Sequence record: MK047718.1
Source of the DNA: Escherichia phage p000y
Direction: 5' to 3' (one strand)
DNA: 64,000 nucleotides
In this document: positions 1 through 64,000 of the stretch, piece after piece
Layout of the letters: every line of letters begins with the position of its first letter
Numbering within the stretch: position 1 is the first letter of the stretch
Position numbers and translations under genes: made by a program
The notes under the pieces: model-generated
Told to the model about the DNA's origin: nothing
Database searches by the model: none
The model's input: only the letters and a program-made list of their open reading frames with translations

Positions 1-84
1 TCTTCAATGTAGAATGGCTATTATTAACAGTAAACGACTACCAGGAAAAGCTTCTAAAGCAGTGATTAAAATCTAGAGGTAAAC

Positions 85-627
85 ATGAGAAAAGCACTAC
101 TCGCTGGTCTATTTGCTCTTTCGTTATCAGCACATAGCTCCGAGCATACTTTTAGTAATGTCCAACTCGATAACTTGAATTATGCTTATCAGTTTGGGGA
201 ACAGTTTTCTAAGGATGGAAAATTTAAAACGCATGAAAATATGCATAAGAAAGGACTTGGATACATAATGGCCGCAATACTATGGCAGGAATCATCTGCC
301 GGTATTAATCTTAAAGATAAGAAAGGTCACCATGCGTATGGAATGTTCCAAAATTATCTACCAACAATGAGGGCAAGAATTAACCAACTTGGTTATAATA
401 TGACTGATGCCCAAATTAAGAAAATGCTATCTAAGCGGTCTAATTCAGCCAGATGGGCTTATATCGAATTTTCTTATTGGTTAAATATACATAACGGGGA
501 TATAAGAAAAGCTATATCCTCATATAATGCGGGATGGAAGACAAGTGCCGGAAGTAAATATGCTTCTGAAGTCCTAGAAAAGGCTAATTACCTTAAATCA
601 AATAAACTACTGGAAATAAAAGAATGA
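85..627 (+). CDS. Secreted lytic transglycosylase-like (lysozyme-fold) protein, 180 aa
   Basis: N-terminal signal peptide (MRKALLAGLFALSLSAHS); SLT-type motifs QESS, GMFQ and YNAG in the translation. Confidence 0.5.
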   Translation: MRKALLAGLFALSLSAHSSEHTFSNVQLDNLNYAYQFGEQFSKDGKFKTHENMHKKGLGYIMAAILWQESSAGINLKDKKGHHAYGMFQNYLPTMRARINQLGYNMTDAQIKKMLSKRSNSARWAYIEFSYWLNIHNGDIRKAISSYNAGWKTSAGSKYASEVLEKANYLKSNKLLEIKE

Positions 628-971
628 CCAAAATGTTGGCTTTAATAGTTAGCTTGGTTTCATTTAACGCTCTTGCTAATACTACATATACTGATGTAAC
701 GGAGTATACAAACAGAACGGCGTCTGATTATTGTGGTAAAAGTCAAGAGTGTAAAGTAGATTTTTCACAAAAATTGTTATATGCGTATAAAGACGGAGAA
801 AAAGACGGGGCGTCTAGTAGGTTCAAGGCGTCTACCTTAATTAAAAGATACTATAAAAAATGGCAAATATTAGAATGCTCGGTGGCGGAACCTAAAGATA
901 AGGCAGCATGCAATTCTATGGTGGACCGTCTAGTTGACTCTTATAATAGAGGACTTGCAGCAAGTGATTAA
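624..971 (+). CDS. Small secreted Cys-containing protein, 115 aa
   Basis: Signal-peptide-like N-terminus; ATGA start/stop overlap with the upstream ORF. Confidence 0.4.
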   Translation: MTKMLALIVSLVSFNALANTTYTDVTEYTNRTASDYCGKSQECKVDFSQKLLYAYKDGEKDGASSRFKASTLIKRYYKKWQILECSVAEPKDKAACNSMVDRLVDSYNRGLAASD

Positions 972-1431
972 AAACTATATCAAGGGCGATATTGTCGCCC
1001 TGTTTTCTAAAGGTAATAATATTGCTCATGGGTGTAATTGTTTTCATACAATGGGCGCCGGTGTAGCAGGCCAATTAGCAAAGGCTTATCCAAAAATTTT
1101 AGAAGCCGATAAACTTCAAACCGAATTCGGAGACAAGTCTAAACTCGGGACTTATTCGGTTTATGAAAAATATTTTAAGACCCATAAAGCTTATTGCTTT
1201 AATCTTTATACACAGTTTGAGCCGGGACCTAATTTTGAGTACTCTGCTTTAATGAATTGTATAATAGAATTAAATGAATTCGGAAAGAATAAGATAATAA
1301 AGCCTGTAATTTATATGCCAAGAATTGGTGCAGGTATTGGTGGTGGAAACTGGGATGTCATCGAAGAGATTTTAGATACGTATTCTACTAAACTAGAAAT
1401 TGTGATTGTTGATTGGGAACCGTTATTATGA
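934..1431 (+). CDS. Macro-domain (ADP-ribose binding/processing) protein
   Basis: HGCNCF...MGAGVAGQL glycine-rich loop typical of macro domains; no in-frame ATG at the 5' end, so the start is uncertain (TTG 934 or GTG 964). Confidence 0.5.
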   Translation: MTLIIEDLQQVIKNYIKGDIVALFSKGNNIAHGCNCFHTMGAGVAGQLAKAYPKILEADKLQTEFGDKSKLGTYSVYEKYFKTHKAYCFNLYTQFEPGPNFEYSALMNCIIELNEFGKNKIIKPVIYMPRIGAGIGGGNWDVIEEILDTYSTKLEIVIVDWEPLL

Positions 1432-1640
1432 ATATACATTATCCACATCCATATGACCCAAAGAATAAGGCAGTAATTATTCGTCAATGGGAACGCATTT
1501 GTCGTACCAAATGTCCAATTAATAGTCAACATGATGTAGATAAAGACTACATCGGAACATTCGTTGAATATACCTTTATTGATAAGAAAGGCCATAAACA
1601 ACATGTAGAAGAATATTGCTTAAAGGTGACATGGCTATGA
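1428..1640 (+). CDS. Hypothetical protein, 70 aa
   Basis: ATG 1428 overlaps the upstream stop (ATGA); His/Cys-containing translation. Confidence 0.4.
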   Translation: MNIHYPHPYDPKNKAVIIRQWERICRTKCPINSQHDVDKDYIGTFVEYTFIDKKGHKQHVEEYCLKVTWL

Positions 1641-1843
1641 GTCAAACAAAAATTCTTACAGGTGCTAAATGCGAAAAATGCGAATGGCCTGTAGTTTTTG
1701 CTTTATGCAATGACGAAATGGCTTGTGATTTTGATTATTGGTGTTACTGTTCGAACAAAGGTTGTAGCAATCATAAAGGTGAAGGGTTTTACTCAGGGTT
1801 TTACCCTTACCCAGATTTCGTTAAAGAAGGTGAACCTAAATGA
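1637..1843 (+). CDS. Cys-rich small protein, 68 aa (probable metal-binding)
   Basis: ATGA coupling; multiple CxxC-type pairs (CEKCEW, CYCSNKGC). Confidence 0.4.
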   Translation: MSQTKILTGAKCEKCEWPVVFALCNDEMACDFDYWCYCSNKGCSNHKGEGFYSGFYPYPDFVKEGEPK

Positions 1844-2022
1844 AATTGACTAAAGAAGAGAAAACTAAACTGTTTGAACTTATCCATGACCTATTGGATG
1901 AGCAAGCAGCCACCAATGCGTATGATGAATATGCTCCTTTGACGGACGAAGAATATCAAGCATTGTTGGAATCATTTGACAGGAAAGAACAAGAACTCAT
2001 TGACTACGTGAATTCACTATAA
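1840..2022 (+). CDS. Acidic hypothetical protein, 60 aa
   Basis: ATGA-coupled ORF immediately upstream of tk. Confidence 0.35.
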   Translation: MKLTKEEKTKLFELIHDLLDEQAATNAYDEYAPLTDEEYQALLESFDRKEQELIDYVNSL

Positions 2023-2031
2023 GGGACTCTT

Positions 2032-2613
2032 ATGGCTAGTTTAATTTTTACCTATGCCGCTATGAACGCTGGTAAGTCTGCTTCATTACTTACTGCCGCA
2101 CATAACTATAAAGAACGTGGCATGGGTGTATTAGTTCTTAAACCGGCTATTGATACTCGCGATTCAAAAGGTGAAATAGTCTCTCGTATTGGTATTCGTC
2201 AGGACGCCAATATAATTACAAAAGACATGGATATCTTTGAATTTTATAAATGGGCTGCAGCACAAAAGGATATTCACTGCGTATTTGTTGACGAAGCTCA
2301 GTTCTTAACTACTGAAAAGGTGTATCAACTTAGTCGTATTGTTGACGTGTACAATGTGCCGGTAATGGCATATGGACTACGAACAGATTTTAAAGGTAAT
2401 CTATTTGAAGGTTCTCAAGCATTAATGGCTATTGCCGATAAGCTTGTTGAACTTAAAGGTGTCTGTCATTGTGGTAAAAAGGCCACAATGGTAGCTAGAG
2501 TCACGGAAGACGGACTTCCAATTACAGATGGCAGTCAAATTGAAATTGGTGATACCGATAGATATGTGTCATTATGCCGGAAGCATTGGAATGATTTGAC
2601 AGGGTTGTTATAA
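2032..2613 (+). CDS. tk: Thymidine kinase
   Basis: 193 aa, P-loop AAMNAGKSASLL, C-terminal zinc ribbon CHCGKKA...; T4 tk family. Confidence 0.92.
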   Translation: MASLIFTYAAMNAGKSASLLTAAHNYKERGMGVLVLKPAIDTRDSKGEIVSRIGIRQDANIITKDMDIFEFYKWAAAQKDIHCVFVDEAQFLTTEKVYQLSRIVDVYNVPVMAYGLRTDFKGNLFEGSQALMAIADKLVELKGVCHCGKKATMVARVTEDGLPITDGSQIEIGDTDRYVSLCRKHWNDLTGLL

Positions 2614-2640
2614 ATACTAATATCTAACCAAGAGGTATAT

Positions 2641-2853
2641 ATGCAGCAATTAAACGAAAGACAACTTCGTAATCTTACTGTAACCCAATTAGATGAAATC
2701 CGAAGAGAATTAGGACATTCTATTTCTCATTTAAACGAGGATATCCGTCAAACTGGTTCTAAAGCTGATTATACACGCAAGCGCAAGCTGGAAAAATACC
2801 TCACAGATGTTAAGGCCGTCCAAAGGCGAAAAATAAATACTGGCCAAAATTAA
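2641..2853 (+). CDS. Hypothetical protein, 70 aa
   Basis: ORF with RBS AAGAGG upstream; sits between tk and rI as T4 rI.1 does. Confidence 0.4.
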
Positions 2854-2865
2854 CAGGAGGCCTAT

Positions 2866-3168
2866 ATGGCCTTAAGAGCGATAGCTGTCATAGCGATGCT
2901 GGGGTTTTTTGCAGCAACAACTCCTATCGTTGGTACTGCACATATCGACCCATATTTTGATAACTTTATGGAATCAGGGATTAAAAACGTATATACTTTG
3001 TTTGAAATTCAAAATGTCGAGAATTCTGAAAAATTCTATAAGTATATGGCAAAGCATTACAAAAATAGCCCCTGTGATGATGCATTTGAATGTCATGAAC
3101 AAGGCATAAAAACTGCCAGACAATTTGCCGAGTTCATGAAAATAAAATTAGAGCCTACATCTATCTAA
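2866..3168 (+). CDS. rI: Lysis inhibition regulator rI (membrane-anchored periplasmic protein)
   Basis: 100 aa; N-terminal hydrophobic anchor then DPYFDNFMESGI...; reads as a T4 rI homologue; RBS AGGAGG. Confidence 0.8.
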   Translation: MALRAIAVIAMLGFFAATTPIVGTAHIDPYFDNFMESGIKNVYTLFEIQNVENSEKFYKYMAKHYKNSPCDDAFECHEQGIKTARQFAEFMKIKLEPTSI

Positions 3169-3174
3169 TTTACT

Positions 3175-3203
3175 AGCCCCTTCCGAAAGGTCGGGGCTTT
3201 TTG
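3175..3203 (+). terminator. Rho-independent terminator after rI
   Basis: AGCCCC...GGGGCT stem with inner CC-GAAA-GG, followed by TTTTT. Confidence 0.6.
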
Positions 3204-3213
3204 GCATCTATCA

Positions 3214-3242
3214 GTTTACTTCTCCTCAGGTTGTGTTATAGT
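3214..3242 (+). promoter_or_regulatory. Early sigma70-type promoter (GTTTAC -35, TATAGT -10)
   Basis: GTTTAC 3214-3219, 17-bp spacer, TATAGT 3237-3242. Confidence 0.55.
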
Positions 3243-3269
3243 AAACCTTACTTACTAGAGGAGAACGTT

Positions 3270-3449
3270 ATGTCACGTAAAGAAAAAATTTCTAAGTTAA
3301 TGTTTTTGATTGAAGAGTACGCTAATGCGGTATCTGATTGGGAAAATGCTCATGGTTGCGAAGATGGAGACATCGACATTAACAGAGCTATGAAAAAGAT
3401 GGCCGAAGCCCACACCGAATTGCAAATGTATGTTAACGAGATTATGTGA
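3270..3449 (+). CDS. Hypothetical protein, 59 aa
   Basis: RBS GAGGAG upstream of ATG 3270. Confidence 0.4.
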   Translation: MSRKEKISKLMFLIEEYANAVSDWENAHGCEDGDIDINRAMKKMAEAHTELQMYVNEIM

Positions 3450-3456
3450 GGATATT

Positions 3457-3663
3457 ATGCTTTACGATTATACTGGAAAATCTGAAGACGGTGTACTTGA
3501 ACTTTTACCTGAAAGCGCTGAAGATGATGATATGGTGGTGATGTTTTGTAAAAATGGCCCTGGGGATAAGGGATGGATTTATCTTCGTCAAGAAAATGAC
3601 TTAATTGTTTTGGACCCTAAACAAGTTGAAGAACTTTATCAACATTTAAAACACAATCGGTAG
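3457..3663 (+). CDS. Hypothetical acidic protein, 68 aa
   Basis: RBS GTGAGG upstream of ATG 3457. Confidence 0.4.
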   Translation: MLYDYTGKSEDGVLELLPESAEDDDMVVMFCKNGPGDKGWIYLRQENDLIVLDPKQVEELYQHLKHNR

Positions 3664-3698
3664 TTTACATCTTGGTAGGACTATGTTATAGTAGTCCT
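3663..3698 (+). promoter_or_regulatory. Early promoter with embedded stem-loop (PeSL-like cassette)
   Basis: GTTTAC 3663-3668, TATAGT 3687-3692; 8-bp inverted repeat TAGGACTA/TAGTCCTA spans the -10. Confidence 0.55.
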
Positions 3699-3827
3699 AT
3701 CAAAACAAACGGAGAACAAAATGAAACTTTTGCTTATCGCTTATGTTGTAGTACAATACAATTATCCGATGTTTACTTATAACATGGTAAACGGCATAGT
3801 GAATCTTATTGAAACGAGTATGGTAAA

Positions 3828-4007
3828 ATGACCCGTGAACAAGCTAATAAATTGATGGAACTTATCCGTAACTTACGTGAAGCCGATTCAGATTTGAATG
3901 ATGTAGCTTATCATGCAGTAAATGATAACGAAGACTTTTATGAAAATCAGGTTGATGCTTGTCTGAATGATTTGGTGAATTTTGTTGAAACTTTAATTGG
4001 TGAATAA
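3828..4007 (+). CDS. Hypothetical acidic protein, 59 aa
   Basis: ORF below the track threshold; ATGA-coupled to a preceding 36-aa ORF (3721-3831) that has a strong RBS AACGGAG. Confidence 0.35.
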   Translation: MTREQANKLMELIRNLREADSDLNDVAYHAVNDNEDFYENQVDACLNDLVNFVETLIGE

Positions 4008-4008
4008 T

Positions 4009-4539
4009 ATGAAAACTGTAATTGAAACAACCGAGTTGTTTGGCGATTTATGTATCGAAAAACGTGGTTATGCTTACGTTCTGACACAAGAAGATGATGC
4101 TGTTACTATTCTTCCTATGGAACTGGACAAGATTTTGAAACTCAATCCGCCCGGCCATGCATCTGTAATTAACATTGATGAAGACCTTCAAGTTCGTTTT
4201 TATCACGGTCTTTATAGTGGGGTTAATATCGAAACAGAAGATGAATGCCTTTCTATCAATAATTGGAAAACATTCGTCACTAAGGTGAAAGAATTAATGG
4301 AATCTGAAACAGCCAAAAAGGCCAAACTTCAATGGGCTAAATGCCGTAATGCTTTTATTACAAATCAGGACCGCCCTGACTATACAACAGTCCTAGGCGT
4401 TAATCCTTCTTATGAAGACGGTGATGTCGTAGTTATTCGCCAAATTGATGACCTTCGTCAACATATCATTACATTAGACAAAGATGAAGCAGTTGCTCTT
4501 AAAGCTTATCTTGATTCTATTATCCCAACCTTGAAATAA
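4009..4539 (+). CDS. Hypothetical protein, 176 aa
   Basis: ATG 4009 (the track ORF begins at an upstream TTG). Confidence 0.45.
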   Translation: MKTVIETTELFGDLCIEKRGYAYVLTQEDDAVTILPMELDKILKLNPPGHASVINIDEDLQVRFYHGLYSGVNIETEDECLSINNWKTFVTKVKELMESETAKKAKLQWAKCRNAFITNQDRPDYTTVLGVNPSYEDGDVVVIRQIDDLRQHIITLDKDEAVALKAYLDSIIPTLK

Positions 4540-4549
4540 GGAAATTATT

Positions 4550-5023
4550 ATGATTATCAATGAAAACTCTTGGCACTTTAAAATTTATGCCACGTTTAAT
4601 AGTACATGGAATCGTCCGAAAACGTTGTGTGCTTATTTTTGGAAAACGCTAATCCCGGTATTGGCTGCTTCAATTATTGGATTTGCGATTTTAGCAGCAG
4701 TCACAATCATTGGTCAGGAAATTTTAACTAAATTCTTTGTTTTTAGCAGTCTATGGACATTAGTTCCAGCTTCAATTGGTATAGGCATTTTAACAATATC
4801 AGTAATGGTTCTTATTGCTGTCGGGGCGGTAATTGGTCCATCTTGGTTATTAGACAAATATAACGACAGAAAATATTATAAAGAAATTGAGCTCATTGCA
4901 CAAAACCAAGAACGAATTAAAAATGGACTTGAGCCTATTGAACGTAAGAAATCATTAATAGGTGAATACATTAAAGCTCGTAAAGAAAAAGTCTGTCCTA
5001 CTCTTGAATATAAGGCTAAATGA
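4550..5023 (+). CDS. Integral membrane protein, 157 aa
   Basis: Several long hydrophobic segments (LIPVLAASIIGFAILAAVTIIG..., LVPASIGIGILTISVMVLIAVGAVIG). Confidence 0.5.
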   Translation: MIINENSWHFKIYATFNSTWNRPKTLCAYFWKTLIPVLAASIIGFAILAAVTIIGQEILTKFFVFSSLWTLVPASIGIGILTISVMVLIAVGAVIGPSWLLDKYNDRKYYKEIELIAQNQERIKNGLEPIERKKSLIGEYIKARKEKVCPTLEYKAK

Positions 5024-6009
5024 TGAAAACAATTATGAAAGGCTACTTTGGTAGCCACCTTTATGGAACGTCTACTCCTGAATCTGACGTCGATTTTAAA
5101 GAAATTTATGTCCCTCATGCTCGTGATATCTTGACCGGTAACGTTAAAGAACACATGAGCAAGAACACTAACAACACTGCTTCTAAGAACACAAAAGACG
5201 ACGTGGACCATGAGTTGTATAGTCTCAAATATTTCTTTAAACTAGCTGCAGATGGTGAAACCGTCGCATTAGATATGCTTCACACCCCACAAAGTCTAGT
5301 AGTTAAATCTGATTTGCCTGATGTATGGAAGTATATTCAAGATAACAGGTCTCGTTTCTATACCACTAACATGAAATCTTATTTAGGGTATGTCCGTAAG
5401 CAAGCTTCTAAATATGGTGTCAAGGGTTCTCGACTGGCTGTTCTTCGTCAAGCCCTTAAACGTTCTAATGAATGGGGACAATACTTTGATAATGGTGCAG
5501 TAATTCGTTTATCACATATGAAGAACGTTCTGCCTGTAGGTGAATTTGCTTCATGGGTTGAAACCGAAAACGAGAAAACAGGTAAGCAAACATTCTATAA
5601 TCTGTTGGACCGTAAATTCCAAGACACGTTAACCAATAAAGAGTTCAATGCCATCCTGGTTAAACTGGAAGAGAACTATGGTGAACGTGCTCGTAAGGCG
5701 GAAGCCAACGAAGGTATTGACTGGAAAGCATTGAGTCATGCATGTCGTGGTGGACTTCAACTATTGGAAATTTATAAAACCGGTGACTTGGTTTACCCAC
5801 TTCAGGATGCTCCATTTATTCTCGATGTTAAGCTTGGTAAACATACGTTTAAAACTGTACAAGAATTCCTAGAAGATATTGTTGACCAAGTTGAACATGC
5901 GTCAGAACAAGCTGCCAAGAATGGTATGCAACAAAAAGTAGATATGAGTTTCTGGGATGATTTCCTTGAGCAAGTCTATCTCGAAAATCATAATTCTTAC
6001 TATAAATAA
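5020..6009 (+). CDS. Pol-beta-superfamily nucleotidyltransferase-fold protein, 329 aa
   Basis: GS-x(n)-DhD motif GSHLYGTSTPESDVDF plus a downstream acidic ETVALDML, the hallmark of minimal NTases; ATGA-coupled to the membrane protein. Confidence 0.5.
   Translation: MMKTIMKGYFGSHLYGTSTPESDVDFKEIYVPHARDILTGNVKEHMSKNTNNTASKNTKDDVDHELYSLKYFFKLAADGETVALDMLHTPQSLVVKSDLPDVWKYIQDNRSRFYTTNMKSYLGYVRKQASKYGVKGSRLAVLRQALKRSNEWGQYFDNGAVIRLSHMKNVLPVGEFASWVETENEKTGKQTFYNLLDRKFQDTLTNKEFNAILVKLEENYGERARKAEANEGIDWKALSHACRGGLQLLEIYKTGDLVYPLQDAPFILDVKLGKHTFKTVQEFLEDIVDQVEHASEQAAKNGMQQKVDMSFWDDFLEQVYLENHNSYYK
6001..6008 (+). promoter_or_regulatory. Candidate late promoter (TATAAATA)
   Basis: Exact TATAAATA about 33 nt upstream of the 6041 start. 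Confidence 0.35.
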
Positions 6010-6040
6010 ATAGATAAATAACCATTCACTTGAGGTAAAT

Positions 6041-6307
6041 ATGAAAAAATTAGTAATTGGTTTATTCGCAGTAATGATGGCGTTCTCTGTTGGTGCTACC
6101 ACGGGTGCAGGAGCTGGTGGTAACCAGTCTTCTGGGCCTTCCAATGGTTCGGTAAATGCATCACATTCTCAGGGTATTGAGAATATCAAATCAAGCTATA
6201 TTAATAGCACGGCTGGACAAGCAACTGAAGCATGGTCAAAGGGCCGAGTAGTTACTCACTCTGTATTCTGTGATATGCCTAATTATGTTGCTAAGTGCGA
6301 TAAGTAA
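6041..6307 (+). CDS. Small secreted Gly/Ser-rich protein, 88 aa
   Basis: Signal peptide MKKLVIGLFAVMMAFSVGA; RBS TGAGG. Confidence 0.5.
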   Translation: MKKLVIGLFAVMMAFSVGATTGAGAGGNQSSGPSNGSVNASHSQGIENIKSSYINSTAGQATEAWSKGRVVTHSVFCDMPNYVAKCDK

Positions 6308-6311
6308 ATGT

Positions 6312-6333
6312 GGGGACCTTCGGGTCCCTTTAG
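6312..6333 (+). terminator. Rho-independent terminator (UUCG tetraloop hairpin)
   Basis: GGGACC-TTCG-GGTCCC followed by TTT. Confidence 0.6.
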
Positions 6334-6358
6334 GGGGTTAAAATATTTTAAAAAAGTA

Positions 6359-6387
6359 GTGTACATGCTTTTAGGATATGTTATTAT
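6359..6387 (+). promoter_or_regulatory. Early promoter (GTGTAC -35, TATTAT -10)
   Basis: 17-bp spacing; followed by the TATAGACCTATC element. Confidence 0.5.
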
Positions 6388-6425
6388 AGACCTATCGAAA
6401 CGAAATGAGTAAATTGGAGAATAAA

Positions 6426-7406
6426 ATGTTCAACGTTCAAATCAAAAAAGGTATCTATCGTAATAACGAAATCTCTGGATCTTATGTCGCCACAAAGACA
6501 TGGTTCCCAGCAAAGCTTAATCCTGAATGTTCCCACTTAGGTGATGGTAAAATTTTCGTTATGATTGATGGTTCTGAACGTGGAGTATGGGTCTTCAAAT
6601 CAGACATCGTAATGGAAGGAGTTGAGACATCACCAGTTGCAGTTGTTGAAAGCACTGAAGATATGAAAACTCGTATCAACAAACGCTTTAAAGTAATGAA
6701 CATGATGACGAATGGCATTATCGATGGCAAAATTCGTTCACTCATCATTTCAGGTGCAGCCGGTATTGGTAAGACGTATTCTCTGGATAAAGCACTTAAT
6801 AATGCTAATGATAATGGTTTCATCAAATACAAAAGCATTAATGGTAAAATCTCTGGTATCGGCCTTTACGAACAACTTTGGCTCAACCGTGATGCAGACA
6901 GCGTTCTCTTAATCGACGATGTTGATGTATTCTCTGATATGGATATCTTGAACCTTCTTAAAGCAGCATTAGATACCGGAGATAAACGCAAAGTTTGTTG
7001 GAGCACTGCGTCATCTTATCTTGATGATAAGGGTATTGATAAAGAATTTGAGTTTGAAGGTACTATCGTTTTCATTACAAACGTTGATATCGATAAAGAG
7101 TTAGAACGTGGTTCGAAACTTGCCCCACACCTTCAAGCTTTAGTATCTCGTTCAGTGTATCTCGACCTTGGAGTACACTCTAATGAAGAGATTATGGTTC
7201 GAGTTGAAGACGTAATATTATCTACTGACATGATGCAGAAACGTGGTCTGACTGATGCTGAAACGTACAAAGCATTGTCCTGGATGAAGGCTAACGTATC
7301 TCGTCTTCGCAATGTATCATTACGTACGGCTCTTTATGTAGCAGATTTTATTTCAACTGATAAAGATGGTTGGGAGGAAATCTCCGAAGTAACTTTACTG
7401 AAATAA
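6426..7406 (+). CDS. AAA+/P-loop ATPase, about 326 aa
   Basis: Walker A GAAGIGKT and Walker B LLIDDVD; start placed at ATG 6426 with RBS GGAG (the track ORF starts at 6405). Confidence 0.55.
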   Translation: MFNVQIKKGIYRNNEISGSYVATKTWFPAKLNPECSHLGDGKIFVMIDGSERGVWVFKSDIVMEGVETSPVAVVESTEDMKTRINKRFKVMNMMTNGIIDGKIRSLIISGAAGIGKTYSLDKALNNANDNGFIKYKSINGKISGIGLYEQLWLNRDADSVLLIDDVDVFSDMDILNLLKAALDTGDKRKVCWSTASSYLDDKGIDKEFEFEGTIVFITNVDIDKELERGSKLAPHLQALVSRSVYLDLGVHSNEEIMVRVEDVILSTDMMQKRGLTDAETYKALSWMKANVSRLRNVSLRTALYVADFISTDKDGWEEISEVTLLK

Positions 7407-7543
7407 GCTTATAGGAAGTTCTGAGGTAACAAAAGCCATAAAGATGAATAATCATATGGCTTACCTCAAAGAAGGACACCAGGAACCTACTGAGGGCATA
7501 GAAATATTTAAAATAATGATGTACAAATCAAAGAGGATATGTT

Positions 7544-7831
7544 ATGGATTTTATGCAAAAAATTAAAGCCGCAGTCGAACTCTATGCTCATCGTATAGTT
7601 AGTTCTACGATGCAATATAGCGAGGAGGTTCGCCAGGACTCTTCCTTGAAAGGAAAAACTAAAGCCTTAATTACCTTAGATCGTTTGCAAAAGAATGCCA
7701 TAGAGATGCTCCAGTACGACAAGGGTGTATATAAGAAAGAACAGGAAGAGAAACTTAAATCTGAAAAATTACAAAAAATCCCGAAGTCTGTTTGGTTCAG
7801 TGGAAAAAATACCGAAAAAAGTTTCTTTTAG
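7544..7831 (+). CDS. Hypothetical protein, 95 aa
   Basis: RBS AGAGGA upstream of ATG. Confidence 0.4.
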   Translation: MDFMQKIKAAVELYAHRIVSSTMQYSEEVRQDSSLKGKTKALITLDRLQKNAIEMLQYDKGVYKKEQEEKLKSEKLQKIPKSVWFSGKNTEKSFF

Positions 7832-7833
7832 TT

Positions 7834-7868
7834 GTTTACAAGGTCTATGGTTATGTTATTATAGACCT
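7834..7868 (+). promoter_or_regulatory. Early promoter with stem-loop (PeSL-like)
   Basis: GTTTAC 7834-7839, TATTAT 7857-7862; inverted repeat AGGTCTAT/ATAGACCT. Confidence 0.55.
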
Positions 7869-7889
7869 ATCAACTACTGGAGGTAAAAC

Positions 7890-8417
7890 ATGAACGCTAA
7901 AGATATTTTCAACCTGGTAAATTATAACGACGGTAAATTTAAATCTGAAGCACAAAGCAAGTTCTTTAACGATGTTGCTTATGGTAACGAGATTACCGTG
8001 GATGGAGGTCAGATTTTCAAATCTCGCTGGAATTGGATTGTTATCATCGATTCAGTTGGAATTGTGGAAGTCTACAAAAACACTAACAAAAAACGTACAT
8101 TATTCTGGTCTCGTGAAACTAACGAGCAGTACAAAAAGGATAAAGCATCTCGTTTATCCAAAGTAACCCAGGAAGATATCGACTTCATCAAGAAAGATAT
8201 CGAGATGTACGAAAATTTAATTGCTGAAGACCAGGCAGTACTCGATAAGTTTGATGAAATTAAAGCTTCTCGTGAAATCCCTGACTTCATGAAAGAAACA
8301 GTAAACGAACGATACGCTCTCACTTCAGAACGTATTGCAAACTACACAAAACAGAAAGCAGAACGTATTAGTACTCTTCGGAAATTTGAAGAACGTTTAA
8401 AGACGGTTCACGCATAA
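7890..8417 (+). CDS. Hypothetical protein, 175 aa
   Basis: RBS GGAGG upstream; C-terminal coiled-coil-like region. Confidence 0.45.
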   Translation: MNAKDIFNLVNYNDGKFKSEAQSKFFNDVAYGNEITVDGGQIFKSRWNWIVIIDSVGIVEVYKNTNKKRTLFWSRETNEQYKKDKASRLSKVTQEDIDFIKKDIEMYENLIAEDQAVLDKFDEIKASREIPDFMKETVNERYALTSERIANYTKQKAERISTLRKFEERLKTVHA

Positions 8418-8419
8418 AC

Positions 8420-8444
8420 GCTTTACCCAAGGACGGGTTATAAT
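8420..8444 (+). promoter_or_regulatory. Middle-type promoter (MotA-box-like GCTTTA plus TATAAT)
   Basis: GCTTTA 8420-8425, 13 nt, TATAAT 8439-8444; the spacer carries the CCAAGGACGG motif. Confidence 0.45.
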
Positions 8445-8479
8445 GGTTTTGAGTTCCAATTCAATCTGAGGAAATAGTT

Positions 8480-9475
8480 ATGAGCATTACATCTGATGCG
8501 ATAAAACATGAAATTAACGGTTTATGTGCTTCACAGATTAAAGTGTGGTTTAAAGACCATAATGATCGCAGAGCGCTTAATTATGAACGAATTGCTATCC
8601 AAGTTCATCAATTACTGGTTAGTAAATTTGATTTTCATATGCCGTCTGAAATCTATACTAATCTACCGCAAGCGCTTATTAAAGCGTGTAAAGGCTACGG
8701 AAAATCAATGGCTGATGGAATCTTCAGCGCGCTGAATAAACTTAACGTTCTGTCGATGATTAACTCTAACAATATCCTGCGTAATCTAGGACGTACTGAT
8801 TTGTTCGGTCGTGAACAGTGTAAAATGCCTTTGAAATGGATTGTTGCTCATCTTAACGAGAACCAAACACGTTTTATGGCCGTAACAGCACGTTTACAAA
8901 TGGGCCTAGATCGTCAGATGAACTTTAAAACTCATCCACGTTATTCAGGTTCAACTGACTTTTATAAATGTGAGCTTCAAAAGATTGCAGGCAAAACTGT
9001 CTTAGTAGTTCGTGTAACGTTTGAAGGACGTCGTCAAGGATATTTTGACCTAATCGGCTCTGGTCTCAAACATTGTGGATTTATCGACGAAGTTGATATC
9101 AAGCGAGACGGCACTGGATACCGTATTGGGTATGTTTGTACTCTTAAAGAAGAGATTTCAGGACCAGCACCAGGACTAAAAGACGTTAGATATAAAGACG
9201 AGCTAGTTGAAGAAATAAAAGAAGTTGAATACGATATCAACCAAGAAGATGCTCTTAAAGACCTTATTGACGAACTAAACCAAGACGTTATTCCGGTTCA
9301 GAAATTTGAATCAAAACATGCTGAGCAAATCAAATACTTTGAAGCTTTGATTAACGAACTTAATGTAACTATTCAACAGACTGACGATGAAATCTCACGA
9401 TTAGCAGGCTTAAATGGTAAAAATAAAACAGAACGAGCTAATCTTATTCAAGTAGTAAAACTTCTTAAGGAATGA
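8480..9475 (+). CDS. Hypothetical protein, 331 aa, with C-terminal coiled coil
   Basis: RBS GAGGAAA upstream; heptad-like C-terminus. Confidence 0.45.
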   Translation: MSITSDAIKHEINGLCASQIKVWFKDHNDRRALNYERIAIQVHQLLVSKFDFHMPSEIYTNLPQALIKACKGYGKSMADGIFSALNKLNVLSMINSNNILRNLGRTDLFGREQCKMPLKWIVAHLNENQTRFMAVTARLQMGLDRQMNFKTHPRYSGSTDFYKCELQKIAGKTVLVVRVTFEGRRQGYFDLIGSGLKHCGFIDEVDIKRDGTGYRIGYVCTLKEEISGPAPGLKDVRYKDELVEEIKEVEYDINQEDALKDLIDELNQDVIPVQKFESKHAEQIKYFEALINELNVTIQQTDDEISRLAGLNGKNKTERANLIQVVKLLKE

Positions 9476-9504
9476 TGTACAACCAAGGATGGTTGGAGTA
9501 TAAT
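9475..9504 (+). promoter_or_regulatory. Early promoter, copy of the repeated CAACCAAGGATGGTTGGAGTATAAT cassette
   Basis: ATGTAC -35, TATAAT 9499-9504; palindromic spacer CAACCA-AGGA-TGGTTG. Confidence 0.55.
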
Positions 9505-9530
9505 AAATTTTTCAACATGAGGAATATAAA

Positions 9531-10490
9531 ATGGCTTTTATTACACGTAGAGAACTTATCAAAGAATTTACCTCGAACGCATATACCCCAGGACCTAATC
9601 CTATCCGTATGCCTGTAAAGACTCCTGAAGAGATTGAGGAAATCTGTTCATATTATGGGATTACTTCTCGTAAGTTTACTCAATTTGAATGCGTTACTAA
9701 CACACCCGTTAAAGAGTTCATTAAAAATGGTGAGTTCAGCCGTTTATTAGCCAAACAGAAACTTCGTAATTTTTGTATCGGCGGTGAAGGACAATATTTC
9801 GCTAAACAGTTCCGAAATAACCTTAACAATCTGATGGCCATTGCTTCTCGTATTCGTCCTCAAGCAATTAACATGAAACATTTGAAATATACTTATGATA
9901 AGTTAGAAATCATGGTTATCAGTGAGAATGAGTTCACTCTTACATATAAACCTAAGAATGATAACGTTGCTCGTGTATTCCACCAAGCGTTGGAAGTTTT
10001 AGGTGATAATATCCACCAGATTAAAGCGATTTATTCTCGTGAGCTTAATATTATCAACCCTATCAAGAATAAGGGCCATATCGCTATCCAGGCTCGTGTA
10101 TCTATTGGTAAAAAGGTTCCTGCGCCGTGGTGGCACAAAGACTCTGAATACTATCAAAATCTTAAAAAGGAAAATGCAACGTTTGAAGCATCGCTTACTG
10201 GGACCCCAATTGAACAGGCCGAAGTCCTAAGTGCTTATTCTACTTCGGGTAAATCAATGTTTAAAGGTTTGCCAAATGTGTGCAAACTGTCTGCAGTAAA
10301 ACTAAATGTTTCTAATGACCTTCTTCCGGCCGAAGATTACCATTACAATCAAATCAAGGCCACTATGGACCAACTGTCTGTTGAACTTGACAAAGCACAA
10401 GCTAAGCTTCGTGATGCTCAACAAGTAGTTACCAATCTCCAGTTGCAGTACTCTAAACTTTTTAACGCAATGAATGCATTAAAATCATAA
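9531..10490 (+). CDS. Hypothetical protein, 319 aa, with C-terminal coiled coil
   Basis: RBS GAGGAA upstream; C-terminus ...QAKLRDAQQVVTNLQLQYSKL. Confidence 0.45.
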   Translation: MAFITRRELIKEFTSNAYTPGPNPIRMPVKTPEEIEEICSYYGITSRKFTQFECVTNTPVKEFIKNGEFSRLLAKQKLRNFCIGGEGQYFAKQFRNNLNNLMAIASRIRPQAINMKHLKYTYDKLEIMVISENEFTLTYKPKNDNVARVFHQALEVLGDNIHQIKAIYSRELNIINPIKNKGHIAIQARVSIGKKVPAPWWHKDSEYYQNLKKENATFEASLTGTPIEQAEVLSAYSTSGKSMFKGLPNVCKLSAVKLNVSNDLLPAEDYHYNQIKATMDQLSVELDKAQAKLRDAQQVVTNLQLQYSKLFNAMNALKS

Positions 10491-10494
10491 ATCA

Positions 10495-10524
10495 GTTTAC
10501 AACCAAGGATGGTTGGAGTATAAT
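10495..10524 (+). promoter_or_regulatory. Early promoter, second copy of the repeated cassette
   Basis: GTTTACAACCAAGGATGGTTGGAGTATAAT, identical to the 52491-52520 copy. Confidence 0.55.
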
Positions 10525-10552
10525 GAATCTATCTTAACGAGAGGAAAATATT

Positions 10553-11497
10553 ATGACACGTTCACATTACATTGATTATTTTGCAGGTCTTATCGCTAAT
10601 GTTCATGCCCAACGTGCTTCTGGTTCATTAGGATTTGATGTTCCACACCGAGATGTAGTAAGTGGTATTCTTCGCGATTTTGGTACATATACCGGCCAAG
10701 AAAATCATATCTGTAAAGATACTCAAAATGCGTATTCTCATTCATTAGGGACACTGCTTCAATGGTTCAAACGTTCTCGTTTATTATCTTCTACTGTAGC
10801 TCGCGATAACATTAAAAACTTTATGAAACCGAGCTTTATTAAATCTGTGACATCTAAAACCGATTTGGTTGAATTCACTATTGTTAATGATGTTAAAAAG
10901 ACTCATTTAGCTGATTGGTTATCTACCATTCCTGAAACTAAATTTGCTGATAAATTTGCTTGTGAATTCAATAACCAAGTGAATATGCTTTTTAAACATT
11001 CTCGTAAATTATTCACTGGCGGTGATGGTCGTACAAATAAAGTTCATGTTAAAGATTGGGTTACTGCAGTATTCAAACCAACCGGTAATGGTAACGCATC
11101 ATTATCAATTGATATCCAGGTTCCTTATTACTACTCACGTAATCTCGGTACCATGAAAGCCGAAGAAATTAAGAAGCACAATAAAACCGTTCGTTCGCTG
11201 TCTTATAAACTTCGTATGATGTTACAGACTATGGATGTTGTTGAAATGTTCGACGAAACCGAAGATAACGGTTCAATGTTATTCAGTTCTCGAATTAAAA
11301 TTAAACTGAAGAACCCTAATGTGTTTAAGCCTATTAAAGAACCTAAAGCAGAAAAGGTTGATATCATGGCTGAAGAACGTGAGTACCTCAAATCTCGTCT
11401 GAAAGAAGTCGAAGCCCAGATTGCAGAACAAACTAAATCGTTAAAAGCTCTGAATGCGAAAGCGGATGGTTTACGAAATGCCATTGAGGTGTTATAA
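10553..11497 (+). CDS. Hypothetical protein, 314 aa, with C-terminal coiled coil
   Basis: RBS GAGAGGAAA upstream; C-terminus ...LKEVEAQIAEQTKSLKALNAKADGLRNAIEVL. Confidence 0.45.
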   Translation: MTRSHYIDYFAGLIANVHAQRASGSLGFDVPHRDVVSGILRDFGTYTGQENHICKDTQNAYSHSLGTLLQWFKRSRLLSSTVARDNIKNFMKPSFIKSVTSKTDLVEFTIVNDVKKTHLADWLSTIPETKFADKFACEFNNQVNMLFKHSRKLFTGGDGRTNKVHVKDWVTAVFKPTGNGNASLSIDIQVPYYYSRNLGTMKAEEIKKHNKTVRSLSYKLRMMLQTMDVVEMFDETEDNGSMLFSSRIKIKLKNPNVFKPIKEPKAEKVDIMAEEREYLKSRLKEVEAQIAEQTKSLKALNAKADGLRNAIEVL

Positions 11498-11802
11498 TGA
11501 AACTACGTCTTCTAGAGGATATTGATATGAGCACTAATCATGGCTTGGTTAAGTTTATTGACGATAGTTCAAAGATTGAATTTGTTCAGCGAGATAAAAT
11601 CCACGGTGAAGAAGAGTTCGTTCCTCCGGCATGGAACGAAATAATGAAAATGGTTGAACGACGTGAAAATGCTGCCAAATCGGCAGCAAAACATCCATGC
11701 CCGGAATGTGGAACTATCCAAGTCCAACTGGTTAACTGGACCACTGATAACTTGAAATTGAAATGCCGTAAATGCTTCCACAAATTTGAGAGAACATTAT
11801 AA
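11497..11802 (+). CDS. Zinc-ribbon protein, 101 aa
   Basis: CPEC ... CRKC pairs in the C-terminal half. Confidence 0.45.
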   Translation: MKLRLLEDIDMSTNHGLVKFIDDSSKIEFVQRDKIHGEEEFVPPAWNEIMKMVERRENAAKSAAKHPCPECGTIQVQLVNWTTDNLKLKCRKCFHKFERTL

Positions 11803-12215
11803 TGAGATATAGCCTTCGTTGTTTTATCGCAGCTTTAGTTTTTGCTATTATTCCATTCATTTGGAACAGCCAGAATACTTACATGGAAACTAAAGTAATT
11901 CCTGTGGAGGTAGTGGAATTAATCTCAGGTCAATCTACAGGAAAATATTCTAAATTAGAATTTATTGCAGTCTATAAAGATGAGCAAGGACGAGTTTTTG
12001 ACAGGCATGTATCACCATCGTTTTATACGCTTCTGAATAAAGGTGATACGATAGCTATAGAAATTCGTGAGATGGATATCAAACAAACTACTAAAGATAA
12101 CTTGATTTGGTTCTTTGGTACGGTGTTGTTGGTTTCTATCTGTATCACAGGTTTTATTACATGTATTGTATTTGGCATTGCATATTTAATCGATGAAAGG
12201 AAAAATAATGTTTAA
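11802..12215 (+). CDS. Membrane protein, 137 aa
   Basis: N-terminal and C-terminal hydrophobic helices. Confidence 0.45.
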   Translation: MRYSLRCFIAALVFAIIPFIWNSQNTYMETKVIPVEVVELISGQSTGKYSKLEFIAVYKDEQGRVFDRHVSPSFYTLLNKGDTIAIEIREMDIKQTTKDNLIWFFGTVLLVSICITGFITCIVFGIAYLIDERKNNV

Positions 12216-12471
12216 AGTGTACGGGTACGACTCTACTATTCATAAATGCATTTATTGTGATAATGCGAAACGATTGCTGACTGTTAAGAAACAGCCATTT
12301 GAATTCATTAATGTTATGCCAGAAAAAGGTGTTTTTGATGATGAGAAAATTGCTGAGCTTCTGGTTAAGCTTGGACGTGAATCACAAGTCGGATTGACTA
12401 TGCCCCAAGTGTTTGCTCCTGATGGAACTTCGATTGGTGGCTTTGACCAACTACGAGAATATTTTAAATGA
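12208..12471 (+). CDS. nrdC: Thioredoxin/glutaredoxin NrdC
   Basis: 87 aa starting MFKVYGYDS..HKC.YCDNAKRLL, which reads as T4 NrdC; RBS AAGGAAA. Confidence 0.85.
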   Translation: MFKVYGYDSTIHKCIYCDNAKRLLTVKKQPFEFINVMPEKGVFDDEKIAELLVKLGRESQVGLTMPQVFAPDGTSIGGFDQLREYFK

Positions 12472-12824
12472 CATATTCATTAAATCTTAAAGATTTCCAA
12501 GATGTATACGAAGTTTGTGCCAATGAACTTGGTCCTGATGCTCCAACTATTATTGAAGTTTTAAATGTGCTCCCTTCGTCATTAGCTTACGAAGCCAAAT
12601 CATGGGGTTGGAACGACACTGTCGTTCGTGATGACCTTTACGTCCTGATGAACGATATGATGGTTAAAAAGGCAGAACCGGTTGCACCAATGGTTACCAT
12701 TACCGTTGAAGAATATAATCGCCTGCAAGCCATTGAAGAGCTTCTGTGGAACATTGAATGTGACCTGCCATCAGGGCTAGAATCCTGGATTGATTATGAA
12801 GAGCTCAATAAACTCCGGGGTTAA
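12468..12824 (+). CDS. Hypothetical protein, 118 aa
   Basis: ATGA-coupled to nrdC. Confidence 0.45.
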   Translation: MTYSLNLKDFQDVYEVCANELGPDAPTIIEVLNVLPSSLAYEAKSWGWNDTVVRDDLYVLMNDMMVKKAEPVAPMVTITVEEYNRLQAIEELLWNIECDLPSGLESWIDYEELNKLRG

Positions 12825-12873
12825 ACCGTGGTATTCTGCTCGATGGGAGACTGTCGAGCCAGACGTCGAAACA

Positions 12874-12903
12874 GTTTACAACGACGAAGAAACATGTTAT
12901 GAT
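12874..12903 (+). promoter_or_regulatory. Early promoter (GTTTAC, TATGAT)
   Basis: GTTTAC 12874-12879, 18-bp spacer, TATGAT 12898-12903. Confidence 0.45.
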
Positions 12904-12952
12904 GAACCTTCAATAAATGAATTAATTGATATGGAGATGGGAAGAGATTATT

Positions 12953-13123
12953 ATGCAAGTTAAATTATTGTACCGTTTATTAAAAAATGGCAAGCACGAT
13001 TGGTATTTGCTTATTAAAACCGATCCGAATTTTTTCTCTGGGCAACCATTTACAGTTCGTCCTACTAAACGTCAGCTTCGCAAAGCTAAACGTTCTCATC
13101 GTAACTTTTATAGAGAATATTGA
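12953..13123 (+). CDS. Small basic protein, 56 aa (paralogue of 13548-13727)
   Basis: C-terminus RPTKRQLRKAKRSHRNFYREY resembles RPTKKMIRQYKRFHRDFYNVY in the downstream ORF. Confidence 0.4.
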   Translation: MQVKLLYRLLKNGKHDWYLLIKTDPNFFSGQPFTVRPTKRQLRKAKRSHRNFYREY

Positions 13124-13124
13124 T

Positions 13125-13538
13125 ATGAATATTTCTGAAACTCGCGGTAAATGGTTCAAGATTGTTAAAGAAGATGAAGAACTACAAGTCAAGTTTCCTG
13201 AATTAAAGAAAGGAACAATCATCAAGGTAATTGGTACTACTACCGAAGATGGTTATGGCGACCATGGCATTATCGAAGTGATGTTGAACACAGGTGAGAA
13301 ACTTTGCATCTATGACCGTGATACTTGTCTTTGGTGCTTCTGGGAATCCCATTCAATAGATGAACTCGAAGAAATTGACCAAGTAGTTTGTGACAGTGAA
13401 CTTGGCAAATTTGAAGGTGAACGTATTTCTTATGCTTTAGCTAAATTAGCCGCCCAAGAAAATAATGACGGTTATGAAGGTAATCTGATGCAAGCCGCAG
13501 CGGAATACATTGAATATTTAGAAAGACGTTTAAGTTAA
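13125..13538 (+). CDS. Hypothetical acidic protein, 137 aa
   Basis: ATG 13125 immediately after the upstream stop. Confidence 0.45.
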   Translation: MNISETRGKWFKIVKEDEELQVKFPELKKGTIIKVIGTTTEDGYGDHGIIEVMLNTGEKLCIYDRDTCLWCFWESHSIDELEEIDQVVCDSELGKFEGERISYALAKLAAQENNDGYEGNLMQAAAEYIEYLERRLS

Positions 13539-13547
13539 AGGTTTATT

Positions 13548-13727
13548 ATGAAAACTGAATTATTTTATGGTGAAAGAAAAAATGGGCAAAAATCCTGGAA
13601 ATTTATTATGATTGGGGCCCCAAACAATCCAAATATGAGGACTTCAATTATTTCAGTAACACGTCCTACTAAGAAAATGATTCGTCAATATAAACGTTTT
13701 CATCGAGACTTTTATAACGTTTACTAA
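13548..13727 (+). CDS. Small basic protein, 59 aa (paralogue of 12953-13123)
   Basis: Below the track size cutoff; shared C-terminal basic motif. Confidence 0.4.
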   Translation: MKTELFYGERKNGQKSWKFIMIGAPNNPNMRTSIISVTRPTKKMIRQYKRFHRDFYNVY

Positions 13728-13729
13728 AT

Positions 13730-13760
13730 TATAAATACCCTTATCTATTTAAGGTAAGGG
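13730..13760 (+). promoter_or_regulatory. Late promoter TATAAATA plus RBS-sequestering hairpin upstream of gene 49
   Basis: TATAAATA 13730-13737; inverted repeat CCCTTA (13738-13743) / TAAGGG (13755-13760) covers the Shine-Dalgarno. Confidence 0.55.
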
Positions 13761-13766
13761 TTTATC

Positions 13767-14240
13767 ATGTTATTATCAGGCGCAAAATATAAAGAAGAAA
13801 AACAAAAATTTTATGATGCACAGAACGGTAAGTGTCCTATTTGCCACCGTGAATTAGACCCTGATGTTCAAGGTAACCATCTTGACCATGACCACGAATT
13901 AAATGGGCCAAAAGCCGGTAGAGTTCGTGGATTACTCTGTAATCTGTGCAACGCAGCAGAAGGTCAAATGAAGCATAAGTTCAACCGTTCCGGTTTGAAA
14001 GGTCAAAACGTTGACTACTTAGAATGGCTTGAAGCTCTTCTTGCTTATTTGAAACAAGATTATTCTGATAATAATATCCATCCTAATTTTGTTCCAGACA
14101 AAACTAAAGAGTTCTCAAGACTAGGTAAAGAGGAAATGATGGCCGAGATGCTTCAAAGAGGATTTGAATATAATGAATCTGATACTAAAACACAATTAAT
14201 AGCTTCATTCAAAAAGCAACTTAGAAAGAGTTTAAAATGA
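13767..14240 (+). CDS. 49: Endonuclease VII (Holliday junction resolvase)
   Basis: 157 aa; CPICHRELD...HLDHDHELNG...CNLCN reads as T4 gp49. Confidence 0.9.
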   Translation: MLLSGAKYKEEKQKFYDAQNGKCPICHRELDPDVQGNHLDHDHELNGPKAGRVRGLLCNLCNAAEGQMKHKFNRSGLKGQNVDYLEWLEALLAYLKQDYSDNNIHPNFVPDKTKEFSRLGKEEMMAEMLQRGFEYNESDTKTQLIASFKKQLRKSLK

Positions 14241-16054
14241 AAATTGAAAAAGAAATTGAAGGATTAATTCGTAAAACTAATAAAGATCTTTTGAACGAGA
14301 ATGCTAATAAAGATTCTCGTGTTTTTCCAACTCAACGGGACCTTATGGCTGGTATTGTGTCTAAGCACATTGCCAAAAATATGGTCCCGTCTTTTATTAT
14401 GAAAGCGCATGAAAGTGGAATTATCCATTTTCATGATATTGATTATTCCCCTGCTCTTCCATTTACTAATTGCTGTTTAGTAGATTTAAAAGGAATGCTT
14501 GAGAACGGGTTTAAGCTTGGTAATGCGCAGATTGAAACACCTAAATCAATCGGTGTTGCTACTGCAATTATGGCACAAATTACTGCGCAAGTTGCTTCTC
14601 ATCAATATGGCGGAACGACTTTTGCGAATGTAGATAAAGTACTTTCTCCTTATGTTAAACGCACCTATGCAAAACATATCGAGGACGCGGAAAAATGGCA
14701 AATCGCTGATGCACTGAATTATGCTCAATCTAAAACAGAAAAAGATGTATATGATGCATTCCAAGCTTATGAATATGAAGTAAATACTCTCTTTAGTTCA
14801 AACGGGCAAACGCCTTTTGTAACGATTACATTTGGTACAGGAACTGACTGGGCTGAGCGAATGATTCAGAAGGCAATTCTTAAAAACCGCATTAAAGGTC
14901 TCGGCCGTGATGGAATAACTCCTATTTTCCCTAAGCTTGTTATGTTCGTTGAAGAAGGCGTTAATCTTTACAAAGACGATCCGAACTATGATATTAAACA
15001 GCTTGCTCTAGAGTGCGCAAGCAAAAGGATGTATCCTGATATTATTTCAGCTAAGAATAATAAAGCTATCACCGGTTCATCTATTCCTGTTTCTCCGATG
15101 GGTTGCCGTAGTTTCTTGAGCGTATGGAAAGATTCGACTGGTAATGAAATTCTTGATGGACGTAATAATCTTGGTGTTGTAACGCTGAATCTTCCTCGCA
15201 TTGCGTTAGATTCTTATATTGGAACACAATTTAACGAACAGAAATTTGTTGAATTATTCAATGAACGAATGGATTTGTGTTTTGAAGCTTTGATGTGTAG
15301 AATTAGTTCTTTAAAAGGAGTTAAAGCAACTGTTGCTCCTATTCTTTACCAAGAAGGTGCATTCGGGGTTCGTCTTAAACCGGATGATGATATAATTGAG
15401 TTATTTAAAAACGGTAGAAGTTCAGTGTCCCTAGGATACATTGGTATTCACGAATTGAATATTCTTGTTGGTCGTGATATTGGACAAGAAATTTTATCTA
15501 AAATGAATGCTCGTCTTAAGCAGTGGACTGAAAGAACCGGATTTGCTTTTAGCTTGTATTCTACTCCTGCTGAAAACTTGTGTTATCGCTTCTGTAAACT
15601 TGATACCGAAAAATATGGAAGTGTAAAGGATGTTACTGATAAAGGCTGGTACACTAACAGTTTCCATGTTTCAGTAGAAGAAAATATTACTCCGTTTGAA
15701 AAGATTTCCCGCGAAGCCCCATATCATTTCATTGCGACAGGTGGTCACATTTCTTATGTTGAACTTCCTGATATGAAAAATAACCTAAAAGGTCTTGAGG
15801 CTGTATGGGATTATGCTGCACAACATTTAGATTATTTTGGTGTTAATATGCCAGTAGATAAATGTTTTACATGTGGAAGTACCCATGAAATGACTCCGAC
15901 TGAAAACGGATTTGTTTGTTCAGTTTGTGGAGAAACTGATCCTAAAAAGATGAACACAATAAGAAGAACATGCGGCTACCTGGGAAATCCGAACGAACGC
16001 GGATTTAATCTCGGTAAAAATAAAGAAATAATGCATAGGGTTAAACACCAATGA
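14237..16054 (+). CDS. nrdD: Anaerobic ribonucleoside-triphosphate reductase NrdD
   Basis: 605 aa; glycyl-radical motif RTCGYLG and C-terminal zinc ribbon CFTCGS...CSVCG; no intron interruption. Confidence 0.92.
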   Translation: MKIEKEIEGLIRKTNKDLLNENANKDSRVFPTQRDLMAGIVSKHIAKNMVPSFIMKAHESGIIHFHDIDYSPALPFTNCCLVDLKGMLENGFKLGNAQIETPKSIGVATAIMAQITAQVASHQYGGTTFANVDKVLSPYVKRTYAKHIEDAEKWQIADALNYAQSKTEKDVYDAFQAYEYEVNTLFSSNGQTPFVTITFGTGTDWAERMIQKAILKNRIKGLGRDGITPIFPKLVMFVEEGVNLYKDDPNYDIKQLALECASKRMYPDIISAKNNKAITGSSIPVSPMGCRSFLSVWKDSTGNEILDGRNNLGVVTLNLPRIALDSYIGTQFNEQKFVELFNERMDLCFEALMCRISSLKGVKATVAPILYQEGAFGVRLKPDDDIIELFKNGRSSVSLGYIGIHELNILVGRDIGQEILSKMNARLKQWTERTGFAFSLYSTPAENLCYRFCKLDTEKYGSVKDVTDKGWYTNSFHVSVEENITPFEKISREAPYHFIATGGHISYVELPDMKNNLKGLEAVWDYAAQHLDYFGVNMPVDKCFTCGSTHEMTPTENGFVCSVCGETDPKKMNTIRRTCGYLGNPNERGFNLGKNKEIMHRVKHQ

Positions 16055-16521
16055 ATTATGATAGATTTTATCCTTGCGATTTTGTGAATGGCCCTGGTTG
16101 CAGGGTCGTTCTTTTCGTTACAGGTTGTTTGCATAAATGCGAAGGGTGTTATAATAAATCAACATGGAATGCTAGAAATGGTATTCAATTCACTGGTGAA
16201 ACACTAGAACAATTAATTGAATGTTTGAATAATGATTATATAGAAGGATTAACTATAACTGGAGGTGACCCTCTTTATCCTGATAACAGAGACGTGATTC
16301 ACTCTGTGGTACAAACTATTAAAAATCTTTATCCCAATAAAAGCATTTGGTTGTGGACAGGATATAAGTTTGAAGATATTAAACAACTAGAAATGCTTAA
16401 ATATGTTGATGTTATTATTGATGGTAAGTATGAGAAAAATCTTCCGACCAAAAAGTTGTGGCGAGGATCAGATAATCAGCGACTTTGGTCAAATACCAAC
16501 GGGGTGTGGAAACATGATTAA
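16051..16521 (+). CDS. nrdG: Anaerobic RNR activating enzyme NrdG (radical SAM)
   Basis: 156 aa; CLHKCEGC (Cx3Cx2C); ATGA-coupled to nrdD. Confidence 0.88.
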   Translation: MNYDRFYPCDFVNGPGCRVVLFVTGCLHKCEGCYNKSTWNARNGIQFTGETLEQLIECLNNDYIEGLTITGGDPLYPDNRDVIHSVVQTIKNLYPNKSIWLWTGYKFEDIKQLEMLKYVDVIIDGKYEKNLPTKKLWRGSDNQRLWSNTNGVWKHD

Positions 16522-16635
16522 ATTGAATTATATTATGGATACTATAAATGATATGATTTTTCATTTTGGTCCAGAATTTTATTCACAGTGTAGTTTAGTG
16601 CTTATCAATGCTTGGTTAACCAATTAAGGGTAAAT

Positions 16636-16851
16636 ATGTATAAATTTCGTAAAGGTTTAGCTGATTTTCTTACAACTGTAACGTTCTTTTTGTTTATGGC
16701 AGTTGGAGCTATTTTTCTTATTCCTTTTACTGTTGTATTTTTCTTGATTAGTTTAATTTCTCCGGAAAAGGGTTTATCCTCCAGCGAATTCAATGAACGT
16801 TTGGACAAAATTACTAATAAACTGAATTCTGTTCTTGATAAAAAGGCTTAA
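16636..16851 (+). CDS. Small membrane protein, 71 aa
   Basis: ATG 16636 with RBS AAGGG; hydrophobic stretch TVTFFLFMAVGAIFLIPFTVVFFLI. Confidence 0.45.
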   Translation: MYKFRKGLADFLTTVTFFLFMAVGAIFLIPFTVVFFLISLISPEKGLSSSEFNERLDKITNKLNSVLDKKA

Positions 16852-16853
16852 TT

Positions 16854-17171
16854 ATGATTAGTTTTGAGCGGTATGTGGTAGAGAGTTGGAAGGGGTTTGA
16901 TATGTTCGGTAATGACTATTATTTTTACGAATGTAGTCTAAATCCTAGTTTTTGGGCTGGACGTGAACGAGATCTCGAAGAAATTAATGCTCGTGCCGAA
17001 TTGTTAGGTGAACTGCCTACGGTTTATTTTACCTTTGATGCATCTGGATTTGTTATCCAGGTTTATTTTCCTGAAGAAAACTCTGGTGAGGATTCTGTTA
17101 ATCCTCCTTATTGGGCTTATCAAGGAATTATTTCTCGTGGAACAAAACTCGAACTTAAAGAACAAGATTGA
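16854..17171 (+). CDS. Hypothetical protein, 105 aa
   Basis: ORF in frame 0; its 3' end overlaps the glutaredoxin-domain frame. Confidence 0.45.
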   Translation: MISFERYVVESWKGFDMFGNDYYFYECSLNPSFWAGRERDLEEINARAELLGELPTVYFTFDASGFVIQVYFPEENSGEDSVNPPYWAYQGIISRGTKLELKEQD

Positions 17172-17460
17172 AATCTATGGCATCCCTGAAGAAGTTGGAC
17201 GTTGTCCAGGATGTTATACTGTTACAAAACTTTTAAAGGAGCTCAATGCTCCTTATACATTTTATAAAGTCCTCACTAATAATGGTAAGATTGAATATGA
17301 CCGTCCTTTAATCGTATCTCTTGCTAAACGTGCAGGATTCACTTCACTTAATATTCGTTATCCTGTCATATTTTTAAATGGTAAGAAACAAAAGAATATT
17401 GCAGAGTTTAAAAAGTCCTTGATTTCATTAGGATACGACTCTGATATCATAGAAGATTGA
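17167..17460 (+). CDS. nrdH: Glutaredoxin-like NrdH domain; start codon unresolved
   Basis: ...IEIYGIPEEVGRCPGCYTVTKLL... (CPGC redox site); no in-frame ATG near the domain start (only ATT 17167 or the distant ATG 17008); see findings. Confidence 0.5.
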   Translation: MEIYGIPEEVGRCPGCYTVTKLLKELNAPYTFYKVLTNNGKIEYDRPLIVSLAKRAGFTSLNIRYPVIFLNGKKQKNIAEFKKSLISLGYDSDIIED

Positions 17461-17485
17461 CCAGGTGCCGCCTGGTCTTCTTTAT
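17459..17485 (+). terminator. Rho-independent terminator
   Basis: GACCAGG-TGCCG-CCTGGTC followed by a T-rich tract. Confidence 0.6.
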
Positions 17486-17568
17486 CCCATTTCTAATATA
17501 ATCTATTGGAACCCTCACTTCACTATCTCCTTGTGCCCCTCTCAAATCAAAAATATTTTCATAAAACA

Positions 17569-17597
17569 GTTTACATCCTCAATAGATGTGTTAAGAT
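17569..17597 (+). promoter_or_regulatory. Early promoter (GTTTAC, TAAGAT)
   Basis: GTTTAC 17569-17574, 17-bp spacer, TAAGAT 17592-17597. Confidence 0.45.
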
Positions 17598-17625
17598 TAA
17601 ACCATCTACTATAGAGGAAAATAAA

Positions 17626-17807
17626 ATGACAATTGAAGATAAAGAATTAAGGTCGACCAGTACTATTCTGTCAACGGTAATGCAGTACAGATAACCAGAG
17701 TTTCAAGCCTGGATGTTTGGTACCGTTCAATCAAATATCCAGAAATTGGTGAAATGCTTTGTGACCGTGGTATCTTCTGTTCAATTGCGAAGGAAATTAA
17801 GCCATGA
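17626..17807 (+). pseudogene. Small gene apparently split by a frameshift (ATG 17626 in one frame, 55-codon open continuation in another)
   Basis: RBS GAGGAAA upstream of ATG 17626, which stops after 22 codons at 17692; the frame starting at 17643 is open to TGA 17805-17807 and ATGA-coupled to the next gene but has no start codon. Confidence 0.35.
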
Positions 17808-18052
17808 TTAGTTTAGACTCAAAGAAAGTTGTTCTAACCCTTAAAGTTAATGACGAGCGACTGGTATTCATTACCATTTCCGATTTACATGTTGAAATTG
17901 CTAATGGCGTCCGTACTTATCAAACGACTAAAACACAATGGGATTATATCCCGATGTTGACGCTTACTCAGCGTTTAGAATCAATCGGTCTTAAAGACCT
18001 TTCAGTAAGTGAAGTGAATTTTATCAAACGTGTCGTATCAATCAACCTCTGA
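17804..18052 (+). CDS. Hypothetical protein, 82 aa
   Basis: ATGA-coupled ORF. Confidence 0.45.
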   Translation: MISLDSKKVVLTLKVNDERLVFITISDLHVEIANGVRTYQTTKTQWDYIPMLTLTQRLESIGLKDLSVSEVNFIKRVVSINL

Positions 18053-18059
18053 GGTACTT

Positions 18060-18353
18060 ATGGGTAAAACATATCGTCGTAAAGATTTGAAAGTTCGCGA
18101 TTACGACTATTTTGGTAAGCGTAAAGCTCCTGACGGTGTTAGCCACAAAGACATGGTTGAAAACATTTTCCGCTCAGATAAATGGAAACGTATGAAAGGC
18201 GTTGATTCTGAAGTCAAGAATGAAATGAATCGACAACTCCGCAAAGAAGTTCGTAAGTTGAAAAAAGATGTTTACAGTAAAGAAGAGTATGATTATAATA
18301 CTTCTCATACTGAAGCCAAACGTAAAGCTAACGAATGTTATCGTTACAGTTGA
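18060..18353 (+). CDS. Highly basic small protein, 97 aa
   Basis: RBS GAGG upstream of ATG 18060; Lys/Arg-rich. Confidence 0.45.
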   Translation: MGKTYRRKDLKVRDYDYFGKRKAPDGVSHKDMVENIFRSDKWKRMKGVDSEVKNEMNRQLRKEVRKLKKDVYSKEEYDYNTSHTEAKRKANECYRYS

Positions 18354-18360
18354 GGAAATT

Positions 18361-18495
18361 ATGAATATCAAACGAATGCTTTTTAAGCAGGGATTATATA
18401 CTTTAAATGTTAATCCAAAGGGTGATACAACTAAATGGTCTGTAAATGACTGGATTAAGTTCATCGATGAAAATGGGGCGTGGAACACAAAATGA
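18361..18495 (+). CDS. Small protein, 44 aa
   Basis: RBS GAGGAAA upstream of ATG 18361. Confidence 0.3.
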   Translation: MNIKRMLFKQGLYTLNVNPKGDTTKWSVNDWIKFIDENGAWNTK

Positions 18496-18692
18496 ATCCT
18501 GAAAATATTGTGTCATGGCAACTTCGTGAAGAACGTGCCGAATTCTTTGCCAATATGAAACTCAACGGTGTTGAGGATGAAGACTTTTTACGCTGGTTCT
18601 GGATTTACAAATACAAAGAATGTCAACATGCTGTGCTATTGACTTGTGCAGCTATGTACGAAGGCTGGAAAGGCGCTAAAAAGTTCGGTTAA
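18492..18692 (+). CDS. Hypothetical protein, 66 aa
   Basis: ATGA-coupled. Confidence 0.4.
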   Translation: MNPENIVSWQLREERAEFFANMKLNGVEDEDFLRWFWIYKYKECQHAVLLTCAAMYEGWKGAKKFG

Positions 18693-18755
18693 TAGTTTAC
18701 AATGGTAGGAAGATAATAACATGTCTTCCTATCGTCTTAAAATGAGGAAAATATC

Positions 18756-18995
18756 GTGGCCCAAGAATTAGATTTTATCAAATTCAAAAAACACCTCGAC
18801 GTTAAAATTGGGGATTCAATTGTTAGGATTGAGTATGACATTTTAACAGATGCTATTACTGTTAGATGTGATGGAAATAGTTTCAGCTTCGATACAACCG
18901 AAAACAAATACCCAATCTATAAAGGCATCTTTGATATGGGTGTTGATATTACTCCGCGTGATACAAATTACTTACTTTTCATGCTTAAAAAATAG
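18756..18995 (+). CDS. Hypothetical protein, 79 aa (GTG start)
   Basis: RBS GAGGAAA upstream of GTG 18756. Confidence 0.4.
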   Translation: MAQELDFIKFKKHLDVKIGDSIVRIEYDILTDAITVRCDGNSFSFDTTENKYPIYKGIFDMGVDITPRDTNYLLFMLKK

Positions 18996-19030
18996 TATAC
19001 AAACTCTTGAGAGATGAGTATAATTCTCTC
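18995..19030 (+). promoter_or_regulatory. Early promoter with stem-loop (PeSL-like), near-duplicate of 63962-63996
   Basis: GTATAC -35, TATAAT 19019-19024; GAGAGA/TCTCTC inverted repeat. Confidence 0.55.
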
Positions 19031-19061
19031 GTTGGATAATAAAATAACCGAGGAAAATAAT

Positions 19062-19394
19062 ATGTCTACTAAAATCAAAAACGTAGTTAATTCTTTCGCT
19101 TTCGATAAAGTTGTTACTCTTCTGGAATCCGGCAATATTGTTACTCCTCAAGTTCTTGACGCGTGGGAATTCCGTCTTTATGAAATCATGCAAAAACACG
19201 ACCAGAAAATTGGACGTAATTCTATTCGTGAAATTCTAGTACAATATATTCTTTCCGAATTTGACGTTGCTGCATTTGGTGTTGAATCTAAAGCTTATCA
19301 GAAACATGAAATCTCTGAAAAAACTATCCGTCGTATGAAAAATCAACGTAAGAAAAAATTCGCTGACTTGAAAATTGTTAAGGCGGTAAAATGA
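19062..19394 (+). CDS. Hypothetical protein, 110 aa
   Basis: RBS GAGGAAA upstream of ATG 19062. Confidence 0.45.
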   Translation: MSTKIKNVVNSFAFDKVVTLLESGNIVTPQVLDAWEFRLYEIMQKHDQKIGRNSIREILVQYILSEFDVAAFGVESKAYQKHEISEKTIRRMKNQRKKKFADLKIVKAVK

Positions 19395-19618
19395 GCGTAT
19401 TAACAGAAACTTTGATTAATGACCTGCGTCTAGCTGGTTACGAAGTTGGTACAAATAGTCTAGGTCTTCCTCAGATTGAAGGTCCTGGATTTATTCTAGA
19501 ATACGAATTCAAACAATGGTGGTTATATGCTACGGTTGACGATGCGTTGAATATTGATTTCGTTGACCAATTTGATTCGCTGGATGCTGCTCTTGAAGCG
19601 GCAAAGGAACTAGAATGA
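19391..19618 (+). CDS. Hypothetical acidic protein, 75 aa
   Basis: ATGA-coupled. Confidence 0.4.
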   Translation: MSVLTETLINDLRLAGYEVGTNSLGLPQIEGPGFILEYEFKQWWLYATVDDALNIDFVDQFDSLDAALEAAKELE

Positions 19619-19884
19619 AATTAACTCGAATCAGTATAACTGAAGAAAAGCTGGGCGAATTTTATGTTGACGAATACATGAAAGTCACGTATTTTCCATT
19701 CGTTAAAGGTGTTGGTTTTTGGGAAACTCATGTATCTCAATTAAACGAAGGCGACTATAACGAAACGCATGAGAACTTTTTAGATTTTCTTTATAATGCC
19801 GGTCTTACTGAGCTTTATATCGATATCCATGAGTTCAAACGTTTAATGGAAAAAGTATTCCAGGCTTATTGTTTGCTCCGATAG
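19615..19884 (+). CDS. Hypothetical protein, 89 aa
   Basis: ATGA-coupled. Confidence 0.4.
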   Translation: MKLTRISITEEKLGEFYVDEYMKVTYFPFVKGVGFWETHVSQLNEGDYNETHENFLDFLYNAGLTELYIDIHEFKRLMEKVFQAYCLLR

Positions 19885-19891
19885 TATCTCG

Positions 19892-19935
19892 TGCTTTAAG
19901 ATAGGTCTCTAAATATTATGATATAATAGACCTAT
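19892..19935 (+). promoter_or_regulatory. MotA-box (TGCTTTA) with downstream stem-loop and TATAAT, upstream of gene 55
   Basis: TGCTTTA 19892-19898; inverted repeat ATAGGTCT/AGACCTAT 19901-19935; TATAAT 19922-19927. Confidence 0.4.
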
Positions 19936-19956
19936 GAATTGAGCCAAGAGGTACTT

Positions 19957-20514
19957 ATGACTGAACAAAAACCTAAAAATAACTATGTGAATAATAAAGA
20001 GCTTCTCGCCGCTATAATCGAGTGGAAAAAGGAGCTCTTAAATAATAAAGACCCAAACAAAATTATTCGTCAGAATGATACCATCGGTTTAGCAATTATG
20101 CTTATCGCCGAAGGCCTGTCCAAACGTTTCAACTTTTCAGGATATACCCAGTCTTGGAAGCAGGAGATGATTGCAGATGGGATTGAAGCCTCTATTAAGG
20201 GACTTCATAATTTCGACGAAACTAAGTACAATAACCCACATGCATACATAACTCGAGCTTGTTTTAATGCTTTTGTCCAACGTATCAAAAAAGAACGTAA
20301 GGAAGTTGCAAAGAAATATAGTTACTTCGTTCATAATGTCTACGACAGTCATGACGATGATATGGTAGCGTTGGTAGATGAAACGTTTATTCAAGACATC
20401 TACGATAAAATGACGCATTATGAAGAATCCGCTTATAAAGCTCCTGGGGCTGAAAAGAAGGAAGTTGTTAGCGATTCGCCTAGTTTGGATTTTTTATATG
20501 AGGATGACAATTGA
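19957..20514 (+). CDS. 55: Late-transcription sigma factor gp55
   Basis: 185 aa from ATG 19957 (RBS GAGG); ...[13 protein letters not shown]...[50 protein letters not shown]... reads as T4 gp55. Confidence 0.9.
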
Positions 20515-20713
20515 CATCTCTAACTACTTAGAAGAACCTTTTGACGAAGCAATCCCTTATTTGGTAAAACTGTTGGGTCGAGAATTTAAAATTAATTTTG
20601 ACATCGACCCTTTGAACCCGCATGACGTGTCATTTTCGATAAATGGGACTCCAGTTGAGTACGAGTTCTGTATTGAAGAGGACGGACGTTTTTATTTTAA
20701 TTTAATGAGATAA
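20498..20713 (+). CDS. Hypothetical protein, 71 aa
   Basis: ATG overlapping the gene 55 3' end. Confidence 0.4.
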
Positions 20714-20714
20714 T

Positions 20715-21038
20715 ATGACTACCGAGATTATTGAAAATAAAGAAGCAGAAGATGCAGTAGCTAAAATGCTACAAGAAATCCAAAAGAAAAATGAAGCTGA
20801 AGCACGTAAAAAATCCGAAAAGATTCTTAAAAAGAATCGTTTTGAACTAAACCGTCTTTATGCACATGCTCAAGAAGCAGCAATTCAAAACAACTTCGAA
20901 GCTTACGAATATGCTATTAAGAAATCTCGGGATATTCTACGACAACCGTATAATGACAAGTTAATTAAAATACAGTGGGTTACTACTCGTCAGGCTATTG
21001 AGGACATCATTAATGGCGCTAGTTCAAACAAAGTTTAA
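20715..21038 (+). CDS. Hypothetical protein, 107 aa
   Basis: ORF directly after the previous stop; charged helical translation. Confidence 0.4.
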   Translation: MTTEIIENKEAEDAVAKMLQEIQKKNEAEARKKSEKILKKNRFELNRLYAHAQEAAIQNNFEAYEYAIKKSRDILRQPYNDKLIKIQWVTTRQAIEDIINGASSNKV

Positions 21039-21219
21039 ACGTCTGAAGCTGAACGCAGGGTTCACCGTTAAATTGGGTGGTCCTCTTTGTGTTAAAATTT
21101 CTGAAAAGGAATATCACGACGGTTCTATTACAGAAATTTGTCCGCCTATTGTAAAGGCAGACCCAAAACAACTCGTGTGGGTTGATTCATTTCAAGTTAA
21201 GAAATGGTGGAAACGATGA
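21013..21219 (+). CDS. Hypothetical protein, 68 aa
   Basis: ATG 21013 overlapping the upstream ORF. Confidence 0.3.
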   Translation: MALVQTKFKRLKLNAGFTVKLGGPLCVKISEKEYHDGSITEICPPIVKADPKQLVWVDSFQVKKWWKR

Positions 21220-21258
21220 GAGAAATCGATTTAGGCATTTTCTGAGAGGTGCTTATGC

Positions 21259-21432
21259 ATGACGAACATCCCGACTTCTGAAAATTTCGATAAAATCCGT
21301 AAAGGCAAAGCAGAAAGAATGAGACGTTTTAAAGAGTCTTATGATAAAGCTAAAGCCGAAGGAACTATTACGTACAAGCCCATTCGATTTAAAAGTTCAA
21401 ATGAGCCTCTGTACGGTGTACTATGTGGATAG
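21259..21432 (+). CDS. Small basic protein, 57 aa
   Basis: Below the track cutoff; RBS GAGAGG; stop abuts the terminator hairpin. Confidence 0.4.
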   Translation: MTNIPTSENFDKIRKGKAERMRRFKESYDKAKAEGTITYKPIRFKSSNEPLYGVLCG

Positions 21433-21456
21433 GAACTCTTCGGAGTTCCTTTTTTG
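21431..21456 (+). terminator. Rho-independent terminator (UUCG tetraloop)
   Basis: AGGAACTC-TTCG-GAGTTCCT followed by TTTTT. Confidence 0.75.
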
Positions 21457-21478
21457 CTTTATAAACGGATGATAGAAT
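21456..21478 (+). promoter_or_regulatory. Middle promoter (MotA box GCTTTA plus TAGAAT) for gene 47
   Basis: GCTTTA 21456-21461, 11 nt, TAGAAT 21473-21478; same ...GGATGATAGAAT arrangement as the gene 39 promoter. Confidence 0.5.
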
Positions 21479-21501
21479 GAATTAACTAATGAGGAAATAA
21501 T

Positions 21502-22521
21502 ATGAAAATTTTGCACTTAGGCGACTTCCATATCGGAGTCAAACAAGACGACCCATGGGTTCAAGATATTCAACGTGATGGTATTCGACAAGCAATTGAA
21601 TACTCTAAGAAACACGGGATTAAAACTTGGATTCAGTACGGTGATTGGTTTGACGTTCGTAAAGCAATAACACATCGTACAATGGAATTCAATCGTGAAA
21701 TCGTTGATATGATTTCTAAAGCAGGCATTCACGTTCATGTCACGATAGGAAACCATGACATGGCGTTTAAGAATACAATAACACCTAACACTGTTTCTGA
21801 ATTGTTAACTCAATTTGAAAACTTTACTATTTACGAGCATCCAACTACTGTAGATTTTGACGGATGTCTGATTGATATCGTTCCATGGATGTGTGAAGAA
21901 AATACAGGTGAAATCTTAGAGCACATCAAGACTTCTTCTGCTGCGTATTGTGTTGGTCACTGGGAACTGAACGGCTTTTATTTCTATAAAGGAATGAAGT
22001 CCCATGGGCTTGAACCTGATTTCTTAAAGACCTATAAACAAGTCTGGTCCGGCCACTTCCACACAATCTCTGAAGCTGCTAACGTCAAATATATTGGGAC
22101 ACCATGGACCCTTACTGCAGGTGACGAGAACGACCCACGTGGATTCTGGGTATTTGACACTGATGTTGAACGTATGGAATTTATTCCTAATGAAACAACA
22201 TGGCATCGACGAATCACTTATCCATTTAAAGGCAAAATCAATTATTCTGATTATACTAATCTAGCCGTACGTGTTATAGTATCAGAAATTGATTCAGAGT
22301 TGACTAAGTTTGAATCTGAACTTGAAAAAGTAGTTCACTCTCTTCGTATGGTTTCTAAAGTTGATAACAGTGTTGAATCTGATGACGACCAGGAAATCGA
22401 GATTAAATCACTTCAAGATATCATTAAAGAATATATTGACGCGATTCCAGATATCTCAGACGAAGACAGAGAAGCGCTGGTCAAATATTCCAACGAACTT
22501 TATATTGAGGCAACACAATGA
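21502..22521 (+). CDS. 47: Recombination endonuclease subunit gp47 (Mre11-like)
   Basis: 339 aa; phosphoesterase motifs LGDFHIG, GDWFD, GNHD. Confidence 0.9.
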   Translation: MKILHLGDFHIGVKQDDPWVQDIQRDGIRQAIEYSKKHGIKTWIQYGDWFDVRKAITHRTMEFNREIVDMISKAGIHVHVTIGNHDMAFKNTITPNTVSELLTQFENFTIYEHPTTVDFDGCLIDIVPWMCEENTGEILEHIKTSSAAYCVGHWELNGFYFYKGMKSHGLEPDFLKTYKQVWSGHFHTISEAANVKYIGTPWTLTAGDENDPRGFWVFDTDVERMEFIPNETTWHRRITYPFKGKINYSDYTNLAVRVIVSEIDSELTKFESELEKVVHSLRMVSKVDNSVESDDDQEIEIKSLQDIIKEYIDAIPDISDEDREALVKYSNELYIEATQ

Positions 22522-22775
22522 CTTTAGATGAATTTAATAATGCTGGGCTCGGGCTTGAAGTTGAAATAGACGTTAAAGATGATGATGGATTCGAGAACAC
22601 TATCAAGTATTGGATTGAGCCATTACGCGTTGAAGGCAATGAAGTTAAAGCCGTTCATGTCTGTACCGACTGGGCTATTGAATTTAGCTTTAATATAATG
22701 GACAACGATACTCCTAGCTCTATTCTTAAAATGGCTGAAGCGTGTATTGAGGATGCGTATAATGACGAAGACTGA
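22518..22775 (+). CDS. Hypothetical acidic protein, 85 aa
   Basis: ATGA-coupled to gene 47. Confidence 0.4.
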   Translation: MTLDEFNNAGLGLEVEIDVKDDDGFENTIKYWIEPLRVEGNEVKAVHVCTDWAIEFSFNIMDNDTPSSILKMAEACIEDAYNDED

Positions 22776-23001
22776 CTATGAAATCCATCGTCACGAATTT
22801 AGTATTGGCGACGGTTATATTGGTATCGTTGAATGGACTGAGAATTACGAGGAATCAACTCCTCGTTTCTTTGGAACAATGTATGTTACCTGTGAGTACG
22901 CACCAGGTGTTGTTATGTATGCAGAACTAGATGAATATTTTGCTGATAGAGATGACATGTTAAAATATGTAGAGGACTTCATTCGAAGAGAATACATATG
23001 A
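22747..23001 (+). CDS. Hypothetical protein, 84 aa
   Basis: Overlaps its neighbours at both ends. Confidence 0.4.
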   Translation: MRMRIMTKTDYEIHRHEFSIGDGYIGIVEWTENYEESTPRFFGTMYVTCEYAPGVVMYAELDEYFADRDDMLKYVEDFIRREYI

Positions 23002-24686
23002 AATCATTTAAATTAAATCGTGTTCGTTATCAAAACATCATGTCGGTAGGTGGGAATCCTATTGATATCCAATTAGATAAAGTCCAAAAGACATTAATCA
23101 CTGGTAAAAATGGCGGTGGTAAATCTACGATGTTAGAAGCCATTACTTTCGGACTTTTCGGTAAACCATTTCGTGATGTTAAGAAAGGACAAATCATTAA
23201 TAGCACGAACAAGAAAGAGCTCTTAGTTGAGCTTTGGATGGAATTCGATGATAAAAAATACTTCATTAAACGTGGCCAAAAGCCCAATATTTTCGAAATC
23301 TCCGTTGACGGTGTTCGTCTTGATGAATCTGCCAGCAGTCGCGACTTCCAAGAAGAATTTGAACGTAGCATCGGAATGTCATACGCGTCTTTTAAACAGA
23401 TCGTTGTGCTTGGGACGGCAGGGTATACCCCTTTCATGGCTCTTAGCACCCCTGCTCGCAGAAAGCTTGTTGAAGACTTATTAGAAGTTGGAACACTCGC
23501 TGAAATGGATAAAATCAATAAGTCTCAAGTTCGAGAACTTAATTCCCAGGGGCAAGTTCTCGATGCCAAGAAAGATGGTATTATCCAACAAATTAAGATT
23601 TATAACGAGAATATCGAACGTCAAAAGAAATTATCTGGCGATAATGTAGCGCGTCTACAGAATATGTATGACGACCTAGCCAAAGAAGCTCGTTCATTAA
23701 AAGCAGAAATCGAAGAAGCTAATGAGCGACTACTTAATATCGTTCTTGATGAAGACCCTACTGAGGCATTCAATAAGATAGGACAAGAAGCATTCTTGAT
23801 TAAATCTAAAATTGACTCATATAACAAAGTTATTAAGATGTATCATGATGGCGGTACATGTCCTACTTGCGCATCACAGTTGCACCAGGGTGATCCTATT
23901 GTCTCTAAGATTACCGATAAGCTTCATGAATGTAATCACTCATTCGAGCAACTTACCTGCCACAGAGATAATCTGAGTGTCCTAGTGGACGAATATAGAG
24001 CTAATGTTAAGACTAAGCAGGACCTTGCATCTGATATTCGTACCAAGAAACAAGCAATGATTGCCACTATTGATAAAGCTAAGAAAGTTAAAGCTGCAAT
24101 AGAGCAAGCCTCGGCAGAATTTATCGACCATGCCGATGAGATAGCTTTGCTTCAAAAAGAACTTGATAAAATCATTAAAACAAAATCAGATATCGTTCTT
24201 GAAAAATACCATCGTGGTATTATCACAGATATGTTAAAAGATTCTGGTATTAAAGGTGCTATCATTAAAAAATATGTGCCTCTGTTCAACAAGCAGATTA
24301 ACCATTACCTTAAAATCATGGAAGCTGATTACGTGTTTTCTATTGATGAAGAATTCAATGAATCTATAAAATCACGTGGCCGTGAAGAGTTCAGTTATGC
24401 TTCATTTAGTCAAGGTGAAAAGGCACGTATCGATATCGCATTGTTGTTTACATGGCGAGATATTGCTGAAAAAGTTTCCGGTGTTAAAATCAACACGTTG
24501 ATTCTTGATGAGGTTTTTGATGGGGCAGTTGATTCTGAAGCTGTTAAGGCTATAGATACCATTCTTGGAAGTTTACAAAATACTAACGTGTTCATTATCT
24601 CTCATCGAGACCATGACCCTCAACGTTATGGACAACATCTTCAGATGAGTAAAGTTGGACGATTTACTGTGATGACTGTTTCATAA
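22998..24686 (+). CDS. 46: Recombination endonuclease subunit gp46 (Rad50/SbcC-like ATPase)
   Basis: 562 aa; Walker A GKNGGGKST, central coiled coil with CxxC zinc hook (CPTC), C-terminal LILDEVFDG. Confidence 0.92.
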   Translation: MKSFKLNRVRYQNIMSVGGNPIDIQLDKVQKTLITGKNGGGKSTMLEAITFGLFGKPFRDVKKGQIINSTNKKELLVELWMEFDDKKYFIKRGQKPNIFEISVDGVRLDESASSRDFQEEFERSIGMSYASFKQIVVLGTAGYTPFMALSTPARRKLVEDLLEVGTLAEMDKINKSQVRELNSQGQVLDAKKDGIIQQIKIYNENIERQKKLSGDNVARLQNMYDDLAKEARSLKAEIEEANERLLNIVLDEDPTEAFNKIGQEAFLIKSKIDSYNKVIKMYHDGGTCPTCASQLHQGDPIVSKITDKLHECNHSFEQLTCHRDNLSVLVDEYRANVKTKQDLASDIRTKKQAMIATIDKAKKVKAAIEQASAEFIDHADEIALLQKELDKIIKTKSDIVLEKYHRGIITDMLKDSGIKGAIIKKYVPLFNKQINHYLKIMEADYVFSIDEEFNESIKSRGREEFSYASFSQGEKARIDIALLFTWRDIAEKVSGVKINTLILDEVFDGAVDSEAVKAIDTILGSLQNTNVFIISHRDHDPQRYGQHLQMSKVGRFTVMTVS

Positions 24687-24688
24687 AC

Positions 24689-24721
24689 GCTTTAACACGA
24701 TGTGGTTATAATGACCACATC
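24689..24721 (+). promoter_or_regulatory. Middle promoter (GCTTTA, TATAAT) with stem-loop
   Basis: GCTTTA 24689-24694, 12 nt, TATAAT 24707-24712; inverted repeat GATGTGGT/ACCACATC. Confidence 0.5.
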
Positions 24722-24740
24722 AAATTAAATGGAGAACAAC

Positions 24741-24929
24741 ATGGAGTATTCAACCGGACAACATCTTCTTGTTGTCCCTGAAATTAAAAAATATGTTTTG
24801 ACCAATACGTTTTCAGGTGAAGAACATATTGTTACTGAACAAATGCTCAAATCTGCTTTTAAAGATGAGTATAATAAAATAATGTCTAATCGCAATTCCG
24901 CATGGACAGTTACTGACTTCTACGAATAA
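24741..24929 (+). CDS. gp45.2-like small protein, 62 aa
   Basis: RBS GGAG upstream of ATG 24741; size and position match T4 45.2. Confidence 0.45.
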   Translation: MEYSTGQHLLVVPEIKKYVLTNTFSGEEHIVTEQMLKSAFKDEYNKIMSNRNSAWTVTDFYE

Positions 24930-24941
24930 GAGAGAAATAAT

Positions 24942-25358
24942 ATGTTTACTACTGCTAAAGGTTTCACTGCTGCTGATCTGAAAGTTACTTCTATCCGTAC
25001 TGACGCTAACCCGCATAACCATAATCGTGTTCGTAAAGCATGGGTCCTGCATTGTGATGACGCAAGTGCTAAAAAGCTTCAATCTTTGCCACAAGAAACT
25101 CGTTTTATGATTTATGGTTTTATTGATAACGATGTATCTGATATGTGGATTCATCTGATGCGTAAGCACTATAAAGATTCTATTGAAGCCGGTGGAAAAA
25201 TCGTTCTTGATAAAGATGGTTCTGAGCGTCTGGAAGATTTCTACTGTGTTGATGCCGACGAACAATTAATTGCAGCTGGCGAAATTGTTGCTTCTAAAAT
25301 TCCAGAATATATTGAATCACTGCCTGAAGCTATTAAAAAGCAGATGGTTGCTGCATAA
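24942..25358 (+). CDS. rpbA: RNA polymerase-binding protein RpbA-like
   Basis: 138 aa; sits between 46 and 45 as T4 rpbA does. Confidence 0.5.
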   Translation: MFTTAKGFTAADLKVTSIRTDANPHNHNRVRKAWVLHCDDASAKKLQSLPQETRFMIYGFIDNDVSDMWIHLMRKHYKDSIEAGGKIVLDKDGSERLEDFYCVDADEQLIAAGEIVASKIPEYIESLPEAIKKQMVAA

Positions 25359-25400
25359 TAAATTTGTTATAAACTTTGAATTGTCTTGAAAGGAAATAAA

Positions 25401-26087
25401 ATGAAACTGTCTAAAGATACTATCGCTATTCTGAAAAACTTTGCCTCTATTAACTCCGGTATTCTGCTGAGTCAAGGTAAATTTATTATGACCCGTGCAG
25501 TTAATGGCACCACTTATGCGGAAGCAAATATCTCTGATGAAATTGATTTTGACGTAGCACTTTATGATTTGAATAGCTTCTTAAGCATTTTGAGTCTAGT
25601 GTCTGACGATGCTGAAATTTCAATGCACACTGATGGCAATATTAAAATTGCAGATACACGTTCCACAGTTTATTGGCCTGCTGCCGACAAGAGCACTATT
25701 GTTTTTCCTAATAAGCCAATTCAATTCCCGGTGGCTTCTGTGATTACTGAAATTAAAGCTGAAGACCTTCAACAATTGCTTCGAGTTTCACGTGGTCTCC
25801 AAATTGATACAATTGCTATTACAAATAAAGATGGTAAAATTGTTATCAATGGTTACAATAAAGTTGAAGATTCTGGCTTGACTCGTCCTAAGTATTCTTT
25901 GACTCTTACCGATTATGATGGTTCTAACAACTTTAACTTCGTAATCAATATGGCTAATATGAAAATCCAGCCAGGTAACTATAAAGTAATGCTGTGGGGA
26001 GCTGGTGATAAAGTTGCAGCCAAGTTTGAAAGCTCTCAAGTAAGTTATGTTATTGCAATGGAAGCCGATTCTACTCACGACTTCTAA
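25401..26087 (+). CDS. 45: Sliding clamp gp45
   Basis: 228 aa from ATG 25401; MKLSKDT.A.LKNFA.INSGI... reads as T4 gp45. Confidence 0.92.
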   Translation: MKLSKDTIAILKNFASINSGILLSQGKFIMTRAVNGTTYAEANISDEIDFDVALYDLNSFLSILSLVSDDAEISMHTDGNIKIADTRSTVYWPAADKSTIVFPNKPIQFPVASVITEIKAEDLQQLLRVSRGLQIDTIAITNKDGKIVINGYNKVEDSGLTRPKYSLTLTDYDGSNNFNFVINMANMKIQPGNYKVMLWGAGDKVAAKFESSQVSYVIAMEADSTHDF

Positions 26088-26120
26088 GTCAAAGCTTTAA
26101 GTTTATTGTGATACGATTAC

Positions 26121-26136
26121 GGAGGAGAAATCCTCC
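26121..26136 (+). promoter_or_regulatory. RNA hairpin between genes 45 and 44
   Basis: GGAGGA-GAAA-TCCTCC perfect stem-loop with no following T-tract. Confidence 0.35.
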
Positions 26137-26162
26137 AGTTTAATGATAATGAGGAAAATTAC

Positions 26163-27125
26163 ATGATTACTATCAATTCCAAAGAACACATTCTAGAACA
26201 GAAATATCGTCCTTCTTCCATTGACGAATGTATTCTGCCTGCGTATGACCATGAAACATTCAAGTCTTTAGTATCTAAAGGAAAACTTCCTCATATTATT
26301 TTACACTCTCCTTCTCCTGGTACAGGTAAAACAACCGTAGCAAAAGCATTATGTAATGATATCAATGCCGAAATGATGTTCGTCAACGGTTCTGATTGTA
26401 AGATTGATTTTGTGCGTGGTCCGTTAACTGCATTCGCTCGTTCAGTCTCAATGGAAGGCAAGCCGAAAGTTATTGTTATTGATGAATTTGACCGTAGTGG
26501 CCTTGCTGAATCACAACGGCACCTTCGTACATTCATGGAAGAATTCTCTAGTAACTGTTCTATTATTATTACTGCTAACAACATCGATGGAATTATTGAA
26601 CCATTACGTAGTCGTTGTCGAGTTATCGAATTCGGACGTCCAACCGAAGAAGATAAAATCTCGATGATGAAGAAAATGATTCATCGTATGGTTGAAATCT
26701 GTAAGAATGAAAATATCGAAATCGCTGATATGAAAGTTGTTGCAGCTCTGGTTAAAAAGAATTTCCCGGACTTTCGACGTACAATTGGCCAATTAGACCA
26801 GTACTCGTCTAAAGGTGTTCTTGATGCAGGTATTCTGTCTATCGTAACTAATGACCGTGGCACAGTCTCTGATGTTATCGAAGCAATGAAGAACAAAGAT
26901 ATCAAACAACTTCGTGCATTAGCTCCAAAATATGCTGCAGATTATTCATGGTTCATCGATAAATTAGTTTCAGAATGTTATGACCAAGTTGCACCTGGTA
27001 AAAGTATTATTTCGCTTTACGAAATTGCAGGCGAAAATAATAAGTTTCATGGACTAGCAAGTAATATTGAATTACATGTTATGTATATGCTTCTTCAACT
27101 GACCTGCGAACTGACTTGGAAATAA
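26163..27125 (+). CDS. 44: Clamp loader large subunit gp44 (AAA+)
   Basis: 320 aa; Walker [11 protein letters not shown], Walker B VIDEFD. Confidence 0.92.
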
Positions 27126-27126
27126 T

Positions 27127-27690
27127 ATGAACTTATTCGATGATGACGTCCAGCTTAACGAGCACCAAATTGCATGGAAGTCTAATGACGCTGATGCGAT
27201 TCAAAAATGTGCTGATATGTTTAAAGAAAAACCTGAGAATGAATTCTTTAAAATCATTAATGCTATTAATGAAAAGAAATCTATGTCAATTGCTCAGGTC
27301 GACTACTCAAAATTTATGGTTGAGAACTCATTATCCCAGTTCCCGGAATGTATGCCAGCCGTTTACATGATGAACTTAGTCGGTTCTGAATTAAGCGATG
27401 AAGCGCACTTCAACTATATGATGGCGGCAATTCCACGTGGCCGACGATTCTCTAAATGGGCTAAACTAGTCGAAGACACTTCAGAGTTACTAGTTATCAA
27501 ACTGTTGATGAAACATTACACAATCAACATGAATGATGCTACCGAGTATAAGCGGCTCCTTGAAAAAAATAACAAGTTGCCAATAGTCCTTAAAGAACTG
27601 AAGGCCATGGTCACTGATGAGTTTCTCAAAGAAGTTACAAAAAATGTGAAAGAACAAAAACAATTTAAAAAATTAGCATTGGAATGGTAA
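27127..27690 (+). CDS. 62: Clamp loader small subunit gp62
   Basis: 187 aa, immediately downstream of 44. Confidence 0.85.
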
Positions 27691-27692
27691 AA

Positions 27693-28061
27693 ATGATTGA
27701 AATTAAATTGAAGAACCCTGAAGATTTTCTGAAAGTCAAAGAGACTTTGACCCGTATGGGCATCGCTAATAACAAGGATAAAGTCCTTTACCAGTCTTGT
27801 CATATCCTCCAAAAGCAGGGTAAATATTACATCGTCCACTTTAAAGAAATGTTGCGTATGGACGGACGTCAGGTTGATATTGACGGTGAAGACTATCAGC
27901 GACGTGATTCGATTGCCCAGTTGCTTGAAGACTGGGGATTGATTGTTATTGAAGACTCTGCTCGTGAAGATCTGTTTGGCCTGACTAATAACTTCCGTGT
28001 TATCTCTTTTAAACAGAAAGATGACTGGACTTTGAAAGCAAAATACACAATTGGTAATTAA
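27693..28061 (+). CDS. regA: Translational repressor RegA
   Basis: 122 aa from ATG 27693; MIEI.LK.PEDFLKVKETLTRMGIANNKDKVLYQSCHILQK... reads as T4 RegA. Confidence 0.9.
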   Translation: MIEIKLKNPEDFLKVKETLTRMGIANNKDKVLYQSCHILQKQGKYYIVHFKEMLRMDGRQVDIDGEDYQRRDSIAQLLEDWGLIVIEDSAREDLFGLTNNFRVISFKQKDDWTLKAKYTIGN

Positions 28062-28064
28062 AGC

Positions 28065-28084
28065 AATGGGACTTCGGTCCCATT
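28065..28084 (+). terminator. UUCG-tetraloop hairpin after regA (weak T-tract)
   Basis: AATGGGAC-TTCG-GTCCCATT followed only by TGG; may act as a partial terminator or stability element. Confidence 0.4.
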
Positions 28085-28142
28085 TGGAGTATAATAAGTT
28101 CATCAACAAACAAAAGACAATAACTCGTCTAAAGGAAATTAA

Positions 28143-30854
28143 ATGAAAGAATTTTACTTAACGGTTGAACAGATTGGTGATTCAATTTTTGAACGTTACA
28201 TCGATTCTAATGGCCGTGAACGTACTCGTGAAGTAGAATATAAACCATCACTGTTTGCTCATTGTCCAGAAAGTCAGGCTACGAAATATTTCGATATCTA
28301 CGGTAAGCCGTGTACTCGTAAGTTGTTCGCTAATATGCGTGATGCCTCCCAATGGATTAAACGCATGGAAGATATCGGACTTGAAGCACTTGGCATGGAC
28401 GATTTCAAATTGGCGTATTTGTCTGACACTTATAACTATGAAATCAAATACGACCATACAAAAATTCGTGTGGCTAACTTCGACATCGAAGTAACATCTC
28501 CGGACGGGTTCCCTGAGCCGGCACAAGCAAAGCATCCGATTGATGCTATCACCCATTATGACTCAATTGACGACAGGTTCTATGTATTTGATCTATTGAA
28601 TTCTCCATACGGCAATGTGGAAGAATGGTCTATCGAAATTGCGGCTAAGCTTCAAGAACAAGGTGGTGATGAAGTTCCATCCGAAATTATCGACAAAATT
28701 GTTTATATGCCGTTTGATAATGAAAAAGAATTATTGATGGAATATCTCAACTTCTGGCAACAGAAAACTCCTGTCATTTTGACTGGATGGAACGTTGAGT
28801 CATTTGATATTCCATATGTGTATAACCGAATCAAGAATATTTTTGGCGAATCTACTGCGAAACGTTTATCACCACATCGTAAAACTCGTGTTAAAGTTAT
28901 CGAAAACATGTATGGTTCTCGTGAAATCATTACATTGTTCGGTATCTCTGTTCTTGATTACATTGACCTTTACAAAAAGTTCTCTTTCACGAACCAACCG
29001 TCGTATTCTCTGGATTACATTTCAGAATTTGAATTGAACGTTGGTAAACTGAAATATGACGGCCCTATTTCTAAACTTCGTGAAAGCAATCACCAACGAT
29101 ATATTTCTTATAACATTATCGATGTGTATCGTGTATTGCAAATTGATGCTAAGCGTCAGTTCATCAACTTGAGTTTGGACATGGGTTATTATGCTAAAAT
29201 TCAGATTCAATCTGTGTTCAGTCCAATTAAAACATGGGATGCTATTATTTTTAATAGCCTTAAAGAGCAGAACAAGGTGATTCCACAAGGTCGTTCTCAC
29301 CCGGTTCAACCTTATCCTGGCGCTTTTGTTAAGGAACCTATTCCAAATCGATACAAATATGTAATGAGTTTCGACCTTACATCTCTGTATCCAAGTATTA
29401 TTCGCCAAGTGAATATTAGCCCTGAAACAATAGCAGGAACGTTTAAAGTAGCTCCACTGCATGATTATATTAACGCAATCGCTGAACGTCCTTCAGATGT
29501 GTACAGTTGCTCTCCTAACGGCATGATGTATTATAAAGACCGTGATGGTGTAGTTCCAACTGAAATCACTAAGGTCTTTAATCAACGTAAAGAACATAAA
29601 GGTTACATGCTTGCAGCTCAACGTAATGGTGAAATAATTAAAGAGGCATTGCATAATCCTAATCTTTCTGTTGACGAACCATTAGATGTTGATTATCGTT
29701 TTGACTTCACTGACGAGATTAAAGAAAAGATTAAAAAGTTGTCTGCTAAATCTCTTAATGAAATGTTGTTTAGAGCTCAACGTACTGAAGTTGCAGGTAT
29801 GACTGCACAAATTAACCGTAAATTGCTTATCAACTCACTTTATGGTGCACTTGGCAACGTTTGGTTCCGTTATTATGATTTGCGTAATGCTACTGCAATC
29901 ACAACATTTGGTCAAATGGCTTTACAGTGGATTGAACGTAAAGTTAATGAATATCTGAATGAAGTTTGTGGTACAGAAGGTGAAGCTTTCGTTCTTTATG
30001 GTGATACAGACTCTATTTACGTATCTGCTGATAAAATTATCGATAAGGTTGGTGAATCTAAATTCCGTGATACCAACCATTGGGTAGACTTCTTAGATAA
30101 GTTTGCTCGTGAACGTATGGAACCTGCTATTGATAGAGGTTTCCGTGAAATGTGTGAATACATGAACAATAAACAACACTTAATGTTCATGGACCGAGAA
30201 GCTATCGCTGGGCCTCCGCTTGGTTCTAAAGGTATTGGCGGATTTTGGACTGGTAAGAAACGTTATGCATTAAACGTGTGGGATATGGAAGGTACTCGTT
30301 ACGCTGAGCCTAAACTCAAAATCATGGGTCTCGAAACACAGAAATCTTCGACTCCTAAAGCAGTACAGAAAGCTCTTAAAGAATGTATTCGTCGTATGCT
30401 TCAAGAAGGTGAAGAATCATTACAAGAATATTTTAAAGAGTTTGAAAAAGAATTCCGTCAATTGAATTATATTAGCATCGCGTCGGTATCTTCTGCGAAT
30501 AACATTGCTAAATATGATGTAGGTGGATTCCCGGGTCCTAAATGCCCGTTCCATATTCGTGGAATTCTGACATATAACCGAGCTATCAAAGGTAATATTG
30601 ATGCACCACAAGTTGTAGAAGGTGAAAAAGTATATGTTCTGCCTTTACGTGAAGGAAACCCATTCGGTGATAAATGTATCGCATGGCCTTCTGGTACTGA
30701 AATCACAGATTTAATTAAAGACGATGTACTTCATTGGATGGACTACACTGTTCTCCTTGAGAAGACATTTATTAAACCACTTGAAGGATTCACATCAGCA
30801 GCTAAACTCGATTACGAGAAGAAAGCATCTCTGTTCGATATGTTTGATTTTTGA
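28143..30854 (+). CDS. 43: DNA polymerase gp43 (family B)
   Basis: 903 aa; exo motif FDIEV, pol motifs DLTSLYPSII, KLLINSLYG, YGDTDS; length and N-terminus read as RB69-type gp43. Confidence 0.95.
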   Translation: MKEFYLTVEQIGDSIFERYIDSNGRERTREVEYKPSLFAHCPESQATKYFDIYGKPCTRKLFANMRDASQWIKRMEDIGLEALGMDDFKLAYLSDTYNYEIKYDHTKIRVANFDIEVTSPDGFPEPAQAKHPIDAITHYDSIDDRFYVFDLLNSPYGNVEEWSIEIAAKLQEQGGDEVPSEIIDKIVYMPFDNEKELLMEYLNFWQQKTPVILTGWNVESFDIPYVYNRIKNIFGESTAKRLSPHRKTRVKVIENMYGSREIITLFGISVLDYIDLYKKFSFTNQPSYSLDYISEFELNVGKLKYDGPISKLRESNHQRYISYNIIDVYRVLQIDAKRQFINLSLDMGYYAKIQIQSVFSPIKTWDAIIFNSLKEQNKVIPQGRSHPVQPYPGAFVKEPIPNRYKYVMSFDLTSLYPSIIRQVNISPETIAGTFKVAPLHDYINAIAERPSDVYSCSPNGMMYYKDRDGVVPTEITKVFNQRKEHKGYMLAAQRNGEIIKEALHNPNLSVDEPLDVDYRFDFTDEIKEKIKKLSAKSLNEMLFRAQRTEVAGMTAQINRKLLINSLYGALGNVWFRYYDLRNATAITTFGQMALQWIERKVNEYLNEVCGTEGEAFVLYGDTDSIYVSADKIIDKVGESKFRDTNHWVDFLDKFARERMEPAIDRGFREMCEYMNNKQHLMFMDREAIAGPPLGSKGIGGFWTGKKRYALNVWDMEGTRYAEPKLKIMGLETQKSSTPKAVQKALKECIRRMLQEGEESLQEYFKEFEKEFRQLNYISIASVSSANNIAKYDVGGFPGPKCPFHIRGILTYNRAIKGNIDAPQVVEGEKVYVLPLREGNPFGDKCIAWPSGTEITDLIKDDVLHWMDYTVLLEKTFIKPLEGFTSAAKLDYEKKASLFDMFDF

Positions 30855-30894
30855 TATAATGCCAAGGACGGCCAACTAATTAAATGAGAGAAAT

Positions 30895-31530
30895 ATGAAA
30901 ACTACACCAATCACTATCGCTATTGACGCAATCGTAAAACAAGCTTCATCTCTTGCCACTATGGCTAAAGTAATTAGTCAAAACCCTGCTCGTTATAATG
31001 CTATTCTAGAAACTCTTCGACGCCCGGGACTTAGTAATTATGAAAGCCGAGTAATTATTACAGGTGTTGGTAAGAACGCTAATATCGCAACTAAAGCTTC
31101 CGAGACTTTTGCTTCACTCGGTATCCCAAGTATGTACTTGAACACTGGGCATTATTCTCATGGTGACGCAGGATTTATTGCACCTAATGATGTATTAGTT
31201 CACATCAGTCGTTCTGGTAAGACTGAAGAAATGATAGGTGTTGCTAAACATCTTCGTATGATTCGTCCTCAGGTTAAACAGATTCTGTTACATTGTAACC
31301 CTGACATTCCACAAGAATACGAAGCTCTTTTTGATTATACGTTCTGTACCGGTATCGCGGTAGAAGTTGACGAGAACTCTTTAGCTCCGACAATGTCTAC
31401 TACATTGTTGTTAGCGCTTATCGATACGTTCGCTATCAACCTTTCGTCTGAACGTGGATTTACCTCTAATGACTTCCTTAAGTTCCATCCAGGCGGTGCA
31501 CTAGGTGCCATGTTACGAGGCGAACAATGA
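30895..31530 (+). CDS. SIS-domain sugar-phosphate isomerase (KdsD/arabinose-5-phosphate isomerase-like)
   Basis: 211 aa; ITGVGKNANIATKASETFASLGIPS...HGDAG...HISRSGKTEE follows the KdsD/GutQ SIS pattern (GxGKS, ATFASxG, HGDxG, SxSGxTxE). Confidence 0.6.
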   Translation: MKTTPITIAIDAIVKQASSLATMAKVISQNPARYNAILETLRRPGLSNYESRVIITGVGKNANIATKASETFASLGIPSMYLNTGHYSHGDAGFIAPNDVLVHISRSGKTEEMIGVAKHLRMIRPQVKQILLHCNPDIPQEYEALFDYTFCTGIAVEVDENSLAPTMSTTLLLALIDTFAINLSSERGFTSNDFLKFHPGGALGAMLRGEQ

Positions 31531-31670
31531 AAGCAATAACAATAGGACTTTTACTATTGATGCTTGTCATGACTATCTACTGGAGCTTAACGGCTCCAGT
31601 AATGATTCCAACACTTGTAATTGGATGGATTATGATTGGACTACAAGCAAAGTATGAATGCTTTAACTAG
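31527..31670 (+). CDS. Small hydrophobic membrane peptide, 47 aa
   Basis: ATGA-coupled to the SIS gene; MKAITIGLLLLMLVMTIYWSLTAPVMIPTLVIGWIMIGL...; below the track cutoff. Confidence 0.4.
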   Translation: MKAITIGLLLLMLVMTIYWSLTAPVMIPTLVIGWIMIGLQAKYECFN

Positions 31671-31711
31671 AATAGTGTACAATACTCCTACTTACCAATG
31701 AGGACTTCAAC

Positions 31712-33397
31712 ATGAAAAAAGCTGTTATTCTTGGTGCTGGATTGGCAACTCGTTTATATCCAATAACGCATCATATTCCTAAGGTGCTTGTTAACTATAA
31801 ACAAGACACTATTCTGAGCAATTTGTATACAATTTATTCTGACCTTGGCGCAGATGAAATTATTGTAGTAGTTCATTCAAAATTTGCTGAAACTGTTCGA
31901 GCTTATTGTGAGCAAGAAGGGTTCAATGTGACTATTCGTACAGTTGATGAAGCATACGGTTCTGCTTATGCTCTTGCTAAATTACACAAAGATTTAGACG
32001 GCCATAACGTAATTGTTAACTGGTGTGATATTATTCCTGACTTTGGTTCATGGTCTTGGAATGTTAACGCAATCTATGTTAAGGGTGATGAATGTCGATA
32101 TAATTTCGATGGTGAAAATATCACTAACGTAGGTTCAACAGGTGGTAATGTTGTAGGAATTTATCAGTTCAAAGACTGGGAATTCTACATGGGTTCTACT
32201 GATGAGGAAATTCACGAATACTGCAAAGGTCGTGATTTCGTAGAATTCCTTTACGGCAGTGCATTCAATAAATCAGAGCTTATGAATCTAATTGATTTAG
32301 GTGATATGCCTAAACTTGAAAAGGCTCATGAAGTTCGTGAACTGAATCGTAGTTTTAATGCAGTTGAAATTGGCGAAGAAACTGTAACTAAATTCGCGTT
32401 AACCGAACAAGGTCGAGCTCTTCAAAAAGATGAGATTTCATGGTATTTGAAAGTGAAATCAGATTCAGTTCCTCAGTTAGTTTCGGTAAATGAAAATAAT
32501 TTTGAAATGGAACGTATTAAAGGTAAGCCGGCATTTGAATATATTAAATCCAAATCAAGTCTTGCTCGTCCACAAATTGTTGATGCAATTTTAGATGCAC
32601 TGAAATTCAGCACGGACACTTATTTTGTAAGTCCTGAAACTGTTCGCCGTGATTTCACTAAAGAGTTCTATACGAAAGTTATTGATCGTTGTGAAAGCAT
32701 TCAGCCATTGATTGATTCATTTGGTAAAATCACACACGTGAACTACACTAAAATTGGACGTCTGAAGCCAATGTTGAAACAAGCTTTAGAACATCTTATT
32801 CGTTATCATAACCGTTCTCAGGGACAGTACTCTGTTATTCATGGTGACCCGAACTTCAGTAATACTATGATTACCGATAACGGCGAAGTCAAGTTTATCG
32901 ACCCTCGTGGATATTTTGGTGAAACCAAGATTTACGGGCCAAAATTATATGATGAAGCTAAAGTGCTTTATGCTGTTTCAGGTTATGATGAATTCAATGC
33001 TAATCCGACCTGGGGACAGTTTACTATTGATGAAACAACTTGTAATGTGACTATTAACATCAATCCATTAGTTTACAAATATGGAAAGATGAGTTCGTTT
33101 AACGAGTATCATCATTTGGCTGTAGCAATTATCTGGATTGCATTAGGTGGTTATTTCAAGAATAATCCACTTAAAGCGGTTGCCGCATATTATAAAGGTA
33201 TGGAACTTCTGACTAAGCAATTACGTAACATGGGCCGTGTACTTCAAGACGGCTCTATTAGTTATGACGTAGCAGAACCTGTAACGGCTACTCTGATTAC
33301 AAAAAATCCTGGTAAATGGGTACTAACTGATAAAGAAACTGGTGTTTCCTATCGTCCAATCGGCGGCGATATCACTCATCAATGGGAACGAATCTAA
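31712..33397 (+). CDS. Bifunctional sugar-1-phosphate nucleotidyltransferase / APH-fold anomeric sugar kinase (MurU-AmgK-like fusion)
   Basis: 561 aa; N-terminal NTase motif AVILGAGLATRL; C-terminal kinase motifs HGDPNFSNTMI and FIDPRGYFG; RBS TGAGGA. Confidence 0.6.
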   Translation: MKKAVILGAGLATRLYPITHHIPKVLVNYKQDTILSNLYTIYSDLGADEIIVVVHSKFAETVRAYCEQEGFNVTIRTVDEAYGSAYALAKLHKDLDGHNVIVNWCDIIPDFGSWSWNVNAIYVKGDECRYNFDGENITNVGSTGGNVVGIYQFKDWEFYMGSTDEEIHEYCKGRDFVEFLYGSAFNKSELMNLIDLGDMPKLEKAHEVRELNRSFNAVEIGEETVTKFALTEQGRALQKDEISWYLKVKSDSVPQLVSVNENNFEMERIKGKPAFEYIKSKSSLARPQIVDAILDALKFSTDTYFVSPETVRRDFTKEFYTKVIDRCESIQPLIDSFGKITHVNYTKIGRLKPMLKQALEHLIRYHNRSQGQYSVIHGDPNFSNTMITDNGEVKFIDPRGYFGETKIYGPKLYDEAKVLYAVSGYDEFNANPTWGQFTIDETTCNVTININPLVYKYGKMSSFNEYHHLAVAIIWIALGGYFKNNPLKAVAAYYKGMELLTKQLRNMGRVLQDGSISYDVAEPVTATLITKNPGKWVLTDKETGVSYRPIGGDITHQWERI

Positions 33398-33783
33398 TGC
33401 ACCGTGTAGAAAACATGCTTAATCTTTGTTTTGATGTCGATGATTGTATAACAGAGTGGAATAACAATCGTGATTACGTGAACTTCAAACCAGACGTCGA
33501 AATGGTGTCTGCCATTAATGCCCTGTATGATGCAGGGCATACCATAACGCTTTACACTGCCCGTGGTATGAAGTCGGTAGGTCCTGGTCGTATAGCAATT
33601 GACATTCTCCCAAGTCTGATTCAGAACTTGGAAAACATTGGTTTGAAGTACCATAATTTGCTAACACATAAACCAGTATATGATTGGATTATCGACGACA
33701 AAGCTATGCGTCCTGACGAATTCAAAGCTCTTATGAATAAAGGCGAATTCGAAACATTTAAATCATATAAACCAAATCTATAA
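33397..33783 (+). CDS. HAD-superfamily phosphatase (KdsC-like), about 128 aa
   Basis: HAD motif I FDVDDCIT, motif II LYTARG, motif IV WIIDDKA; TAATG overlap with the upstream gene. Confidence 0.55.
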   Translation: MHRVENMLNLCFDVDDCITEWNNNRDYVNFKPDVEMVSAINALYDAGHTITLYTARGMKSVGPGRIAIDILPSLIQNLENIGLKYHNLLTHKPVYDWIIDDKAMRPDEFKALMNKGEFETFKSYKPNL

Positions 33784-33829
33784 TAATTTAAGTAAGACCT
33801 GCAAAAACCATCGCATCAATTAACGCGAG

Positions 33830-34999
33830 ATGCAAAAAATGAATACTTTTAAAATCGGAACGAATTTTGATTTAGCTCTTCTTGATAAAATCGTAGAGCT
33901 CAATAAAACCTATCCTAATAGCTTGATAAACGAAGTATATGGCTCTACAAGAGAAATGGCTTTTGTAGCAGCCAGACCTGATTTTAGGCTTCCTGACGTT
34001 GACAAAAAGATGTTAGAAGACTACGTTAAACGTTGTAACGAATTAGGTATTTGCTTTAACTATACACTCAACACGATAAATCCTGGTTCAAAAAGAGAAC
34101 TAGTTGAGTGGAAGAAGAAAGCTATTCAGGATTATGTTCAGTATCTTTGGTCAATAGGCGTATGGCGTATTACTATCGCTAACCCTGTTGTTATGGAAAT
34201 TGTTCGTGAAGTCAATAAAGATATTGAGATTGAAGTTTCAACAATTCTACATGTCGATGCGGTAACTCAAATCAAATACTTACATGACCAATATAACATC
34301 AAAAAGGTCTGTTGCGGAATTCATAAGAACCGTTCAGTTTCTTTCCTGAAGCGTGCAGCAGAGTTTTGCAATAAGAACAATATAATATTTGAAGTTCTTG
34401 TAAATGAGTTCTGTTCTAATGCTGGTAAAGGGTATACAACACATTGTAGTTATCGTGACTCTTGCTATATTTTCCATAGTACTGATGTTACCGCTGATGA
34501 TGCTAAATCCTTAAATGGATATCCTATGCAGCACTGTATTAAAGCTCGTGATACAGACCCATTTAACTGGTTGAGAACTCGTTTTGTTCGTCCTCAAGAT
34601 TTGAAACTTTATAATGATATTGGTATCACTCAATTCAAAGTTTCAGGACGTACAGGTAGCACAGACTACATTTTGAAAGTTCTTGAAGCATACGCTTCTG
34701 AAAAGTTTGAAGGTAATTTGTTAGAACTGTGGAAGCCTTTAGAGACTATTTTCACTCTTGAAAATGAGACTGAGTTTTCACATACAGTAAATATTGAAAC
34801 CTCTTTGTTAGATGGCTTTTTAGAAAAAAGGTGGTTCAGACATCCAGATTTTGATTGTGCTAATGAAATCTGTGGGTCAACGTGTACATATTGTGAAAGG
34901 TATTATAAACGTCAATTATCTAAAAACGGGTTAGCAGAAAACTCCATATCTATTATTGATATAACTAACTCTGATGACGCTTTGAGGTACCCGGAATGA
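33830..34999 (+). CDS. Cys-rich enzyme of unknown function, 389 aa (possibly peptidase-U32-like/Fe-S)
   Basis: Clustered cysteines (VCCGIH, FCSNAGKGYTTHCSYRDSCY, C-terminal CANEICGSTCTYC); family assignment is tentative. Confidence 0.35.
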   Translation: MQKMNTFKIGTNFDLALLDKIVELNKTYPNSLINEVYGSTREMAFVAARPDFRLPDVDKKMLEDYVKRCNELGICFNYTLNTINPGSKRELVEWKKKAIQDYVQYLWSIGVWRITIANPVVMEIVREVNKDIEIEVSTILHVDAVTQIKYLHDQYNIKKVCCGIHKNRSVSFLKRAAEFCNKNNIIFEVLVNEFCSNAGKGYTTHCSYRDSCYIFHSTDVTADDAKSLNGYPMQHCIKARDTDPFNWLRTRFVRPQDLKLYNDIGITQFKVSGRTGSTDYILKVLEAYASEKFEGNLLELWKPLETIFTLENETEFSHTVNIETSLLDGFLEKRWFRHPDFDCANEICGSTCTYCERYYKRQLSKNGLAENSISIIDITNSDDALRYPE

Positions 35000-35235
35000 T
35001 TTCTAGAAAAAGTTTTAATTATAAACTTAACGAAGAGATTTTGACTATGAAACTGAACACTAACGAACAAATTCTTAAAAAGGCCCTTATGGGCCTGTTT
35101 GAAACCAAAGCGGCTAAAGTGATTAAAGAACCTGTTCAATTGGAATACTACACTGATGCATTCCTTCATAGTGTTCTTGGAAGTATAGATTCTGAAGCTT
35201 TACGTTATATCAACATTGTCAAGAAATTCAAATAA
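34996..35235 (+). CDS. Hypothetical protein, 79 aa
   Basis: ATGA-coupled ORF. Confidence 0.35.
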   Translation: MISRKSFNYKLNEEILTMKLNTNEQILKKALMGLFETKAAKVIKEPVQLEYYTDAFLHSVLGSIDSEALRYINIVKKFK

Positions 35236-35258
35236 GCTTTACGAATTGAGTATATAAT
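35236..35258 (+). promoter_or_regulatory. Middle promoter (GCTTTA plus TATAAT) upstream of the hydroxymethylase gene
   Basis: GCTTTA 35236-35241, 11 nt, TATAAT 35253-35258; RBS GAGG before ATG 35278. Confidence 0.5.
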
Positions 35259-35277
35259 AAATTGTATTGAGGTAAAC

Positions 35278-35994
35278 ATGGGAAAACATAACACAATGAA
35301 ATATATCAAAGCCGCAGATTTTCAAACCGCATTTAAAGCAGTCAATCGTGAAATTTTAGAAAACCCGGAATTCGTAACTGATTCTCGTATTGGACGTTGT
35401 AATGAAATTGGGTCTATGACAGTAGTTGTTGACACTCCATCATCATTCAAAATGACCGACCCACGTATTAACCGCATCTCTTATGAATATGCCGAAGACT
35501 TCTGGAAGTTTATGATTTCTGGTGGTACCAACGCAGAAGAAGCGTTTAAGGCATATCCTAATGTCGCTAAATTTATTTCTAAACCAAAATCAGATGTTTT
35601 GCCGGCGAACTTCAACACTTTCTATGGTCCTCGCATTGCGGCCCAATTACCAACTCTTCTAAAAGAACTTAAAGAAAAACCTAACTCTCGAAGAGTTGTG
35701 TTCCAAATTCTAGAAAGTTCTGATCAGGCTTTGCTTGATTCGGACGAAACACTTGAATATCCATGTACTGACTCAGTAACTTATTATATTCGTGATGGTA
35801 AGCTTTATACCCACTGTCATATGCGTTCTCAGAACTGTGCTGTTGTTATGCAGTTGGATTTTTATCTCCAAGGAAAATTACTTCATTATATCGCTAACGA
35901 ATGCGGTGTAGAAGTTGGTGATTATACTCATACCATGGTAAGTGCCCATGTGTTTGAACGTGATTTTGATTATGTTAAAGGATTCCTTGACTAA
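35278..35994 (+). CDS. 42: Thymidylate-synthase-fold pyrimidine hydroxymethylase (gp42 dCMP hydroxymethylase-like, divergent)
   Basis: 238 aa; nucleophile-Cys context YPCTDSVTYYIRD and HMRSQN typical of the TS / dCMP-hydroxymethylase fold; same position as T4 gene 42. Confidence 0.6.
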   Translation: MGKHNTMKYIKAADFQTAFKAVNREILENPEFVTDSRIGRCNEIGSMTVVVDTPSSFKMTDPRINRISYEYAEDFWKFMISGGTNAEEAFKAYPNVAKFISKPKSDVLPANFNTFYGPRIAAQLPTLLKELKEKPNSRRVVFQILESSDQALLDSDETLEYPCTDSVTYYIRDGKLYTHCHMRSQNCAVVMQLDFYLQGKLLHYIANECGVEVGDYTHTMVSAHVFERDFDYVKGFLD

Positions 35995-36893
35995 TGGCTA
36001 TTTTCCGCGTACCAATCTTGAGTATGCGGTCTTATGAAACTGGACAGTATGCTATCCTTAAGGATGGCAACTTCCAACTTCATTTGCACCGTGCTAATCC
36101 GGGTGATGTGATTACATATCCACGTAATGCATCTGATATTAAAGAATGCGAACGTCTTTTCCCAGAATTTAAGTTTGTTCCATTATGGTATAAAGATAAC
36201 GCGTATAACACTCGTAAATATTTCTGGACTGAAAATGAATTTGTGGTTGATTCATTAATTGATTATTATGATTGTGATTTTCTAATCACAGATATCACTG
36301 GTTATGGCGGCGCTTTTGATGTGGAATTCAATTTCAATATCACTGCAGACCCTAATAAACCACGTTTTTATATTGATGAATTCTTAAAAACCGACATGTT
36401 GTCTGTTAATCGTTCACTTCAAACTACTGTGTTGAATGAACGTCAAAAAGAAGTGCTGGTTAACGCAGGTGCAGATGGTAATAAGATTATCGTAACGCAG
36501 AAAGTTATACGTCCTTCCATCATGCAGCGTCTTGTAGGTGATTTGGCTCCTATTCATCTAGATGGTATTTTTCATCCATTTCGAATTAGTGACCCATGTT
36601 ATCGTTTTGAACAAGTGGTTGAATGTGCAATTCAATTAGGTCAACCGCTTTATATAACCGATCCAAATAATAGCTTCGACAGAAATAAGTATCCTGAAGA
36701 AGCGCTGATTCGAATTTTTAAACCAACTAAAACTGAGTACTATCAAATTCTTAAAGGACGTCCGAAAATTCAATATTTCGAAAATCCTGAAGAAGTATTC
36801 CATCCAGGTCTTGGTGAGTTCATCTACTTTAATGCTTTAATTTCTTCGCCGTATAATATACCTAAATACGAAGATGTCGTAATCGAGGAATAA
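35994..36893 (+). CDS. Hypothetical protein, 299 aa, at the position of T4 beta-glucosyltransferase
   Basis: ATGA-coupled to the hydroxymethylase gene; no recognisable motif. Confidence 0.4.
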   Translation: MAIFRVPILSMRSYETGQYAILKDGNFQLHLHRANPGDVITYPRNASDIKECERLFPEFKFVPLWYKDNAYNTRKYFWTENEFVVDSLIDYYDCDFLITDITGYGGAFDVEFNFNITADPNKPRFYIDEFLKTDMLSVNRSLQTTVLNERQKEVLVNAGADGNKIIVTQKVIRPSIMQRLVGDLAPIHLDGIFHPFRISDPCYRFEQVVECAIQLGQPLYITDPNNSFDRNKYPEEALIRIFKPTKTEYYQILKGRPKIQYFENPEEVFHPGLGEFIYFNALISSPYNIPKYEDVVIEE

Positions 36894-36894
36894 A

Positions 36895-37443
36895 ATGGCT
36901 AAAATTATTTTAGTAGATGGCCCGGATAATGCTGGTAAAACAACTTTCATTAATGACATAATGGAAATTAGTGAAAGATATGTAAAGATTGATTTCCCTA
37001 AACGAACAGTTGATGGACGTTTCGATGTTAAGTCTCGAAATGAAGTTGGCTGTTTCGAAACGATGTTGAATTATTTAGACCCTACTAAGATTTATCTGTT
37101 AGACCGTGGATATATTAGTAACTGGGTTTATGGACGTATTCGACAAGATGCGGACTCGATTCTTGACGTTTATGAACAGGACTATGTTCGTCTTTGCCAA
37201 AACCATGATGTGTTCACAATTATTTTAACACGTAACGAAATGACTGAAAGTTTTGAAGACGACCTTATTACTTTGTCTTCATTCGGTTTTAATACAGTCA
37301 TTTCACATTTTGAAGAGTTTGCAATTCATAACAAAATCCAAACGTATCAATTACTTAATCATGATGGTGCTAACAAAGTTATAGGATTTAATGCAAGCGA
37401 ACGTAATTATTTGATTACAGAAATTATCAAATGGGCTCGTTAA
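36895..37443 (+). CDS. P-loop nucleoside/nucleotide kinase-like protein, 182 aa
   Basis: Walker A ILVDGPDNAGKTT, then LLDRGYISNWVYG resembling the dNK/TMPK fold. Confidence 0.5.
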   Translation: MAKIILVDGPDNAGKTTFINDIMEISERYVKIDFPKRTVDGRFDVKSRNEVGCFETMLNYLDPTKIYLLDRGYISNWVYGRIRQDADSILDVYEQDYVRLCQNHDVFTIILTRNEMTESFEDDLITLSSFGFNTVISHFEEFAIHNKIQTYQLLNHDGANKVIGFNASERNYLITEIIKWAR

Positions 37444-37541
37444 GAGCCATTTAAAGTTTTAAATGCTGTATAACCCTTAGTATATAATCATCTTATCTTT
37501 TAAACATGAGTAAAATATAATGATGCCTATGGAAAAATACA

Positions 37542-38714
37542 ATGTCTGATTTAAAATCTCGTCTGATTAAAGCTTCTACTTCTAAAATGACTGCAGACTT
37601 GACTAAGTCTAAGCTGTTTAATAATCGTGATGAAGTCCCTACTCGTATTCCGATGTTGAATATTGCATTAGGTGGTGCACTGAATGCCGGGTTGCAATCA
37701 GGCTTAACTATTTTTGCTGCTCCTTCTAAACACTTTAAAACGTTGTTTGGGCTGACCATGGTTGCAGCATATATGAAGAAATATAAAGATGCAATCTGTT
37801 TGTTTTATGACTCAGAATTCGGTGCTTCAGAATCTTATTTTCGTTCAATGGGTGTTGATTTAGACCGTGTAGTTCATACTCCGATTCAATCTGTCGAACA
37901 ACTTAAAGTTGATATGACTAATCAGCTTGACGCGATTGAACGCGGTGATAAAGTTATTATCTTTATCGATTCAATCGGTAATACTGCATCTAAGAAAGAA
38001 ACCGAAGATGCGTTGAACGAGAAAGTTGTAGGTGATATGTCTCGTGCTAAGGCACTTAAATCTCTGTTTCGCATTGTGACCCCGTATCTGACTATTAAAG
38101 ATATTCCGTGTGTTGCAATTAACCATACCGCAATGGAAATCGGCGGACTATATCCTAAAGAGATTATGGGTGGTGGTACAGGTATTCTTTACTCTGCTAA
38201 CACTGTATTCTTTATCTCTAAACGTCAGGTTAAAGAAGGTACAGAATTGACCGGTTATGACTTCACGTTGAAAGCAGAAAAATCTCGTACAGTTAAAGAG
38301 AAATCTACTTTCCCAATCACAGTTAATTTTGATGGTGGTATCGACCCATTCAGTGGCTTGTTAGAAATGGCAACTGAAATTGGTTTTGTAGTTAAGCCTA
38401 AAGCCGGGTGGTATGCTCGTGAATTCCTTGACGAAGAAACAGGTGAAATGATTCGTGAAGAGAAATCATGGCGTGCTAAAGCTACTGATTGTGTAGAATT
38501 CTGGGGACCGTTGTTTAAACACAAACCTTTCCGTGACGCAATTGAAACTAAATATAAACTAGGTGCTATCTCTTCTATTAAAGAAGTTGATGACGCTGTT
38601 AATGACCTTATTAATTGCAAAGCAACAACTAAAGTTCCGGTTAAAACTTCTGATGCTCCGTCTGCAGCAGATATAGAAAACGACCTTGATGAAATGGAAG
38701 ATTTCGATGAATAA
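37542..38714 (+). CDS. uvsX: Recombinase UvsX (RecA-like)
   Basis: 390 aa; ...MLNIALGGALNAGLQSGLTIFAAPSKHFKT... RecA-fold Walker A; reads as T4 UvsX. Confidence 0.92.
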   Translation: MSDLKSRLIKASTSKMTADLTKSKLFNNRDEVPTRIPMLNIALGGALNAGLQSGLTIFAAPSKHFKTLFGLTMVAAYMKKYKDAICLFYDSEFGASESYFRSMGVDLDRVVHTPIQSVEQLKVDMTNQLDAIERGDKVIIFIDSIGNTASKKETEDALNEKVVGDMSRAKALKSLFRIVTPYLTIKDIPCVAINHTAMEIGGLYPKEIMGGGTGILYSANTVFFISKRQVKEGTELTGYDFTLKAEKSRTVKEKSTFPITVNFDGGIDPFSGLLEMATEIGFVVKPKAGWYAREFLDEETGEMIREEKSWRAKATDCVEFWGPLFKHKPFRDAIETKYKLGAISSIKEVDDAVNDLINCKATTKVPVKTSDAPSAADIENDLDEMEDFDE

Positions 38715-39048
38715 TCTCGATGATTTAAATCTAGAAATCGTTGATGAATCCCCTTCTTCGGAAGGGGAAGACATTCGCAAAGAACGAGTGTTTAATGAAT
38801 CTCTTAAAATTGTCCGTTCAGCAATGGAAAATGTCATTCAAGAGATTCTGATTACGCTTGAAGATGGTTCTCATCATATAGTCTATATTACAAAACTAGA
38901 CTGGGTTGGTGGTAAAATCGTAATGGACTTTGCAGTTCTTGACCAGGGCAGAAAAGCAGAACTTGCACCACATGTTGAAAAATGTGTTACAATGCAAGTA
39001 CAACAAGCTTTTAATGAACGGACCAAGAAAAAATTTAAATTCTTTTAA
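38707..39048 (+). CDS. 40: gp40-like protein (head vertex assembly factor)
   Basis: 113 aa; sits between uvsX and 41 as T4 gene 40 does; overlaps the uvsX stop. Confidence 0.5.
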   Translation: MNNLDDLNLEIVDESPSSEGEDIRKERVFNESLKIVRSAMENVIQEILITLEDGSHHIVYITKLDWVGGKIVMDFAVLDQGRKAELAPHVEKCVTMQVQQAFNERTKKKFKFF

Positions 39049-39057
39049 GGAGTTATC

Positions 39058-40500
39058 GTGGTAGAAATTATTTTGTCTCATCTAGTATACGACCAGGCTT
39101 ATTTTTCTAAGGTCTGGCCTTATATGGATTCTGAGTATTTTGAGCGTGGACCGGCAAAAAATGTCTTTAAAATTATAAAGAGCCACGTTAACGAATATAA
39201 TGCAATGCCATCTATCAATGCGTTAAAGGTGGCTTTAGATAACAGTTCTTTAACTGAAGCCGAATATAAAGGAACTTCAGACCTAATTGAAAAATTGGCT
39301 GATACTCCTGAAGACCATGAGTGGTTGGTTAAAGAAACTGAGAAATATGTCCAGCAAAAAGCGATGTATAATGCTACATCCAAAATCATTGAGATTCAGT
39401 CTAATGCTGAACTACCTCCAGAACAACGTAACAAGAAAATGCCTGACGTAGGAGCTATTCCTGATATTATGCGTCAAGCACTTTCAATTTCGTTCGATAG
39501 TTATGTTGGACATGACTGGATGGAAGACTATGAAGCACGCTGGCTTTCTTATCTAAATAAAGCACGTAAGGTCCCGTTCAAATTAAACATTCTTAATAAA
39601 ATCACCAAAGGTGGCGCAGAAACAGGTACACTGAACGTTTTAATGGCCGGTGTTAACGTTGGTAAATCTTTAGGCCTTTGTTCACTTGCTGCAGATTATC
39701 TTCAAACAGGACATAATGTTCTTTATATTTCCATGGAAATGGCTGAAGAAGTTTGTGCTAAGCGTATAGATGCAAACATGCTTGACGTATCACTCGATGA
39801 TATCGATGATGGTAACGTATCTTATGCTGAATATAAAGCCAAGATGGAAAAATGGCGTTCAAAAACAACATTAGGACGTTTAGTAGTTAAACAGTATCCT
39901 ACTGGTGGAGCTAATGCTAATACATTTCGTGCATTGCTTAATGAGTTAAAACTTAAGAAGAACTTTGTGCCATCTGTAATCATGGTTGATTACTTAGGTA
40001 TTTGTGGGTCTTGTCGTATCAGAGTTTACACTGAAAATAGCTACACATTAGTTAAAGCTATCGCAGAAGAACTTCGTGCATTAGCAGTAGAATCTGAAAC
40101 AGTTCTATGGACTGCAGCTCAAGTAGGACGTGCAGCATGGGATGCTTCAGACATGAACATGAGTGATATCGCAGAATCGGCAGGTTTACCAGCAACGGCA
40201 GATTTCATGTTGGCTGTAATTGAAACCGAAGAACTTGCACAAGCTGAACAACAACTTATCAAACAAATCAAATCACGATACGGCGATAAGAATAAGTGGA
40301 ATAAATTCCTGATGGGTGTACGTAAAGGCAATCAGAAATGGGTTGAGATTGAGCAAGAAGGCATGAACACACCTAACACAGTAAATGAAAACGCAGGTGC
40401 TCAGATGCGTCAGGCAGAGGTGAATCGTACGGAACGCGTAGGTAAAGCCAAAGCAACACGTGCTGACCTAGATAGCTTAGCCAATGAGTTAAAATTTTAA
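39058..40500 (+). CDS. 41: Replicative helicase gp41 (DnaB-like)
   Basis: 480 aa, GTG start; MVEIILSHL..DQAYFSKVWPYMDSEYFE, Walker A GVNVGKS. Confidence 0.92.
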   Translation: MVEIILSHLVYDQAYFSKVWPYMDSEYFERGPAKNVFKIIKSHVNEYNAMPSINALKVALDNSSLTEAEYKGTSDLIEKLADTPEDHEWLVKETEKYVQQKAMYNATSKIIEIQSNAELPPEQRNKKMPDVGAIPDIMRQALSISFDSYVGHDWMEDYEARWLSYLNKARKVPFKLNILNKITKGGAETGTLNVLMAGVNVGKSLGLCSLAADYLQTGHNVLYISMEMAEEVCAKRIDANMLDVSLDDIDDGNVSYAEYKAKMEKWRSKTTLGRLVVKQYPTGGANANTFRALLNELKLKKNFVPSVIMVDYLGICGSCRIRVYTENSYTLVKAIAEELRALAVESETVLWTAAQVGRAAWDASDMNMSDIAESAGLPATADFMLAVIETEELAQAEQQLIKQIKSRYGDKNKWNKFLMGVRKGNQKWVEIEQEGMNTPNTVNENAGAQMRQAEVNRTERVGKAKATRADLDSLANELKF

Positions 40501-40505
40501 TAAAA

Positions 40506-40523
40506 AGGAGACTTCGGTCTCCT
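40506..40523 (+). terminator. UUCG-tetraloop hairpin after gene 41
   Basis: AGGAGAC-TTCG-GTCTCCT followed by TT. Confidence 0.5.
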
Positions 40524-40529
40524 TTCGGG

Positions 40530-40558
40530 GTTTACATCTTCCTCTAGGCATGATATGA
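40530..40558 (+). promoter_or_regulatory. Early promoter (GTTTAC, TATGAT)
   Basis: GTTTAC 40530-40535, 17-bp spacer, TATGAT 40553-40558. Confidence 0.5.
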
Positions 40559-40588
40559 TGAACTTACACCAACCAAGAGGAAAACATT

Positions 40589-40963
40589 ATGAATATGTCT
40601 CAAGCAATTTTTACTGCAATCACCGAAAACACAACTGTTGAAGTAGTTTCTCCACTGGCAACCTACGTTATTCTTGCTCCTAAAACTATTGTATCTCGTA
40701 TGGAAAACATGGGCAAACGTATCGTACAAATAGTTGGAGCTGGAAATCAAAAACTTGATTATCTACGAACCATCAAAGCTTATGAACATTTCCAACTCGA
40801 AAAAGGTTCTCCTATCCAGGTAGAACTCGTAAATGGTGATATCGTTCGAGCAATGTTCCATCATTTCTATGCATTGAATGACCCATCTAAAGCGGTTCGT
40901 TTAATTGCATACGACGCAAACCAAAAAGAAATCAACGCAGATGTATCTAAATTACGTTTTTAA
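40589..40963 (+). CDS. Hypothetical protein, 124 aa
   Basis: RBS AAGAGGAAA upstream. Confidence 0.45.
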   Translation: MNMSQAIFTAITENTTVEVVSPLATYVILAPKTIVSRMENMGKRIVQIVGAGNQKLDYLRTIKAYEHFQLEKGSPIQVELVNGDIVRAMFHHFYALNDPSKAVRLIAYDANQKEINADVSKLRF

Positions 40964-41010
40964 GTTTACTTCTCCAGTAGTTGTGTTATTATAGACCTAT
41001 CAACTACTGG
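40964..41010 (+). promoter_or_regulatory. Early promoter inside a 10-bp inverted repeat (PeSL-like)
   Basis: GTTTAC 40964-40969, TATTAT 40987-40992; CCAGTAGTTG ... CAACTACTGG flank the -10. Confidence 0.55.
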
Positions 41011-41018
41011 AGAACAAA

Positions 41019-41336
41019 ATGAAAACCATCGATTGTAAAGCAGAATTTAAGATTTTTTATCACGGTTCAAGTAGTTCAGCTAACATCGAAAACATGCTTT
41101 GTCCTCCTGAGGAAACAGGAGTTCTGTCTGAAACTGGACGTAAGAAAAACTTGGATCGTGTATTCTTTACTGAAGATATCGGTTTAGCAAAGATTTATGC
41201 AGGACGAGCGGCACGCTCTTATGGAGGTGAACCACGTCTCTATCGAGTAATTTCTCCGGTAGACGTAGTTCAAATGAATAATACTAAAGGTGCTACAGTT
41301 TATCACGCTGAATGGGCATTTTGCGAGGAAATATGA
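41019..41336 (+). CDS. Hypothetical protein, 105 aa
   Basis: RBS GGAGAA upstream. Confidence 0.4.
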   Translation: MKTIDCKAEFKIFYHGSSSSANIENMLCPPEETGVLSETGRKKNLDRVFFTEDIGLAKIYAGRAARSYGGEPRLYRVISPVDVVQMNNTKGATVYHAEWAFCEEI

Positions 41337-41521
41337 GCAAATTAACTAAAATTACTTTTATTGGCTGGTTTAAAAGCGGTGAGATGTTCACTAAAGATAT
41401 CATGTTATCAGGTGATCGTGAAGAAATCGAGTGGGTTGCGGTACAACTTGCTGAAGTAAACAATGCATTAGTTAAAGCATTTATTAATGACGAGAAAGTT
41501 TTTGAAGCAGATTTTCGATAA
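41333..41521 (+). CDS. dmd: Dmd-like antitoxin (discriminator of mRNA degradation; anti-RnlA/LsoA)
   Basis: About 62 aa; ...FIGWFKSGEMFTKDIML...VAVQLAEVNNALVKAFINDEKV... reads as T4 Dmd; located just downstream of gene 41 as in T4. Confidence 0.65.
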   Translation: MSKLTKITFIGWFKSGEMFTKDIMLSGDREEIEWVAVQLAEVNNALVKAFINDEKVFEADFR

Positions 41522-41534
41522 TTTTAAAATAACT

Positions 41535-41564
41535 GTTTACAAGCACCGCATACTGTGTTACTAT
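41535..41564 (+). promoter_or_regulatory. Early promoter (GTTTAC, TACTAT)
   Basis: 18-bp spacing. Confidence 0.45.
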
Positions 41565-41592
41565 CTTTCTATCAACTACAGAGGAAATTGAA

Positions 41593-41961
41593 ATGAAAAA
41601 ATTAATCGCTTTAGCAATGGTATTTGGATTAACCGGATGTGGTGCCCACGGCTTTATCCCTAATAACGTTGGCCAACTGATTTACAATCCGAATGTTAAA
41701 CAGTACGACCAACCTAAAGTTGAAGTGGAAGATCCGGTTACTGTAGGTAATCGAATGATTCAAGCTGATGCTCATGCTCAACGTTATCGTGATTCTGATA
41801 CTGTAGCATTGTCAAAAGAACAACGCGTTAAAGAACATTGTCTACAGGCTACTGAAATCGCATTCATTCGCTATGTTGAAACAACTGGTAAAGAGCCTAC
41901 CCAGAAACAAATCGCGAATAACTACGTCCAGTGTATTGAACGTTTAAACAAATTTAATTAA
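41593..41961 (+). CDS. Lipoprotein, 122 aa
   Basis: Signal peptide with lipobox LTGC (MKKLIALAMVFGLTGCGAHG). Confidence 0.55.
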   Translation: MKKLIALAMVFGLTGCGAHGFIPNNVGQLIYNPNVKQYDQPKVEVEDPVTVGNRMIQADAHAQRYRDSDTVALSKEQRVKEHCLQATEIAFIRYVETTGKEPTQKQIANNYVQCIERLNKFN

Positions 41962-42022
41962 TTGGTTTACGCAAAAGTTAAAACAAGATACTATAAACAT
42001 AACAAATCAAGAGGAAATTAAC

Positions 42023-42271
42023 ATGGAATTATTCGTAGCTAGTTCAGTAGCAGTTTTAATCGCAGGTATTGGTTCAATCATCATTTACATGTTGCCTTGG
42101 GTAATCGCACTTATTCGTGGCACAAAAAGCACAACAGCAATCTTCTTTGTATCTTTACTCTTTAACTGGACGATGATTGGTTGGATTGGAACTTTAATTT
42201 GGTCTATCGTTGCCGAAAAGAAATCTGCTCAGCAGCCTCAACAAGTAATTATTATTCGCGAAAAAGAATAA
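42023..42271 (+). CDS. Small membrane protein, 82 aa
   Basis: Two hydrophobic helices. Confidence 0.45.
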   Translation: MELFVASSVAVLIAGIGSIIIYMLPWVIALIRGTKSTTAIFFVSLLFNWTMIGWIGTLIWSIVAEKKSAQQPQQVIIIREKE

Positions 42272-42275
42272 ACTT

Positions 42276-42310
42276 GTTTACATTATAGATGGACTATAGT
42301 ATAGTAGTCC
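42276..42310 (+). promoter_or_regulatory. Early promoter with stem-loop (PeSL-like)
   Basis: GTTTAC 42276-42281, TATAGT 42300-42305; GGACTA/TAGTCC inverted repeat. Confidence 0.5.
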
Positions 42311-42334
42311 TATCAAATCAACTAAGGAGTTAAA

Positions 42335-42628
42335 ATGAAAAAGTTATCATTGGCAGCAATCTTACTTGCAGTATCATGTGCACCGGCTCCAGTTACGGCA
42401 GGTTATGATAAAGACCTCTGTGAGTGGTCAATGACTGCAAATCAAGAAGATGTTGAACAACAAATCTTCTCTGATATCATGAACATCACTAAACGAGACC
42501 GTCCTAATATGGTTAATAAAGTTGTTGAACAACTTAAGTCTGGTGGTATCATGCAGTACAACTATGTTTTGTATTGTGACCCTAATTTCGATAACAAAGA
42601 TATCGTAACCGAAATCACAGGTGAATAA
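42335..42628 (+). CDS. sp: Periplasmic protein, 97 aa; candidate Spackle (sp) superinfection-exclusion protein
   Basis: Signal peptide MKKLSLAAILLAVSCAPA; size and position relative to 41/61 match T4 sp. Confidence 0.4.
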   Translation: MKKLSLAAILLAVSCAPAPVTAGYDKDLCEWSMTANQEDVEQQIFSDIMNITKRDRPNMVNKVVEQLKSGGIMQYNYVLYCDPNFDNKDIVTEITGE

Positions 42629-42629
42629 T

Positions 42630-43280
42630 ATGATTTATTATATGCACAAAAACGCACCATTTAAATATGGTAAATTTCCTAATGCACAATGTTATAATAT
42701 AACGCCGAACGAAAATAATAACGGATATCATATTGGTGTAATTTTTGTAATTGTTAAAGATAACGAAATCATTGCCTGGGCCGATTTTAAAGGTACAACA
42801 TATGATGTTAATCCTGTGCCTTTCACATATTACAATATAATGGATTTGGCATATGATTATAATTGGTTTAATCATGACACGTTGGCTCATATTGAAGGTG
42901 TAGGATTTGACATCTCTTATTCTAGCTATTCATTATGTCCTATGAGCCGAGCTCACGGTAAAGATGTATCATATCTTTCAATTCGGAAACGTGTAAACTT
43001 CAAACGTAGTACAGAGTATGTTGGTGGACTCTTTGTTAAAGATAATAAAATAACCCGTATTAGTTATCCTTTAAGTGTAGGTCAAAAAGATGTTGACGTT
43101 GATTTGGACTTAACTGAAAATAACATTAATCGTATTGCTTCTGTATATTTTGATATCGATGAAAAAATTGTAGTGTGTGGATACGAATTACCACCTGAAG
43201 AAAAGGCTGAAGCAATTGAAGTCGAATTAGAAATTTCTGTTGATGACCAAATATTTAATGCATTTATGAATCGAGGTTAA
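42630..43280 (+). CDS. Hypothetical protein, 216 aa
   Basis: ATG 42630 (the track ORF starts at GTG 42621). Confidence 0.4.
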   Translation: MIYYMHKNAPFKYGKFPNAQCYNITPNENNNGYHIGVIFVIVKDNEIIAWADFKGTTYDVNPVPFTYYNIMDLAYDYNWFNHDTLAHIEGVGFDISYSSYSLCPMSRAHGKDVSYLSIRKRVNFKRSTEYVGGLFVKDNKITRISYPLSVGQKDVDVDLDLTENNINRIASVYFDIDEKIVVCGYELPPEEKAEAIEVELEISVDDQIFNAFMNRG

Positions 43281-43281
43281 A

Positions 43282-43479
43282 ATGACTACTGCAATTTGCA
43301 CTGGTTCTAAAATTAGTGTTTTTACAAGTTTTGAAGATTATGAAGTTGTTTCAAAACACCAATGCCATATTAGCGTAAAAGCTAATGACGGTGTAATTTG
43401 GAATATTCCACAGTATGAAGGCACTACATATGAAGTCACAGATATAAATGGTAACAAAGCAATCTTTGTAATTGATTAA
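43282..43479 (+). CDS. Hypothetical protein, 65 aa
   Basis: ORF directly after the previous stop. Confidence 0.35.
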   Translation: MTTAICTGSKISVFTSFEDYEVVSKHQCHISVKANDGVIWNIPQYEGTTYEVTDINGNKAIFVID

Positions 43480-43498
43480 ATATACTCAGGAGGTACCT

Positions 43499-43966
43499 AT
43501 GGGTATTATTAACACTGCAATAGATTCTGTTTACGCATATAAGTTTATTCGACTAATGCAAAAACCTTTTACCGAATGGAAAGCATACGAAGCCAAAATC
43601 ATCGATGAACGTGGAAGTGTTCTTAAACGCCCTTCCACTCCTGAAGAGAAAGCGGCTTATACACCTTTTCATGCTTCAGTTCGTTCAATGAAGCGAATGA
43701 TGAACACTGTTCCAGGTCTTAATGGAATGGCATCAATGATGTCTGCCTGGAGTGCTGTAGCATCCCGCTATAACATTACAGAAGAACAGCAGAAAGAAAT
43801 ATTTAAAGAACTCCCTTTATTTGAGGATATGGTGGCTGGTGATTCAGGTGGCAGCCCTCAAGCTATTGCATCAGGAACAACCACAGGTGCAGTCGTAAAT
43901 AAAGGTCCAGAACAAATTCCTTCCAAGAAAAGAAAGCGAATTAAAGTAAATATTAATAAGTTGTGA
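43499..43966 (+). CDS. Hypothetical protein, 155 aa
   Basis: RBS AGGAGG upstream of ATG 43499. Confidence 0.45.
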   Translation: MGIINTAIDSVYAYKFIRLMQKPFTEWKAYEAKIIDERGSVLKRPSTPEEKAAYTPFHASVRSMKRMMNTVPGLNGMASMMSAWSAVASRYNITEEQQKEIFKELPLFEDMVAGDSGGSPQAIASGTTTGAVVNKGPEQIPSKKRKRIKVNINKL

Positions 43967-44005
43967 TATGATGGCCTTATTAATTTAAGGCCTCTGGAGA
44001 ATACT

Positions 44006-45028
44006 ATGGCTGAATGGATAGATAATGAATTTGCTTATCGTGCGTTTTCTCACCTCCCTCGTTTTAGACAAATCAATAATTCAAGCACATTTAAATTAAC
44101 GTTTCGTTGTCCAGTTTGTGGCGACTCCCAGACAGATGCAATGAAAGCTCGCGGATGGTATTATGGCGGTACTCCTGGTAATGTACATTGCTATAACTGC
44201 CAATACCACAATACAATTTCCGGATACTTAAAAGAGTATGATGAAGAGCTTTATCGCGAATATCTAATGGAAGTTCGTAAAGAAAAAGCTAGAATGGAAC
44301 CGAAGATTGAAAAGGTTCCTGAACATAAACCAGAACCGGAGAAAAAGACTATAAATTCTTTGCCGTCTTGTTCTCGTCTGGACAAACTGCCTGAAGAGCA
44401 TCCTATTGTGAAATATGTTAAGTCTCGGTGTATTCCTAAAGAATCGTGGAATAGATTATGGTTCACATTAGAATGGCCTAAATTGGTCAACAAGATTCAA
44501 CCTGGTACGTATAAGAAAGAGATTCCCGAGCCACGTTTAGTGATTCCTATTTTTAATAAAGACGGGAAGGCCGAGTCATTCCAAGGACGTGCACTTCGTA
44601 AAGATGCTCCTCAGAAATATATCACTATTAAAGCGTTTGAGTCTGCAACAAAAATTTATGGTGTTGAACGTGTTAAGGAAGGAGACGTCTGGGTAATGGA
44701 AGGCCCTATTGATAGTTTATTCATACCCAATGCAATCGCTATTACAGGCGGCTCAATAGATTTAGATGTGGTACCATTTAAAGAACGTCGGGTATGGGTA
44801 ATGGATAATGAACCTAGGCATCCAGATACTATAGCTCGCATGAAGCGATTAGTTGATGCAGGCGAACGTGTCATGTTCTGGGACCGAGCTCCATGGAGAT
44901 CAAAGGATGTGAATGATATGGTAATGAAAGAAAATGCAACACCACAAGAAATTTTAGAATATATGAAACAGAATATTTCAAGTGGGTTGCATGCTAAAAT
45001 GAGATTATCTCGTTATTCGAAGATTTAA
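44006..45028 (+). CDS. 61: DNA primase gp61
   Basis: 340 aa; zinc ribbon CPVCGDS...CYNC and TOPRIM region. Confidence 0.9.
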   Translation: MAEWIDNEFAYRAFSHLPRFRQINNSSTFKLTFRCPVCGDSQTDAMKARGWYYGGTPGNVHCYNCQYHNTISGYLKEYDEELYREYLMEVRKEKARMEPKIEKVPEHKPEPEKKTINSLPSCSRLDKLPEEHPIVKYVKSRCIPKESWNRLWFTLEWPKLVNKIQPGTYKKEIPEPRLVIPIFNKDGKAESFQGRALRKDAPQKYITIKAFESATKIYGVERVKEGDVWVMEGPIDSLFIPNAIAITGGSIDLDVVPFKERRVWVMDNEPRHPDTIARMKRLVDAGERVMFWDRAPWRSKDVNDMVMKENATPQEILEYMKQNISSGLHAKMRLSRYSKI

Positions 45029-45222
45029 ACAAGCCCTATAATAGCAAAGGCCAAATCAACTACAGTATCCAATGGAACAGAAGGAACTATAATACCATGG
45101 GCAACTAACAATGGTGCAATCCCGAAGTTCCATGAAATAATGCCACCTACAACTATTGCAGCGATAGCAGTTTTCTTTTTATTGCCTTTAATAGCGTTGA
45201 TTAACGATGGAAGTTTAAACAT
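45025..45222 (-). CDS. Small membrane protein, 65 aa, on the reverse strand
   Basis: Only ORF in the 61-56 intergenic gap; strong RBS TAAGGAG 8 nt upstream of ATG on the minus strand; two hydrophobic helices; convergent stop overlap with gene 61. Confidence 0.5.
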   Translation of the reverse strand: MFKLPSLINAIKGNKKKTAIAAIVVGGIISWNFGIAPLLVAHGIIVPSVPLDTVVDLAFAIIGLV

Positions 45223-45310
45223 AATATCTCCTTAGTTACCTATTATTTATTACGCTTTATAAAATTAATGTTAGAATTAACTCTCTTATATTGAATTGAA
45301 AGGAAAAATA

Positions 45311-45832
45311 ATGGCACACTTTAACGAATGTTCACAACTTATTTCCGGTGTTGATAAAGCAGAAGAAGCTTATTTTAATGCTCTGATTCACGAAGATAAA
45401 GACCCACTGCAGGTAATGCTTGATATGCAGAAATCTTTACAGGTTCGTCTGGCAAATGACAAGCCTGAACATAACAAACATCCTGATGAATTGGCCACTG
45501 CTGGTGATGTTGTTGATTGGCTGCGTAATCAGAAAGATTATATTGATGATGAATTTCGTGAACTGCTGACTTCACTTGGTGGTATGAGCAACGGTGAAAA
45601 AGCCGCCAGCAGTGTATGGAAGCCGTGGAAGGCACAACATGCTGAATATCGTAATCGTCGTATTGATGAACTGTCTCCTGAAGACCAGCTCGAAATTAAA
45701 TTCGAAATGATTGATATTCTGCACTTCGTTCTGAACATGTTCCAAGGTCTGGGTCTTTCTGCTGAAGAAATCTTTAAACTGTATTATCTGAAGAATGCTG
45801 AAAACTTTGCTCGTCAAGACCGAGGTTATTAA
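45311..45832 (+). CDS. 56: dCTPase/dCTP pyrophosphatase gp56 (MazG-like)
   Basis: 173 aa from ATG 45311 (RBS AAGGAAA); MAHFNEC...DPLQVMLDMQ...LANDKPE...LSPEDQLEIKFE...AEEIFKLYYLKNAENFARQDRGY reads as T4 gp56. Confidence 0.9.
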   Translation: MAHFNECSQLISGVDKAEEAYFNALIHEDKDPLQVMLDMQKSLQVRLANDKPEHNKHPDELATAGDVVDWLRNQKDYIDDEFRELLTSLGGMSNGEKAASSVWKPWKAQHAEYRNRRIDELSPEDQLEIKFEMIDILHFVLNMFQGLGLSAEEIFKLYYLKNAENFARQDRGY

Positions 45833-46005
45833 TGGCTCGTTTAAATAAACGTCAGCTTAAGAAAGCTCATAAGAAACGTATTGACCAACTATTTAAAAAT
45901 GATAACAGTGAGCTTATTTGTAAGCTCCTGTCTAATCAACTTCAGCATGTTAGTCAATTATCAGACCATCTACATATGGTTGATTGGGTTGCAAATGAAA
46001 CTTGA
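45832..46005 (+). CDS. Small basic protein, 57 aa
   Basis: ATG overlaps the gene 56 stop; below the track cutoff. Confidence 0.3.
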   Translation: MARLNKRQLKKAHKKRIDQLFKNDNSELICKLLSNQLQHVSQLSDHLHMVDWVANET

Positions 46006-46219
46006 TTTTTATGCATGGCAAAAAGCCGGGAGACCGGCTAATAAAGCATTCGGCTCTGATGGATATAATACTAGACTCCACTGGAAATTTAATACTCCAG
46101 ATGATTATTCTCCGGTAATAATTAACGGTGATGTTGTTATATTAGCTAAATTCGGATATTTTATTGTCCCGAAGAAATTCATTATAAATACACCTGTAAT
46201 TAAACAACAAAGGAGTTAA
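45995..46219 (+). CDS. Hypothetical protein, 74 aa
   Basis: ATG 45995 within the track ORF 45881-46219. Confidence 0.35.
   Translation: MKLDFYAWQKAGRPANKAFGSDGYNTRLHWKFNTPDDYSPVIINGDVVILAKFGYFIVPKKFIINTPVIKQQRS
46183..46190 (+). promoter_or_regulatory. Late promoter TATAAATA upstream of soc
   Basis: Exact TATAAATA 32 nt before the soc ATG, with RBS AAAGGAG; consistent with soc being a late capsid gene. Confidence 0.55.
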
Positions 46220-46221
46220 TT

Positions 46222-46458
46222 ATGGGTGGTTATGTAAACATCAAAACCTTTACGCATCCTGCTGGTGAAGGTAAAGAAGTTAAAGGTATGGAAGTTTCTG
46301 TTCCGTTTGAAATCTATTCTAACGAGCATCGTATTGCAGATTCTCATTACCAAATCTTTCCATCAGAAAAGGCAGCTTATTCTACTGTAGTTTCTGATGC
46401 AGCTGACTGGAAAACTAAGAACGCTGCAATGTTTACCCCTACACCAGTAAGTGGTTAA
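46222..46458 (+). CDS. soc: Small outer capsid protein Soc
   Basis: 78 aa; ...GYVNIKTF...YQIFPSEKAAYSTV... reads as T4 Soc. Confidence 0.85.
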   Translation: MGGYVNIKTFTHPAGEGKEVKGMEVSVPFEIYSNEHRIADSHYQIFPSEKAAYSTVVSDAADWKTKNAAMFTPTPVSG

Positions 46459-46466
46459 ATAATTTA

Positions 46467-46492
46467 AGGAATCCTTCGGGATTCCTTTTTTT
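46467..46492 (+). terminator. Rho-independent terminator after soc
   Basis: AGGAATCC-TTCG-GGATTCCT followed by TTTTTT. Confidence 0.8.
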
Positions 46493-46502
46493 GTTTCTAC
46501 AG

Positions 46503-46531
46503 TTTACAACCACTAAAAACTGTGTTAAGAT
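46503..46531 (+). promoter_or_regulatory. Early promoter (GTTTAC, TAAGAT)
   Basis: 17-bp spacing. Confidence 0.45.
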
Positions 46532-46559
46532 ATTCTTACTTACTCAAGAGGAGAACAAT

Positions 46560-46787
46560 ATGTTAAATCGTTGGATTAAACCTAATAACACATTAGGTGC
46601 TTTGATTGCTCAAGAAGTTTCGTTGAAATACGGTCTTGGATATTACGATGATGTAGTCGTACACTCATTCATGATGGATGGTGAAGACGTCAAATTTAAT
46701 GCCGAAATCCGTTGGGATGACGGTGGTGTTCGTTTTGTTCGAGGAACAATTAATGCTTACGATGCTGAAGAAGTTGTTTGCTGTTAA
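46560..46787 (+). CDS. Hypothetical protein, 75 aa
   Basis: RBS AGAGGAG upstream of ATG 46560. Confidence 0.45.
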   Translation: MLNRWIKPNNTLGALIAQEVSLKYGLGYYDDVVVHSFMMDGEDVKFNAEIRWDDGGVRFVRGTINAYDAEEVVCC

Positions 46788-46800
46788 ACCAGGCGAAGGT

Positions 46801-46989
46801 ATGATGCCTATTCCTGATACACACGAAAAAAGTTGGGAATACATTGGTGACGGCATGATGGAAGAAGTTATTCGTCCTAAGTCTGCTTCAAACTCTTCAA
46901 GTTATAATCATTCATACGTATCGTCTTGGCCTGGTGATTCCGGGTCAAGTTATTCTGATTGTGGTTCAAGCTCAGGGAGCTGCGAATGA
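46801..46989 (+). CDS. Ser-rich small protein, 62 aa
   Basis: RBS GAAGG upstream of ATG 46801. Confidence 0.35.
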   Translation: MMPIPDTHEKSWEYIGDGMMEEVIRPKSASNSSSYNHSYVSSWPGDSGSSYSDCGSSSGSCE

Positions 46990-47165
46990 ACAAGATAGTT
47001 AAATGGTTTAAAAGCTGGGACGATGGTGTCGGTCCAGAAGATTGGCTGGATGTTCTTGAAGAGAATATGGCTAAAGAATTCCAGAAACATGAAGAAAAGC
47101 TCGTCGAAGATGAAGGCGAACGTATTGTAAAACTTTATATGGGTGAACCATCGAGGAAATTATAA
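46986..47165 (+). CDS. Hypothetical protein, 59 aa
   Basis: RBS GGAG upstream; ATGA overlap. Confidence 0.35.
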   Translation: MNKIVKWFKSWDDGVGPEDWLDVLEENMAKEFQKHEEKLVEDEGERIVKLYMGEPSRKL

Positions 47166-47629
47166 TGGATGCTATGCTATTTAAAATGTATTTGCTTGAA
47201 GCCAAGTCATTTAAACATATACCAGTAGAAGATAAGACTCCACTAGAAATAGCTATTCTCATTAACAAAAGTCTAAATAATCCGCAATATATCGTAGAAG
47301 AATTCTGCAAATTGCAGATTCCTAAAGGTTACAAAATTCGTGTAGAGCGAGTTGGAGCTATTACTCGTTCTAAAAATTCTCCGTTTAGTCTTGAAGAAGG
47401 CATAAAGGACTTAGGTTATGAATCTACGGAAAATGCAGTTTATGTGAATCCTGAAAAGCGTTTAGACCTGTTTGAAAAGCGAGACCATAAGTATTTTGCC
47501 AAAAAATACTTTATTACATCATTAGCAGATTTAATCCATTTGCAACGAGCTATTTGGAAATTTTTTAAGACAAAAGGTGTAGCACTAGAAACGTTCTCTG
47601 AACCTGCTAGTTTTTATCTCGGTGAATAA
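47165..47629 (+). CDS. Hypothetical protein, 154 aa
   Basis: ORF overlapping the upstream stop. Confidence 0.45.
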   Translation: MDAMLFKMYLLEAKSFKHIPVEDKTPLEIAILINKSLNNPQYIVEEFCKLQIPKGYKIRVERVGAITRSKNSPFSLEEGIKDLGYESTENAVYVNPEKRLDLFEKRDHKYFAKKYFITSLADLIHLQRAIWKFFKTKGVALETFSEPASFYLGE

Positions 47630-47630
47630 T

Positions 47631-47810
47631 ATGGACCTTATGAGTATGTTTGATGAGCCTGAAGTTGAGGCTCCTAAAGTGCATCGTAGTGAACTTGTTG
47701 ATGAACTAGATAGTATTATACAGCGTCATGGCTTTAGTTTACCATTAGATGTCCTGAAAGACCTCGCCTCTTATTATGATGACCCTCCACCATGGAGTCC
47801 ATGGAAATGA
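47631..47810 (+). CDS. Acidic small protein, 59 aa
   Basis: ATG 47631. Confidence 0.35.
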   Translation: MDLMSMFDEPEVEAPKVHRSELVDELDSIIQRHGFSLPLDVLKDLASYYDDPPPWSPWK

Positions 47811-47970
47811 AAGAGAAATTGAAAGAGAAATTCTTACTAGAAATCAAGGAAAAAGACTTTGAGACATGGTATCGAATGGTGAAAGGGTTGACATTGCTTT
47901 TTAAAGCATCCTTATTCATGTTAGAACAACCTGGTCCTGATGGACCTTTAGTAGGAAAGCTTAAAAAGTA

Positions 47971-47999
47971 GTTTACATTCCCTCCTCTCGTGTTATGAT
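47971..47999 (+). promoter_or_regulatory. Early promoter (GTTTAC, TATGAT)
   Basis: 17-bp spacing. Confidence 0.5.
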
Positions 48000-48026
48000 A
48001 GGCTTATCTTTAAATGGAGGTCTATC

Positions 48027-48608
48027 ATGACATGTCAATCTGAACTTCAAGAACGTGAATACCTAACAAATCTGATTGATAGCAAATTCACCCGCCAAGA
48101 ACAAAACATTCTCTGGGCTTGCACCGATTCTAAGGAAGACCCAGATTTCCACTATGAATTAGACCATCTTGTTCGTAAGCATATGACTTCTACAGTACCA
48201 GTAGAACTCTACCGTGGTGTAACTCCAGAAGAAGTAGAACGTCTTTCCCTTCTTTCTGTTGGATGCCATTGGTCTCCTGGACGAGTAACATCGTTCACAA
48301 CTGATTTCGGTACGGCTCGTCAATTCTCCGGGAGATGGGAATATCAGACGTACACTATTCTTAGTCTCAGGAATGCTCCATTCATTTTTGATTACTACCA
48401 AAACATGGTTAACATTGTACTCGCCGGAAAGAACCCTAAACATGTTATGGAAGAAACGCGTGTTGACGTCTTAGATATGATTGAATCTGAACAAGAGTAC
48501 ATGGTCTCAAGTATCTCTAGATTTGAGATTGTGGAAATTGAAGACTTAGAATATGACCCTTTATCTCGATTATACAAAATCATTCATTTGAAAATGTTGA
48601 ATTTTTAG
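48027..48608 (+). CDS. modB: ADP-ribosyltransferase, ModB-like
   Basis: 193 aa; R ... S-x-S ... E-x-E arrangement (YRG, SFT, ESEQE); paralogue of the next gene; position upstream of srd/dda as in T4. Confidence 0.5.
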   Translation: MTCQSELQEREYLTNLIDSKFTRQEQNILWACTDSKEDPDFHYELDHLVRKHMTSTVPVELYRGVTPEEVERLSLLSVGCHWSPGRVTSFTTDFGTARQFSGRWEYQTYTILSLRNAPFIFDYYQNMVNIVLAGKNPKHVMEETRVDVLDMIESEQEYMVSSISRFEIVEIEDLEYDPLSRLYKIIHLKMLNF

Positions 48609-48637
48609 TGTACAAACTCTTCCGATGATGATACTAT
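48608..48637 (+). promoter_or_regulatory. Early promoter (GTGTAC, TACTAT)
   Basis: 18-bp spacing; followed by TATAGACCTATC. Confidence 0.45.
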
Positions 48638-48665
48638 AGACCTATCAACCACAGGAGAAACCTAA

Positions 48666-49274
48666 ATGTTTATGCCGTATAACGAGTGTGAAATTGAAGA
48701 AATGGTTCGTCGTGCTCAAAACCCTGAATATCAAGATGAATTGCAGTATGAAATTGATAGTCAATTCAGTGACATTGAACAAAGTGTACTGTGGCGGTGT
48801 ATGGAAAACAAGCCAGACTGTATTCAACAGGAGTTAAGTTCAATCGTTCGTAGAAATTGGACGTCTTCTGTTCCTGAGACAATGTATCGTGGAATCTCTA
48901 AGAAAACTATGGCCGCACTCGATGATAAAGGCATTGGTAGTATTATTAAATTTGACAGAGTAATGAGCTTCAGCCCAGTGTTCGGTGTAGCACGTAACTT
49001 TGCTTCGTATAATTTTTACGGAACATTTAATATGTTCTGCATCAAAGATGCACCATTTGCTTTCAACTTCCGTGAACATATGCTTAACATGATTCTGGCT
49101 GCGCCATCTTGTGAGTTCAATGGAGCTTTCCCTGAAGCGACAAGACGGTCTAATGCTAGACTTATATCCGACGAATGTGAATTTATGCTCCCTATAGGGA
49201 CTACACTGCGTGTAGATTCTATTATTCAAGATGGACGTTATACAATCTGGAATCTGTCTATTGTCAGTTACTGA
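48666..49274 (+). CDS. modA: ADP-ribosyltransferase, ModA-like
   Basis: 202 aa; YRG, SFS and ECEF motif elements; shared architecture with 48027-48608. Confidence 0.5.
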   Translation: MFMPYNECEIEEMVRRAQNPEYQDELQYEIDSQFSDIEQSVLWRCMENKPDCIQQELSSIVRRNWTSSVPETMYRGISKKTMAALDDKGIGSIIKFDRVMSFSPVFGVARNFASYNFYGTFNMFCIKDAPFAFNFREHMLNMILAAPSCEFNGAFPEATRRSNARLISDECEFMLPIGTTLRVDSIIQDGRYTIWNLSIVSY

Positions 49275-49348
49275 CTGAATTGGAATAACCGGATGGAACT
49301 CAGAACCATTATAACACATAAAAAATTAAAGCATTTTACGAAAAAAGA

Positions 49349-49377
49349 GTGTACACTACCTGAGGGCATGATATTAT
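49349..49377 (+). promoter_or_regulatory. Early promoter (GTGTAC, TATTAT)
   Basis: 17-bp spacing. Confidence 0.45.
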
Positions 49378-49427
49378 AGACTTATCAGCTAAATGACCTT
49401 AACGTCCGTAAGACAGAGGAAAATATT

Positions 49428-50174
49428 ATGTTATCAAATAATAAAATTAACAAAATCAATCGTCGTCTTGACCACACCAGAGCTTCTGCGAAGAGACGCT
49501 CTAAGGATTTTAACTTAGACTTTAATTACCTTAAAAACATTCTTGATCAAAAGGTCTGCGCTTACTCAGGCGAATCTTTCAATAACTCTGTTGAAGGTGA
49601 GAAATTATCCTTAGAACGTTTTAATAACGATATCGGCTACATTAAAGGTAATGTTATCCCAGTTAAGAAAAAATATAACACGGCTCGTTCTGATTTAACA
49701 TTAGAAGAACTTATTGAGAAACGTGACGCTGTTGCAAGACGTATTGCTAATCCTTCTGCCCGTAAAGTAGAGAAACTTAATCTCGACGAGAAGAAATGGG
49801 CCCAAATTAAAAAGGTTTATGATACTATTTTAAAAATACGAGCAAAACGTGAAAATCGTGTTAAGCATATGGCGAACATGATGAAAAATCAACCTTTATC
49901 TAACGAATCTAAACTTAGAATTGTTGCTTTGAAAGCACGCATTAATGGCTCACATCAAGCAGAAGGCCATGAACTTACTAAACTCAACGTTCTTCTTAAA
50001 GGCTCTGACTGGAAAACTAAAACTAAATTAACTGACGCTGAATCGCTTTTCGATACATATGATAAAGTTATCCAAGGTCTGCAACGTTTTGAAAAGATTG
50101 GTTTCATTGGTAAATTAAAATTGAAACGTGGCTTACCACTTAGCGCATCATTATTCCAACTGATTAAAGGTTAA
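49428..50174 (+). CDS. srd: Srd-like basic protein
   Basis: 248 aa, basic; position between modA and dda as in T4. Confidence 0.4.
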   Translation: MLSNNKINKINRRLDHTRASAKRRSKDFNLDFNYLKNILDQKVCAYSGESFNNSVEGEKLSLERFNNDIGYIKGNVIPVKKKYNTARSDLTLEELIEKRDAVARRIANPSARKVEKLNLDEKKWAQIKKVYDTILKIRAKRENRVKHMANMMKNQPLSNESKLRIVALKARINGSHQAEGHELTKLNVLLKGSDWKTKTKLTDAESLFDTYDKVIQGLQRFEKIGFIGKLKLKRGLPLSASLFQLIKG

Positions 50175-50176
50175 TT

Positions 50177-50488
50177 ATGGTTTATGTATATGCAATAGTT
50201 TATCGAGATATGGAAGGATTTACTGTCCCGGTTCCACTTGATGAGCATCGTCCTGCAGTATTTTTTAGAAAGGATATTGCAGATAAAGTTTTCGATACTT
50301 TGAAAACACAGTATAAAACAGATTTAAAAATGGGAGTTCTAAGAATGGTCGAAACTCCGCGTAAGTTTTGGTTTAATAAGCTTGAAATGAAACACGTTAA
50401 ACTAGATGCGGAGACGCAAAGATTGTATCAACGAATTCTGGACACAGGCCGTATTGTTAGTATTCCAATTGCAGGGACTTTACGATGA
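50177..50488 (+). CDS. Hypothetical protein, 103 aa (dda.1 position)
   Basis: Tightly packed upstream of dda. Confidence 0.4.
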   Translation: MVYVYAIVYRDMEGFTVPVPLDEHRPAVFFRKDIADKVFDTLKTQYKTDLKMGVLRMVETPRKFWFNKLEMKHVKLDAETQRLYQRILDTGRIVSIPIAGTLR

Positions 50489-51798
50489 CATTTGATGATT
50501 TGACTGAAGGTCAGAAAAACGCCTTCAACGTTGTTATGAACGCTATTAAAGAAAAGAAACATCACGTAACTATTAATGGGCCCGCTGGTACAGGTAAAAC
50601 AACCCTTACTAGATTCATCGTTGAAGCTCTTATTTCTGCCGGAGAATCAGGTATTATTTTAGCAGCCCCTACACATGCTGCTAAAAAGGTTCTAAGCAAA
50701 CTTGCTGGTCAAGAAGCATCGACTATTCATAGCATTCTTAAAATCAACCCAACTACATACGAAGAAAACGTATTGTTTGAACAGAAAAAGGTTCCCGACT
50801 TAGCCTTGTGTCGTGTACTGTTATTTGATGAAGCGTCAATGTGCGACCGTTCTCTGTTTAAAATAATGTTAGCTAGTATCCCTAAATGGTGTACAGTAAT
50901 TGGAATCGGCGACCGATGCCAGATTCGTCCGGTAGACCCAGGCGAATCAACTGCGTATCTAAGTCCTTTCTTCACTCACAAAGACTTCGTGCAATGCAAC
51001 CTTACAGAAGTTAAACGTAGCAATGCACCAATTATTGATGTTGCGACTGATATTCGTAATGGCAAATGGATTTACGATAAAGTAGTTGATGGACACGGTG
51101 TTCATGGATATACAGACCTTAAATCCTATATGATGAACTATTTTAACGTCGTTAAAACTCCTGAAGACCTTTTCGAAAATCGAATGATGGCATTCACAAA
51201 TAAGTCGGTGGACAAGTTGAATTCAATTATTCGCCGAAAACTTCTTGAAACAGAAAAACCGTTTATTAAAGACGAAGTCATTGTTCTACAAGAGCCATTT
51301 ACTAAGACATATAAACTAGATGGCAAAAATATGACCGAAATGCTTTTCAATAACGGGCAATTCGTTCGTATTCGAGATGCTGTAGAAACGTCTACATTCG
51401 TTAAAGCACGTGGTGTTTCAGGCGAATATATGATACGATACTGGAATCTTACAGTAGAAACATATGGGGATGATGAAGAATACATCCGCGAAGATATAAA
51501 GGTTATTTCTTCTGAAGAAGAGCTTTATAAATTCAATTTGTTTTTGGCTAAGACCGCAGAAACATACAAATTCTGGAATAAAGGCGGTAAAGCTCCATGG
51601 AGCGAATTCTGGGATGCTAAACGTATGTTCACTAAGGTGAAGGCACTACCAGTATCAACCTTCCATAAGGCCCAGGGCATGTCCGTCAATACAGCCTTTG
51701 TTTATACTCCGTGTATCCATTACGCTGATTCAGAATTAGCTAAACAGTTATTGTATGTCGGCACAACTCGTGGTCGTTTTGACGTCCATTTTATTTGA
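50485..51798 (+). CDS. dda: DNA helicase Dda (SF1B)
   Basis: 437 aa; Walker A GPAGTGKTT, Walker B LFDEASM. Confidence 0.9.
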   Translation: MTFDDLTEGQKNAFNVVMNAIKEKKHHVTINGPAGTGKTTLTRFIVEALISAGESGIILAAPTHAAKKVLSKLAGQEASTIHSILKINPTTYEENVLFEQKKVPDLALCRVLLFDEASMCDRSLFKIMLASIPKWCTVIGIGDRCQIRPVDPGESTAYLSPFFTHKDFVQCNLTEVKRSNAPIIDVATDIRNGKWIYDKVVDGHGVHGYTDLKSYMMNYFNVVKTPEDLFENRMMAFTNKSVDKLNSIIRRKLLETEKPFIKDEVIVLQEPFTKTYKLDGKNMTEMLFNNGQFVRIRDAVETSTFVKARGVSGEYMIRYWNLTVETYGDDEEYIREDIKVISSEEELYKFNLFLAKTAETYKFWNKGGKAPWSEFWDAKRMFTKVKALPVSTFHKAQGMSVNTAFVYTPCIHYADSELAKQLLYVGTTRGRFDVHFI

Positions 51799-51807
51799 GA
51801 GAAAATT

Positions 51808-52485
51808 ATGAGCACTGATGTTATTATAGATTTTGAAACATTCGGCAATACATCAAAAGCGGCTGTTATTGACCTTGCGGTTATTGCATATAATTCCGAC
51901 CCTGAAGTTGTTGAATCATTTGAAGAACTTGTTCAACGAGGTAAGCGAATTAAATTTAATTTAGCTTCTCAGAAAGGGAAGCGAGTTTTCGCTAAATCCA
52001 CTATGAAATGGTGGAAAGAACAATCAGCAGAAGCACGTAAAAACCTGGCTCCGTCTGAAGACGATGTCACTACGCTTGAAGGTATTAAAATCTTTTTAGA
52101 TTATTGTCGAGCTAATAAAGTTGACCAATGGAAATCACAGATGTGGTGCCGTGGTATGAGCTTTGACTTCCCGATCTTGGTCGATTTGATTCGTGATCTC
52201 TATCGTGATGAAGGTGTTCTTGAACCAGATATTGATACTGATAAATTAGAACCTGTTAAATTCTGGGCTCAACGTGATATTCGTACGGCAATCGAAGCTT
52301 ACTCGTTGACACGAGGATTAAGTATGTGTCCATTACCGATGGGTACGCTAAAAGGATTCGTTGCCCATGATAGTATTCACGATTGTGCTAAAGATATTTT
52401 GATGTTAAAATATGCTCAGCGTTATGCGCTTGGCCTTGAAGATGTCCCTGAGAATCCTGACCCGTTAAGTGTAAAACAGCGATAA
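51808..52485 (+). CDS. dexA: Exonuclease A (DEDDh 3'-5' exonuclease)
   Basis: 225 aa; motif I IIDFETFG. Confidence 0.85.
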   Translation: MSTDVIIDFETFGNTSKAAVIDLAVIAYNSDPEVVESFEELVQRGKRIKFNLASQKGKRVFAKSTMKWWKEQSAEARKNLAPSEDDVTTLEGIKIFLDYCRANKVDQWKSQMWCRGMSFDFPILVDLIRDLYRDEGVLEPDIDTDKLEPVKFWAQRDIRTAIEAYSLTRGLSMCPLPMGTLKGFVAHDSIHDCAKDILMLKYAQRYALGLEDVPENPDPLSVKQR

Positions 52486-52490
52486 AACCA

Positions 52491-52520
52491 GTTTACAACC
52501 AAGGATGGTTGGAGTATAAT
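52491..52520 (+). promoter_or_regulatory. Early promoter, third copy of the repeated cassette
   Basis: GTTTACAACCAAGGATGGTTGGAGTATAAT, identical to the 10495-10524 copy. Confidence 0.55.
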
Positions 52521-52550
52521 CTTTCTATCTTAACCAAACAGGAAAACATT

Positions 52551-53045
52551 ATGAATATCAATACCACGGCTACTTACATCCTGAAAGATGAAAAACAAAT
52601 CAACTGGTACGGTGCTTCAGTGCGAGCTTATGAAAAGTTTTGTGAAATTTTAGGTGCCACTCAAGGTAATAGTTTCACTATTGTTAACTTCATCAAACAA
52701 GTTGAAGGCCCTTGGTTATTCTTAGAAATTAAAAATTCATATGGTATAATTTCTACTACCGCCCTTCCAAGCACCGACTTTGAACTGTTGATTGAAGAAG
52801 TAGAACCCGTTAAAGATATCTGTATTGATATGGATATCGCTTGTATGTACGGTACTCTGATTAAGCCTATTGAGCCTACTGATTTGTTGTGTAAATATGT
52901 TTCAATTCGACGCCCATTCGCTGGTCCAGTAAATGGATGGGTAACTGACCAATGGATTGAAGACGGTGTTGAACTTCTGAACGTTGTTCATGCAGGTGAT
53001 TTTAGTGTAGTTCCACGTAGTGCTGTGGTTAATATCCTTAATTAA
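52551..53045 (+). CDS. Paralogue family member 1 (C-terminal VTDQWIEDG motif), 164 aa
   Basis: ATG 52551 with RBS AGGAAA; shares its C-terminal motif with the two following ORFs. Confidence 0.45.
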   Translation: MNINTTATYILKDEKQINWYGASVRAYEKFCEILGATQGNSFTIVNFIKQVEGPWLFLEIKNSYGIISTTALPSTDFELLIEEVEPVKDICIDMDIACMYGTLIKPIEPTDLLCKYVSIRRPFAGPVNGWVTDQWIEDGVELLNVVHAGDFSVVPRSAVVNILN

Positions 53046-53047
53046 TG

Positions 53048-53077
53048 TTGTACATCCAAGGACGGATGGAGTATAAT
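53048..53077 (+). promoter_or_regulatory. Early promoter, variant of the repeated cassette
   Basis: TTGTAC ... CCAAGGACGGATGGAG TATAAT. Confidence 0.5.
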
Positions 53078-53107
53078 GAATTCAACTTAAACAAAGAGAG
53101 AGAAATT

Positions 53108-53563
53108 ATGATTACTATTGGTGAAATTAAGCGTGTATCGTCTGCATCTCGTTCTAAAGCTGCAGGTCGTCTAGTTGAAGTGGTAGGACTTCGTACTAAT
53201 GGTACTGGTCGTGTTAAAGAAGTTAAAGTTCGAATCATTCCTAGTTCTGGAAAAACTGAAACTCAGTACGCTTACGTAAGTCCTAAATTCTTGGAAACTC
53301 ATGTGAGCGCTCATTTTGCTTCTACTGAACCTAATGTACAGTTCAAATGGGCCTTGTGTAAAGGTGTTGAATTCCAGACTGATAAAGAATTTGACTTCAT
53401 CGATGAATACGGTTATCCAAGCAAAACTGATACTATGTGTGGCTTCATTAGTGACCAATGGGTTGAAGATGGTGAAAAGTTATACAATATCGTATTCTTA
53501 GGTGACTTCCGAGTTGTTAAAGAATCTGAAATCACTCGCTATGTGTCTCCTCGTAAAGCTTAA
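53108..53563 (+). CDS. Paralogue family member 2 (FISDQWVEDG motif), 151 aa
   Basis: ATG 53108 with RBS AGAGAGAGAAA. Confidence 0.45.
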   Translation: MITIGEIKRVSSASRSKAAGRLVEVVGLRTNGTGRVKEVKVRIIPSSGKTETQYAYVSPKFLETHVSAHFASTEPNVQFKWALCKGVEFQTDKEFDFIDEYGYPSKTDTMCGFISDQWVEDGEKLYNIVFLGDFRVVKESEITRYVSPRKA

Positions 53564-53572
53564 GGAATTATT

Positions 53573-53992
53573 ATGAATATTGTAAATCTCTCTACAGGTG
53601 ATTACGTATATGTATCTGTTGCTTCTCGCTCTAAAGTTGCCGGGAAGTTGGTTGAAGTTCTTTCTGTGAGTGATCCGGTTTTTGGTCGTAACCAAGTTAA
53701 AGTTCGTGATGCTAATGGTAATATTGGCTACATCTCAAGCCAGTTCATTGAGCCAGAAGAACGTGCGTTCAAATGGAAACTGTGCAGGTCAGTTTTAGTT
53801 GTAAAAGACCATGAATTTACTATTGCTGCCGCAACTGATGGGTCTCCATGGACAACGAATCAAGTCGCTGGTTTTATTTCAGACCAATGGGTTGAAGATG
53901 GTGTTAAGCTTTATAACATCGTTTTCGCCGGACAGTTCATGGTAGTTCCTGAATTCCAAATCAAAGGATATAGCCAAGCATCTTTTGCATAA
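53573..53992 (+). CDS. Paralogue family member 3 (FISDQWVEDG motif), 139 aa
   Basis: N-terminal SRSK(A/V)AGKLVEV and C-terminal GFISDQWVEDGVKLYNIVF shared with member 2. Confidence 0.45.
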   Translation: MNIVNLSTGDYVYVSVASRSKVAGKLVEVLSVSDPVFGRNQVKVRDANGNIGYISSQFIEPEERAFKWKLCRSVLVVKDHEFTIAAATDGSPWTTNQVAGFISDQWVEDGVKLYNIVFAGQFMVVPEFQIKGYSQASFA

Positions 53993-53996
53993 AGTT

Positions 53997-54025
53997 GTTT
54001 ACTTCTCCTCCGGTTTTGATATTAT
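53997..54025 (+). promoter_or_regulatory. Early promoter (GTTTAC, TATTAT) with flanking inverted repeat
   Basis: 17-bp spacing; CTCCTCCGGTT ... AACCAGAGGAG. Confidence 0.5.
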
Positions 54026-54051
54026 AACCATATCAACCAGAGGAGAATAAT

Positions 54052-54576
54052 ATGTTAGTTTACCGCGTAGAACGTAGTTTTTGTACTCAACGTGAATCAT
54101 TACCAGGAATTGCTATCGAAGACGGTAAAGCCGTCAGAATTTGGGAAACCTCTTGGAATAAAGAACCTCGCTCGCCATACGGTTGGTCGGGCACCGACAA
54201 CTCTGAAGAAACATGGGAGTTCCTTGATAAGCATGGAATACTCTCAGGTAACTTCTACCATCACGGCGACAACTATAATGTCCCTAATCGTCCTACAGTA
54301 AATGAAGACAAACTCCTTGAACAAAATATCTTAAGATACCATAGAATTGAGTACACATTTGAATTGAGTGAAGATTGGGCTCAAGGGTTCTATTTTGGAT
54401 TTGAAAGCGTTGACGCGGTTTATGCATGGTTTGATGACCAGGTGGATGTTGAACTCTTGAAAGCTAAAGGATACTACATCGCGGTCTATGAAGCACCTGA
54501 TTTCATCCTCGGAAGTTGTCAATTAATGTTCAGACGTTCATTGGCAGAACAAGTTGATTTTATTTTGCTAAAATGA
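54052..54576 (+). CDS. Hypothetical protein, 174 aa
   Basis: RBS AGAGGAG upstream. Confidence 0.45.
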   Translation: MLVYRVERSFCTQRESLPGIAIEDGKAVRIWETSWNKEPRSPYGWSGTDNSEETWEFLDKHGILSGNFYHHGDNYNVPNRPTVNEDKLLEQNILRYHRIEYTFELSEDWAQGFYFGFESVDAVYAWFDDQVDVELLKAKGYYIAVYEAPDFILGSCQLMFRRSLAEQVDFILLK

Positions 54577-54605
54577 TGTACAACAACTATGGTTTATGAT
54601 ACTAT
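54576..54605 (+). promoter_or_regulatory. Early promoter (ATGTAC, TACTAT)
   Basis: 18-bp spacing; followed by TATAGACCTATC. Confidence 0.45.
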
Positions 54606-54633
54606 AGACCTATCAAATCAAGAGGAGAATATT

Positions 54634-54861
54634 ATGAAATGTCAAATCATTAAAAACGTAACTACTGATTCAAACATCGATGAGTTTGAAGATGTTCTGT
54701 TTAATCCTGATTTAGTTGTTGTACAGAAAAACTGGACCGGATTTTTATGCTACACCGAAGTGGTTTACGTTTACGAAAAACTCGGCGATGAAATGCCTAT
54801 CTATGGTATCTTCCGTGAAATCACTGAAAACGGTACAACTTATTGGAAGGAAACTTACTAA
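54634..54861 (+). CDS. Hypothetical protein, 75 aa
   Basis: RBS AGAGGAG upstream of ATG 54634. Confidence 0.4.
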
Positions 54862-55271
54862 TGGCTAATAAATTCCGCGTTAACTCATGGTACCAATTTA
54901 AAGATAAACGTGCCCAAGAAGAGTTTATTAAGGACCACACCGATAATGGTATTTATGCACGACGTCTTGGCATGGAACCATTTAAAGTATTAGATGTTGA
55001 CCATCTTGGTCGTCCTACTAAAATTGTGACATCTACTGGCATGGTTGGATACGCGACAGGTGGTGATATCCTTGATGAAAACTTTATCTGGCTCTCCACG
55101 AATGAAGCAGAGTTTTTTGATGAAGTGGGAAATCCGTATCAAGCGTCCGAAGAGCAAGATTCTGGTGAACTTGACGAATTGTCTGAATTTCCGGTGATGA
55201 CAATTACTATCGAAAATAACGACCAGGCATGGTCTTTGTATCAAATGTTGAAAGCACATTTTAAGGAATAA
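54861..55271 (+). CDS. Hypothetical acidic protein, 136 aa
   Basis: TAATG overlap start. Confidence 0.4.
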
Positions 55272-55273
55272 TA

Positions 55274-55453
55274 ATGCCGTTATACGACTATAAATGCCAA
55301 TCTGAAGATTGCGGACATGAATATGAAAAAATTAAAAGGATTTCTGAACGAGAAAACGATGTTTGCCCTGAATGTCATCGTCTGTCTACTCGTCGGGTTT
55401 CTGCTCCTAAACATGTGAACGGTGGTTTTTACGACTTACTTAAGAAGGGTTAA
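55274..55453 (+). CDS. FmdB-type zinc-ribbon protein, 59 aa
   Basis: MPLYDYKCQSEDCGHEYE...CPECH; below the track cutoff. Confidence 0.45.
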   Translation: MPLYDYKCQSEDCGHEYEKIKRISERENDVCPECHRLSTRRVSAPKHVNGGFYDLLKKG

Positions 55454-55455
55454 TT

Positions 55456-55878
55456 ATGGCTTTTAAAGGTTTTGAAGTTGGTAAGAAATATCGTATTATC
55501 AAAGGACAGGAAGATAATTTCTTGAGAATTCTTAATACGACTGGTAAACGTCTTAACACTACTCTGCATACAGTTTTATTATCAAGAGATTTTATTGTAG
55601 AAGAGATGATTGGTTATGGTGTTTCAATGATTGCCGCTGAAACCGATGGACCTGGACGTACAATCATTAGTATGCAAGGTGATATTCTGATTTATGGTGC
55701 AGAATTTAAATTCTTTGAAGAAGTTCCGGAACAAGATACAGCTGTCGATTTCAAAAAAGGCTCTATAGAATTTGTTGATGGTTCGGTGATCGTATCAGGC
55801 GATGTGGTCATTACAGTTAAAAGTGAACAAGGGCGTTTGGCTGCAATTGATGCACTTCAGAAAATTAAATTTAAATAA
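55456..55878 (+). CDS. Hypothetical protein, 140 aa
   Basis: ORF ending at the terminator. Confidence 0.45.
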   Translation: MAFKGFEVGKKYRIIKGQEDNFLRILNTTGKRLNTTLHTVLLSRDFIVEEMIGYGVSMIAAETDGPGRTIISMQGDILIYGAEFKFFEEVPEQDTAVDFKKGSIEFVDGSVIVSGDVVITVKSEQGRLAAIDALQKIKFK

Positions 55879-55895
55879 GGGCTTCGGCCCTTTTT
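55878..55895 (+). terminator. Rho-independent terminator
   Basis: AGGGC-TTCG-GCCCT followed by TTTTT. Confidence 0.65.
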
Positions 55896-55919
55896 GCTTT
55901 AGATTTCGGATGATAGAAT
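55896..55919 (+). promoter_or_regulatory. Middle promoter (MotA box GCTTTA plus TAGAAT) for gene 39
   Basis: GCTTTA 55896-55901, 12 nt, TAGAAT 55914-55919. Confidence 0.5.
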
Positions 55920-55941
55920 ACCTTCATAACGAGGAGACAAC

Positions 55942-57759
55942 ATGATTAAAAATGAAATTAAGGTATTGTCAGATGTAGAACATATTAAGAAACGTAGTGG
56001 TATGTATATTGGTTCTTCTGCTAAAGAAGCACATGAGCGTTTTTTGTTTGGTAAATATCAACAAGTTGAATATGTTCCAGGTCTGGTTAAATTAATCGAT
56101 GAGATTATTGACAACTCGGTTGATGAAGCTATTCGTACATCATTTAAGTTTGCAAATAAAATTGATGTGCAAATTAAAAATAATCAAGTTTCGGTGGAAG
56201 ATAACGGACGTGGTATTCCTCAAGGTTTAGTTACCGACCAAACAGGTGAACAAATTCCTGGTCCTGTAGCAGCCTGGACTATTCCAAAGGCCGGTGGTAA
56301 CTTTGGTGATGACTCTGAACGCAAGACTGGTGGTATGAACGGCGTCGGGAGTAGTTTAACTAATATCTTCTCTACGTTGTTTACAGGCATCACGTCAGAT
56401 GGCGAAAATGAAATCACTGTTAACTGTTCAAACGGAATGGAAAACAAATCATGGTCTTCTAAGAAATCTAAAGGTAAAGGCACTAAAGTAATCTTCACTC
56501 CTGATTTCTCTTCATTTGAAGAGCATAATTTATCTCAAATTTATTTAGATATTACTTTAGACAGACTTCAAACATTGGCAGTCGTTTATCCTGATATCAA
56601 GTTCACATTTAATGGTAAAAAGGTTGATGGTAATTTTAAACGATTTGCTAAACAATTTGGTGAAGATAACATCATTCAAGAAAATGATAAAGTCTCTATA
56701 GCATTCACAACATCACCAGATGGCTTCCGTCATTTAACTTATGTGAATAACATCCATACTAAAAATGGTGGTCATCATGTTGAATGTGTAATGGATGATA
56801 TCTGCGAACATCTTTTGCCTGGTATTAAAAAGAAATATAAGGGTATTGAAGTCACTAAAGCTCGTGTTAAAGAATGCCTCACAATGTTGATGTTTATTAG
56901 AGACATGAGCAATATGCGTTTTGATTCTCAGACTAAAGAACGTTTAACGTCAACGTATGGTGATATTCGTAATCATATCCAATTAGATGCTAAGAAAATT
57001 GCTCAGGCACTTCTTAAAAACGAAGCCTTGATTATGCCTATTGTTGAAGCAGCATTAGCTCGTAAATTGGCGGCAGAAAAGGCTGCAGAAACTAAAGCAG
57101 CTAAAAAGGCAACTAAAGCTAAGGTTCATAAGCATATTAAAGCTAACCAATGTGGTAAAGACGCAGATACGACATTGTTCTTAACAGAAGGTGATTCTGC
57201 AATTGGTTATCTCATTGATGTTCGTGACCGTGAACTACACGGCGGATTCCCATTACGTGGTAAGGTGATGAATAGCTGGGGTATGTCATATGCGGATATG
57301 ATGAAGAACAAAGAGCTCTTTGATATCTGTGCTATCACAGGTCTTATTCTTGGTGAAAAGGCCGAGAATACGAACTATCGTAATATTGCAATTATGACTG
57401 ACGCAGATCACGACGGTCTTGGAAGTATCTATCCGGCTTTGCTTGCTTTCTTTAGTAATTGGCCTGAATTGTTTGAACAAGGACGTATTCGCTTTGTTAA
57501 AACACCTGTAATTATTGCACAAATTGGCAAAACTCAAAAATGGTTTTATACTGTAGCTGAGTATGAAGAAGTTAAAGATACACTGCCTAAGCATAGTATT
57601 CGATACATCAAGGGATTAGGCTCCCTTGAAAAGTCAGAGTATCGTGAAATGATTCAGAACCCTGTGTACGACGTAGTTAAACTTCCTGAAAATTGGAAAG
57701 AACTCTTTGAAATGTTGATGGGTGATGATTCAGAACTTCGTAAAGAATGGATGTCCTAA
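55942..57759 (+). CDS. 39: DNA topoisomerase II large subunit gp39 (uninterrupted 39+60-type)
   Basis: 605 aa; GHKL ATPase region plus TOPRIM motif LTEGDSAIGY; single ORF rather than the split 39/60 arrangement of T4. Confidence 0.88.
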   Translation: MIKNEIKVLSDVEHIKKRSGMYIGSSAKEAHERFLFGKYQQVEYVPGLVKLIDEIIDNSVDEAIRTSFKFANKIDVQIKNNQVSVEDNGRGIPQGLVTDQTGEQIPGPVAAWTIPKAGGNFGDDSERKTGGMNGVGSSLTNIFSTLFTGITSDGENEITVNCSNGMENKSWSSKKSKGKGTKVIFTPDFSSFEEHNLSQIYLDITLDRLQTLAVVYPDIKFTFNGKKVDGNFKRFAKQFGEDNIIQENDKVSIAFTTSPDGFRHLTYVNNIHTKNGGHHVECVMDDICEHLLPGIKKKYKGIEVTKARVKECLTMLMFIRDMSNMRFDSQTKERLTSTYGDIRNHIQLDAKKIAQALLKNEALIMPIVEAALARKLAAEKAAETKAAKKATKAKVHKHIKANQCGKDADTTLFLTEGDSAIGYLIDVRDRELHGGFPLRGKVMNSWGMSYADMMKNKELFDICAITGLILGEKAENTNYRNIAIMTDADHDGLGSIYPALLAFFSNWPELFEQGRIRFVKTPVIIAQIGKTQKWFYTVAEYEEVKDTLPKHSIRYIKGLGSLEKSEYREMIQNPVYDVVKLPENWKELFEMLMGDDSELRKEWMS

Positions 57760-57782
57760 GCTCCTTCGGGAGCTTCATTTTA
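57759..57782 (+). terminator. Rho-independent terminator after gene 39
   Basis: AGCTCC-TTCG-GGAGCT followed by a T-rich tract. Confidence 0.6.
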
Positions 57783-57801
57783 ATTTTAATAAGGCTTAAT
57801 T

Positions 57802-58902
57802 ATGAAAGTTATGTTTATCCCATCTCGCGCAGTCCCATTTAACCCAGAACGTGTACAAGGTGGTCTTGAAGCAGTACATTTAAATGTGTTGAAATATTTA
57901 GTTTCTATCTGTGCTGATATTGATTATATCGGTTTTGATAATGACACATTTGGTGATTGGAAGGTTAATCATCATCCTGTTGGTCATCTGACAAAATTCA
58001 GTCTAGGTATGAGTTATACTATGGCTCGTAAGATTGTTGAACTAGCCGGCATCCATGAATACGATTTCGTTGTTACTATGGAACCGACTAAACTAACCGT
58101 TCAGGCAATTAAAGACGCAGGCCTCTCTAAAGTTCATAAGAATTTTATGGCAACACCATTTGAACCGGTATCTCGTGGCATTGTTCAAATTTGGGACCAG
58201 ACTATTCAAATTCATAAGAATGGTGGTAAGAGTTATGCTCCTACTAAAGCCTTCCGTGAATTTGAACGCAAATATTGTTATATGACTTCAGGTCTGACTG
58301 ACAAAATTGATTATGATTATTGGCGAGCAAATCCGTTGTTTGAAGCCGAAGATTATCCGGTTATTTGTTTGAATGAGAAACCTGAAGTTCTTCCGGCGAC
58401 GGATCTGATTATTAGTGCACAACGTTATGACACTAAAATGCGTCGTACTGATGTTGCTCTTGAAGCGATTAAAGCACTAGGCGAAAATGGTGCAGGATAC
58501 TGTCCTAGTAAATGGGCACCACCAGCTAAATATCCTGTTATTATTGATGCTCCACACAGTGAAATCATGGAACGCCTTAAAACAGCTAAAGCACTTATTA
58601 ATACGTGTCCTGACACAGGTACGGTAGAGAATAGTTCTATTGAAGCCATCTCTAAAGGTGTCCCTGTAATCCAGTTAGTTTTTAAGGATTATCCTCATGC
58701 GACATTTGAATACGACCCAGATACTGTGCGTGTAGAAATTGATTCCTCTACTCCTAAGAAAGAAGTAGTTGCGCTTTACACAAAAGCTGTATTAGAATTC
58801 ACTGACACATACGAAGCTCGAGTTAAACGTGCTGAAGCAGTATGGAAGAAGTATAACCGAGATGCAGTTGTTGCGATGTGGGATAAAATCTTCACAGCGT
58901 AA
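57802..58902 (+). CDS. GT-B fold glycosyltransferase (GT4-like), 366 aa; candidate DNA sugar transferase
   Basis: N-terminal MKVMFIP...GGLEAVHLNVLKYL and C-terminal TGTVENSSIEAISKGVPVI resemble GT4 donor-binding motifs; RBS AAGG. Confidence 0.55.
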   Translation: MKVMFIPSRAVPFNPERVQGGLEAVHLNVLKYLVSICADIDYIGFDNDTFGDWKVNHHPVGHLTKFSLGMSYTMARKIVELAGIHEYDFVVTMEPTKLTVQAIKDAGLSKVHKNFMATPFEPVSRGIVQIWDQTIQIHKNGGKSYAPTKAFREFERKYCYMTSGLTDKIDYDYWRANPLFEAEDYPVICLNEKPEVLPATDLIISAQRYDTKMRRTDVALEAIKALGENGAGYCPSKWAPPAKYPVIIDAPHSEIMERLKTAKALINTCPDTGTVENSSIEAISKGVPVIQLVFKDYPHATFEYDPDTVRVEIDSSTPKKEVVALYTKAVLEFTDTYEARVKRAEAVWKKYNRDAVVAMWDKIFTA

Positions 58903-58917
58903 ATCCTGAATAGCCTG

Positions 58918-58969
58918 AGGCACTATTACACATAAGATGATAGATTATATGGTCTTTAGTAATAGTGCC
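58918..58969 (+). promoter_or_regulatory. Large stem-loop with promoter-like -10 in the loop
   Basis: 11-bp inverted repeat GGCACTATTAC (58919-58929) / GTAATAGTGCC (58959-58969); loop contains GATGATAGATTAT. Confidence 0.4.
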
Positions 58970-58994
58970 CTAGGAATCTACTGAAGAGAATATT

Positions 58995-59195
58995 ATGAGA
59001 ACATATAACGTGGACTTGGAACTTTTTGATAAAGCAGTGCTCCGGGAATTCCGGCTTATCCAAAGATTTTTTGATATTGAGTCAGCAGAGTCCTTTAAAG
59101 AACGCTTTAAAGAAATTCGATATAAAATACAAACTGATACAGCTACTAAAGAAGAACTTCTCGAAGTGGCAGAAATTTTTAAACGTAACTTGTGA
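58995..59195 (+). CDS. Hypothetical protein, 66 aa (rIIA.1 position)
   Basis: RBS GAAGAG upstream. Confidence 0.4.
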   Translation: MRTYNVDLELFDKAVLREFRLIQRFFDIESAESFKERFKEIRYKIQTDTATKEELLEVAEIFKRNL

Positions 59196-59207
59196 TGAGA
59201 GAAAAAT

Positions 59208-61421
59208 ATGATTATTGAAACGGCTAAAGAAACAATTATTGGTTCAGGCGGTAAGAGCACAGCATTTACTATTCAAGGCAATAGCAAAGTTTATAAGATT
59301 TTGTCTAATGACCTTTATACAAACAAAGAATTGGCTTGTGTACGTGAATTAATCACAAACTGTATCGATGGACAAATTCTTAATGGTTGCACCGACAAGT
59401 TTATTGTTCAGGCTCCAGGTCGTTTAGACCCACGTTTTGTAGTTCGAGACTTTGGTCCTGGTATGAGTGATTTCACCATTCGAGGTAATGATGAAGAGCC
59501 AGGAATCTATAACTCATATTTTGCTTCAACTAAAACATCGAGTAACGATTTCATTGGTGGTTTCGGTCTCGGTTCTAAAGCTCCATTAGCATATACTGAT
59601 ACGTTTAACCTTACGTCTTATCACAACGGTGAAGTTCGTGGTTACGTAATTTACCAAGATGACACGGGTCCACAAATTAAGCCAACCTTTGTAGATAAGA
59701 TGGGCCCTGATGACAGTACGGGTGTAGAAGTAGTTGTACCGGTTAACCCAGAAGATTTTGAAAAGTTCGCATCCGAAATTGCTTATGTTATGCGTCCTCT
59801 CGGCGATATTGCAGAAGTTCGTGGTGTTAAAGATATTAAATACTTTCCTGAATTTGACGATGTATATTTGGCCAAGGAAGCTCCATGGGGTGAACGTGGT
59901 AATATCATGGCTGTTTATGGTGGTATTGTATATCCAATCGGAAGTGTTATTAAAGAACAAACATGGATGATGACACGATGCACTACAGCTTATATTAAAT
60001 TCCCTATGGGTGAACTAGATGTAGCCCCGTCTCGTGAAGCATTGTCATTTGATAAACGTACAGTAGCAAATATCCATAAACGCGTTGCAGAAATCGATGC
60101 AAAATTATTTGCTGAAGATTCTAAGAAATGGATTGATTGTGAATATCCACGTCATGTATTCCGTGAAATCGATTCTCTTGGTTACTCTGCTCGTAAATAT
60201 ATGGAAAAGGCCGGGTCTAATATTGAATCACTGAAATACTCTAAAGAACAACTAACTTATTCTGAGTTGTACAAACGTTTTAAAATGGGGCCTGAGTGGT
60301 GTAATCTTGGTGTCGTATACGATATCGTTGAATCCCCTCGTCTTCGTCGTATTCGTGAAAGCGGTAGCTCAACGGCAACCATTTCAATTAACAGTCTGAT
60401 TGGCATTAACATTAAAAACGTTGAAATTGTTATTGACGACGTTAAGGGACGCGTTCCATTAATGCGAGCTCTTAATTCAATTGAAATGTCTAAAGACGAG
60501 GTTAAATTAACCGGTAAAGTTCCACGCGGTTTTGGTAAAAGCGTACTATTCGTTGACCCTACAGACGAAGATGCAATGAAACTTCTGGAACGCCTTAAAG
60601 TTATCTTTGATGGCGACAACATTAACATGTACAAGACTTCAGAGCTTTTACAAATCGTTAAGCCATGGATTGAAGTCAAGACTCGTTCTAATGGGCCTCG
60701 TCCTAAATCCCCAAGTGCTCATCGGTTCTTTAAGAATGAAAACGATGTTTGGGTATCAGAAGACCTCTTTATTCCGGCAAGTGAAGCAGATGAAATCCAA
60801 GGTTATGCTATAGTTCGTAATCGTTCTAATGCTGAATGTCTTGACTCAGATAAAGGTTGGTTGAACTATGACTCCAATTTCTTGACCCGTATTGCTGATT
60901 TGTCAGGTATTAAAGAGTTCACTGTAGTTCGTCCACAGATTGCTAAGAAAGTTCGTAAACTTGGTGAAGTAGAATGCTTGTTCGAAAAATCAATTAATGA
61001 CTATATTACGCTAATCGATAAAGTAGATTATGATGAGTATGTATCACCAAGTCGTAGAGCACAGCCCTATCTAAACCATATTACTCGTAATGAAGAGCTT
61101 AACTTCCTTAGTAAGTATTTTAGCTCTAAGAACAAAGAAATCAGTAAAGACTTTGCAAAACTCTCCACAGTAAATAATCGCTGGGGATGGAATCGATTCG
61201 CAGGTGCTACTAATACAGACCTGAATAAGAAGTTAGAATTGTGTGCTAAAATTTTCGATAAGCTTAAAGATAATGCTTACGATAATGATGATAAAATGGT
61301 TATTGAATTCGAAACCAATTATCATATTGTGTCAGACTACATGGGACGACGTGGTACTCTTTCCAAAGAACAGGTCGCTCAAATCGTTAAATTCATGAAG
61401 GCCGTGGAAGCGGCCAAATAA
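59208..61421 (+). CDS. rIIA: Rapid-lysis protein rIIA
   Basis: 737 aa; N-terminal GHKL-type motifs ELITNCIDG and DFGPGMS. Confidence 0.85.
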   Translation: MIIETAKETIIGSGGKSTAFTIQGNSKVYKILSNDLYTNKELACVRELITNCIDGQILNGCTDKFIVQAPGRLDPRFVVRDFGPGMSDFTIRGNDEEPGIYNSYFASTKTSSNDFIGGFGLGSKAPLAYTDTFNLTSYHNGEVRGYVIYQDDTGPQIKPTFVDKMGPDDSTGVEVVVPVNPEDFEKFASEIAYVMRPLGDIAEVRGVKDIKYFPEFDDVYLAKEAPWGERGNIMAVYGGIVYPIGSVIKEQTWMMTRCTTAYIKFPMGELDVAPSREALSFDKRTVANIHKRVAEIDAKLFAEDSKKWIDCEYPRHVFREIDSLGYSARKYMEKAGSNIESLKYSKEQLTYSELYKRFKMGPEWCNLGVVYDIVESPRLRRIRESGSSTATISINSLIGINIKNVEIVIDDVKGRVPLMRALNSIEMSKDEVKLTGKVPRGFGKSVLFVDPTDEDAMKLLERLKVIFDGDNINMYKTSELLQIVKPWIEVKTRSNGPRPKSPSAHRFFKNENDVWVSEDLFIPASEADEIQGYAIVRNRSNAECLDSDKGWLNYDSNFLTRIADLSGIKEFTVVRPQIAKKVRKLGEVECLFEKSINDYITLIDKVDYDEYVSPSRRAQPYLNHITRNEELNFLSKYFSSKNKEISKDFAKLSTVNNRWGWNRFAGATNTDLNKKLELCAKIFDKLKDNAYDNDDKMVIEFETNYHIVSDYMGRRGTLSKEQVAQIVKFMKAVEAAK

Positions 61422-61430
61422 GGAAACATT

Positions 61431-62357
61431 ATGTACAATATCAAATGCTTGTCCCAAGAAGAACAGTTAGAAGCTTACAGACTGGTTGAATCAGGTCAAT
61501 GGACCCGTCGGGAAATTGCTGATTACTTCGACATTTCAACAGATACTCTTCGTAAGATTGTTAAGAATTTTAAAGCCGAAGATGAGACTTCGAAAGTTGA
61601 AGAAGTTCCAGAAAATGATGAACCTATTATCGGCGGCCATCGTCCTGAAATCGTATGGAACGCGTCATCTAAATTTATTTCAATTATTGAAGGACGCGTA
61701 GCATATAATGCGACTCCATCAAGTCATGCAAATTTTGAAGAAATTAAAGCTAATCTGGTCGCAGGAAACCTTAGTAAAGCTGTCGAACTTATTAACATCA
61801 AGAAAGCTATTAGTAAGTTTGTTGACGGTAATGTTGTTATTGAAGGTGGTAGTTTATTTTATCAAGGTATAGAGATTCGTTCAGGGCTGGTTAACCGTAT
61901 TATTGATTCCATGGAAAAAGGCGAAGACTTTAAATTCTATCTGCCATTCCTTGAAAACCTGTTAGAAAACCCAAGTGAAAAAGCTGTACAACGTTTATTC
62001 GACTTCTTGGTTGCAAACGATATTGAAATCACTGAAGATGGTCATTTCTATGCGTGGAAAGTAGTTCGTAAGGACTATTTAGACTGCTATAGTGGTACAT
62101 TCGATAACTCACCAGGTAAAGTTGTTTCAATGCCTCGTACTCGTGTTAACGATGATGATACTCAAACCTGCTCCCGTGGTCTACATGTTTGTGCTAAATC
62201 TTATATTCGCCACTTTGGTTCAAGCTCAGATAAAGTTGTTAAGGTTAAAGTTCATCCACGTGATGTTGTATCTATCCCAGTTGACTACGGCGATGCTAAG
62301 ATGCGTACTTGTCGTTACGAAGTAATTTCAGACGTTACTGAATTATTTGCAGAATAA
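61431..62357 (+). CDS. rIIB: Rapid-lysis protein rIIB
   Basis: 308 aa; MYNIKCL..., ...HFYAWKVVR..., ...KVVKVKVHPRDVV... read as T4 rIIB. Confidence 0.85.
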   Translation: MYNIKCLSQEEQLEAYRLVESGQWTRREIADYFDISTDTLRKIVKNFKAEDETSKVEEVPENDEPIIGGHRPEIVWNASSKFISIIEGRVAYNATPSSHANFEEIKANLVAGNLSKAVELINIKKAISKFVDGNVVIEGGSLFYQGIEIRSGLVNRIIDSMEKGEDFKFYLPFLENLLENPSEKAVQRLFDFLVANDIEITEDGHFYAWKVVRKDYLDCYSGTFDNSPGKVVSMPRTRVNDDDTQTCSRGLHVCAKSYIRHFGSSSDKVVKVKVHPRDVVSIPVDYGDAKMRTCRYEVISDVTELFAE

Positions 62358-62362
62358 TAATT

Positions 62363-62385
62363 GGGGACTTCGGTCCCCTTTTTTC
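62363..62385 (+). terminator. Rho-independent terminator after rIIB
   Basis: GGGGAC-TTCG-GTCCCC followed by TTTTTT. Confidence 0.8.
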
Positions 62386-62398
62386 TTTAGGGGTAATT

Positions 62399-62686
62399 AT
62401 GATTCATCCATTTGACGTATCAGAATCCAAAATTGCTAATCTTCGTGGTCATCATAAGTGTAAATCGGTTTATTGTGCTAAATTGGTAAAACACCCAGGT
62501 GATGCACACTATGGCTGGTTAGAATGCGACGAAGTTGTTAATGAAATTCCACCTGTAGATGCTGAATATCTTGAAGAAGGTGACCGCATTTATTTTGGCG
62601 AACTACACATCAGAGGTATCTATGGTAAAGACGAACTTGGGATTGTTGAGACTGAAGAGTCTTCCGACATTTATTCTGTCGAATGA
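62399..62686 (+). CDS. Hypothetical protein, 95 aa
   Basis: ORF after the rIIB terminator. Confidence 0.4.
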   Translation: MIHPFDVSESKIANLRGHHKCKSVYCAKLVKHPGDAHYGWLECDEVVNEIPPVDAEYLEEGDRIYFGELHIRGIYGKDELGIVETEESSDIYSVE

Positions 62687-62702
62687 GTTTTTGACTAGTG
62701 AA

Positions 62703-63179
62703 ATGAAGGTGAAGATTGCTGACACTGCTCGATATTCGTTGAGCCAAAATCCAGGTCAAATAAAAGAAGACGTTGTTCGACGTTGTAAGGTTGCAGTCTT
62801 TGCAGAGTATGTAGTAGCAAATTGGCTAGACGGATATGTTAATAAAGGTAATGAAGACGTAGAAGACCCGTACACGTATGCATGGGACGTTTTAGCTCAT
62901 CCTAAGTACTGTGGTCTACGCGTAGAAGTAAAGACCCATCAGATGGATTCGAAATGGATTTCGGTTACCACAGGATACGGTGGTGATTATCCGGGTGGTA
63001 ATGGAATCAATATAGGGCCCTTCTTGAATCATCGAGTCGCAGATTGTATTATTATATTAGATGTCAAAGAAACCTCACCTGACGTCTTCTCTTATTCTAT
63101 AAAGTTCGTGGGAGACCATGAAGACCTAAAGAAAATCGTCCGTAAGAGCAACTACAACGGATGGTATCTTCATCTTTAA
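62703..63179 (+). CDS. Hypothetical protein, 158 aa (position of T4 denB/ndd block)
   Basis: ATG 62703 just after the upstream stop; the 5' part of the track ORF is an out-of-frame overlap. Confidence 0.35.
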   Translation: MKVKIADTARYSLSQNPGQIKEDVVRRCKVAVFAEYVVANWLDGYVNKGNEDVEDPYTYAWDVLAHPKYCGLRVEVKTHQMDSKWISVTTGYGGDYPGGNGINIGPFLNHRVADCIIILDVKETSPDVFSYSIKFVGDHEDLKKIVRKSNYNGWYLHL

Positions 63180-63191
63180 TTTCATAAAAGT

Positions 63192-63226
63192 GTTTACAAC
63201 TAAGTAGGACTATGATATAGTAGTCC
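63192..63226 (+). promoter_or_regulatory. Early promoter with stem-loop (PeSL-like)
   Basis: GTTTAC 63192-63197, TATAGT 63216-63221; TAGGACTA/TAGTCCTA inverted repeat, as at 3663. Confidence 0.55.
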
Positions 63227-63247
63227 TATCTAAAAGAGGATAACATC

Positions 63248-63511
63248 ATGAAATTTAAATTTTTCTACGCAAAACATAAAGTAACAGGCGAATTTGTTTC
63301 AATGTACAACACTGCAGATGACGAAGGGATGATTTATACCCATTTGGGTCTATCTCATTGGGACTCAGACGTGCCTTATATGTCATCTGAAGCCGAAATA
63401 ACTCGTTTAGTTAACGGACATATGAACGACCATTTTAGTGTTATTCTTTCTAAAGACCTTAAAGAGGTTATCAACAAAGGATATATGGAACTTGCGGAAG
63501 TTGAGATATGA
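63248..63511 (+). CDS. Hypothetical protein, 87 aa
   Basis: RBS AGAGGA upstream. Confidence 0.4.
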   Translation: MKFKFFYAKHKVTGEFVSMYNTADDEGMIYTHLGLSHWDSDVPYMSSEAEITRLVNGHMNDHFSVILSKDLKEVINKGYMELAEVEI

Positions 63512-63700
63512 GCTCTAAAATGTGGATCGGAATATGGTTGCTTAGTATCCCTATGATTTGTATAATATTTTCAATTGCATTGAGGTACTTATGAAAAATG
63601 CACTTATTGTATTAAGAACAATTTGTGATACGGGTTTTTACATTGCATGTTCGTTCACTGGAACATGGTTGGCTTTAACATATTTTAATGTAATTTAATT

Positions 63701-63735
63701 GTTTACAACAAGGTAGGATTATGGTATAGTAGTCC
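63701..63735 (+). promoter_or_regulatory. Early promoter with stem-loop (PeSL-like)
   Basis: GTTTAC 63701-63706, TATAGT 63725-63730; TAGGA(T/C)TAT / ATAGTAGTCCTA. Confidence 0.5.
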
Positions 63736-63758
63736 TACTGAAACATGAGGAACACAAA

Positions 63759-63959
63759 ATGGCTAAGCTTTTTAAAGATGTTGAAATTGGTGAAAAATTT
63801 GTTCTGAATAACGGTCAGCAGCTTATTCGTGTAGCTTCTATCGCCGGACAAACTCATAACTGTATCGCCCCAACGTGTTGGACTCGATTCTTTATTGAAG
63901 ATGACACTGAATGTTTAACTGTTGAAGAGCTTTTTGAACGTTCCGATATAGCCGAATAA
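63759..63959 (+). CDS. Hypothetical protein, 66 aa
   Basis: RBS TGAGGAA upstream. Confidence 0.4.
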   Translation: MAKLFKDVEIGEKFVLNNGQQLIRVASIAGQTHNCIAPTCWTRFFIEDDTECLTVEELFERSDIAE

Positions 63960-63961
63960 AA

Positions 63962-63996
63962 TTGTACAAACTCTTGAGAGCAGAGTATAATGCTCT
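63962..63996 (+). promoter_or_regulatory. Early promoter with stem-loop, near-duplicate of 18995-19030
   Basis: TTGTAC -35, TATAAT 63986-63991; GAGAGC/GCTCTC inverted repeat. Confidence 0.5.
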
Positions 63997-64000
63997 CATG

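Follow-up and report, generated by a model that had tools for sequence, protein, structure and literature searches.

A Mosigvirus fusion of nucleotidyltransferase and kinase domains as the probable UDP-D-arabinofuranose enzyme of phage DNA arabinosylation

The window analysed here, a stretch of 64,000 nucleotides from Escherichia phage p000y (record MK047718.1), comes from a Mosigvirus, that is, an RB69-like T-even phage, and carries the gene cluster set out in Table 1. Across this cluster it is 98.9% identical to Mosigvirus p000v and 98.0% identical to Mosigvirus NicPhage, the DNA of which contains 5-ara-dC and 5-ara-ara-dC. All genes of the cluster are 89–100% identical to their RB69 counterparts, and at least 97% identical if a 79-aa ORF is set apart. 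The gene of principal concern is a plus-strand open reading frame encoding 561 aa, its stop codon included in the end coordinate of the ORF listing. It begins with an ATG that is preceded, 8 nt to the 5' side, by a GAGGA Shine-Dalgarno sequence, and its TAA stop shares bases with the start codon of the gene behind it (TAATG, 33395–33399), such that the downstream HAD-type phosphatase gene is translationally coupled to it. A scan of positions 30700–37600 for sigma-70 promoters and terminators returned fewer sites than were found in shuffled sequence.

Table 1. Coordinates of the fusion gene, its domains and the neighbouring genes of the cluster within the window.
Feature	Position	Strand	Evidence and remarks
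Arabinose-5-phosphate isomerase, SIS domain, KdsD/GutQ-like	30895..31530	+	Pfam SIS E 8e-10; NCBIfam KpsF/GutQ E 9e-32, KdsD E 4e-30; PHROG 5670; 96.7% to RB69p055
Bifunctional enzyme gene (fusion), 561 aa	31712..33397	+	Orthologue of RB69 gp52:53 (ORF53_52c), DLP3 gp82, HY126 AfhE
N-terminal sugar-1-phosphate nucleotidyltransferase domain, ~aa 1-205	31712..32326	+	Predicted reaction: D-Araf-1-P + UTP -> UDP-D-Araf + PPi
APH/choline-kinase-fold kinase domain, ~aa 208-505	32333..33226	+	Predicted reaction: D-arabinose-5-P + ATP -> D-Araf-1,5-bisphosphate
C-terminal tail, ~55 aa (aa 506-561)	33227..33394	+	In closer family members only
Small HAD-type phosphatase, 128 aa	33397..33783	+	Counterpart of RB69 gp51, DLP3 gp81, HY126 AfhF; NCBIfam TIGR01689 capsule biosynthesis phosphatase E 2e-13; 98.4% to RB69p051
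U32-family protein, 389 aa, within cluster	33830..34999	+	Pfam Peptidase_U32 E 7e-11; 99.2% to RB69p050
Thymidylate-synthase homologue = 5-hydroxy-dCMP synthase, makes acceptor base	35278..35994	+	Pfam Thymidylat_synt E 2e-15; 98.7% to RB69p048
Putative first DNA arabinosyltransferase, 299 aa	35994..36893	+	Counterpart of RB69 gp46:47; 97-100% to RB69p047 and RB69p046; PHROG 3891
Thymidylate-kinase-like nucleotide kinase, 182 aa	36895..37443	+	Counterpart of RB69 gp45; PHROG 761 E 4e-45; 98.4% to RB69p045; nucleotide kinase per Lee et al.
Putative second arabinosyltransferase, 366 aa, between topoisomerase and rIIA genes	57802..58902	+	Counterpart of RB69 gp3 (ORF003c); 363/366 residues identical to RB69p003

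The product of the fusion gene is a single polypeptide that joins an N-terminal sugar-1-phosphate nucleotidyltransferase to a C-terminal anomeric kinase of the APH/choline-kinase type, as the initial annotation had proposed from the reading frame and from three motifs. All three are present: AVILGAGLATRL at residues 4–15, HGDPNFSN at residues 377–384, and FIDPRGYFG at residues 395–403. The domain-wise profile searches that it had recommended bear the assignment out. Pfam NTP_transferase matches residues 3–99 with an E-value of 8.5e-10 (39 bits, the cut-off being 21). The kinase half of the window protein alone falls under the Pfam cut-offs (APH, 15 bits against 23) and is instead identified at the level of the family, 10 of 16 members of which match Pfam APH (best E 1.9e-10). 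A profile of the kinase domain matches APH(2'') structures with an E-value of 6e-6, with K227, H377-D379, and D397 aligning with the APH(2'') catalytic residues, and the same fold is returned by Foldseek (E 1.5e-7). In an alignment of 46 sequences with identities down to 28%, the nucleotidyltransferase residues G10, R14, K24, D106, D195, and D198 are invariant, as are K227, E241, G378, D379, N384, and D397 of the kinase, while H377 is near-invariant (≥90%). The N-terminal half thus carries the G-x-G-x(3)-R-L ... P-K signature of NTP_transferase together with metal- and sugar-binding aspartates, and the C-terminal half has the APH/eukaryotic-like-kinase fold with the catalytic Lys, the Glu, the HGDxxxxN loop, and the Mg-binding Asp. 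A sequence search of the PDB returned no solved structure of the fusion family, the top matches being LicC (E 2e-5) and APH(2'') (E 6e-6); the AlphaFold model of the protein has a pLDDT of 94. The C-terminal tail, modeled at pLDDT 77–88 with a few short strands, is seen in relatives down to ~37% identity (Straboviridae and metagenomic sequences) and is absent from more distant ones.

The protein is matched over its full length by PHROG 4098 (E 4e-295), and it is present over at least 80% of its own length in 363 phage records; the initial annotation was right to call it phage-encoded. Of 557 cluster representatives at E ≤ 1e-30, the best 150 all align with its profile, the great majority of these 150 spanning both halves and a few being kinase-only or truncated. 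Because the architecture is shared by the 363 phage records and by most of these 150 representatives, the two-domain fusion is not an assembly artefact.

The closest named relatives are those of RB69, ORF053c (99.5% identity) and ORF052c (99.7%), and the RB69 record has one base more than the fusion gene of the window. Thomas et al. (2018) attributed this extra base to a sequencing error, re-sequencing having shown ORF53_52c to be a single 561-aa protein of 63.9 kDa, for which they proposed a role in UDP-arabinose synthesis. The GenBank record of RB69 splits the gene on account of this one-base error, whereas the copy in the window is intact. At greater distance lie gp82 of the Acinetobacter phage DLP3 (57% identity) and TH1_060 of phage Thanatos (54%), the latter essential for propagation and unable to use xylose-1-P in the Thanatos study. 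For the related phage Bas46, a transposon-mutagenesis preprint offers no essentiality data at the level of single arabinose genes. RB69 gp52:53, DLP3 gp82, and (by description) HY126 AfhE share the two-domain, 561-aa architecture of the window protein. Genes of the RB69 gp52:53 type are likewise flanked by those for an arabinose-5-phosphate isomerase and a HAD phosphatase, downstream of DNA polymerase, and no difference of substance separates the window gene from its RB69 counterpart. The wider cluster, with its isomerase, small HAD phosphatase, 5-hydroxy-dCMP synthase, and arabinosyltransferase(s), is found in the identical order in DLP3.

What these genes do is known chiefly from the orthologous systems. 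D-Araf is attached to 5-hydroxy-dC in RB69 DNA, and the glycosyltransferase donor is UDP-Araf, not UDP-Arap (Lee et al., NAR 2026). The same workers confirmed experimentally the 5-hydroxy-dCMP synthase activity of RB69p048 and proposed arabinosyltransferase roles for RB69 gp46:47, as the first such enzyme, and for gp3 (see also Thomas et al., 2018). According to their summary of He et al. (Nat Chem Biol 2026), HY126 AfhE is both a D-arabinose-5-phosphate kinase, acting at C1 to give the 1,5-bisphosphate, and a UDP-arabinose pyrophosphorylase; AfhF is a Mg-dependent HAD phosphatase that removes the 5-phosphate, whereupon the nucleotidyltransferase domain of AfhE makes UDP-arabinofuranose. The order of substrates adopted here rests on that summary. 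Lee et al. also note a Foldseek match of DLP3 gp81 to a GmhB-type heptose-bisphosphate phosphatase.

On these grounds, the fusion gene is very probably the Mosigvirus copy of the bifunctional UDP-D-arabinofuranose enzyme, feeding arabinosylation of 5-hydroxycytosine in the phage DNA. The phage SIS isomerase would convert host ribulose-5-phosphate to D-arabinose-5-phosphate, which the C-terminal APH-fold kinase would phosphorylate at O1 with ATP to give D-arabinofuranose-1,5-bisphosphate. The coupled HAD phosphatase, by analogy with AfhF, would then take off the 5-phosphate, and the N-terminal nucleotidyltransferase would join the resulting D-Araf-1-phosphate to UTP, yielding UDP-D-Araf. The two putative arabinosyltransferases, that at 35994–36893 and then that at 57802–58902, would finally place arabinose on 5-hydroxy-dC, for which the thymidylate-synthase homologue would provide the precursor. 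The two activities of the fusion, the order kinase, phosphatase, nucleotidyltransferase, the use of UTP, and the DNA product are all carried over from the literature on orthologues, the preference for UTP in particular not being readable from sequence. So understood, the route starts de novo from the pentose-phosphate pathway and is no salvage route. The U32-family protein, which has its gene beside that of the fusion in 15 of the 62 viral loci, is an uncertain member of the arabinose system.

The closest parallel in the logic of the steps is found in the ADP-heptose pathway, in which the SIS isomerase GmhA provides a sugar phosphate, the HldE kinase phosphorylates the anomeric position to make the bisphosphate, the HAD enzyme GmhB removes the distal phosphate, and the HldE nucleotidyltransferase forms the NDP-sugar. 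Here, too, kinase and nucleotidyltransferase reside on one polypeptide. The substrates differ, however, the phage route being expected to use a pentose and UTP as opposed to a heptose and ATP, and the folds are unrelated. In HldE, an N-terminal kinase of the ribokinase/PfkB type is followed by a cytidylyltransferase-like domain, whereas the phage fusion has its RmlA/LicC-type transferase at the N-terminus and an APH-like kinase behind it. Pfam and NCBIfam searches accordingly gave no PfkB or CTP_transf_like match to the fusion protein, which was rejected as a member of the HldE family: it would work like HldE while belonging elsewhere. Kinase and pyrophosphorylase are also united on one polypeptide in FKP and Leishmania AFKP80, which convert a sugar to its 1-phosphate and thence to the NDP-sugar, GDP-D-arabinopyranose in the case of AFKP80. 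The kinase of these enzymes has the GHMP fold and takes the free sugar as a pyranose; no GHMP similarity was detected in the fusion protein by Pfam or among its structural matches.

The coupling of the fusion to a sugar-phosphate isomerase extends well beyond T-even phages. Among viral loci, 44 of 62 have a SIS gene no more than 6 kb from the fusion gene, as do 41 of 80 loci from bacteria or archaea, and the two genes are often immediate neighbors, as in Micrarchaeota, Methanobrevibacter, and Prochlorococcus. A trio of SIS, fusion, and small HAD-like gene (~125–130 aa) recurs in Trichodesmium erythraeum and in a Thermoplasmata archaeon, in the latter case in a MAG and among glycosyltransferase genes. 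In a giant-virus-like contig and in a slime-mould transcriptome, HAD, SIS, nucleotidyltransferase, and kinase domains are even joined on single polypeptides of 888–955 aa. Such widespread coupling or fusion of the kinase with SIS domains points to a phosphorylated substrate, and our comparative data thus fit the bisphosphate route. Tenacibaculum phage PTm1 has a histidine phosphatase in place of the HAD gene, again in keeping with a phosphatase step. A point against the full route is that Dhakavirus phages (JS10) have fusion and HAD genes without a phage SIS isomerase in the ~5-kb flanks examined, such that a phage whose host provides arabinose-5-phosphate could do without the isomerase. The small HAD-like proteins encoded behind the fusion in the archaeon and in the cyanobacterium are 46% identical to one another, and BLASTP found no significant similarity between them and the phage HAD protein; conservation of the trio is therefore one of position, size, and HAD motif, not of phosphatase orthology.

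The principal alternative is that the kinase is an anomeric kinase for the free sugar, such that D-arabinose, either scavenged or freed from arabinose-5-phosphate by the HAD enzyme, would be phosphorylated at C1 and then nucleotidylated, much as in the AmgK/MurU pair. The initial annotation took essentially this position, having the NDP-sugar made directly from a free sugar. Its guess of arabinose as that sugar agrees with the published arabinosyl-5-hydroxycytosine cluster, whereas the free form of the substrate appears unlikely. It is true that the folds are shared with AmgK/MurU-type pairs and with kinases of free substrates (choline, aminoglycoside, glucosamine, and malto-kinases), and that a set of isomerase, phosphatase, kinase, and nucleotidyltransferase fits either order of steps. 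Table 1 of Lee et al. even labels the steps in this way (the HAD enzyme 'dephosphorylates Araf5p to Ara', the kinase 'phosphorylates Ara to Araf1p'), but their text describes the bisphosphate route, crediting He et al. with the arabinose-5-phosphate kinase activity of AfhE and the bisphosphate phosphatase activity of AfhF. The counterpart of the window protein, as there summarised, thus acts on D-arabinose-5-phosphate, and an isomerase gene lies just upstream and a HAD phosphatase gene just downstream, the tight linkage of kinase and SIS isomerase being seen in viruses, bacteria, and archaea alike. Both the sugar in the DNA and the active donor are, moreover, furanose. Free arabinose is mostly pyranose, and a 5-phosphate forces the furanose ring. 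We infer that the 5-phosphate is retained until phosphorylation at C1 locks the sugar in the ring form found in DNA. As for AmgK and MurU themselves, these are a MurNAc/GlcNAc anomeric kinase and a MurNAc-1-P uridylyltransferase, separate proteins that serve salvage in cell-wall recycling and take free amino sugars. The proposed resemblance to them stands at the level of fold and fails at the level of family: the NCBIfam MurU model (NF045761) reaches 24.8 bits where its cut-off asks for 250, NF045697 reaches 19.9 where 370 are asked for, no NCBIfam kinase model, AmgK included, matches the C-terminal domain at E ≤ 0.01, and LicC and RmlA-type enzymes outscore MurU as structural matches of the N-terminal domain. 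With the family models failing and the gene being fused and set in a DNA-modification cluster, an AmgK/MurU salvage role was rejected.

LicC is in fact the best structural match. A second alternative is that the phage protein activates a small phospho-alcohol, in the manner of LicC and LicA (phosphorylation of choline or ethanolamine and formation of the CDP derivative, for example), and not a sugar at all. This we regard as highly improbable. Identity to LicC is ~20%, with a sequence match (E 2e-5) confined to residues 3–96, and identity of the kinase domain to choline kinases is about 10–15%; for LicC and LicA taken together the range is 11–20%. LicC and LicA use choline and CTP, where the phage enzyme would use a pentose phosphate and UTP, and the genomic contexts are unrelated: the phage cluster encodes DNA glycosyltransferases along with an arabinose-5-phosphate isomerase, near-identical phages have arabinose and nothing choline-like on their DNA, and the SIS linkage is family-wide. 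Membership in the LicC/LicA group was rejected, given the distant sequence and the arabinose/DNA-modification context. Less credible still is the reading of the fusion as the DNA glycosyltransferase itself, as opposed to a precursor enzyme, which the Thanatos study put forward for TH1_060. CDD does name the N-terminal domain 'glycosyltransferase family A', and loss of TH1_060 blocks phage growth. That domain, however, bears the signature of nucleotidyltransferases, its matches are to pyrophosphorylases and not to GT-A transferases, the cluster encodes separate GT-B-like transferases, and in the Thanatos study TH1_060 gave no transfer onto DNA, dCMP, dCTP, or cytosine.

A precursor enzyme for UDP-D-arabinofuranose thus remains the preferred assignment, and with it the idea that the phage furnishes its own NDP-sugar, which the initial annotation had advanced and which agrees with the findings of Lee et al. 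on orthologues. The fusion enzyme would cover two of the four pathway steps. To our knowledge, production of UDP-D-arabinofuranose by E. coli is not known, and the phage must therefore bring the whole pathway with it. What is gained is a base, arabinosyl-5-hydroxycytosine, that protects the phage DNA against CRISPR nucleases as well as restriction enzymes. Outside phages, the fusion gene occurs also in many gut and freshwater bacteria, and one may tentatively entertain the possibility that the phage enzyme is a captured copy of a much wider and hardly studied cellular SIS/fusion/HAD module, one that would serve glycan synthesis by making a UDP-pentofuranose, perhaps UDP-D-Araf. Were this so, nucleotide-activated D-arabinofuranose would be far commoner than the mycobacterial decaprenyl-phosphate route suggests.

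The novelty implied in the initial annotation has to be given up. Both the enzyme family and its role in UDP-arabinose synthesis are already known, RB69 ORF53_52c having been a candidate since 2018 and the pathway having been worked out in 2025–2026, with the biochemistry appearing in 2026. Because the biology is published for this exact protein family, the result for the window is one of annotation, not discovery. Its practical value lies in the correction of database labels, with the substrate recorded as arabinose-5-phosphate and not as free arabinose. In current databases, the fusion protein goes under 'hypothetical protein' or 'bifunctional protein GlmU', the phage HAD phosphatase appears as 'phosphoheptose isomerase', and the 5-hydroxy-dCMP synthase carries the name of a hydroxymethylase.

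The 561-residue nucleotidyltransferase-kinase fusion of the window is a member of the RB69 gp52:53/AfhE family. Its residues 1-218 share 99.5% identity with RB69 ORF053c and residues 219-561 share 99.7% with ORF052c, with the RB69 GenBank record carrying one extra base, relative to the window, at the junction of these two frames. That junction has been re-sequenced, the extra base being an error, and a single 63.9 kDa protein was expressed from the RB69 gene (Thomas et al., 2018). These authors proposed a role for the RB69 fusion in making UDP-arabinose, together with the neighbouring arabinose-5-phosphate isomerase homologue. The fusion is already known: proposed in 2018, with the pathway biochemistry and DNA chemistry published in 2025-2026. 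The other insert genes are 89-100% identical to their RB69 counterparts, and at least 97% in all except a 79-aa ORF.

The source of the window is a T4-like Mosigvirus phage, in which gp46, gp45, gp44, gp62, regA and the gp43 DNA polymerase are followed by an insert of eight genes (nine with the 47-aa ORF included) and then by uvsX and gp41. Over a 6.7-kb stretch around the fusion, identity to Escherichia phage p000v is 98.9%, and 151 phage records each cover at least 80% of this stretch. A ribosome-binding site, GAGGA, lies 8 nt 5' of the fusion's ATG. The stop codon of the fusion (TAA) and the start codon of the following gene (ATG) share bases in TAATG, an overlap also annotated in the p000v record, so that the two genes are translationally coupled.

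Coordinates of the features discussed (window positions unless a compared locus, L number, is named)
Feature	Location	Strand	Remarks
Fusion ORF	31712-33397	+	ATG start, 561 aa; coordinates include stop codon
C-terminal tail of fusion	33227-33394		~55 aa (GRVLQDGS...HQWERI), fusion aa 506-561
47-aa ORF	31527-31670	+	very hydrophobic (MKAITIGLLLLMLVMTIYWSL...); between isomerase and fusion, overlaps isomerase stop codon
U32-family protein	33830-34999	+	389 aa, Cys-rich C-terminus; between HAD phosphatase and 5-hydroxy-dCMP synthase
Second putative arabinosyltransferase	57802-58902		RB69 ORF003c counterpart, 363/366 residues identical
PTm1 histidine phosphatase	L004 6571-7275		Tenacibaculum phage
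Thermoplasmata trio	L101 5413-7879		SIS, fusion, HAD-like protein
Trichodesmium erythraeum IMS101 trio	L139 4798-7856		complete genome; SIS, fusion, HAD-like protein
P0084	L006 8001-10781		four-domain polypeptide: HAD, SIS, nucleotidyltransferase, APH-like kinase

Both halves of the fusion look catalytically competent, as judged from conserved residues, domain matches and structural models. Pfam NTP_transferase matches residues 3-99 above its gathering score (E 8.5e-10), and many NCBIfam sugar-1-phosphate nucleotidyltransferase models match, all below threshold. The kinase half of the window sequence has by itself diverged below Pfam thresholds; at the family level, 10 of 16 relatives match Pfam APH (best E 1.9e-10), and the kinase-domain profile matches APH(2'') structures (E 6e-6) in an alignment that pairs the lysine, HxD loop and Mg-binding aspartate. 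An AlphaFold model of the fusion, for which 46 aligned sequences were the input, reaches pLDDT 94 and pTM 0.90, values obtained again for the kinase half modelled by itself, which Foldseek matches to APH(2'')-IIa (E 1.5e-7). In that alignment, where identity falls as low as 28%, the catalytic residues of the two halves (G10, R14, K24, D106, D195, D198, K227, E241, G378, D379, N384, D397) are invariant except for H377, which is nearly so (at least 90%); the kinase-half basic residues R213, R326, R399, K417 and K488 are invariant as well. The C-terminal tail, modelled as a few short strands (pLDDT 77-88), is kept in closer relatives (Straboviridae and metagenomic sequences, to ~37% identity) and is missing from distant ones. 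The initial annotation had placed the ORF and its two domains correctly, and its three motifs are present: AVILGAGLATRL at residues 4-15, HGDPNFSN at 377-384 and FIDPRGYFG at 395-403.

That annotation had also likened the protein to AmgK plus MurU, an analogy that holds at the level of fold and fails at that of family membership, the NCBIfam cut-offs being missed by a factor of ten (MurU, 24.8 bits against 250) and the AmgK-type models giving no match. LicC and LicA are the best structural matches, yet they too were rejected, since identity is only 11-20% and their context is unrelated. The ADP-heptose pathway (GmhA, HldE, GmhB) follows the same step logic as the arabinose pathway with unrelated folds; HldE is functionally nearest to the fusion, whose parts are instead of the LicC and APH types, and membership was rejected on this difference of fold, as it was for the GHMP-type FKP/AFKP80.

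The modification itself has been described by Lee et al. (NAR 2026; PMC13326640): RB69 DNA carries beta-D-Araf-(1-3)-alpha-D-Araf ether-linked to 5-hydroxy-2'-deoxycytidine, an assignment that replaces the earlier hydroxymethylcytosine one. These workers showed that the thymidylate-synthase homologue yields 5-hydroxy-dCMP and that the donor for the DLP3 transferases is UDP-Araf, not UDP-Arap, and they regard RB69 gp52:53 as the counterpart of AfhE of phage HY126. The DNA of NicPhage, a Mosigvirus 98% identical to the window over the arabinose cluster, contains 5-ara-dC and 5-ara-ara-dC. TH1_060 of Shewanella phage Thanatos, 54% identical to the fusion, is essential for propagation, and was inactive on xylose-1-phosphate with each of five NTPs.

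The initial annotation and the published model differ over the substrate of the kinase, which is free arabinose in the one and arabinose-5-phosphate in the other. The text of Lee et al., following He et al. (Nat Chem Biol 2026), proceeds from arabinose-5-phosphate through Ara-1,5-bisphosphate to Ara-1-phosphate, the HAD protein AfhF taking a phosphate off the bisphosphate as an intermediate step, as far as that account relays He et al. Their Table 1 is worded for the free sugar: the HAD protein "dephosphorylates Araf5p to Ara" and the kinase "phosphorylates Ara to Araf1p". Because Table 1 and text are thus internally inconsistent in step order, we turned to genome comparison. Among homologues of the fusion, 557 representatives of 50%-identity clusters score E <= 1e-30. 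The best 150 of these can all be aligned to the profile, most by far over both halves and a few as kinase-only or truncated forms, and the fused architecture is the norm for the family. Extra N-terminal domains are common, proteins of 888-955 aa combining HAD, SIS, nucleotidyltransferase and kinase in that order, and relatives of ~790 aa end instead in a cupin resembling mannose-6-phosphate isomerase. SIS isomerase genes were found no more than 6 kb from the fusion at 44 of 62 viral loci and, in bacteria and archaea, at 41 of 80; very often the two genes are immediate neighbours. In PTm1 a histidine phosphatase (His_Phos_1, E 9e-23) occupies the HAD position, so a phosphatase step is kept by non-orthologous replacement. 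Dhakavirus JS10 has the fusion, HAD, thymidylate-synthase homologue, glycosyltransferase and kinase, with neither a phage SIS isomerase nor U32 in the ~5-kb flanks of the fusion examined; its arabinose-5-phosphate presumably comes from host KdsD/GutQ.

This persistent coupling or fusion of the kinase with sugar-phosphate isomerases and a phosphatase fits the order isomerase, kinase, phosphatase, nucleotidyltransferase, along which the pathway would run. On chemical grounds we infer that the 5-phosphate would block pyranose closure, so that phosphorylation at C1 as the first step would fix the furanose form, the one present in DNA. The initial annotation is therefore partly supported. Its free-sugar start is not, given the published bisphosphate route and the coupling across genomes. 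Its anomeric kinase agrees with the AfhE pathway published for the orthologue (He et al., as relayed in PMC13326640), its choice of arabinose with the D-Araf in RB69 DNA and the near-identity of the protein, and the independence from host NDP-sugar pools that it foresaw is borne out.

The module extends well beyond phages, although this distribution is peripheral to the fusion's already known role. Among cellular organisms, 80 bacterial and archaeal species genomes carry the fusion gene, and roughly half of these loci have a SIS gene close by. Trichodesmium erythraeum and a Thermoplasmata MAG share a cassette in which SIS is followed by the fusion and then by a HAD-like protein of ~125-130 aa bearing the motif IDIDGVI, the two small proteins being 46% identical; GT4 and GT2 glycosyltransferase genes surround the Thermoplasmata trio. 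The neighbours of P0084 on its 103-kb contig are a MutS+HNH gene, RNA polymerase Rpb2 and RNA_pol_N, gene content typical of giant viruses. Further four-domain polypeptides of 888-955 aa are P0088, P0089, P0091 (from a transcriptome of the slime mould Ceratiomyxa fruticulosa), P0092 and P0109.

C5 hydroxylation without oxygen is catalysed by other U32 proteins (RlhA, TrhP, UbiU/V). Since the phage 5-hydroxy-dCMP synthase requires O2, the U32 protein of the cluster might by analogy serve as its anaerobic back-up. At 15 of 62 viral loci a homologue adjoins the fusion, and the phages identified among these are enterobacterial; none was found at the five Acinetobacter and the one Pseudomonas phage loci, whose hosts are strict aerobes, nor in the E. 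coli Dhakavirus phages. The sole description of the RB69 twin in Lee et al. (PMC13326640) is "sugar or heterocycle reductase".

The 47-aa ORF is 100% identical in protein to the RB69 region annotated RB69p054 ("similar to T4 42-imm intercistronic region") and 52% identical to the JS10 copy; its product is probably a small membrane protein with no part in the pathway. In public records most genes of the cluster (window 30895-37443) are mislabelled, the fusion as "hypothetical protein" or "bifunctional protein GlmU", the HAD phosphatase as "phosphoheptose isomerase", the 5-hydroxy-dCMP synthase as "deoxycytidylate 5-hydroxymethyltransferase" and the U32 protein as "peptidase".

Follow-up and report, generated by a model that had tools for sequence, protein, structure and literature searches.

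A U32-family protein gene beside the arabinosyl-5-hydroxycytosine genes of an RB69-like coliphage, and its possible role in oxygen-independent cytosine hydroxylation

Results

Gene and cassette

The window analysed here is a 64,000-nucleotide stretch of Escherichia phage p000y (MK047718.1), an RB69-like coliphage. An open reading frame on its + strand, at 33830..34999, encodes a 389-aa protein of the U32 family with iron–sulfur-type features, an assignment that draws on the reading frame, Pfam, PHROG (family 5757) and an AF2 model. The protein is the homologue of RB69 ORF050c (99.2% identity). A first-pass annotation made from the letters alone had placed this frame at the end of a sugar cassette, and both the frame and its position stand: it follows, in order, an arabinose-5-phosphate isomerase with a SIS domain (30895..31530, +), a bifunctional sugar kinase/nucleotidyltransferase resembling AfhE and RB69 gp52:53 (31712..33397, +) and a HAD-type phosphatase resembling AfhF and RB69 gp51 (33382..33783, +). 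The frame opens with the ATG at 33830; translation may actually begin at the ATG at 33839 (M4), since homologues start with MNxFKLG and that codon has a GAG 9 nt 5′ of it. Scanning the cassette for promoters and terminators returned sites no commoner than in shuffled sequence, and a TTTAAA-16-TATAAT arrangement upstream of the U32 gene, at 33757-33784, was not significant.

Downstream, a 79-aa frame similar to RB69 ORF049c (34996..35235, +) has its start overlapping the U32 stop codon (ATGA). It matches nothing in Pfam or NCBIfam and possibly encodes an accessory protein. We considered it as a diverged chorismate mutase and rejected this reading (BLASTP against the mutase of Klebsiella phage KLB31, E 6.7; hhalign probability 0.4%); Yersinia phages have both this small gene and a chorismate mutase gene. 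The next enzyme gene 3′ of U32 encodes a ThyA homologue (35278..35994, +) that is 99% identical to RB69 ORF048c/gp48, the FMN/O2-dependent 5-hydroxy-dCMP synthase. DNA arabinosyltransferase 1 (35994..36893, +; RB69 gp46:47 homologue, PHROG 3891; assigned in PMC13326640) and a thymidylate-kinase-like nucleotide kinase (36895..37443, +; RB69 gp45 homologue, PHROG 761; PMC13326640 Table 1) come next. The window holds no paralogue of the U32 gene.

Family and fold

The Pfam Peptidase_U32 model (PF01136) matches residues 97-289 (34118..34696, +) with 42.2 bits (gathering score, 22.4), and the homologues carry the same match in precomputed annotations. The AF2 model is confident (pLDDT 91.8, pTM 0.91) and its fold is a U32-type TIM barrel. 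By Foldseek, 5D88 (Mk0906) ranks first in the PDB (E 1.8e-7, target TM 0.69), and the matches below it are all generic TIM barrels; a sequence search of the PDB gave nothing at E up to 1. Mk0906 is the only U32 structure solved, a 247-aa protein of no assigned function that is 11% identical to ours, and the match spans the barrel alone. The loose resemblance to U32 proteins noticed at first reading is thus upheld by the above-threshold HMM match and the barrel, and the model lies nearest to a U32 structure rather than to an unrelated non-enzymatic fold.

The same reading had called the match to the U32 signature imperfect, and rightly so. The classical signature, which we take to be E-x-F-x2-G-[SA]-[LIVM]-C-x4-G-x-C-x-[LIVM]-S, is absent from the query and fits 0 of the 121 clade members, while the positive controls UbiU, RlhA and TrhP all match it. 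The NCBIfam model for UbiU (NF047963) scores 18.4 bits where its cutoff is 440, and NCBIfam offers no equivalog match for the protein. Profile comparisons to UbiU, UbiV and TrhP were weak or uninformative (TrhP, E 0.002); of the E. coli U32 proteins, RlhA matches best (hhalign probability 84%, E 7e-6), over its residues 46-258 only. The full-length RlhA architecture, about 650 aa with a long C-terminal region after the U32 domain, is not that of the 389-aa query. From sequence, the frame is best described as a member of a phage-specific subfamily of U32 iron–sulfur proteins.

Cysteine pattern

The protein has cysteines at 69, 75, 161, 162, 180, 195, 206, 212, 236, 343, 348, 352 and 355. Across 121 homologues, with identity down to 47%, nine are invariant in every member (C161, C195, C206, C212, C236, C343, C348, C352 and C355) and C180 is kept in 118; C69, C75 and C162, the second cysteine of the CC pair, vary. 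Such invariance argues that the clustered pattern is no chance effect. Of the motifs picked out by the first-pass annotation, the CC pair at 161-162 and the C-terminal Cx4Cx3Cx2C at 343/348/352/355 are present as described, the spacing it gave as Cx9Cx5C is actually Cx10Cx5C (195/206/212), and the clustered cysteines, whose possible lack of conservation it had raised, are conserved in the homologues.

A core cluster, C195-x10-C206-x5-C212-x23-C236 (34412..34537, +), is invariant in 121/121 members and appears to be a variant of the canonical U32 motif. In Fe–S U32 hydroxylases this motif consists of four conserved cysteines of the CX6CX15CX3/4C type that ligate a [4Fe-4S] cluster. Three of the core cysteines align to canonical ligands: hhalign sets C206/C212 opposite RlhA C169/C176 through a common ‘CYIxH’, and MAFFT sets C236 opposite RlhA C192, TrhP C193 and UbiU C193; the two alignments differ on which of C195 and C206 corresponds to the canonical ligand. 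The fourth canonical position is R240, and UbiU, like the phage protein, is without the fourth canonical cysteine.

The second motif, C343-x4-C348-x3-C352-x2-C355 (34856..34894, +), is invariant in the phage clade and is a probable second metal site. It is also kept in NRPS-associated relatives at 27-32% identity, and in the AF2 model it sits in a tail outside the barrel with pLDDT above 90. A radical SAM reading of its CX3CX2C portion was discarded, there being no Radical_SAM match at E up to 0.1. The protein is predicted to bind Fe–S clusters.

Relation to the arabinose route

An arabinosylation cassette without U32 occurs in Acinetobacter phage DLP2 and in the E. coli Dhakavirus Bp7: the Acinetobacter phages and Bp7 keep the kinase/nucleotidyltransferase, the phosphatase, the ThyA homologue and the transferase but have no U32. 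Because Acinetobacter phages and Dhakaviruses have the same arabinosyl-5-hydroxycytosine cassette without it, the U32 enzyme lies outside the sugar route and is dispensable for NDP-arabinose synthesis. This agrees with the earlier remark that a metal-cluster enzyme has no obvious place in that route. The accompanying suggestion of an additional modification step fares less well: RB69 has the U32 gene and the cluster described for DLP3 includes none, yet both phages contain identical arabinosyl-5-hydroxycytosine nucleosides (PMC13326640). Rather than adding a further decoration, the enzyme seems on this evidence to provide a second route, independent of O2, to one and the same 5-hydroxyl handle. 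The hosts of the U32-less Acinetobacter phages are strict aerobes. A strict rule, with U32 present in phages of facultative anaerobes and absent from phages of aerobes, was tried and only half holds, the E. coli Dhakaviruses also being without the gene.

U32 genes in other phages

Elsewhere among phages, the U32 gene adjoins or overlaps genes for AraGT1-like transferases, Tmk-like kinases, dUTPase/DCD and dCMP deaminase, and homologues of arabinosyltransferase 1 flank it in unrelated phage contigs too. A further neighbour is a glycosyltransferase of the TET-associated kind (Pfam TAGT, 33.9 against 27.5). In two loci, L008 and L031, U32 adjoins such a TAGT-family gene and accompanies a galactofuranose route (UDP-Galp mutase) rather than arabinose, so U32 seems to follow the base and not the sugar. 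TET enzymes require O2, Fe(II) and 2-oxoglutarate, and their substrate is 5-methylcytosine in DNA. Phage TET/JBP and TAGT systems set the enzyme that makes the base hydroxyl beside a DNA glycosyltransferase, a place that U32 takes in these two loci. A fully rebuilt phage contig of 43,970 bp carries DNA glycosyltransferases and U32 and has no ThyA-family gene by phmmer or tblastn. Unlike TET/TAGT systems, it also gave no TET/JBP, 2OG-oxygenase or methyltransferase match in a Pfam scan of 25 of its larger ORFs, which left aside head, tail and likely spurious ORFs. Many further phage loci have U32 with no ThyA homologue within 8 kb. U32 homologues at 40-51% identity lie on contigs binned with strict anaerobes of the gut, among them Oscillospiraceae, Lachnospiraceae, Romboutsia and Phocaeicola.

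Prephenate-making neighbours

Klebsiella phage KLB31 has a CM_2 chorismate mutase gene, confirmed by Pfam, placed between those for U32 and the ThyA homologue; 14 of 16 T4-like loci and 48 isolate phage records show the same arrangement. U32 neighbours in unrelated metagenomic phages include DAHP synthase (237 bits; KDO8P synthase scores 63), DAHPS-CM fusions or stand-alone chorismate mutase. One of these genes stands beside U32 in 13 of 37 non-T4-like viral loci, and the fetched flanks of 24 have no shikimate-pathway gene. These neighbours are enzymes of prephenate synthesis, prephenate being the oxygen donor implicated for bacterial U32 hydroxylases. Phage chorismate mutase is absent from the window and from all Mosigviruses, and the window has no DAHP synthase or DAHPS-CM fusion either, so that here the link to prephenate is carried by homology to those relatives, and prephenate use by the p000y protein is accordingly a prediction by analogy.

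Discussion

Several U32 proteins of E. coli are tied to hydroxylation, and together they suggest what the phage protein may do. RlhA (YdcP) is required for 5-hydroxycytidine at C2501 of 23S rRNA and depends on prephenate, on Fe–S biogenesis and on further essential C-terminal cysteines (PMC5727448). TrhP, a prephenate-dependent U32 protein, and the O2-dependent TrhO act redundantly in forming tRNA ho5U34 (PMC6599085). UbiU and UbiV, which hydroxylate ubiquinone anaerobically, are U32 Fe–S proteins with [4Fe-4S] ligated by conserved cysteines (PMC6747719, PMC10990095). Genetic evidence shows that RlhA, TrhP and UbiU/V need prephenate (PMC5727448, PMC6599085, PMC10990095), which is the proven oxygen donor for UbiU/V (PMC6747719, PMC10990095).

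The phage protein shares with RlhA the U32 domain and a ‘C-x5/6-C-Y-I-x-H’ stretch, and its proposed chemistry, C5-hydroxylation of a cytosine ring, is also the same. RlhA, however, has 653 aa, associates with 50S precursors and has a single RNA residue as its target, whereas ours is a 389-aa core with Arg at the fourth Cys position, a failed signature, a compact CX4CX3CX2C tail and a place in a DNA-modification operon. The TrhP/TrhO logic is mirrored by the pairing of U32 with an O2/FMN-dependent ThyA homologue two genes downstream, although TrhO is a rhodanese and the phage partner a thymidylate-synthase-fold flavoenzyme, the target would be a DNA precursor rather than tRNA, and the similarity to TrhP is weak. 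UbiU and UbiV work as a heterodimer on a lipid with the accessory UbiT, an organisation for which the window offers no second U32 protein.

We consider it somewhat probable that the U32 protein is a hydroxylase that produces 5-hydroxycytosine. The fuller proposal, an O2-independent, prephenate-dependent C5 hydroxylase acting on dCMP, we hold at a little short of an even chance. Under this proposal U32 would place the 5-OH on cytosine without O2, most likely at the dCMP level, with host prephenate as the oxygen donor. After phosphorylation the 5-hydroxy-dCMP would enter DNA, where the neighbouring transferase would add arabinose to it. RB69 gp48 is a 5-hydroxy-dCMP synthase that depends on FMN and O2, as 18O2 labelling established (PMC13326640), and it is therefore unable to work anaerobically. 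The proposed functional equivalent of U32 is this gp48/HY126 hydroxylase (PMC13326640), with the same product and gene cluster but an unrelated fold. U32 may be the anaerobic twin of the adjacent synthase, in a pairing like that of TrhP with TrhO for tRNA ho5U and of UbiU-UbiV with UbiI-H-F for ubiquinone. Substrate and product are predicted here by analogy, and U32 would give the same product as the gp48 homologue encoded two genes downstream.

Some observations run against these proposals. The classical signature and the fourth canonical cysteine are missing from the protein; known nucleic-acid U32 enzymes modify RNA polymers rather than mononucleotides; and the E. coli Dhakaviruses, with a facultatively anaerobic host, do without U32. 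To these come the missing chorismate mutase of Mosigviruses, the 24 of 37 non-T4-like loci whose fetched flanks have no shikimate-pathway gene, and the fact that in vitro reconstitution as a hydroxylase has so far succeeded with no U32 protein (PMC10990095). A full-text search found no statement of a U32 or prephenate role in phage hydroxycytosine; recent literature on the pathway, which it covered incompletely, might assign the protein another role. The U32 gene is not discussed in the Thanatos and Durham-collection papers.

The same prephenate-dependent, O2-independent C5 hydroxylation could instead take place on cytosine already in phage DNA, which we think unlikely, if worth keeping in mind. 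RlhA and TrhP act on RNA polymers, and all characterised nucleic-acid U32 proteins are linked to modification of polynucleotides, not mononucleotides (PMC5727448, PMC6599085). In the two galactofuranose loci, moreover, U32 stands where a TET enzyme, which acts on DNA before TAGT, would stand. Yet the protein is a bare U32 core without the extra C-terminal domains of RlhA and TrhP, and its recurrent neighbours (Tmk-like kinase, dCMP deaminase, dUTPase/DCD) work on nucleotides. T4-like phages exclude dCTP, so that unmodified cytosine would be missing from their DNA at the outset. It is improbable that U32 is a redox helper and no hydroxylase, for example an electron-transfer partner whose Fe–S clusters reduce the flavin of the ThyA-like synthase, or a ‘sugar or heterocycle reductase’, the tentative label in PMC13326640 Table 1. 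The gene does lie close to that of a flavoenzyme, and the Foldseek matches after 5D88 include the flavin TIM-barrel methylenetetrahydrofolate reductase; their TM of about 0.39, however, is that of generic barrel similarity. RB69 gp48 with a dNMP kinase yields 5-hydroxy-dC in E. coli without gp50 (PMC13326640), the ThyA homologue is missing near many U32 genes and from one whole contig, and a helper role would leave the chorismate mutase and DAHP synthase neighbours unexplained.

Modification of arabinose-phosphate or UDP-arabinose by U32 seems quite improbable to us, even though the gene directly follows three sugar-activation genes, several metagenomic loci have it together with genes for an isomerase and a kinase/nucleotidyltransferase, and some phage records, that of ChristianSchoenbein among them, label it a ‘putative enzyme involved in UDP-arabinose biosynthesis’. 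Phages without U32 make the same nucleosides, the isomerase, AfhE and AfhF already account for UDP-arabinose synthesis, and the UDP-Galp mutase loci pair U32 with another sugar. T4-like phages encode tRNAs and RlhA is the top E. coli match, so a TrhP- or RlhA-like enzyme that modifies host or phage tRNA or rRNA and tunes translation during infection was also weighed; it is very unlikely. U32 sits within DNA-modification and nucleotide-metabolism operons of unrelated phages, often with overlapping reading frames, the RNA-binding extensions are missing, and RlhA and TrhP are in any case encoded by the host. That U32 is a genuine peptidase or collagenase of the PrtC type is hardly credible: the family name and many phage annotations favour it, and these are database names only, while the characterised E. 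coli members are tied to hydroxylation, with Fe–S bound where tested (PMC6747719, PMC10990095), and nine invariant cysteines and the genomic context fit a peptidase poorly.

Returning to the O2-independent hydroxylase, we propose tentatively, at somewhat less than an even chance, that phage U32 proteins form a third route to hydroxylated pyrimidines in viral DNA, one that needs no O2. Where phages of strict anaerobes have no ThyA-like or TET-like enzyme, base hydroxylation would fall to U32 alone, and phage chorismate mutase and DAHP synthase would be auxiliary genes that supply it with prephenate as oxygen donor. Its product could be the acceptor for arabinosyl, galactofuranosyl or other glycosylation, and might include 5-hydroxyuracil besides 5-hydroxycytosine.

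The published RB69-type route to 5-hydroxycytosine needs O2, yet the prey of these phages are enteric bacteria in the anoxic gut. An O2-independent hydroxylase, if real, would close this gap and explain how phage DNA is protected in the anaerobic gut; it would also predict when the modification, and hence resistance to restriction and CRISPR, persists, a matter relevant to phage therapy. It would add DNA precursors to the RNA and quinone targets of prephenate-dependent U32 hydroxylases, take that family into viruses and assign a role to the chorismate mutase and DAHP synthase genes that phages carry. The phage enzyme, itself small and with a substrate that would be a small soluble nucleotide, would be an attractive model for the mechanism and could allow the first in vitro reconstitution of U32/prephenate hydroxylation. 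Finally, uncultured phages of anaerobes can be flagged as probable carriers of undescribed glycosylated bases.

The U32 Gene and Its Cassette

The phage is T4-like and belongs to the genus Mosigvirus. Its cassette (30895–37443) is 99.1% identical to that of Escherichia phage p000v and ~98% identical to those of many RB69-like phages. The gene order is gp43 DNA polymerase, arabinose-5-P isomerase, bifunctional kinase/nucleotidyltransferase, HAD phosphatase, U32 ORF, a 79-aa ORF overlapping the U32 stop codon, thymidylate-synthase (ThyA) homologue, glycosyltransferase, Tmk-like kinase and UvsX. The ThyA homologue (35278–35994, +) shares 99% identity with RB69 gp48, and the U32 ORF (33830–34999, +) encodes 389 aa with 99.2% identity to RB69ORF050c. 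Judging from the sequence, translation probably begins three codons downstream of the annotated start (MQKM..., 33830–33841): in homologues the first residue is the equivalent of M4 (ATG at 33839), and a GAG is found 9 nt 5′ of that ATG. A sigma-70-like site (TTTAAA-16-TATAAT, 33757–33784, +) lies 46 nt before the U32 start; shuffled sequence yields sites of this kind at least as often as the region does. The kinase/nucleotidyltransferase (31712–33397, 561 aa) and the arabinosyltransferase (35994–36893, 299 aa) are each one intact ORF. In the RB69 record (AY303349, locus L108 of our set) they are split into 053c/052c and 047c/046c, respectively, and the intact ORFs agree with the published view that these splits are sequencing errors.

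The 79-aa ORF (34996–35235, +), similar to RB69 ORF049c, begins within the U32 stop codon (ATGA), which points to translational coupling. Mosigviruses share it with Yersinia, Pectobacterium and Serratia 92A1 phages, and its conserved sequence includes the motif Y.DAF.HS...RHIN..KR. A search for family matches returned none, and chorismate mutase, to which it is unrelated, was rejected as an identity. Its product may be an accessory subunit of the U32 protein.

The likeness to the peptidase-U32 family noticed in the first-pass annotation was borne out, as was the imperfection of the match. The ORF scores 42.2 bits against Pfam Peptidase_U32 (gathering score 22.4) and also falls in PHROG 5757. 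A PDB sequence search found no relative. An AlphaFold2 model built from 79 homologues is confident (pLDDT 91.8, pTM 0.91), and in the PDB it comes closest to Mk0906 (5D88, E 1.8e-7), itself a U32 protein, followed by generic TIM barrels. When the profile of the phage clade is aligned with the four U32 proteins of E. coli, RlhA matches best (probability 84%, E 7e-6), and UbiU, TrhP and UbiV match weakly. The classical U32 signature is matched by UbiU, RlhA and TrhP but by none of 121 clade members, and a search of 1.84 billion representatives with the profile (E up to 1e-30) retrieves just 491 50%-identity clusters; the clade therefore forms a small, distinct U32 subfamily.

The product has thirteen cysteines (residues 69, 75, 161, 162, 180, 195, 206, 212, 236, 343, 348, 352 and 355). 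The spacing first described is exact for the CC pair and the C-terminal Cx4Cx3Cx2C, but the first gap of the middle cluster is one residue longer than stated (Cx10Cx5C, given as Cx9Cx5C). Cysteines that vary across homologues would have counted against the metal-cluster proposal; nine cysteines (C161, C195, C206, C212, C236, C343, C348, C352 and C355) are invariant in the 121 homologues, at identities down to 47%, and C180 nearly so. A C-Y-I-x-H stretch shared with RlhA places C206 and C212 opposite that protein's first two canonical [4Fe-4S] ligands. C236 aligns with the third in RlhA, TrhP and UbiU, and Arg occupies the fourth canonical position, as it does in UbiU. The candidate ligand set differs by aligner, MAFFT pairing C195, not C206, with the first ligand. 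The C-terminal four-Cys motif extends to more distant relatives (27–32% identity), and C161 and C180 are confined to the phage clade. Such cysteines bind [4Fe-4S] clusters in UbiU and UbiV (PMC6747719), and C-terminal cysteines are also essential in RlhA (PMC5727448). We infer that the phage protein binds metal.

Proposed Function

RB69 DNA bears mono- and di-arabinosylated 5-hydroxycytosine, and Lee et al. showed that gp48 produces 5-hydroxy-dCMP, with 18O2 incorporated and flavin bound (PMC13326640); He et al. 2026 are cited there as having confirmed O2 as the oxygen source in vitro. In the same paper, the U32 homologue RB69p050 is listed only in Table 1, as a "sugar or heterocycle reductase", undiscussed in the text, and tRNA hydroxylation pathways are mentioned without a tie to this gene. 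The gene is already known and widely annotated as a peptidase. The literature searchable here held no paper in which phage hydroxycytosine is tied to U32, prephenate or chorismate mutase; within it, both the functional reading as a hydroxylase and the recurrent phage modules of U32, chorismate mutase/DAHP synthase and DNA-glycosyltransferase appear to be new.

We consider it reasonably probable that the U32 ORF encodes a hydroxylase producing 5-hydroxycytosine. The enzyme would hydroxylate cytosine C5 without O2, taking the oxygen from prephenate, while its Fe-S clusters would handle two electrons, after the mechanism proposed for UbiU/UbiV; the product would be the same as that made aerobically by the neighbouring flavoenzyme. 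The pair would resemble the dual TrhP/TrhO pathway, and RlhA, the clade's best E. coli match, is required for 5-hydroxycytidine in 23S rRNA. The phage type would differ from known prephenate-type U32 hydroxylases in being viral and DNA-directed, in its variant cluster motif and in its additional four-Cys tail. The small protein and its neighbours (kinase, deaminase, dUTPase) lead us to prefer dCMP as the substrate, although this level of action is proposed only tentatively and action on DNA itself keeps some plausibility.

The prephenate link is drawn from neighbouring genes, since chorismate mutase and DAHP synthase lead to this compound. Klebsiella phage KLB31 carries a chorismate mutase immediately 3′ of U32 (Pfam CM_2, 38.5 bits vs 27), and 48 isolate phage records have one between U32 and the ThyA homologue (hosts Klebsiella, Yersinia, Serratia, Enterobacter, Edwardsiella, Erwinia, Pectobacterium, Providencia and Morganella, plus E. 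coli phage EcS1). It occurs in 14/16 fetched T4-like loci and is missing from both U32-less cassettes. U32 proteins at 45–58% identity with all nine cysteines are also encoded on unrelated uncultured viral contigs, next to a DAHP synthase (NCBIfam 237 bits vs 63 for KDO8P synthase), DAHP-synthase/chorismate-mutase fusions (loci L035, L037, L038, L040 and L049) or stand-alone mutases (L042, L046 and relatives), all above Pfam threshold; 13/37 uncultured viral loci have one of the three. In every case seen, such phage genes lie beside U32 (e.g., L001:6155-6394; L005:9145-9891; L038:6321-7376; L042:9119-9442 and relatives), and they look like auxiliary metabolic genes providing prephenate. Prephenate is a genetic requirement for RlhA and TrhP (PMC5727448, PMC6599085) and the demonstrated oxygen donor in the UbiU/UbiV pathway (PMC10990095). 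The window has no chorismate mutase, and this phage would therefore rely on host PheA/TyrA.

A role in the sugar route is contradicted by phages that form the same sugar adduct without U32, and elsewhere U32 travels with a galactofuranose route. Of phage records, 368 have the kinase/nucleotidyltransferase (57 of them Acinetobacter) and 221 have U32; among the matches listed, the hosts of the latter are all Enterobacterales or Shewanella. Acinetobacter phage DLP2 and E. coli Dhakavirus Bp7 keep the kinase/nucleotidyltransferase, phosphatase, ThyA homologue, transferase and kinase without U32, in line with the early remark that a metal-cluster enzyme has no obvious place in a simple NDP-arabinose route. 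DLP3, whose described cluster lists no U32, has the same arabinosylated nucleosides as RB69 (PMC13326640); the U32 enzyme is thus accessory, and the additional modification step once suggested for it loses ground, as no new group can be detected in phage grown aerobically. The reading as a redox helper or "reductase" is likewise contradicted, since gp48 functions in E. coli without gp50, the RB69 U32 protein, and some U32 loci lack a ThyA homologue. Genomic context argues against an RNA hydroxylase, and a protease is suggested by the family name and nothing else.

The hydroxylase reading has its own weak points: Mosigviruses have no chorismate mutase of their own, E. coli Dhakaviruses manage without U32, the cysteine motif departs from the canonical one, and no U32 protein has yet been reconstituted in vitro as a hydroxylase (PMC10990095).

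Uncultured Phages and Cellular Relatives

The genes that overlap or adjoin U32 in uncultured phages include arabinosyltransferases homologous to the window's, a TET-associated glycosyltransferase (Pfam TAGT, 33.9 bits vs 27.5), Tmk-like kinases and dUTPase/dCTP-deaminase-like genes and, on very large phage-like contigs, genes for dCMP deaminase, DNA polymerase III alpha and UDG-family proteins. None of these loci has a hydroxylase-type ThyA homologue within 8 kb. One 43,970-bp contig (IMGVR_UViG_3300045988_074298; L008, L031), rebuilt whole from four overlapping loci but possibly incomplete, has an operon of Tmk-like kinase, AraGT1-like transferase, U32, TAGT, dUTPase/DCD, polymerase-like protein, second TAGT-like protein and UDP-galactopyranose mutase. 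Searches with phmmer and tblastn found no thymidylate-synthase-family gene anywhere on it, and a Pfam scan of 25 larger ORFs (head, tail and likely spurious ORFs omitted) found no TET/JBP, 2OG-oxygenase or methyltransferase. U32 is here the sole visible candidate maker of the hydroxyl acceptor, the glycosyltransferase targets being themselves predicted, and this phage probably carries an undescribed galactofuranosylated hydroxypyrimidine DNA modification.

On the very large phage-like contigs (L004, 466 kb, and L006/L007), U32 comes right after dCMP deaminase, and genes for DNA polymerase III alpha, UDG-family proteins, Tmk and SSB surround it. This arrangement hints at a pathway to 5-hydroxy-dUMP (hydroxyuracil), not cytosine.

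An ecology scan with one genome per species found U32 homologues at 40–51% identity on contigs placed in bins of strict anaerobes, among them Erysipelotrichales, Oscillospiraceae, Lachnospiraceae, Romboutsia, Gastranaerophilaceae, Tannerella, Phocaeicola faecalis and a deer-colon Clostridia bin. Several are again close to genes for chorismate mutase, the kinase/nucleotidyltransferase and the transferase. In such hosts, a hydroxylase that needs O2 would serve no purpose.

The nearest cellular relatives (27–32% identity; L078–L091, from Bacillota, Bacteroidales and Desulfobacteraceae genomes) lie within non-ribosomal peptide synthetase clusters. They keep the C-terminal four-Cys motif, with His replacing C212, and are candidate anaerobic hydroxylases of secondary metabolites; one cluster includes a DAHP synthase (L090) and another a tandem U32 paralogue (L081).

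Follow-up and report, generated by a model that had tools for sequence, protein, structure and literature searches.

Two genes coding for a thymidylate synthase (TS)-like protein of 238 aa and a protein of 299 aa (hereafter GT299) were found in the analysed window, a stretch of 64,000 nucleotides from Escherichia phage p000y (MK047718.1). They are arranged in the order 43-[sugar genes]-TS-like-299 aa-kinase-uvsX, as compared to 43-imm-42-beta-gt-uvsX in phage T4. The initial annotation had placed the two genes at the gene 42 and beta-gt positions, which agrees with the T4 order, gene 42 being likewise located between gene 43 and uvsX. Both ORFs were also delimited correctly: they are annotated in the same way by RefSeq in phage p000v. 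Like p000v, the window is assigned to an RB69-like Mosigvirus, and the two are 99.4 % identical over positions 31500-37600. The junction between them, previously described as ATGA-coupled, actually reads GAC TAA TGG and represents a TAATG overlap, in which the TAA stop codon (35992-35994) and the ATG start codon (35994-35996) have one base in common. Together with the kinase gene, which follows at a TAAAATG junction, the two genes are tightly packed. A GAGG ribosome-binding site is located 5 nt before the ATG of the TS-like gene.

The TS-like gene is preceded by a MotA-box-like motif (GCTTTA-N11-TATAAT; see table), which, from knowledge of T4 middle promoters, is inferred to act as a middle promoter. 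The window contains 8 matches to the more general pattern GCTTNA-N10-13-TATAAT, compared to 0.34 expected, and a second motif of this type (36834-36857) lies just upstream of the kinase gene. A scan for sigma-70 promoters and terminators (30500-38000) was uninformative, with fewer promoter-like sites than in shuffled sequences (21 vs 28.5). No Rfam family reached threshold across the whole window, and the repeat search across the cluster returned only short, chance-level matches.

Features at and around the TS-like gene of phage p000y (positions in the window)
Feature	Position	Strand	Basis or remark
D-arabinose-5-phosphate isomerase, RB69 gp55 homologue	30895..31530	+	Pfam SIS domain, p000v annotation, published role
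Bifunctional sugar-1-P nucleotidylyltransferase and kinase, 561 aa, RB69 gp52:53 / HY126 AfhE homologue	31712..33397	+	
HAD-type phosphatase, RB69 gp51 / HY126 AfhF homologue	33382..33783	+	NCBIfam capsule biosynthesis phosphatase, E 1.9e-13
U32-family protein, RB69 gp50 homologue, ten invariant cysteines	33830..34999	+	Pfam Peptidase_U32, E 7.4e-11, above cut-off
79-aa ORF, RB69 ORF049c	34996..35235	+	Between U32 and hydroxylase genes; 4-nt overlap with U32 stop codon
MotA-box-like middle-promoter motif GCTTTA-N11-TATAAT	35236..35258	+	20 nt upstream of hydroxylase start codon
Flavin/O2-dependent dCMP 5-hydroxylase (5hodCMP synthase), TS-fold, RB69 gp48 / HY126 AfhB orthologue	35278..35994	+	Identity, signature residues
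GT299, small glycosyltransferase of GT-B fold, predicted to add the first (base-proximal) arabinose, RB69 ORF047c+ORF046c	35994..36893	+	
Thymidylate-kinase-like P-loop 'nucleotide kinase', 182 aa, RB69 gp45 homologue	36895..37443	+	Weak dTMP-kinase match
dCTP pyrophosphatase, T4 gp56 / RB69 gp28 homologue, supplies dCMP	45311..45832	+	Pfam dUTPase_2 / MazG-like
Second GT-B arabinosyltransferase (predicted), 366 aa, RB69 gp3 homologue	57802..58902	+	PDB 9iqz/9ir0 match

The sugar genes upstream of the TS-like gene probably belong to an arabinose activation route. The 561-aa protein combines an N-terminal Pfam NTP_transferase domain with an APH/kinase-like C-terminal domain and is also matched by NCBIfam uridylyltransferase models; its homologues RB69 gp52:53 and AfhE function in UDP-arabinofuranose synthesis (PMC13326640). 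The HAD-type phosphatase, whose first ATG lies about 15 nt upstream of the start used by RefSeq homologues, has been assigned the conversion of Araf-1,5-P2 to Araf-1-P (PMC13326640). Homologues of the 182-aa kinase and of the dCTP pyrophosphatase, the latter labelled 'nucleoside triphosphate pyrophosphohydrolase' in p000v, are listed in Table 1 of Lee et al. (2026). The kinase gene was located beside a glycosyltransferase (GT) gene in every cluster seen, its Thanatos orthologue matches Pfam Thymidylate_kin, and distant homologues adjoin GT299 or U32 genes in metagenomic phages. The distantly located 366-aa GT differs at only a few of 366 positions from PDB 9iqz/9ir0 (E 4.4e-248), entitled 'phage HY126 glycosyltransferase (with UDP)'; the RB69 gp3-type enzyme is predicted to represent beta-arabinosyltransferase 2 (Lee et al.).

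The TS-type cysteine context attributed to the 238-aa protein was corroborated by a match to Pfam Thymidylat_synt (PF00303, E 1.9e-15), with C163 of the LEYPC motif, the equivalent of the catalytic C146 of E. coli ThyA, being constant across alignments. Its suspected divergence from T4 gp42 was likewise borne out, identity amounting to only 25 % (BLASTP E 3e-13). In contrast, the protein shares 99 % of its residues with RB69 gp48 and 97 % with the proteins of PDB entries 9iqc ('Monooxygenase dependent on riboflavin with dCMP and FAD'; E 2.9e-160) and 9iqu ('phage HY126 dCMP hydroxylase-AfhB with substrate dCMP'). An AF2 model yielded TM scores of 0.94 to 9iqc and 0.85 to the CMP hydroxymethylase MilA. 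The proposed check of the position distinguishing cytosine from uracil substrates revealed D194 at the position of ThyA N177, so that dCMP rather than dUMP is the substrate; an acidic residue, E160, occupies the position of ThyA L143. At the position of ThyA D169, where T4 gp42 and ThyA both carry Asp, N186 is found within an RSQN motif. This D169N exchange is the published diagnostic of flavin/O2-dependent 5-hydroxy-dCMP synthases (PMC13326640). The folate-stacking Trp80 is absent from the aligned segment, which reads PNVAKF where gp42 and ThyA have K/T-I-W. C163, E160, N186 and D194 are invariant among 51 homologues (52-86 % identity), and identities within the hydroxylase group range from 68 to 99 %.

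The 238-aa protein thus shares with T4 gp42 and MilA the TS fold, the cysteine nucleophile, Asp at the N177 site and the acidic residue at the L143 site, but departs from both by a 5-residue insert (LPANF), the replaced Trp80 segment and Asn in place of Asp169. With RB69 gp48 and HY126 AfhB (PDB 9iqc, 9ir2, 9iqu), in contrast, it has length, genomic position and all four signature residues in common. Relative to 9iqc, only a handful of conservative substitutions is present (e.g. T17S, E31Q, N85D, E87K, V107A, T126A), and the differences from RB69 gp48 and AfhB are expected to be functionally neutral. RB69 gp48 was reported to form 5hodC in vivo, to incorporate 18O from 18O2 and to co-purify with FMN (PMC13326640). 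From these 97-99 % identical proteins, the p000y enzyme is inferred to bind a flavin and to form 5-hydroxy-dCMP in an O2-dependent manner. Asn186 in place of Asp169, in conjunction with this identity, rules against a hydroxymethylase of the T4 gp42 type; judged by its sequence, the enzyme hydroxylates, not hydroxymethylates, dCMP. It would accordingly differ from gp42 and MilA in cofactor (flavin and O2 versus methylene-tetrahydrofolate) and product (5-OH versus 5-CH2OH).

GT299 is a fusion of RB69 ORF047c and ORF046c. The earlier statement that it shows no glycosyltransferase motif is true at the sequence level, where searches of Pfam, NCBIfam and PDB sequences were without match, and hhalign of the GT299 family revealed similarity neither to the GT4-like 366-aa GT of the phage nor to T4 beta-GT. 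Nor did GT299 match a non-enzymatic T4 protein. Its structural model, however, is a confident GT-B fold with two Rossmann-like domains and an inter-domain cleft. Structurally, the model is closest to retaining GT4 enzymes and bears some resemblance to T4 alpha-GT and the HY126 GT as well. The two-Rossmann-domain architecture is that of MshA, BshA, PimA, sucrose-phosphate synthase and T4 alpha-glucosyltransferase, compared to which GT299 is about 60-100 residues shorter and 7-13 % identical. In its C-terminal domain the family has invariant R197, K246 and H270-P-G as well as a consistently acidic residue (E or D) at position 275; the conserved Arg, Lys and acidic residue are located where GT4-type enzymes and T4 alpha-glucosyltransferase hold the UDP-sugar. 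GT299 differs from the GT4-type enzymes in matching no Pfam GT profile (Glycos_transf_1 / Glyco_trans_4) and in lacking the canonical E-x7-E, the family having no second acidic residue conserved at a distance of 8 from residue 275. Its predicted donor (UDP-arabinofuranose) and acceptor (a nucleobase hydroxyl) are also unlike theirs. T4 beta-glucosyltransferase (GT63), a GT-B-class enzyme that glycosylates DNA bases, resembles GT299 in the role predicted for the latter and in being encoded downstream of a TS-fold gene, but no homology between the two was found.

In Mosigvirus, Winklervirus, Tegunavirus, Dhakavirus, Lazarusvirus and Thanatos, the GT299 gene lies next to that of the hydroxylase. 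The 99 % identical GT299 of NicPhage (Mosigvirus) belongs to a phage with 5-ara-dC and 5-ara-ara-dC in its DNA (PMC13390438). RB69 gp46:47, DLP3 gp79 and Thanatos TH1_063 are predicted to be arabinosyltransferase 1, and the GT299 orthologue is the sole GT of the mono-arabinosylated Thanatos (Lee et al.). These proteins do not differ in kind from GT299, except that another activity has been reported in vitro for TH1_063, which formed UDP-xylose from UTP and xylose-1-P but left plasmid DNA, dCMP and dCTP unglycosylated (PMC12838424). The Thanatos acceptors were unhydroxylated, and the negative transfer result therefore says little. Individual DLP3 GTs were inactive on 5hoC-DNA with UDP-Araf or UDP-Arap (Lee et al.), and transfer activity of GT299 or its orthologues was not found in the literature covered (He et al. 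2026 and Mahler et al. 2025 lying outside). GT299 very probably adds the first arabinose to the hydroxyl group generated by the hydroxylase.

Taken together, the two genes probably constitute the base-modifying core of an RB69-like arabinosyl-5-hydroxycytosine pathway, with the hydroxylase acting before GT299. As shown for near-identical proteins, dCMP would be bound with Asp194 reading the N3/N4 face of cytosine and with Arg138, Arg139, Arg183 and Ser184 holding the phosphate. By analogy to TS, Cys163 would attack C6 and render C5 nucleophilic; an oxygen atom from reduced flavin and O2, rather than a folate-borne methylene group, would then be transferred to C5, and release of the cysteine would yield 5-hydroxy-dCMP. 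As in RB69, a dNMP kinase would convert 5hodCMP to the diphosphate, 5hoC subsequently replacing C in the DNA. GT299, translationally coupled to the hydroxylase, would transfer arabinofuranose to the 5-OH group from UDP-Araf provided by the upstream isomerase, kinase/uridylyltransferase and HAD phosphatase, giving an alpha-linked, base-proximal sugar, and the 366-aa GT would add a second arabinose. The end product would guard the DNA of the phage against restriction and CRISPR nucleases. A TS-fold enzyme that has exchanged folate for flavin to hydroxylate dCMP provides DNA glycosylation with a new site of attachment, and glycosylation at this site defeats both kinds of nuclease. The hydroxylase/arabinosyltransferase pair is real but already explained by work from 2025-2026; since the enzymology of the hydroxylase has been published there, the window adds just another member. 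The analysis sharpens the questions of whether the first sugar is attached to nucleotide or DNA, what job the dedicated kinase performs, and whether the U32-family protein is an anaerobic substitute.

The reading favoured by gene order and by the initial annotation, i.e. a gp42-type dCMP hydroxymethylase of divergent sequence and, after it, a substitute for beta-glucosyltransferase that acts on hydroxymethylcytosine, is hardly tenable. The arrangement is that of T4 42-beta-gt, the cysteine nucleophile and Asp at position 177 are common to gp42, many GenBank records carry the label 'dCMP hydroxymethylase', and a report from 2018 described ara-hmC in RB69. This assignment is now called erroneous. 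In both RB69 and NicPhage, NMR and MS show the sugar to be ether-linked to C5 itself; for RB69 the reading has already been refuted by published chemistry. For p000y, it is further opposed by the D169N exchange, the loss of the folate-stacking Trp, the near-identity to demonstrated hydroxylases and the lack of beta-GT similarity in GT299.

Another reading differs in the timing of the first sugar. GT299 could arabinosylate free 5hodCMP, with the 182-aa kinase phosphorylating the bulky product, so that the first sugar would be attached prior to replication and later ones on DNA. The grouping of hydroxylase, GT299 and kinase genes across distant phages, the tight packing here and the kinase-like and GT299-like genes adjoining U32 in metagenomic phages agree with this order, as do the small anionic acceptors used by the closest structures (sucrose-phosphate synthase, MshA, BshA, PimA) and the inactivity of individual GTs on 5hoC-DNA in vitro. 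The GT299 family is moreover acidic (pI 4.8-5.7, one member 6.7, versus 9.05 for T4 beta-GT), which speaks weakly against a DNA acceptor; isoelectric point and acceptor type of the best match are, however, weak indicators. Against it, RB69 gp48 and the gp1-type dNMP kinase, which converts 5hodCMP to 5hodCDP, suffice to produce unglycosylated 5hodC in plasmid DNA, and an acceptor therefore exists at the DNA level. Glycosylation is post-replicative in the T4 paradigm, and DLP3 gp76+77 act on DNA (Lee et al.). Sugar transfer to the mononucleotide is on balance unlikely; Lee et al. left the two possibilities for the first arabinosylation undistinguished. Still far less probable is that GT299 represents a UDP-pentose pyrophosphorylase making the activated sugar, with all transfers carried out by the 366-aa GT or another enzyme. 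The UDP-xylose formed by TH1_063 points in this direction, and the Thanatos-2 protein at the GT299 position is 48 % identical over its full length (E 2e-86). GT299, however, has a GT-B fold, unlike sugar-1-P pyrophosphorylases with their nucleotidyltransferase fold. The cluster already possesses a genuine nucleotidyltransferase domain (AfhE-like) for this role, and Thanatos has mono-glycosylated DNA without possessing another arabinosyl-GT (Lee et al.). The TH1_063 activity could reflect reversal of a GT-B reaction, with phosphate as surrogate acceptor and UDP present as contaminant.

Next to the pathway of arabinosylation by hydroxylase and GT299, the cluster encodes the U32-family protein, labelled only 'sugar or heterocycle reductase' by Lee et al. 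(2026). Its sequence identity does not fall below 82 % among 221 phage records, and its invariant cysteines, determined from 40 homologues, are C161, C180, C195, C206, C212, C236 and C343-x4-C348-x3-C352-x2-C355. The protein has no PDB sequence match, its NCBIfam UbiU score (E 9e-4) is far below cut-off, and it shares 14-24 % identity with E. coli UbiU, UbiV, RlhA and TrhP. With RlhA (forming ho5C2501), TrhP (ho5U34) and UbiU/UbiV it has in common the U32 domain and many invariant cysteines consistent with Fe-S clusters, and the chemistry of the known O2-independent U32 hydroxylases includes C5 hydroxylation of cytosine. The cysteine spacing departs from the C-x6-C-x15-C-x3-C of the four E. 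coli proteins, the region of the motif remaining unaligned in MAFFT. Chorismate mutase genes (Pfam CM_2 above cut-off) were present within one or two genes of U32 at all three loci examined (Winklervirus, Tegunavirus, Thanatos), with homologues in 56 phage records in all, which would suggest a link of U32 to prephenate in these relatives; in the window, none was found by local tblastn. In those uncultivated phages in which a TS-fold gene is absent within 7-10 kb, U32 genes adjoin GT299 homologues.

From these comparisons, the U32 protein may be an O2-independent cytosine C5 hydroxylase. It is conceivable, if somewhat speculative, that two routes to 5-hydroxycytosine feed one GT299/kinase module, the TS-fold enzyme depending on O2 and flavin and the U32 protein on prephenate and Fe-S clusters but not on O2; in the same tentative sense, the U32 route might keep cytosine replacement working during anoxic growth of the enteric host. 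If so, U32 would be the only hydroxylase in many uncultivated phages, an anaerobic substitute would explain the hypermodified DNA of gut phages in the absence of oxygen, and prephenate-dependent hydroxylation would extend from RNA and quinones to DNA precursors.

The 79-aa ORF between the U32 and hydroxylase genes has no Pfam match. It was considered as a degenerate form of the chorismate mutase found in this region in relatives and rejected, as neither BLASTP nor Pfam revealed such similarity and Yersinia phage TG1 possesses both genes separately. The ORF is conserved in 162 phage records and is homologous to a 65-aa ORF of phage TG1 (E 4e-14).

Both open reading frames (ORFs), encoding a 238-aa thymidylate synthase (TS)-like protein and a 299-aa protein (GT299), exist as initially annotated. 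Their assignment to the gene 42 and beta-gt positions is sound, since the equivalent stretch of T4 has the order 43-imm-42-beta-gt-segA-uvsX. Their junction, described as an ATGA coupling, is actually TAATG with a one-base overlap; the 299-aa ORF ends with TAA, and the ATG of the kinase gene follows one base later. A GAGG ribosome-binding site lies 5 nt upstream of the ATG of the 238-aa ORF, with a GCTTTA-N11-TATAAT motif ahead of it at 35236-35258. The MotA-box-like sequence GCTTNA-N10-13-TATAAT occurs in 8 copies in the window versus 0.34 expected, an excess that would fit middle-mode expression as for T4 gene 42. The copy at 36834 falls in the 3'-terminal part of the GT299 ORF and shortly precedes the kinase gene. 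Over 31500-37600, the window and Escherichia phage p000v are 99.4 % identical, and some 150 further Mosigvirus genomes (RB69 group) match this region at 95 % identity or more. In p000v a homing endonuclease gene separates the gene for the large topoisomerase subunit from that for the second glycosyltransferase (GT), whereas in the window this gap measures only 42 nt; the window therefore belongs to a close relative of p000v, but a distinct phage.

Coordinates of features in the window and in comparison loci (L003, RB69 NC_004928; L009, Thanatos-2; L012, p000v; other L numbers, further comparison loci)
Feature	Coordinates	Remark
DNA polymerase gp43		first in gene order around 35278-36893, before isomerase
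Arabinose-5-P isomerase	30895-31530	UDP-Araf gene
561-aa nucleotidyltransferase-kinase (AfhE-like)	31712-33397	UDP-Araf gene
HAD phosphatase	33382-33783	UDP-Araf gene
U32-family protein	33830-34999
79-aa ORF	34996-35235
238-aa TS-like ORF (hydroxylase)	35278-35994
299-aa ORF (GT299)	35994-36893
182-aa P-loop kinase	36895-37443
UvsX, gp40, gp41		3' of 182-aa kinase
dCTPase	45311-45832	rest of modification pathway in window
Second GT	57802-58902
MotA-box-like copies	8420, 14150, 18316(-), 24689, 35236, 36834, 46885, 49332(-)
Gap in window at homing endonuclease site	57759-57802	42 nt
Homing endonuclease, p000v	146415-147212	L012:16416-17213
GT299 homologue, Thanatos-2	L009:4534-5436	TH1_063 position
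U32-chorismate mutase regions in relatives	L007:4992-6502; L009:6001-7391; L011:2347-4023
GT299-U32 loci	L016:4939-9086; L017:6495-10000; L019:7459-11086; L020:7456-11101; L021:2188-4820	low-GC uncultivated phage contigs
~248-aa protein	L013:8175-8939; L014:8080-8826; L018:9089-9832	directly 3' of U32

The 238-aa protein matches Pfam Thymidylat_synt and retains the catalytic cysteine as C163, in line with the TS-type fold noticed initially, and the suspected divergence from T4 gp42 is borne out by an identity of only 25 %. Residues were mapped in an alignment of E. coli ThyA (PDB 1aob, identity confirmed), T4 gp42, RB69 gp48 and the window protein. The nucleophile (ThyA C146) and the phosphate ligands (ThyA R126/R127 and R166/S167; R138/R139 and R183/S184 in the window protein) are kept. 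Whether dCMP or dUMP is the substrate had been referred to the Asp or Asn at ThyA N177, where the window protein has D194, pointing to a cytosine substrate as for gp42; the acidic E160 in place of ThyA L143 is likewise gp42-like. Unlike both ThyA and gp42, the protein has N186 at the position of ThyA D169, and the segment aligned with ThyA W80 (PNVAKF) contains no Trp. E160, C163, R183, S184, N186 and D194 are invariant in 51 of 51 homologues (52-86 % identity) from genomes and metagenomes, and are likewise kept in representatives from Winklervirus, Dhakavirus, Thanatos and Acinetobacter phages.

The protein is 99 % identical to RB69 gp48 and 97 % identical to PDB entries 9iqc ("Monooxygenase dependent on riboflavin with dCMP and FAD" as titled in Foldseek), 9iqu ("phage HY126 dCMP hydroxylase-AfhB with substrate dCMP") and 9ir2; its model matches 9iqc with a TM of 0.94. 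RB69 gp48 produces 5-hydroxy-dCMP (Lee et al., NAR 2026, PMC13326640), with 18O2 as oxygen source and FMN co-purifying; Asn at position 169 is diagnostic, with 9/9 further D169N homologues yielding 5hodC, and the TS-fold hydroxylase requires O2 (PMC13326640). From the residue match and the near-identity to gp48, 9iqc and 9iqu, the predicted substrate is dCMP and the predicted product 5-hydroxy-dCMP. All sequence features of the 5hodCMP synthase branch are present, whereas the folate-site features of gp42-type hydroxymethylases are lacking. Thus, the TS fold, the cytosine substrate and a (predicted) sugar transferase next door stand from the earlier interpretation, while hydroxymethylation has to give way to hydroxylation, in view of N186 and the 97-99 % identity to hydroxylases. 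In NicPhage, a close relative, 5-O-arabinosyl-dC and a di-arabinosyl form were found by HPLC/MS, and "ara-hmC", formerly assigned to RB69, is now held to be an error (PMC13390438). The hydroxylase/GT299 system is already known, since near-identical proteins were described, assayed or crystallised in 2025-2026.

GT299 represents the unbroken form of RB69 ORF047c (97 %) and ORF046c (100 %). Lee et al. attribute the split of this gene in the RB69 reference to a sequencing error (PMC13326640), for which the intact protein provides independent support. The RB69 record NC_004928 also splits the counterpart of the 561-aa gene at 31712-33397 (ORF053c/052c), while both genes are intact in the window and in hundreds of relatives; these splits fit reference sequencing errors rather than true pseudogenes. 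Homologues of GT299 were detected in 348 phage records (44-100 % identity), with Escherichia, Acinetobacter, Klebsiella, Serratia, Proteus, Yersinia and others as hosts. Searches of Pfam, NCBIfam and PDB sequences yielded no match, in agreement with the initial observation that no glycosyltransferase motif is discernible, and none of 136 GT299 clusters in a large protein collection carries a Pfam domain. Family-invariant residues include S10-M-R-S13, K23-D-G-N26, R74, D134 and N148 in the N-terminal half, and F193, P195-F-R197, D200, T222, P224-N225, K246 and H270-P-G272 in the C-terminal half; residue 275 is acidic throughout, and the canonical E-x7-E motif is absent from the family. Profile comparison of the family with the second GT and with T4 beta-GT revealed no similarity, and GT299 is not a homologue of the latter. 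In each of the examined clusters (Mosigvirus, Winklervirus, Tegunavirus, Dhakavirus, Lazarusvirus and Thanatos), the genes for GT299 and the hydroxylase are neighbours.

Structure matches of GT299 comprise sucrose-phosphate synthase 6kih (score 17.6), BshA (16.8), PimA (16.0), phage HY126 GT 9iqz (14.6) and T4 alpha-glucosyltransferase 1y6f (13.2), with MshA 3c4q as best Foldseek match; Lee et al. obtained the same structure matches for gp46:47 (PMC13326640). As the nearest structures are retaining GT4 members of GT-B fold, GT299 is modelled as a compact GT-B enzyme, sharing this fold but none of the sequence features of any GT family. A retaining GT4-like structure, as predicted, would agree with the base-proximal arabinose being alpha-linked (PMC13326640). 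According to Lee et al., Thanatos, whose DNA is mono-arabinosylated, has no arabinosyl-GT other than the GT299 orthologue (PMC13326640); taken together with the GT-B fold and the hydroxylase neighbourhood, the published prediction as arabinosyltransferase 1 is the best explanation and is accepted here. The proposed sugar transferase at the beta-gt position is thereby retained as a predicted arabinosyltransferase, but for 5-hydroxyl rather than hydroxymethyl chemistry. The accessible literature contains no positive transfer assay for GT299 or its orthologues; DLP3 GTs assayed singly showed no activity on 5hoC-DNA, and the authors allow for either the nucleotide or DNA as acceptor (PMC13326640).

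The Thanatos orthologue is reported to have formed UDP-xylose from UTP and xylose-1-P and to have shown no transfer to non-hydroxylated acceptors (PMC12838424); the corresponding Thanatos-2 protein is 48 % identical to GT299. UDP-xylose pyrophosphorylase activity is unusual for a GT-B fold. It is here considered more probably a side reaction, or the reverse reaction, of a GT-B enzyme that binds UDP-pentoses, and may represent glycosyl transfer run backwards onto phosphate, with UDP present as a contaminant. For the UDP-sugar step, the cluster already possesses a genuine nucleotidyltransferase domain. The second GT has no Pfam or NCBIfam match by sequence and aligns to PDB 9iqz/9ir0 ("phage HY126 glycosyltransferase") with few mismatches (E 4.4e-248); as RB69 gp3 homologue, it is predicted to add the second arabinose. 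The thymidylate-kinase-like 182-aa gene is located beside the GT299 or hydroxylase gene in all clusters examined. Its product is separate from the gp1-type dNMP kinase, which phosphorylates 5hodCMP (PMC13326640), and this extra kinase could hint at arabinosylation at the nucleotide level.

The U32 gene, which precedes the hydroxylase gene with the 79-aa ORF in between, is the most conserved of the cluster, with at least 82 % identity in 221/221 phage records having it, versus 68-80 % for the hydroxylase and 44-70 % for GT299 across the same phage breadth. It is absent from the examined Acinetobacter phage cluster and from Dhakavirus VR5 of E. coli and, therefore, accessory; Acinetobacter is not among the ten commonest U32 host names, and 57 Acinetobacter phage records have hydroxylase and GT299. 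Ten Cys are invariant in 40 U32 homologues (46-85 % identity), including a C-terminal C-x4-C-x3-C-x2-C. Lee et al. labelled the protein "sugar or heterocycle reductase" (PMC13326640). The 79-aa ORF, which begins in a 4-nt overlap with the U32 stop codon, recurs as a conserved ORF in 162 phage records; it has neither Cys nor Pfam match, and is homologous to a 65-aa ORF between the U32 and chorismate mutase genes of Yersinia phage TG1. In Winklervirus and Thanatos, the next gene downstream of U32 encodes a genuine type II chorismate mutase (Pfam CM_2 above cut-off, E 1.7e-11 and 8.2e-8, respectively), and one small ORF separates the two in Tegunavirus TG1. In Thanatos the pair is located 3' of the kinase, thus staying adjacent despite the rearranged cluster. 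In total, 56 phage records contain chorismate mutase homologues; none was found in the window. The product of chorismate mutase is prephenate. Among U32 proteins, UbiU/UbiV use prephenate as oxygen donor, and the O2-independent synthesis of rRNA 5-hydroxycytidine and tRNA 5-hydroxyuridine requires RlhA and TrhP, respectively (PMC10990095). The pairing with chorismate mutase and the absence from Acinetobacter phage clusters suggest a prephenate-dependent, O2-independent hydroxylase.

A large group of U32 homologues (~50-58 % identical) occurs on phage-like metagenomic contigs. In the eight loci examined, U32 is surrounded by genes of nucleotide metabolism and replication (thymidylate-kinase-like protein, dCMP deaminase, dUTPase/DCD, Pol III alpha, SSB), and no TS-fold gene was detected within 7-10 kb of it in any of them. 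A GT299-family gene lies upstream of U32 in five of the eight (HMM E 1e-29 to 1e-39), adjacent in four, while one locus contains an AfhE-like gene (E 1.5e-46) and one a TAGT-like GT together with UDP-galactopyranose mutase. In the five GT299-U32 loci, with U32 ~50-55 % identical, a thymidylate-kinase-like gene nearby and Pol III alpha adjacent, U32 appears to fill the hydroxylase slot. This context suggests U32 to be an O2-independent pyrimidine C5 hydroxylase, which, if true, would replace the TS-fold enzyme in the metagenomic phages and back it up in the phage of the window; anaerobic growth is frequent in enteric hosts. Three loci of large phages without GT299 homologue (one contig of 466 kb) encode a conserved ~248-aa protein directly downstream of U32, which has no Pfam match and looks by eye like the C-terminal portion of SDR epimerases.
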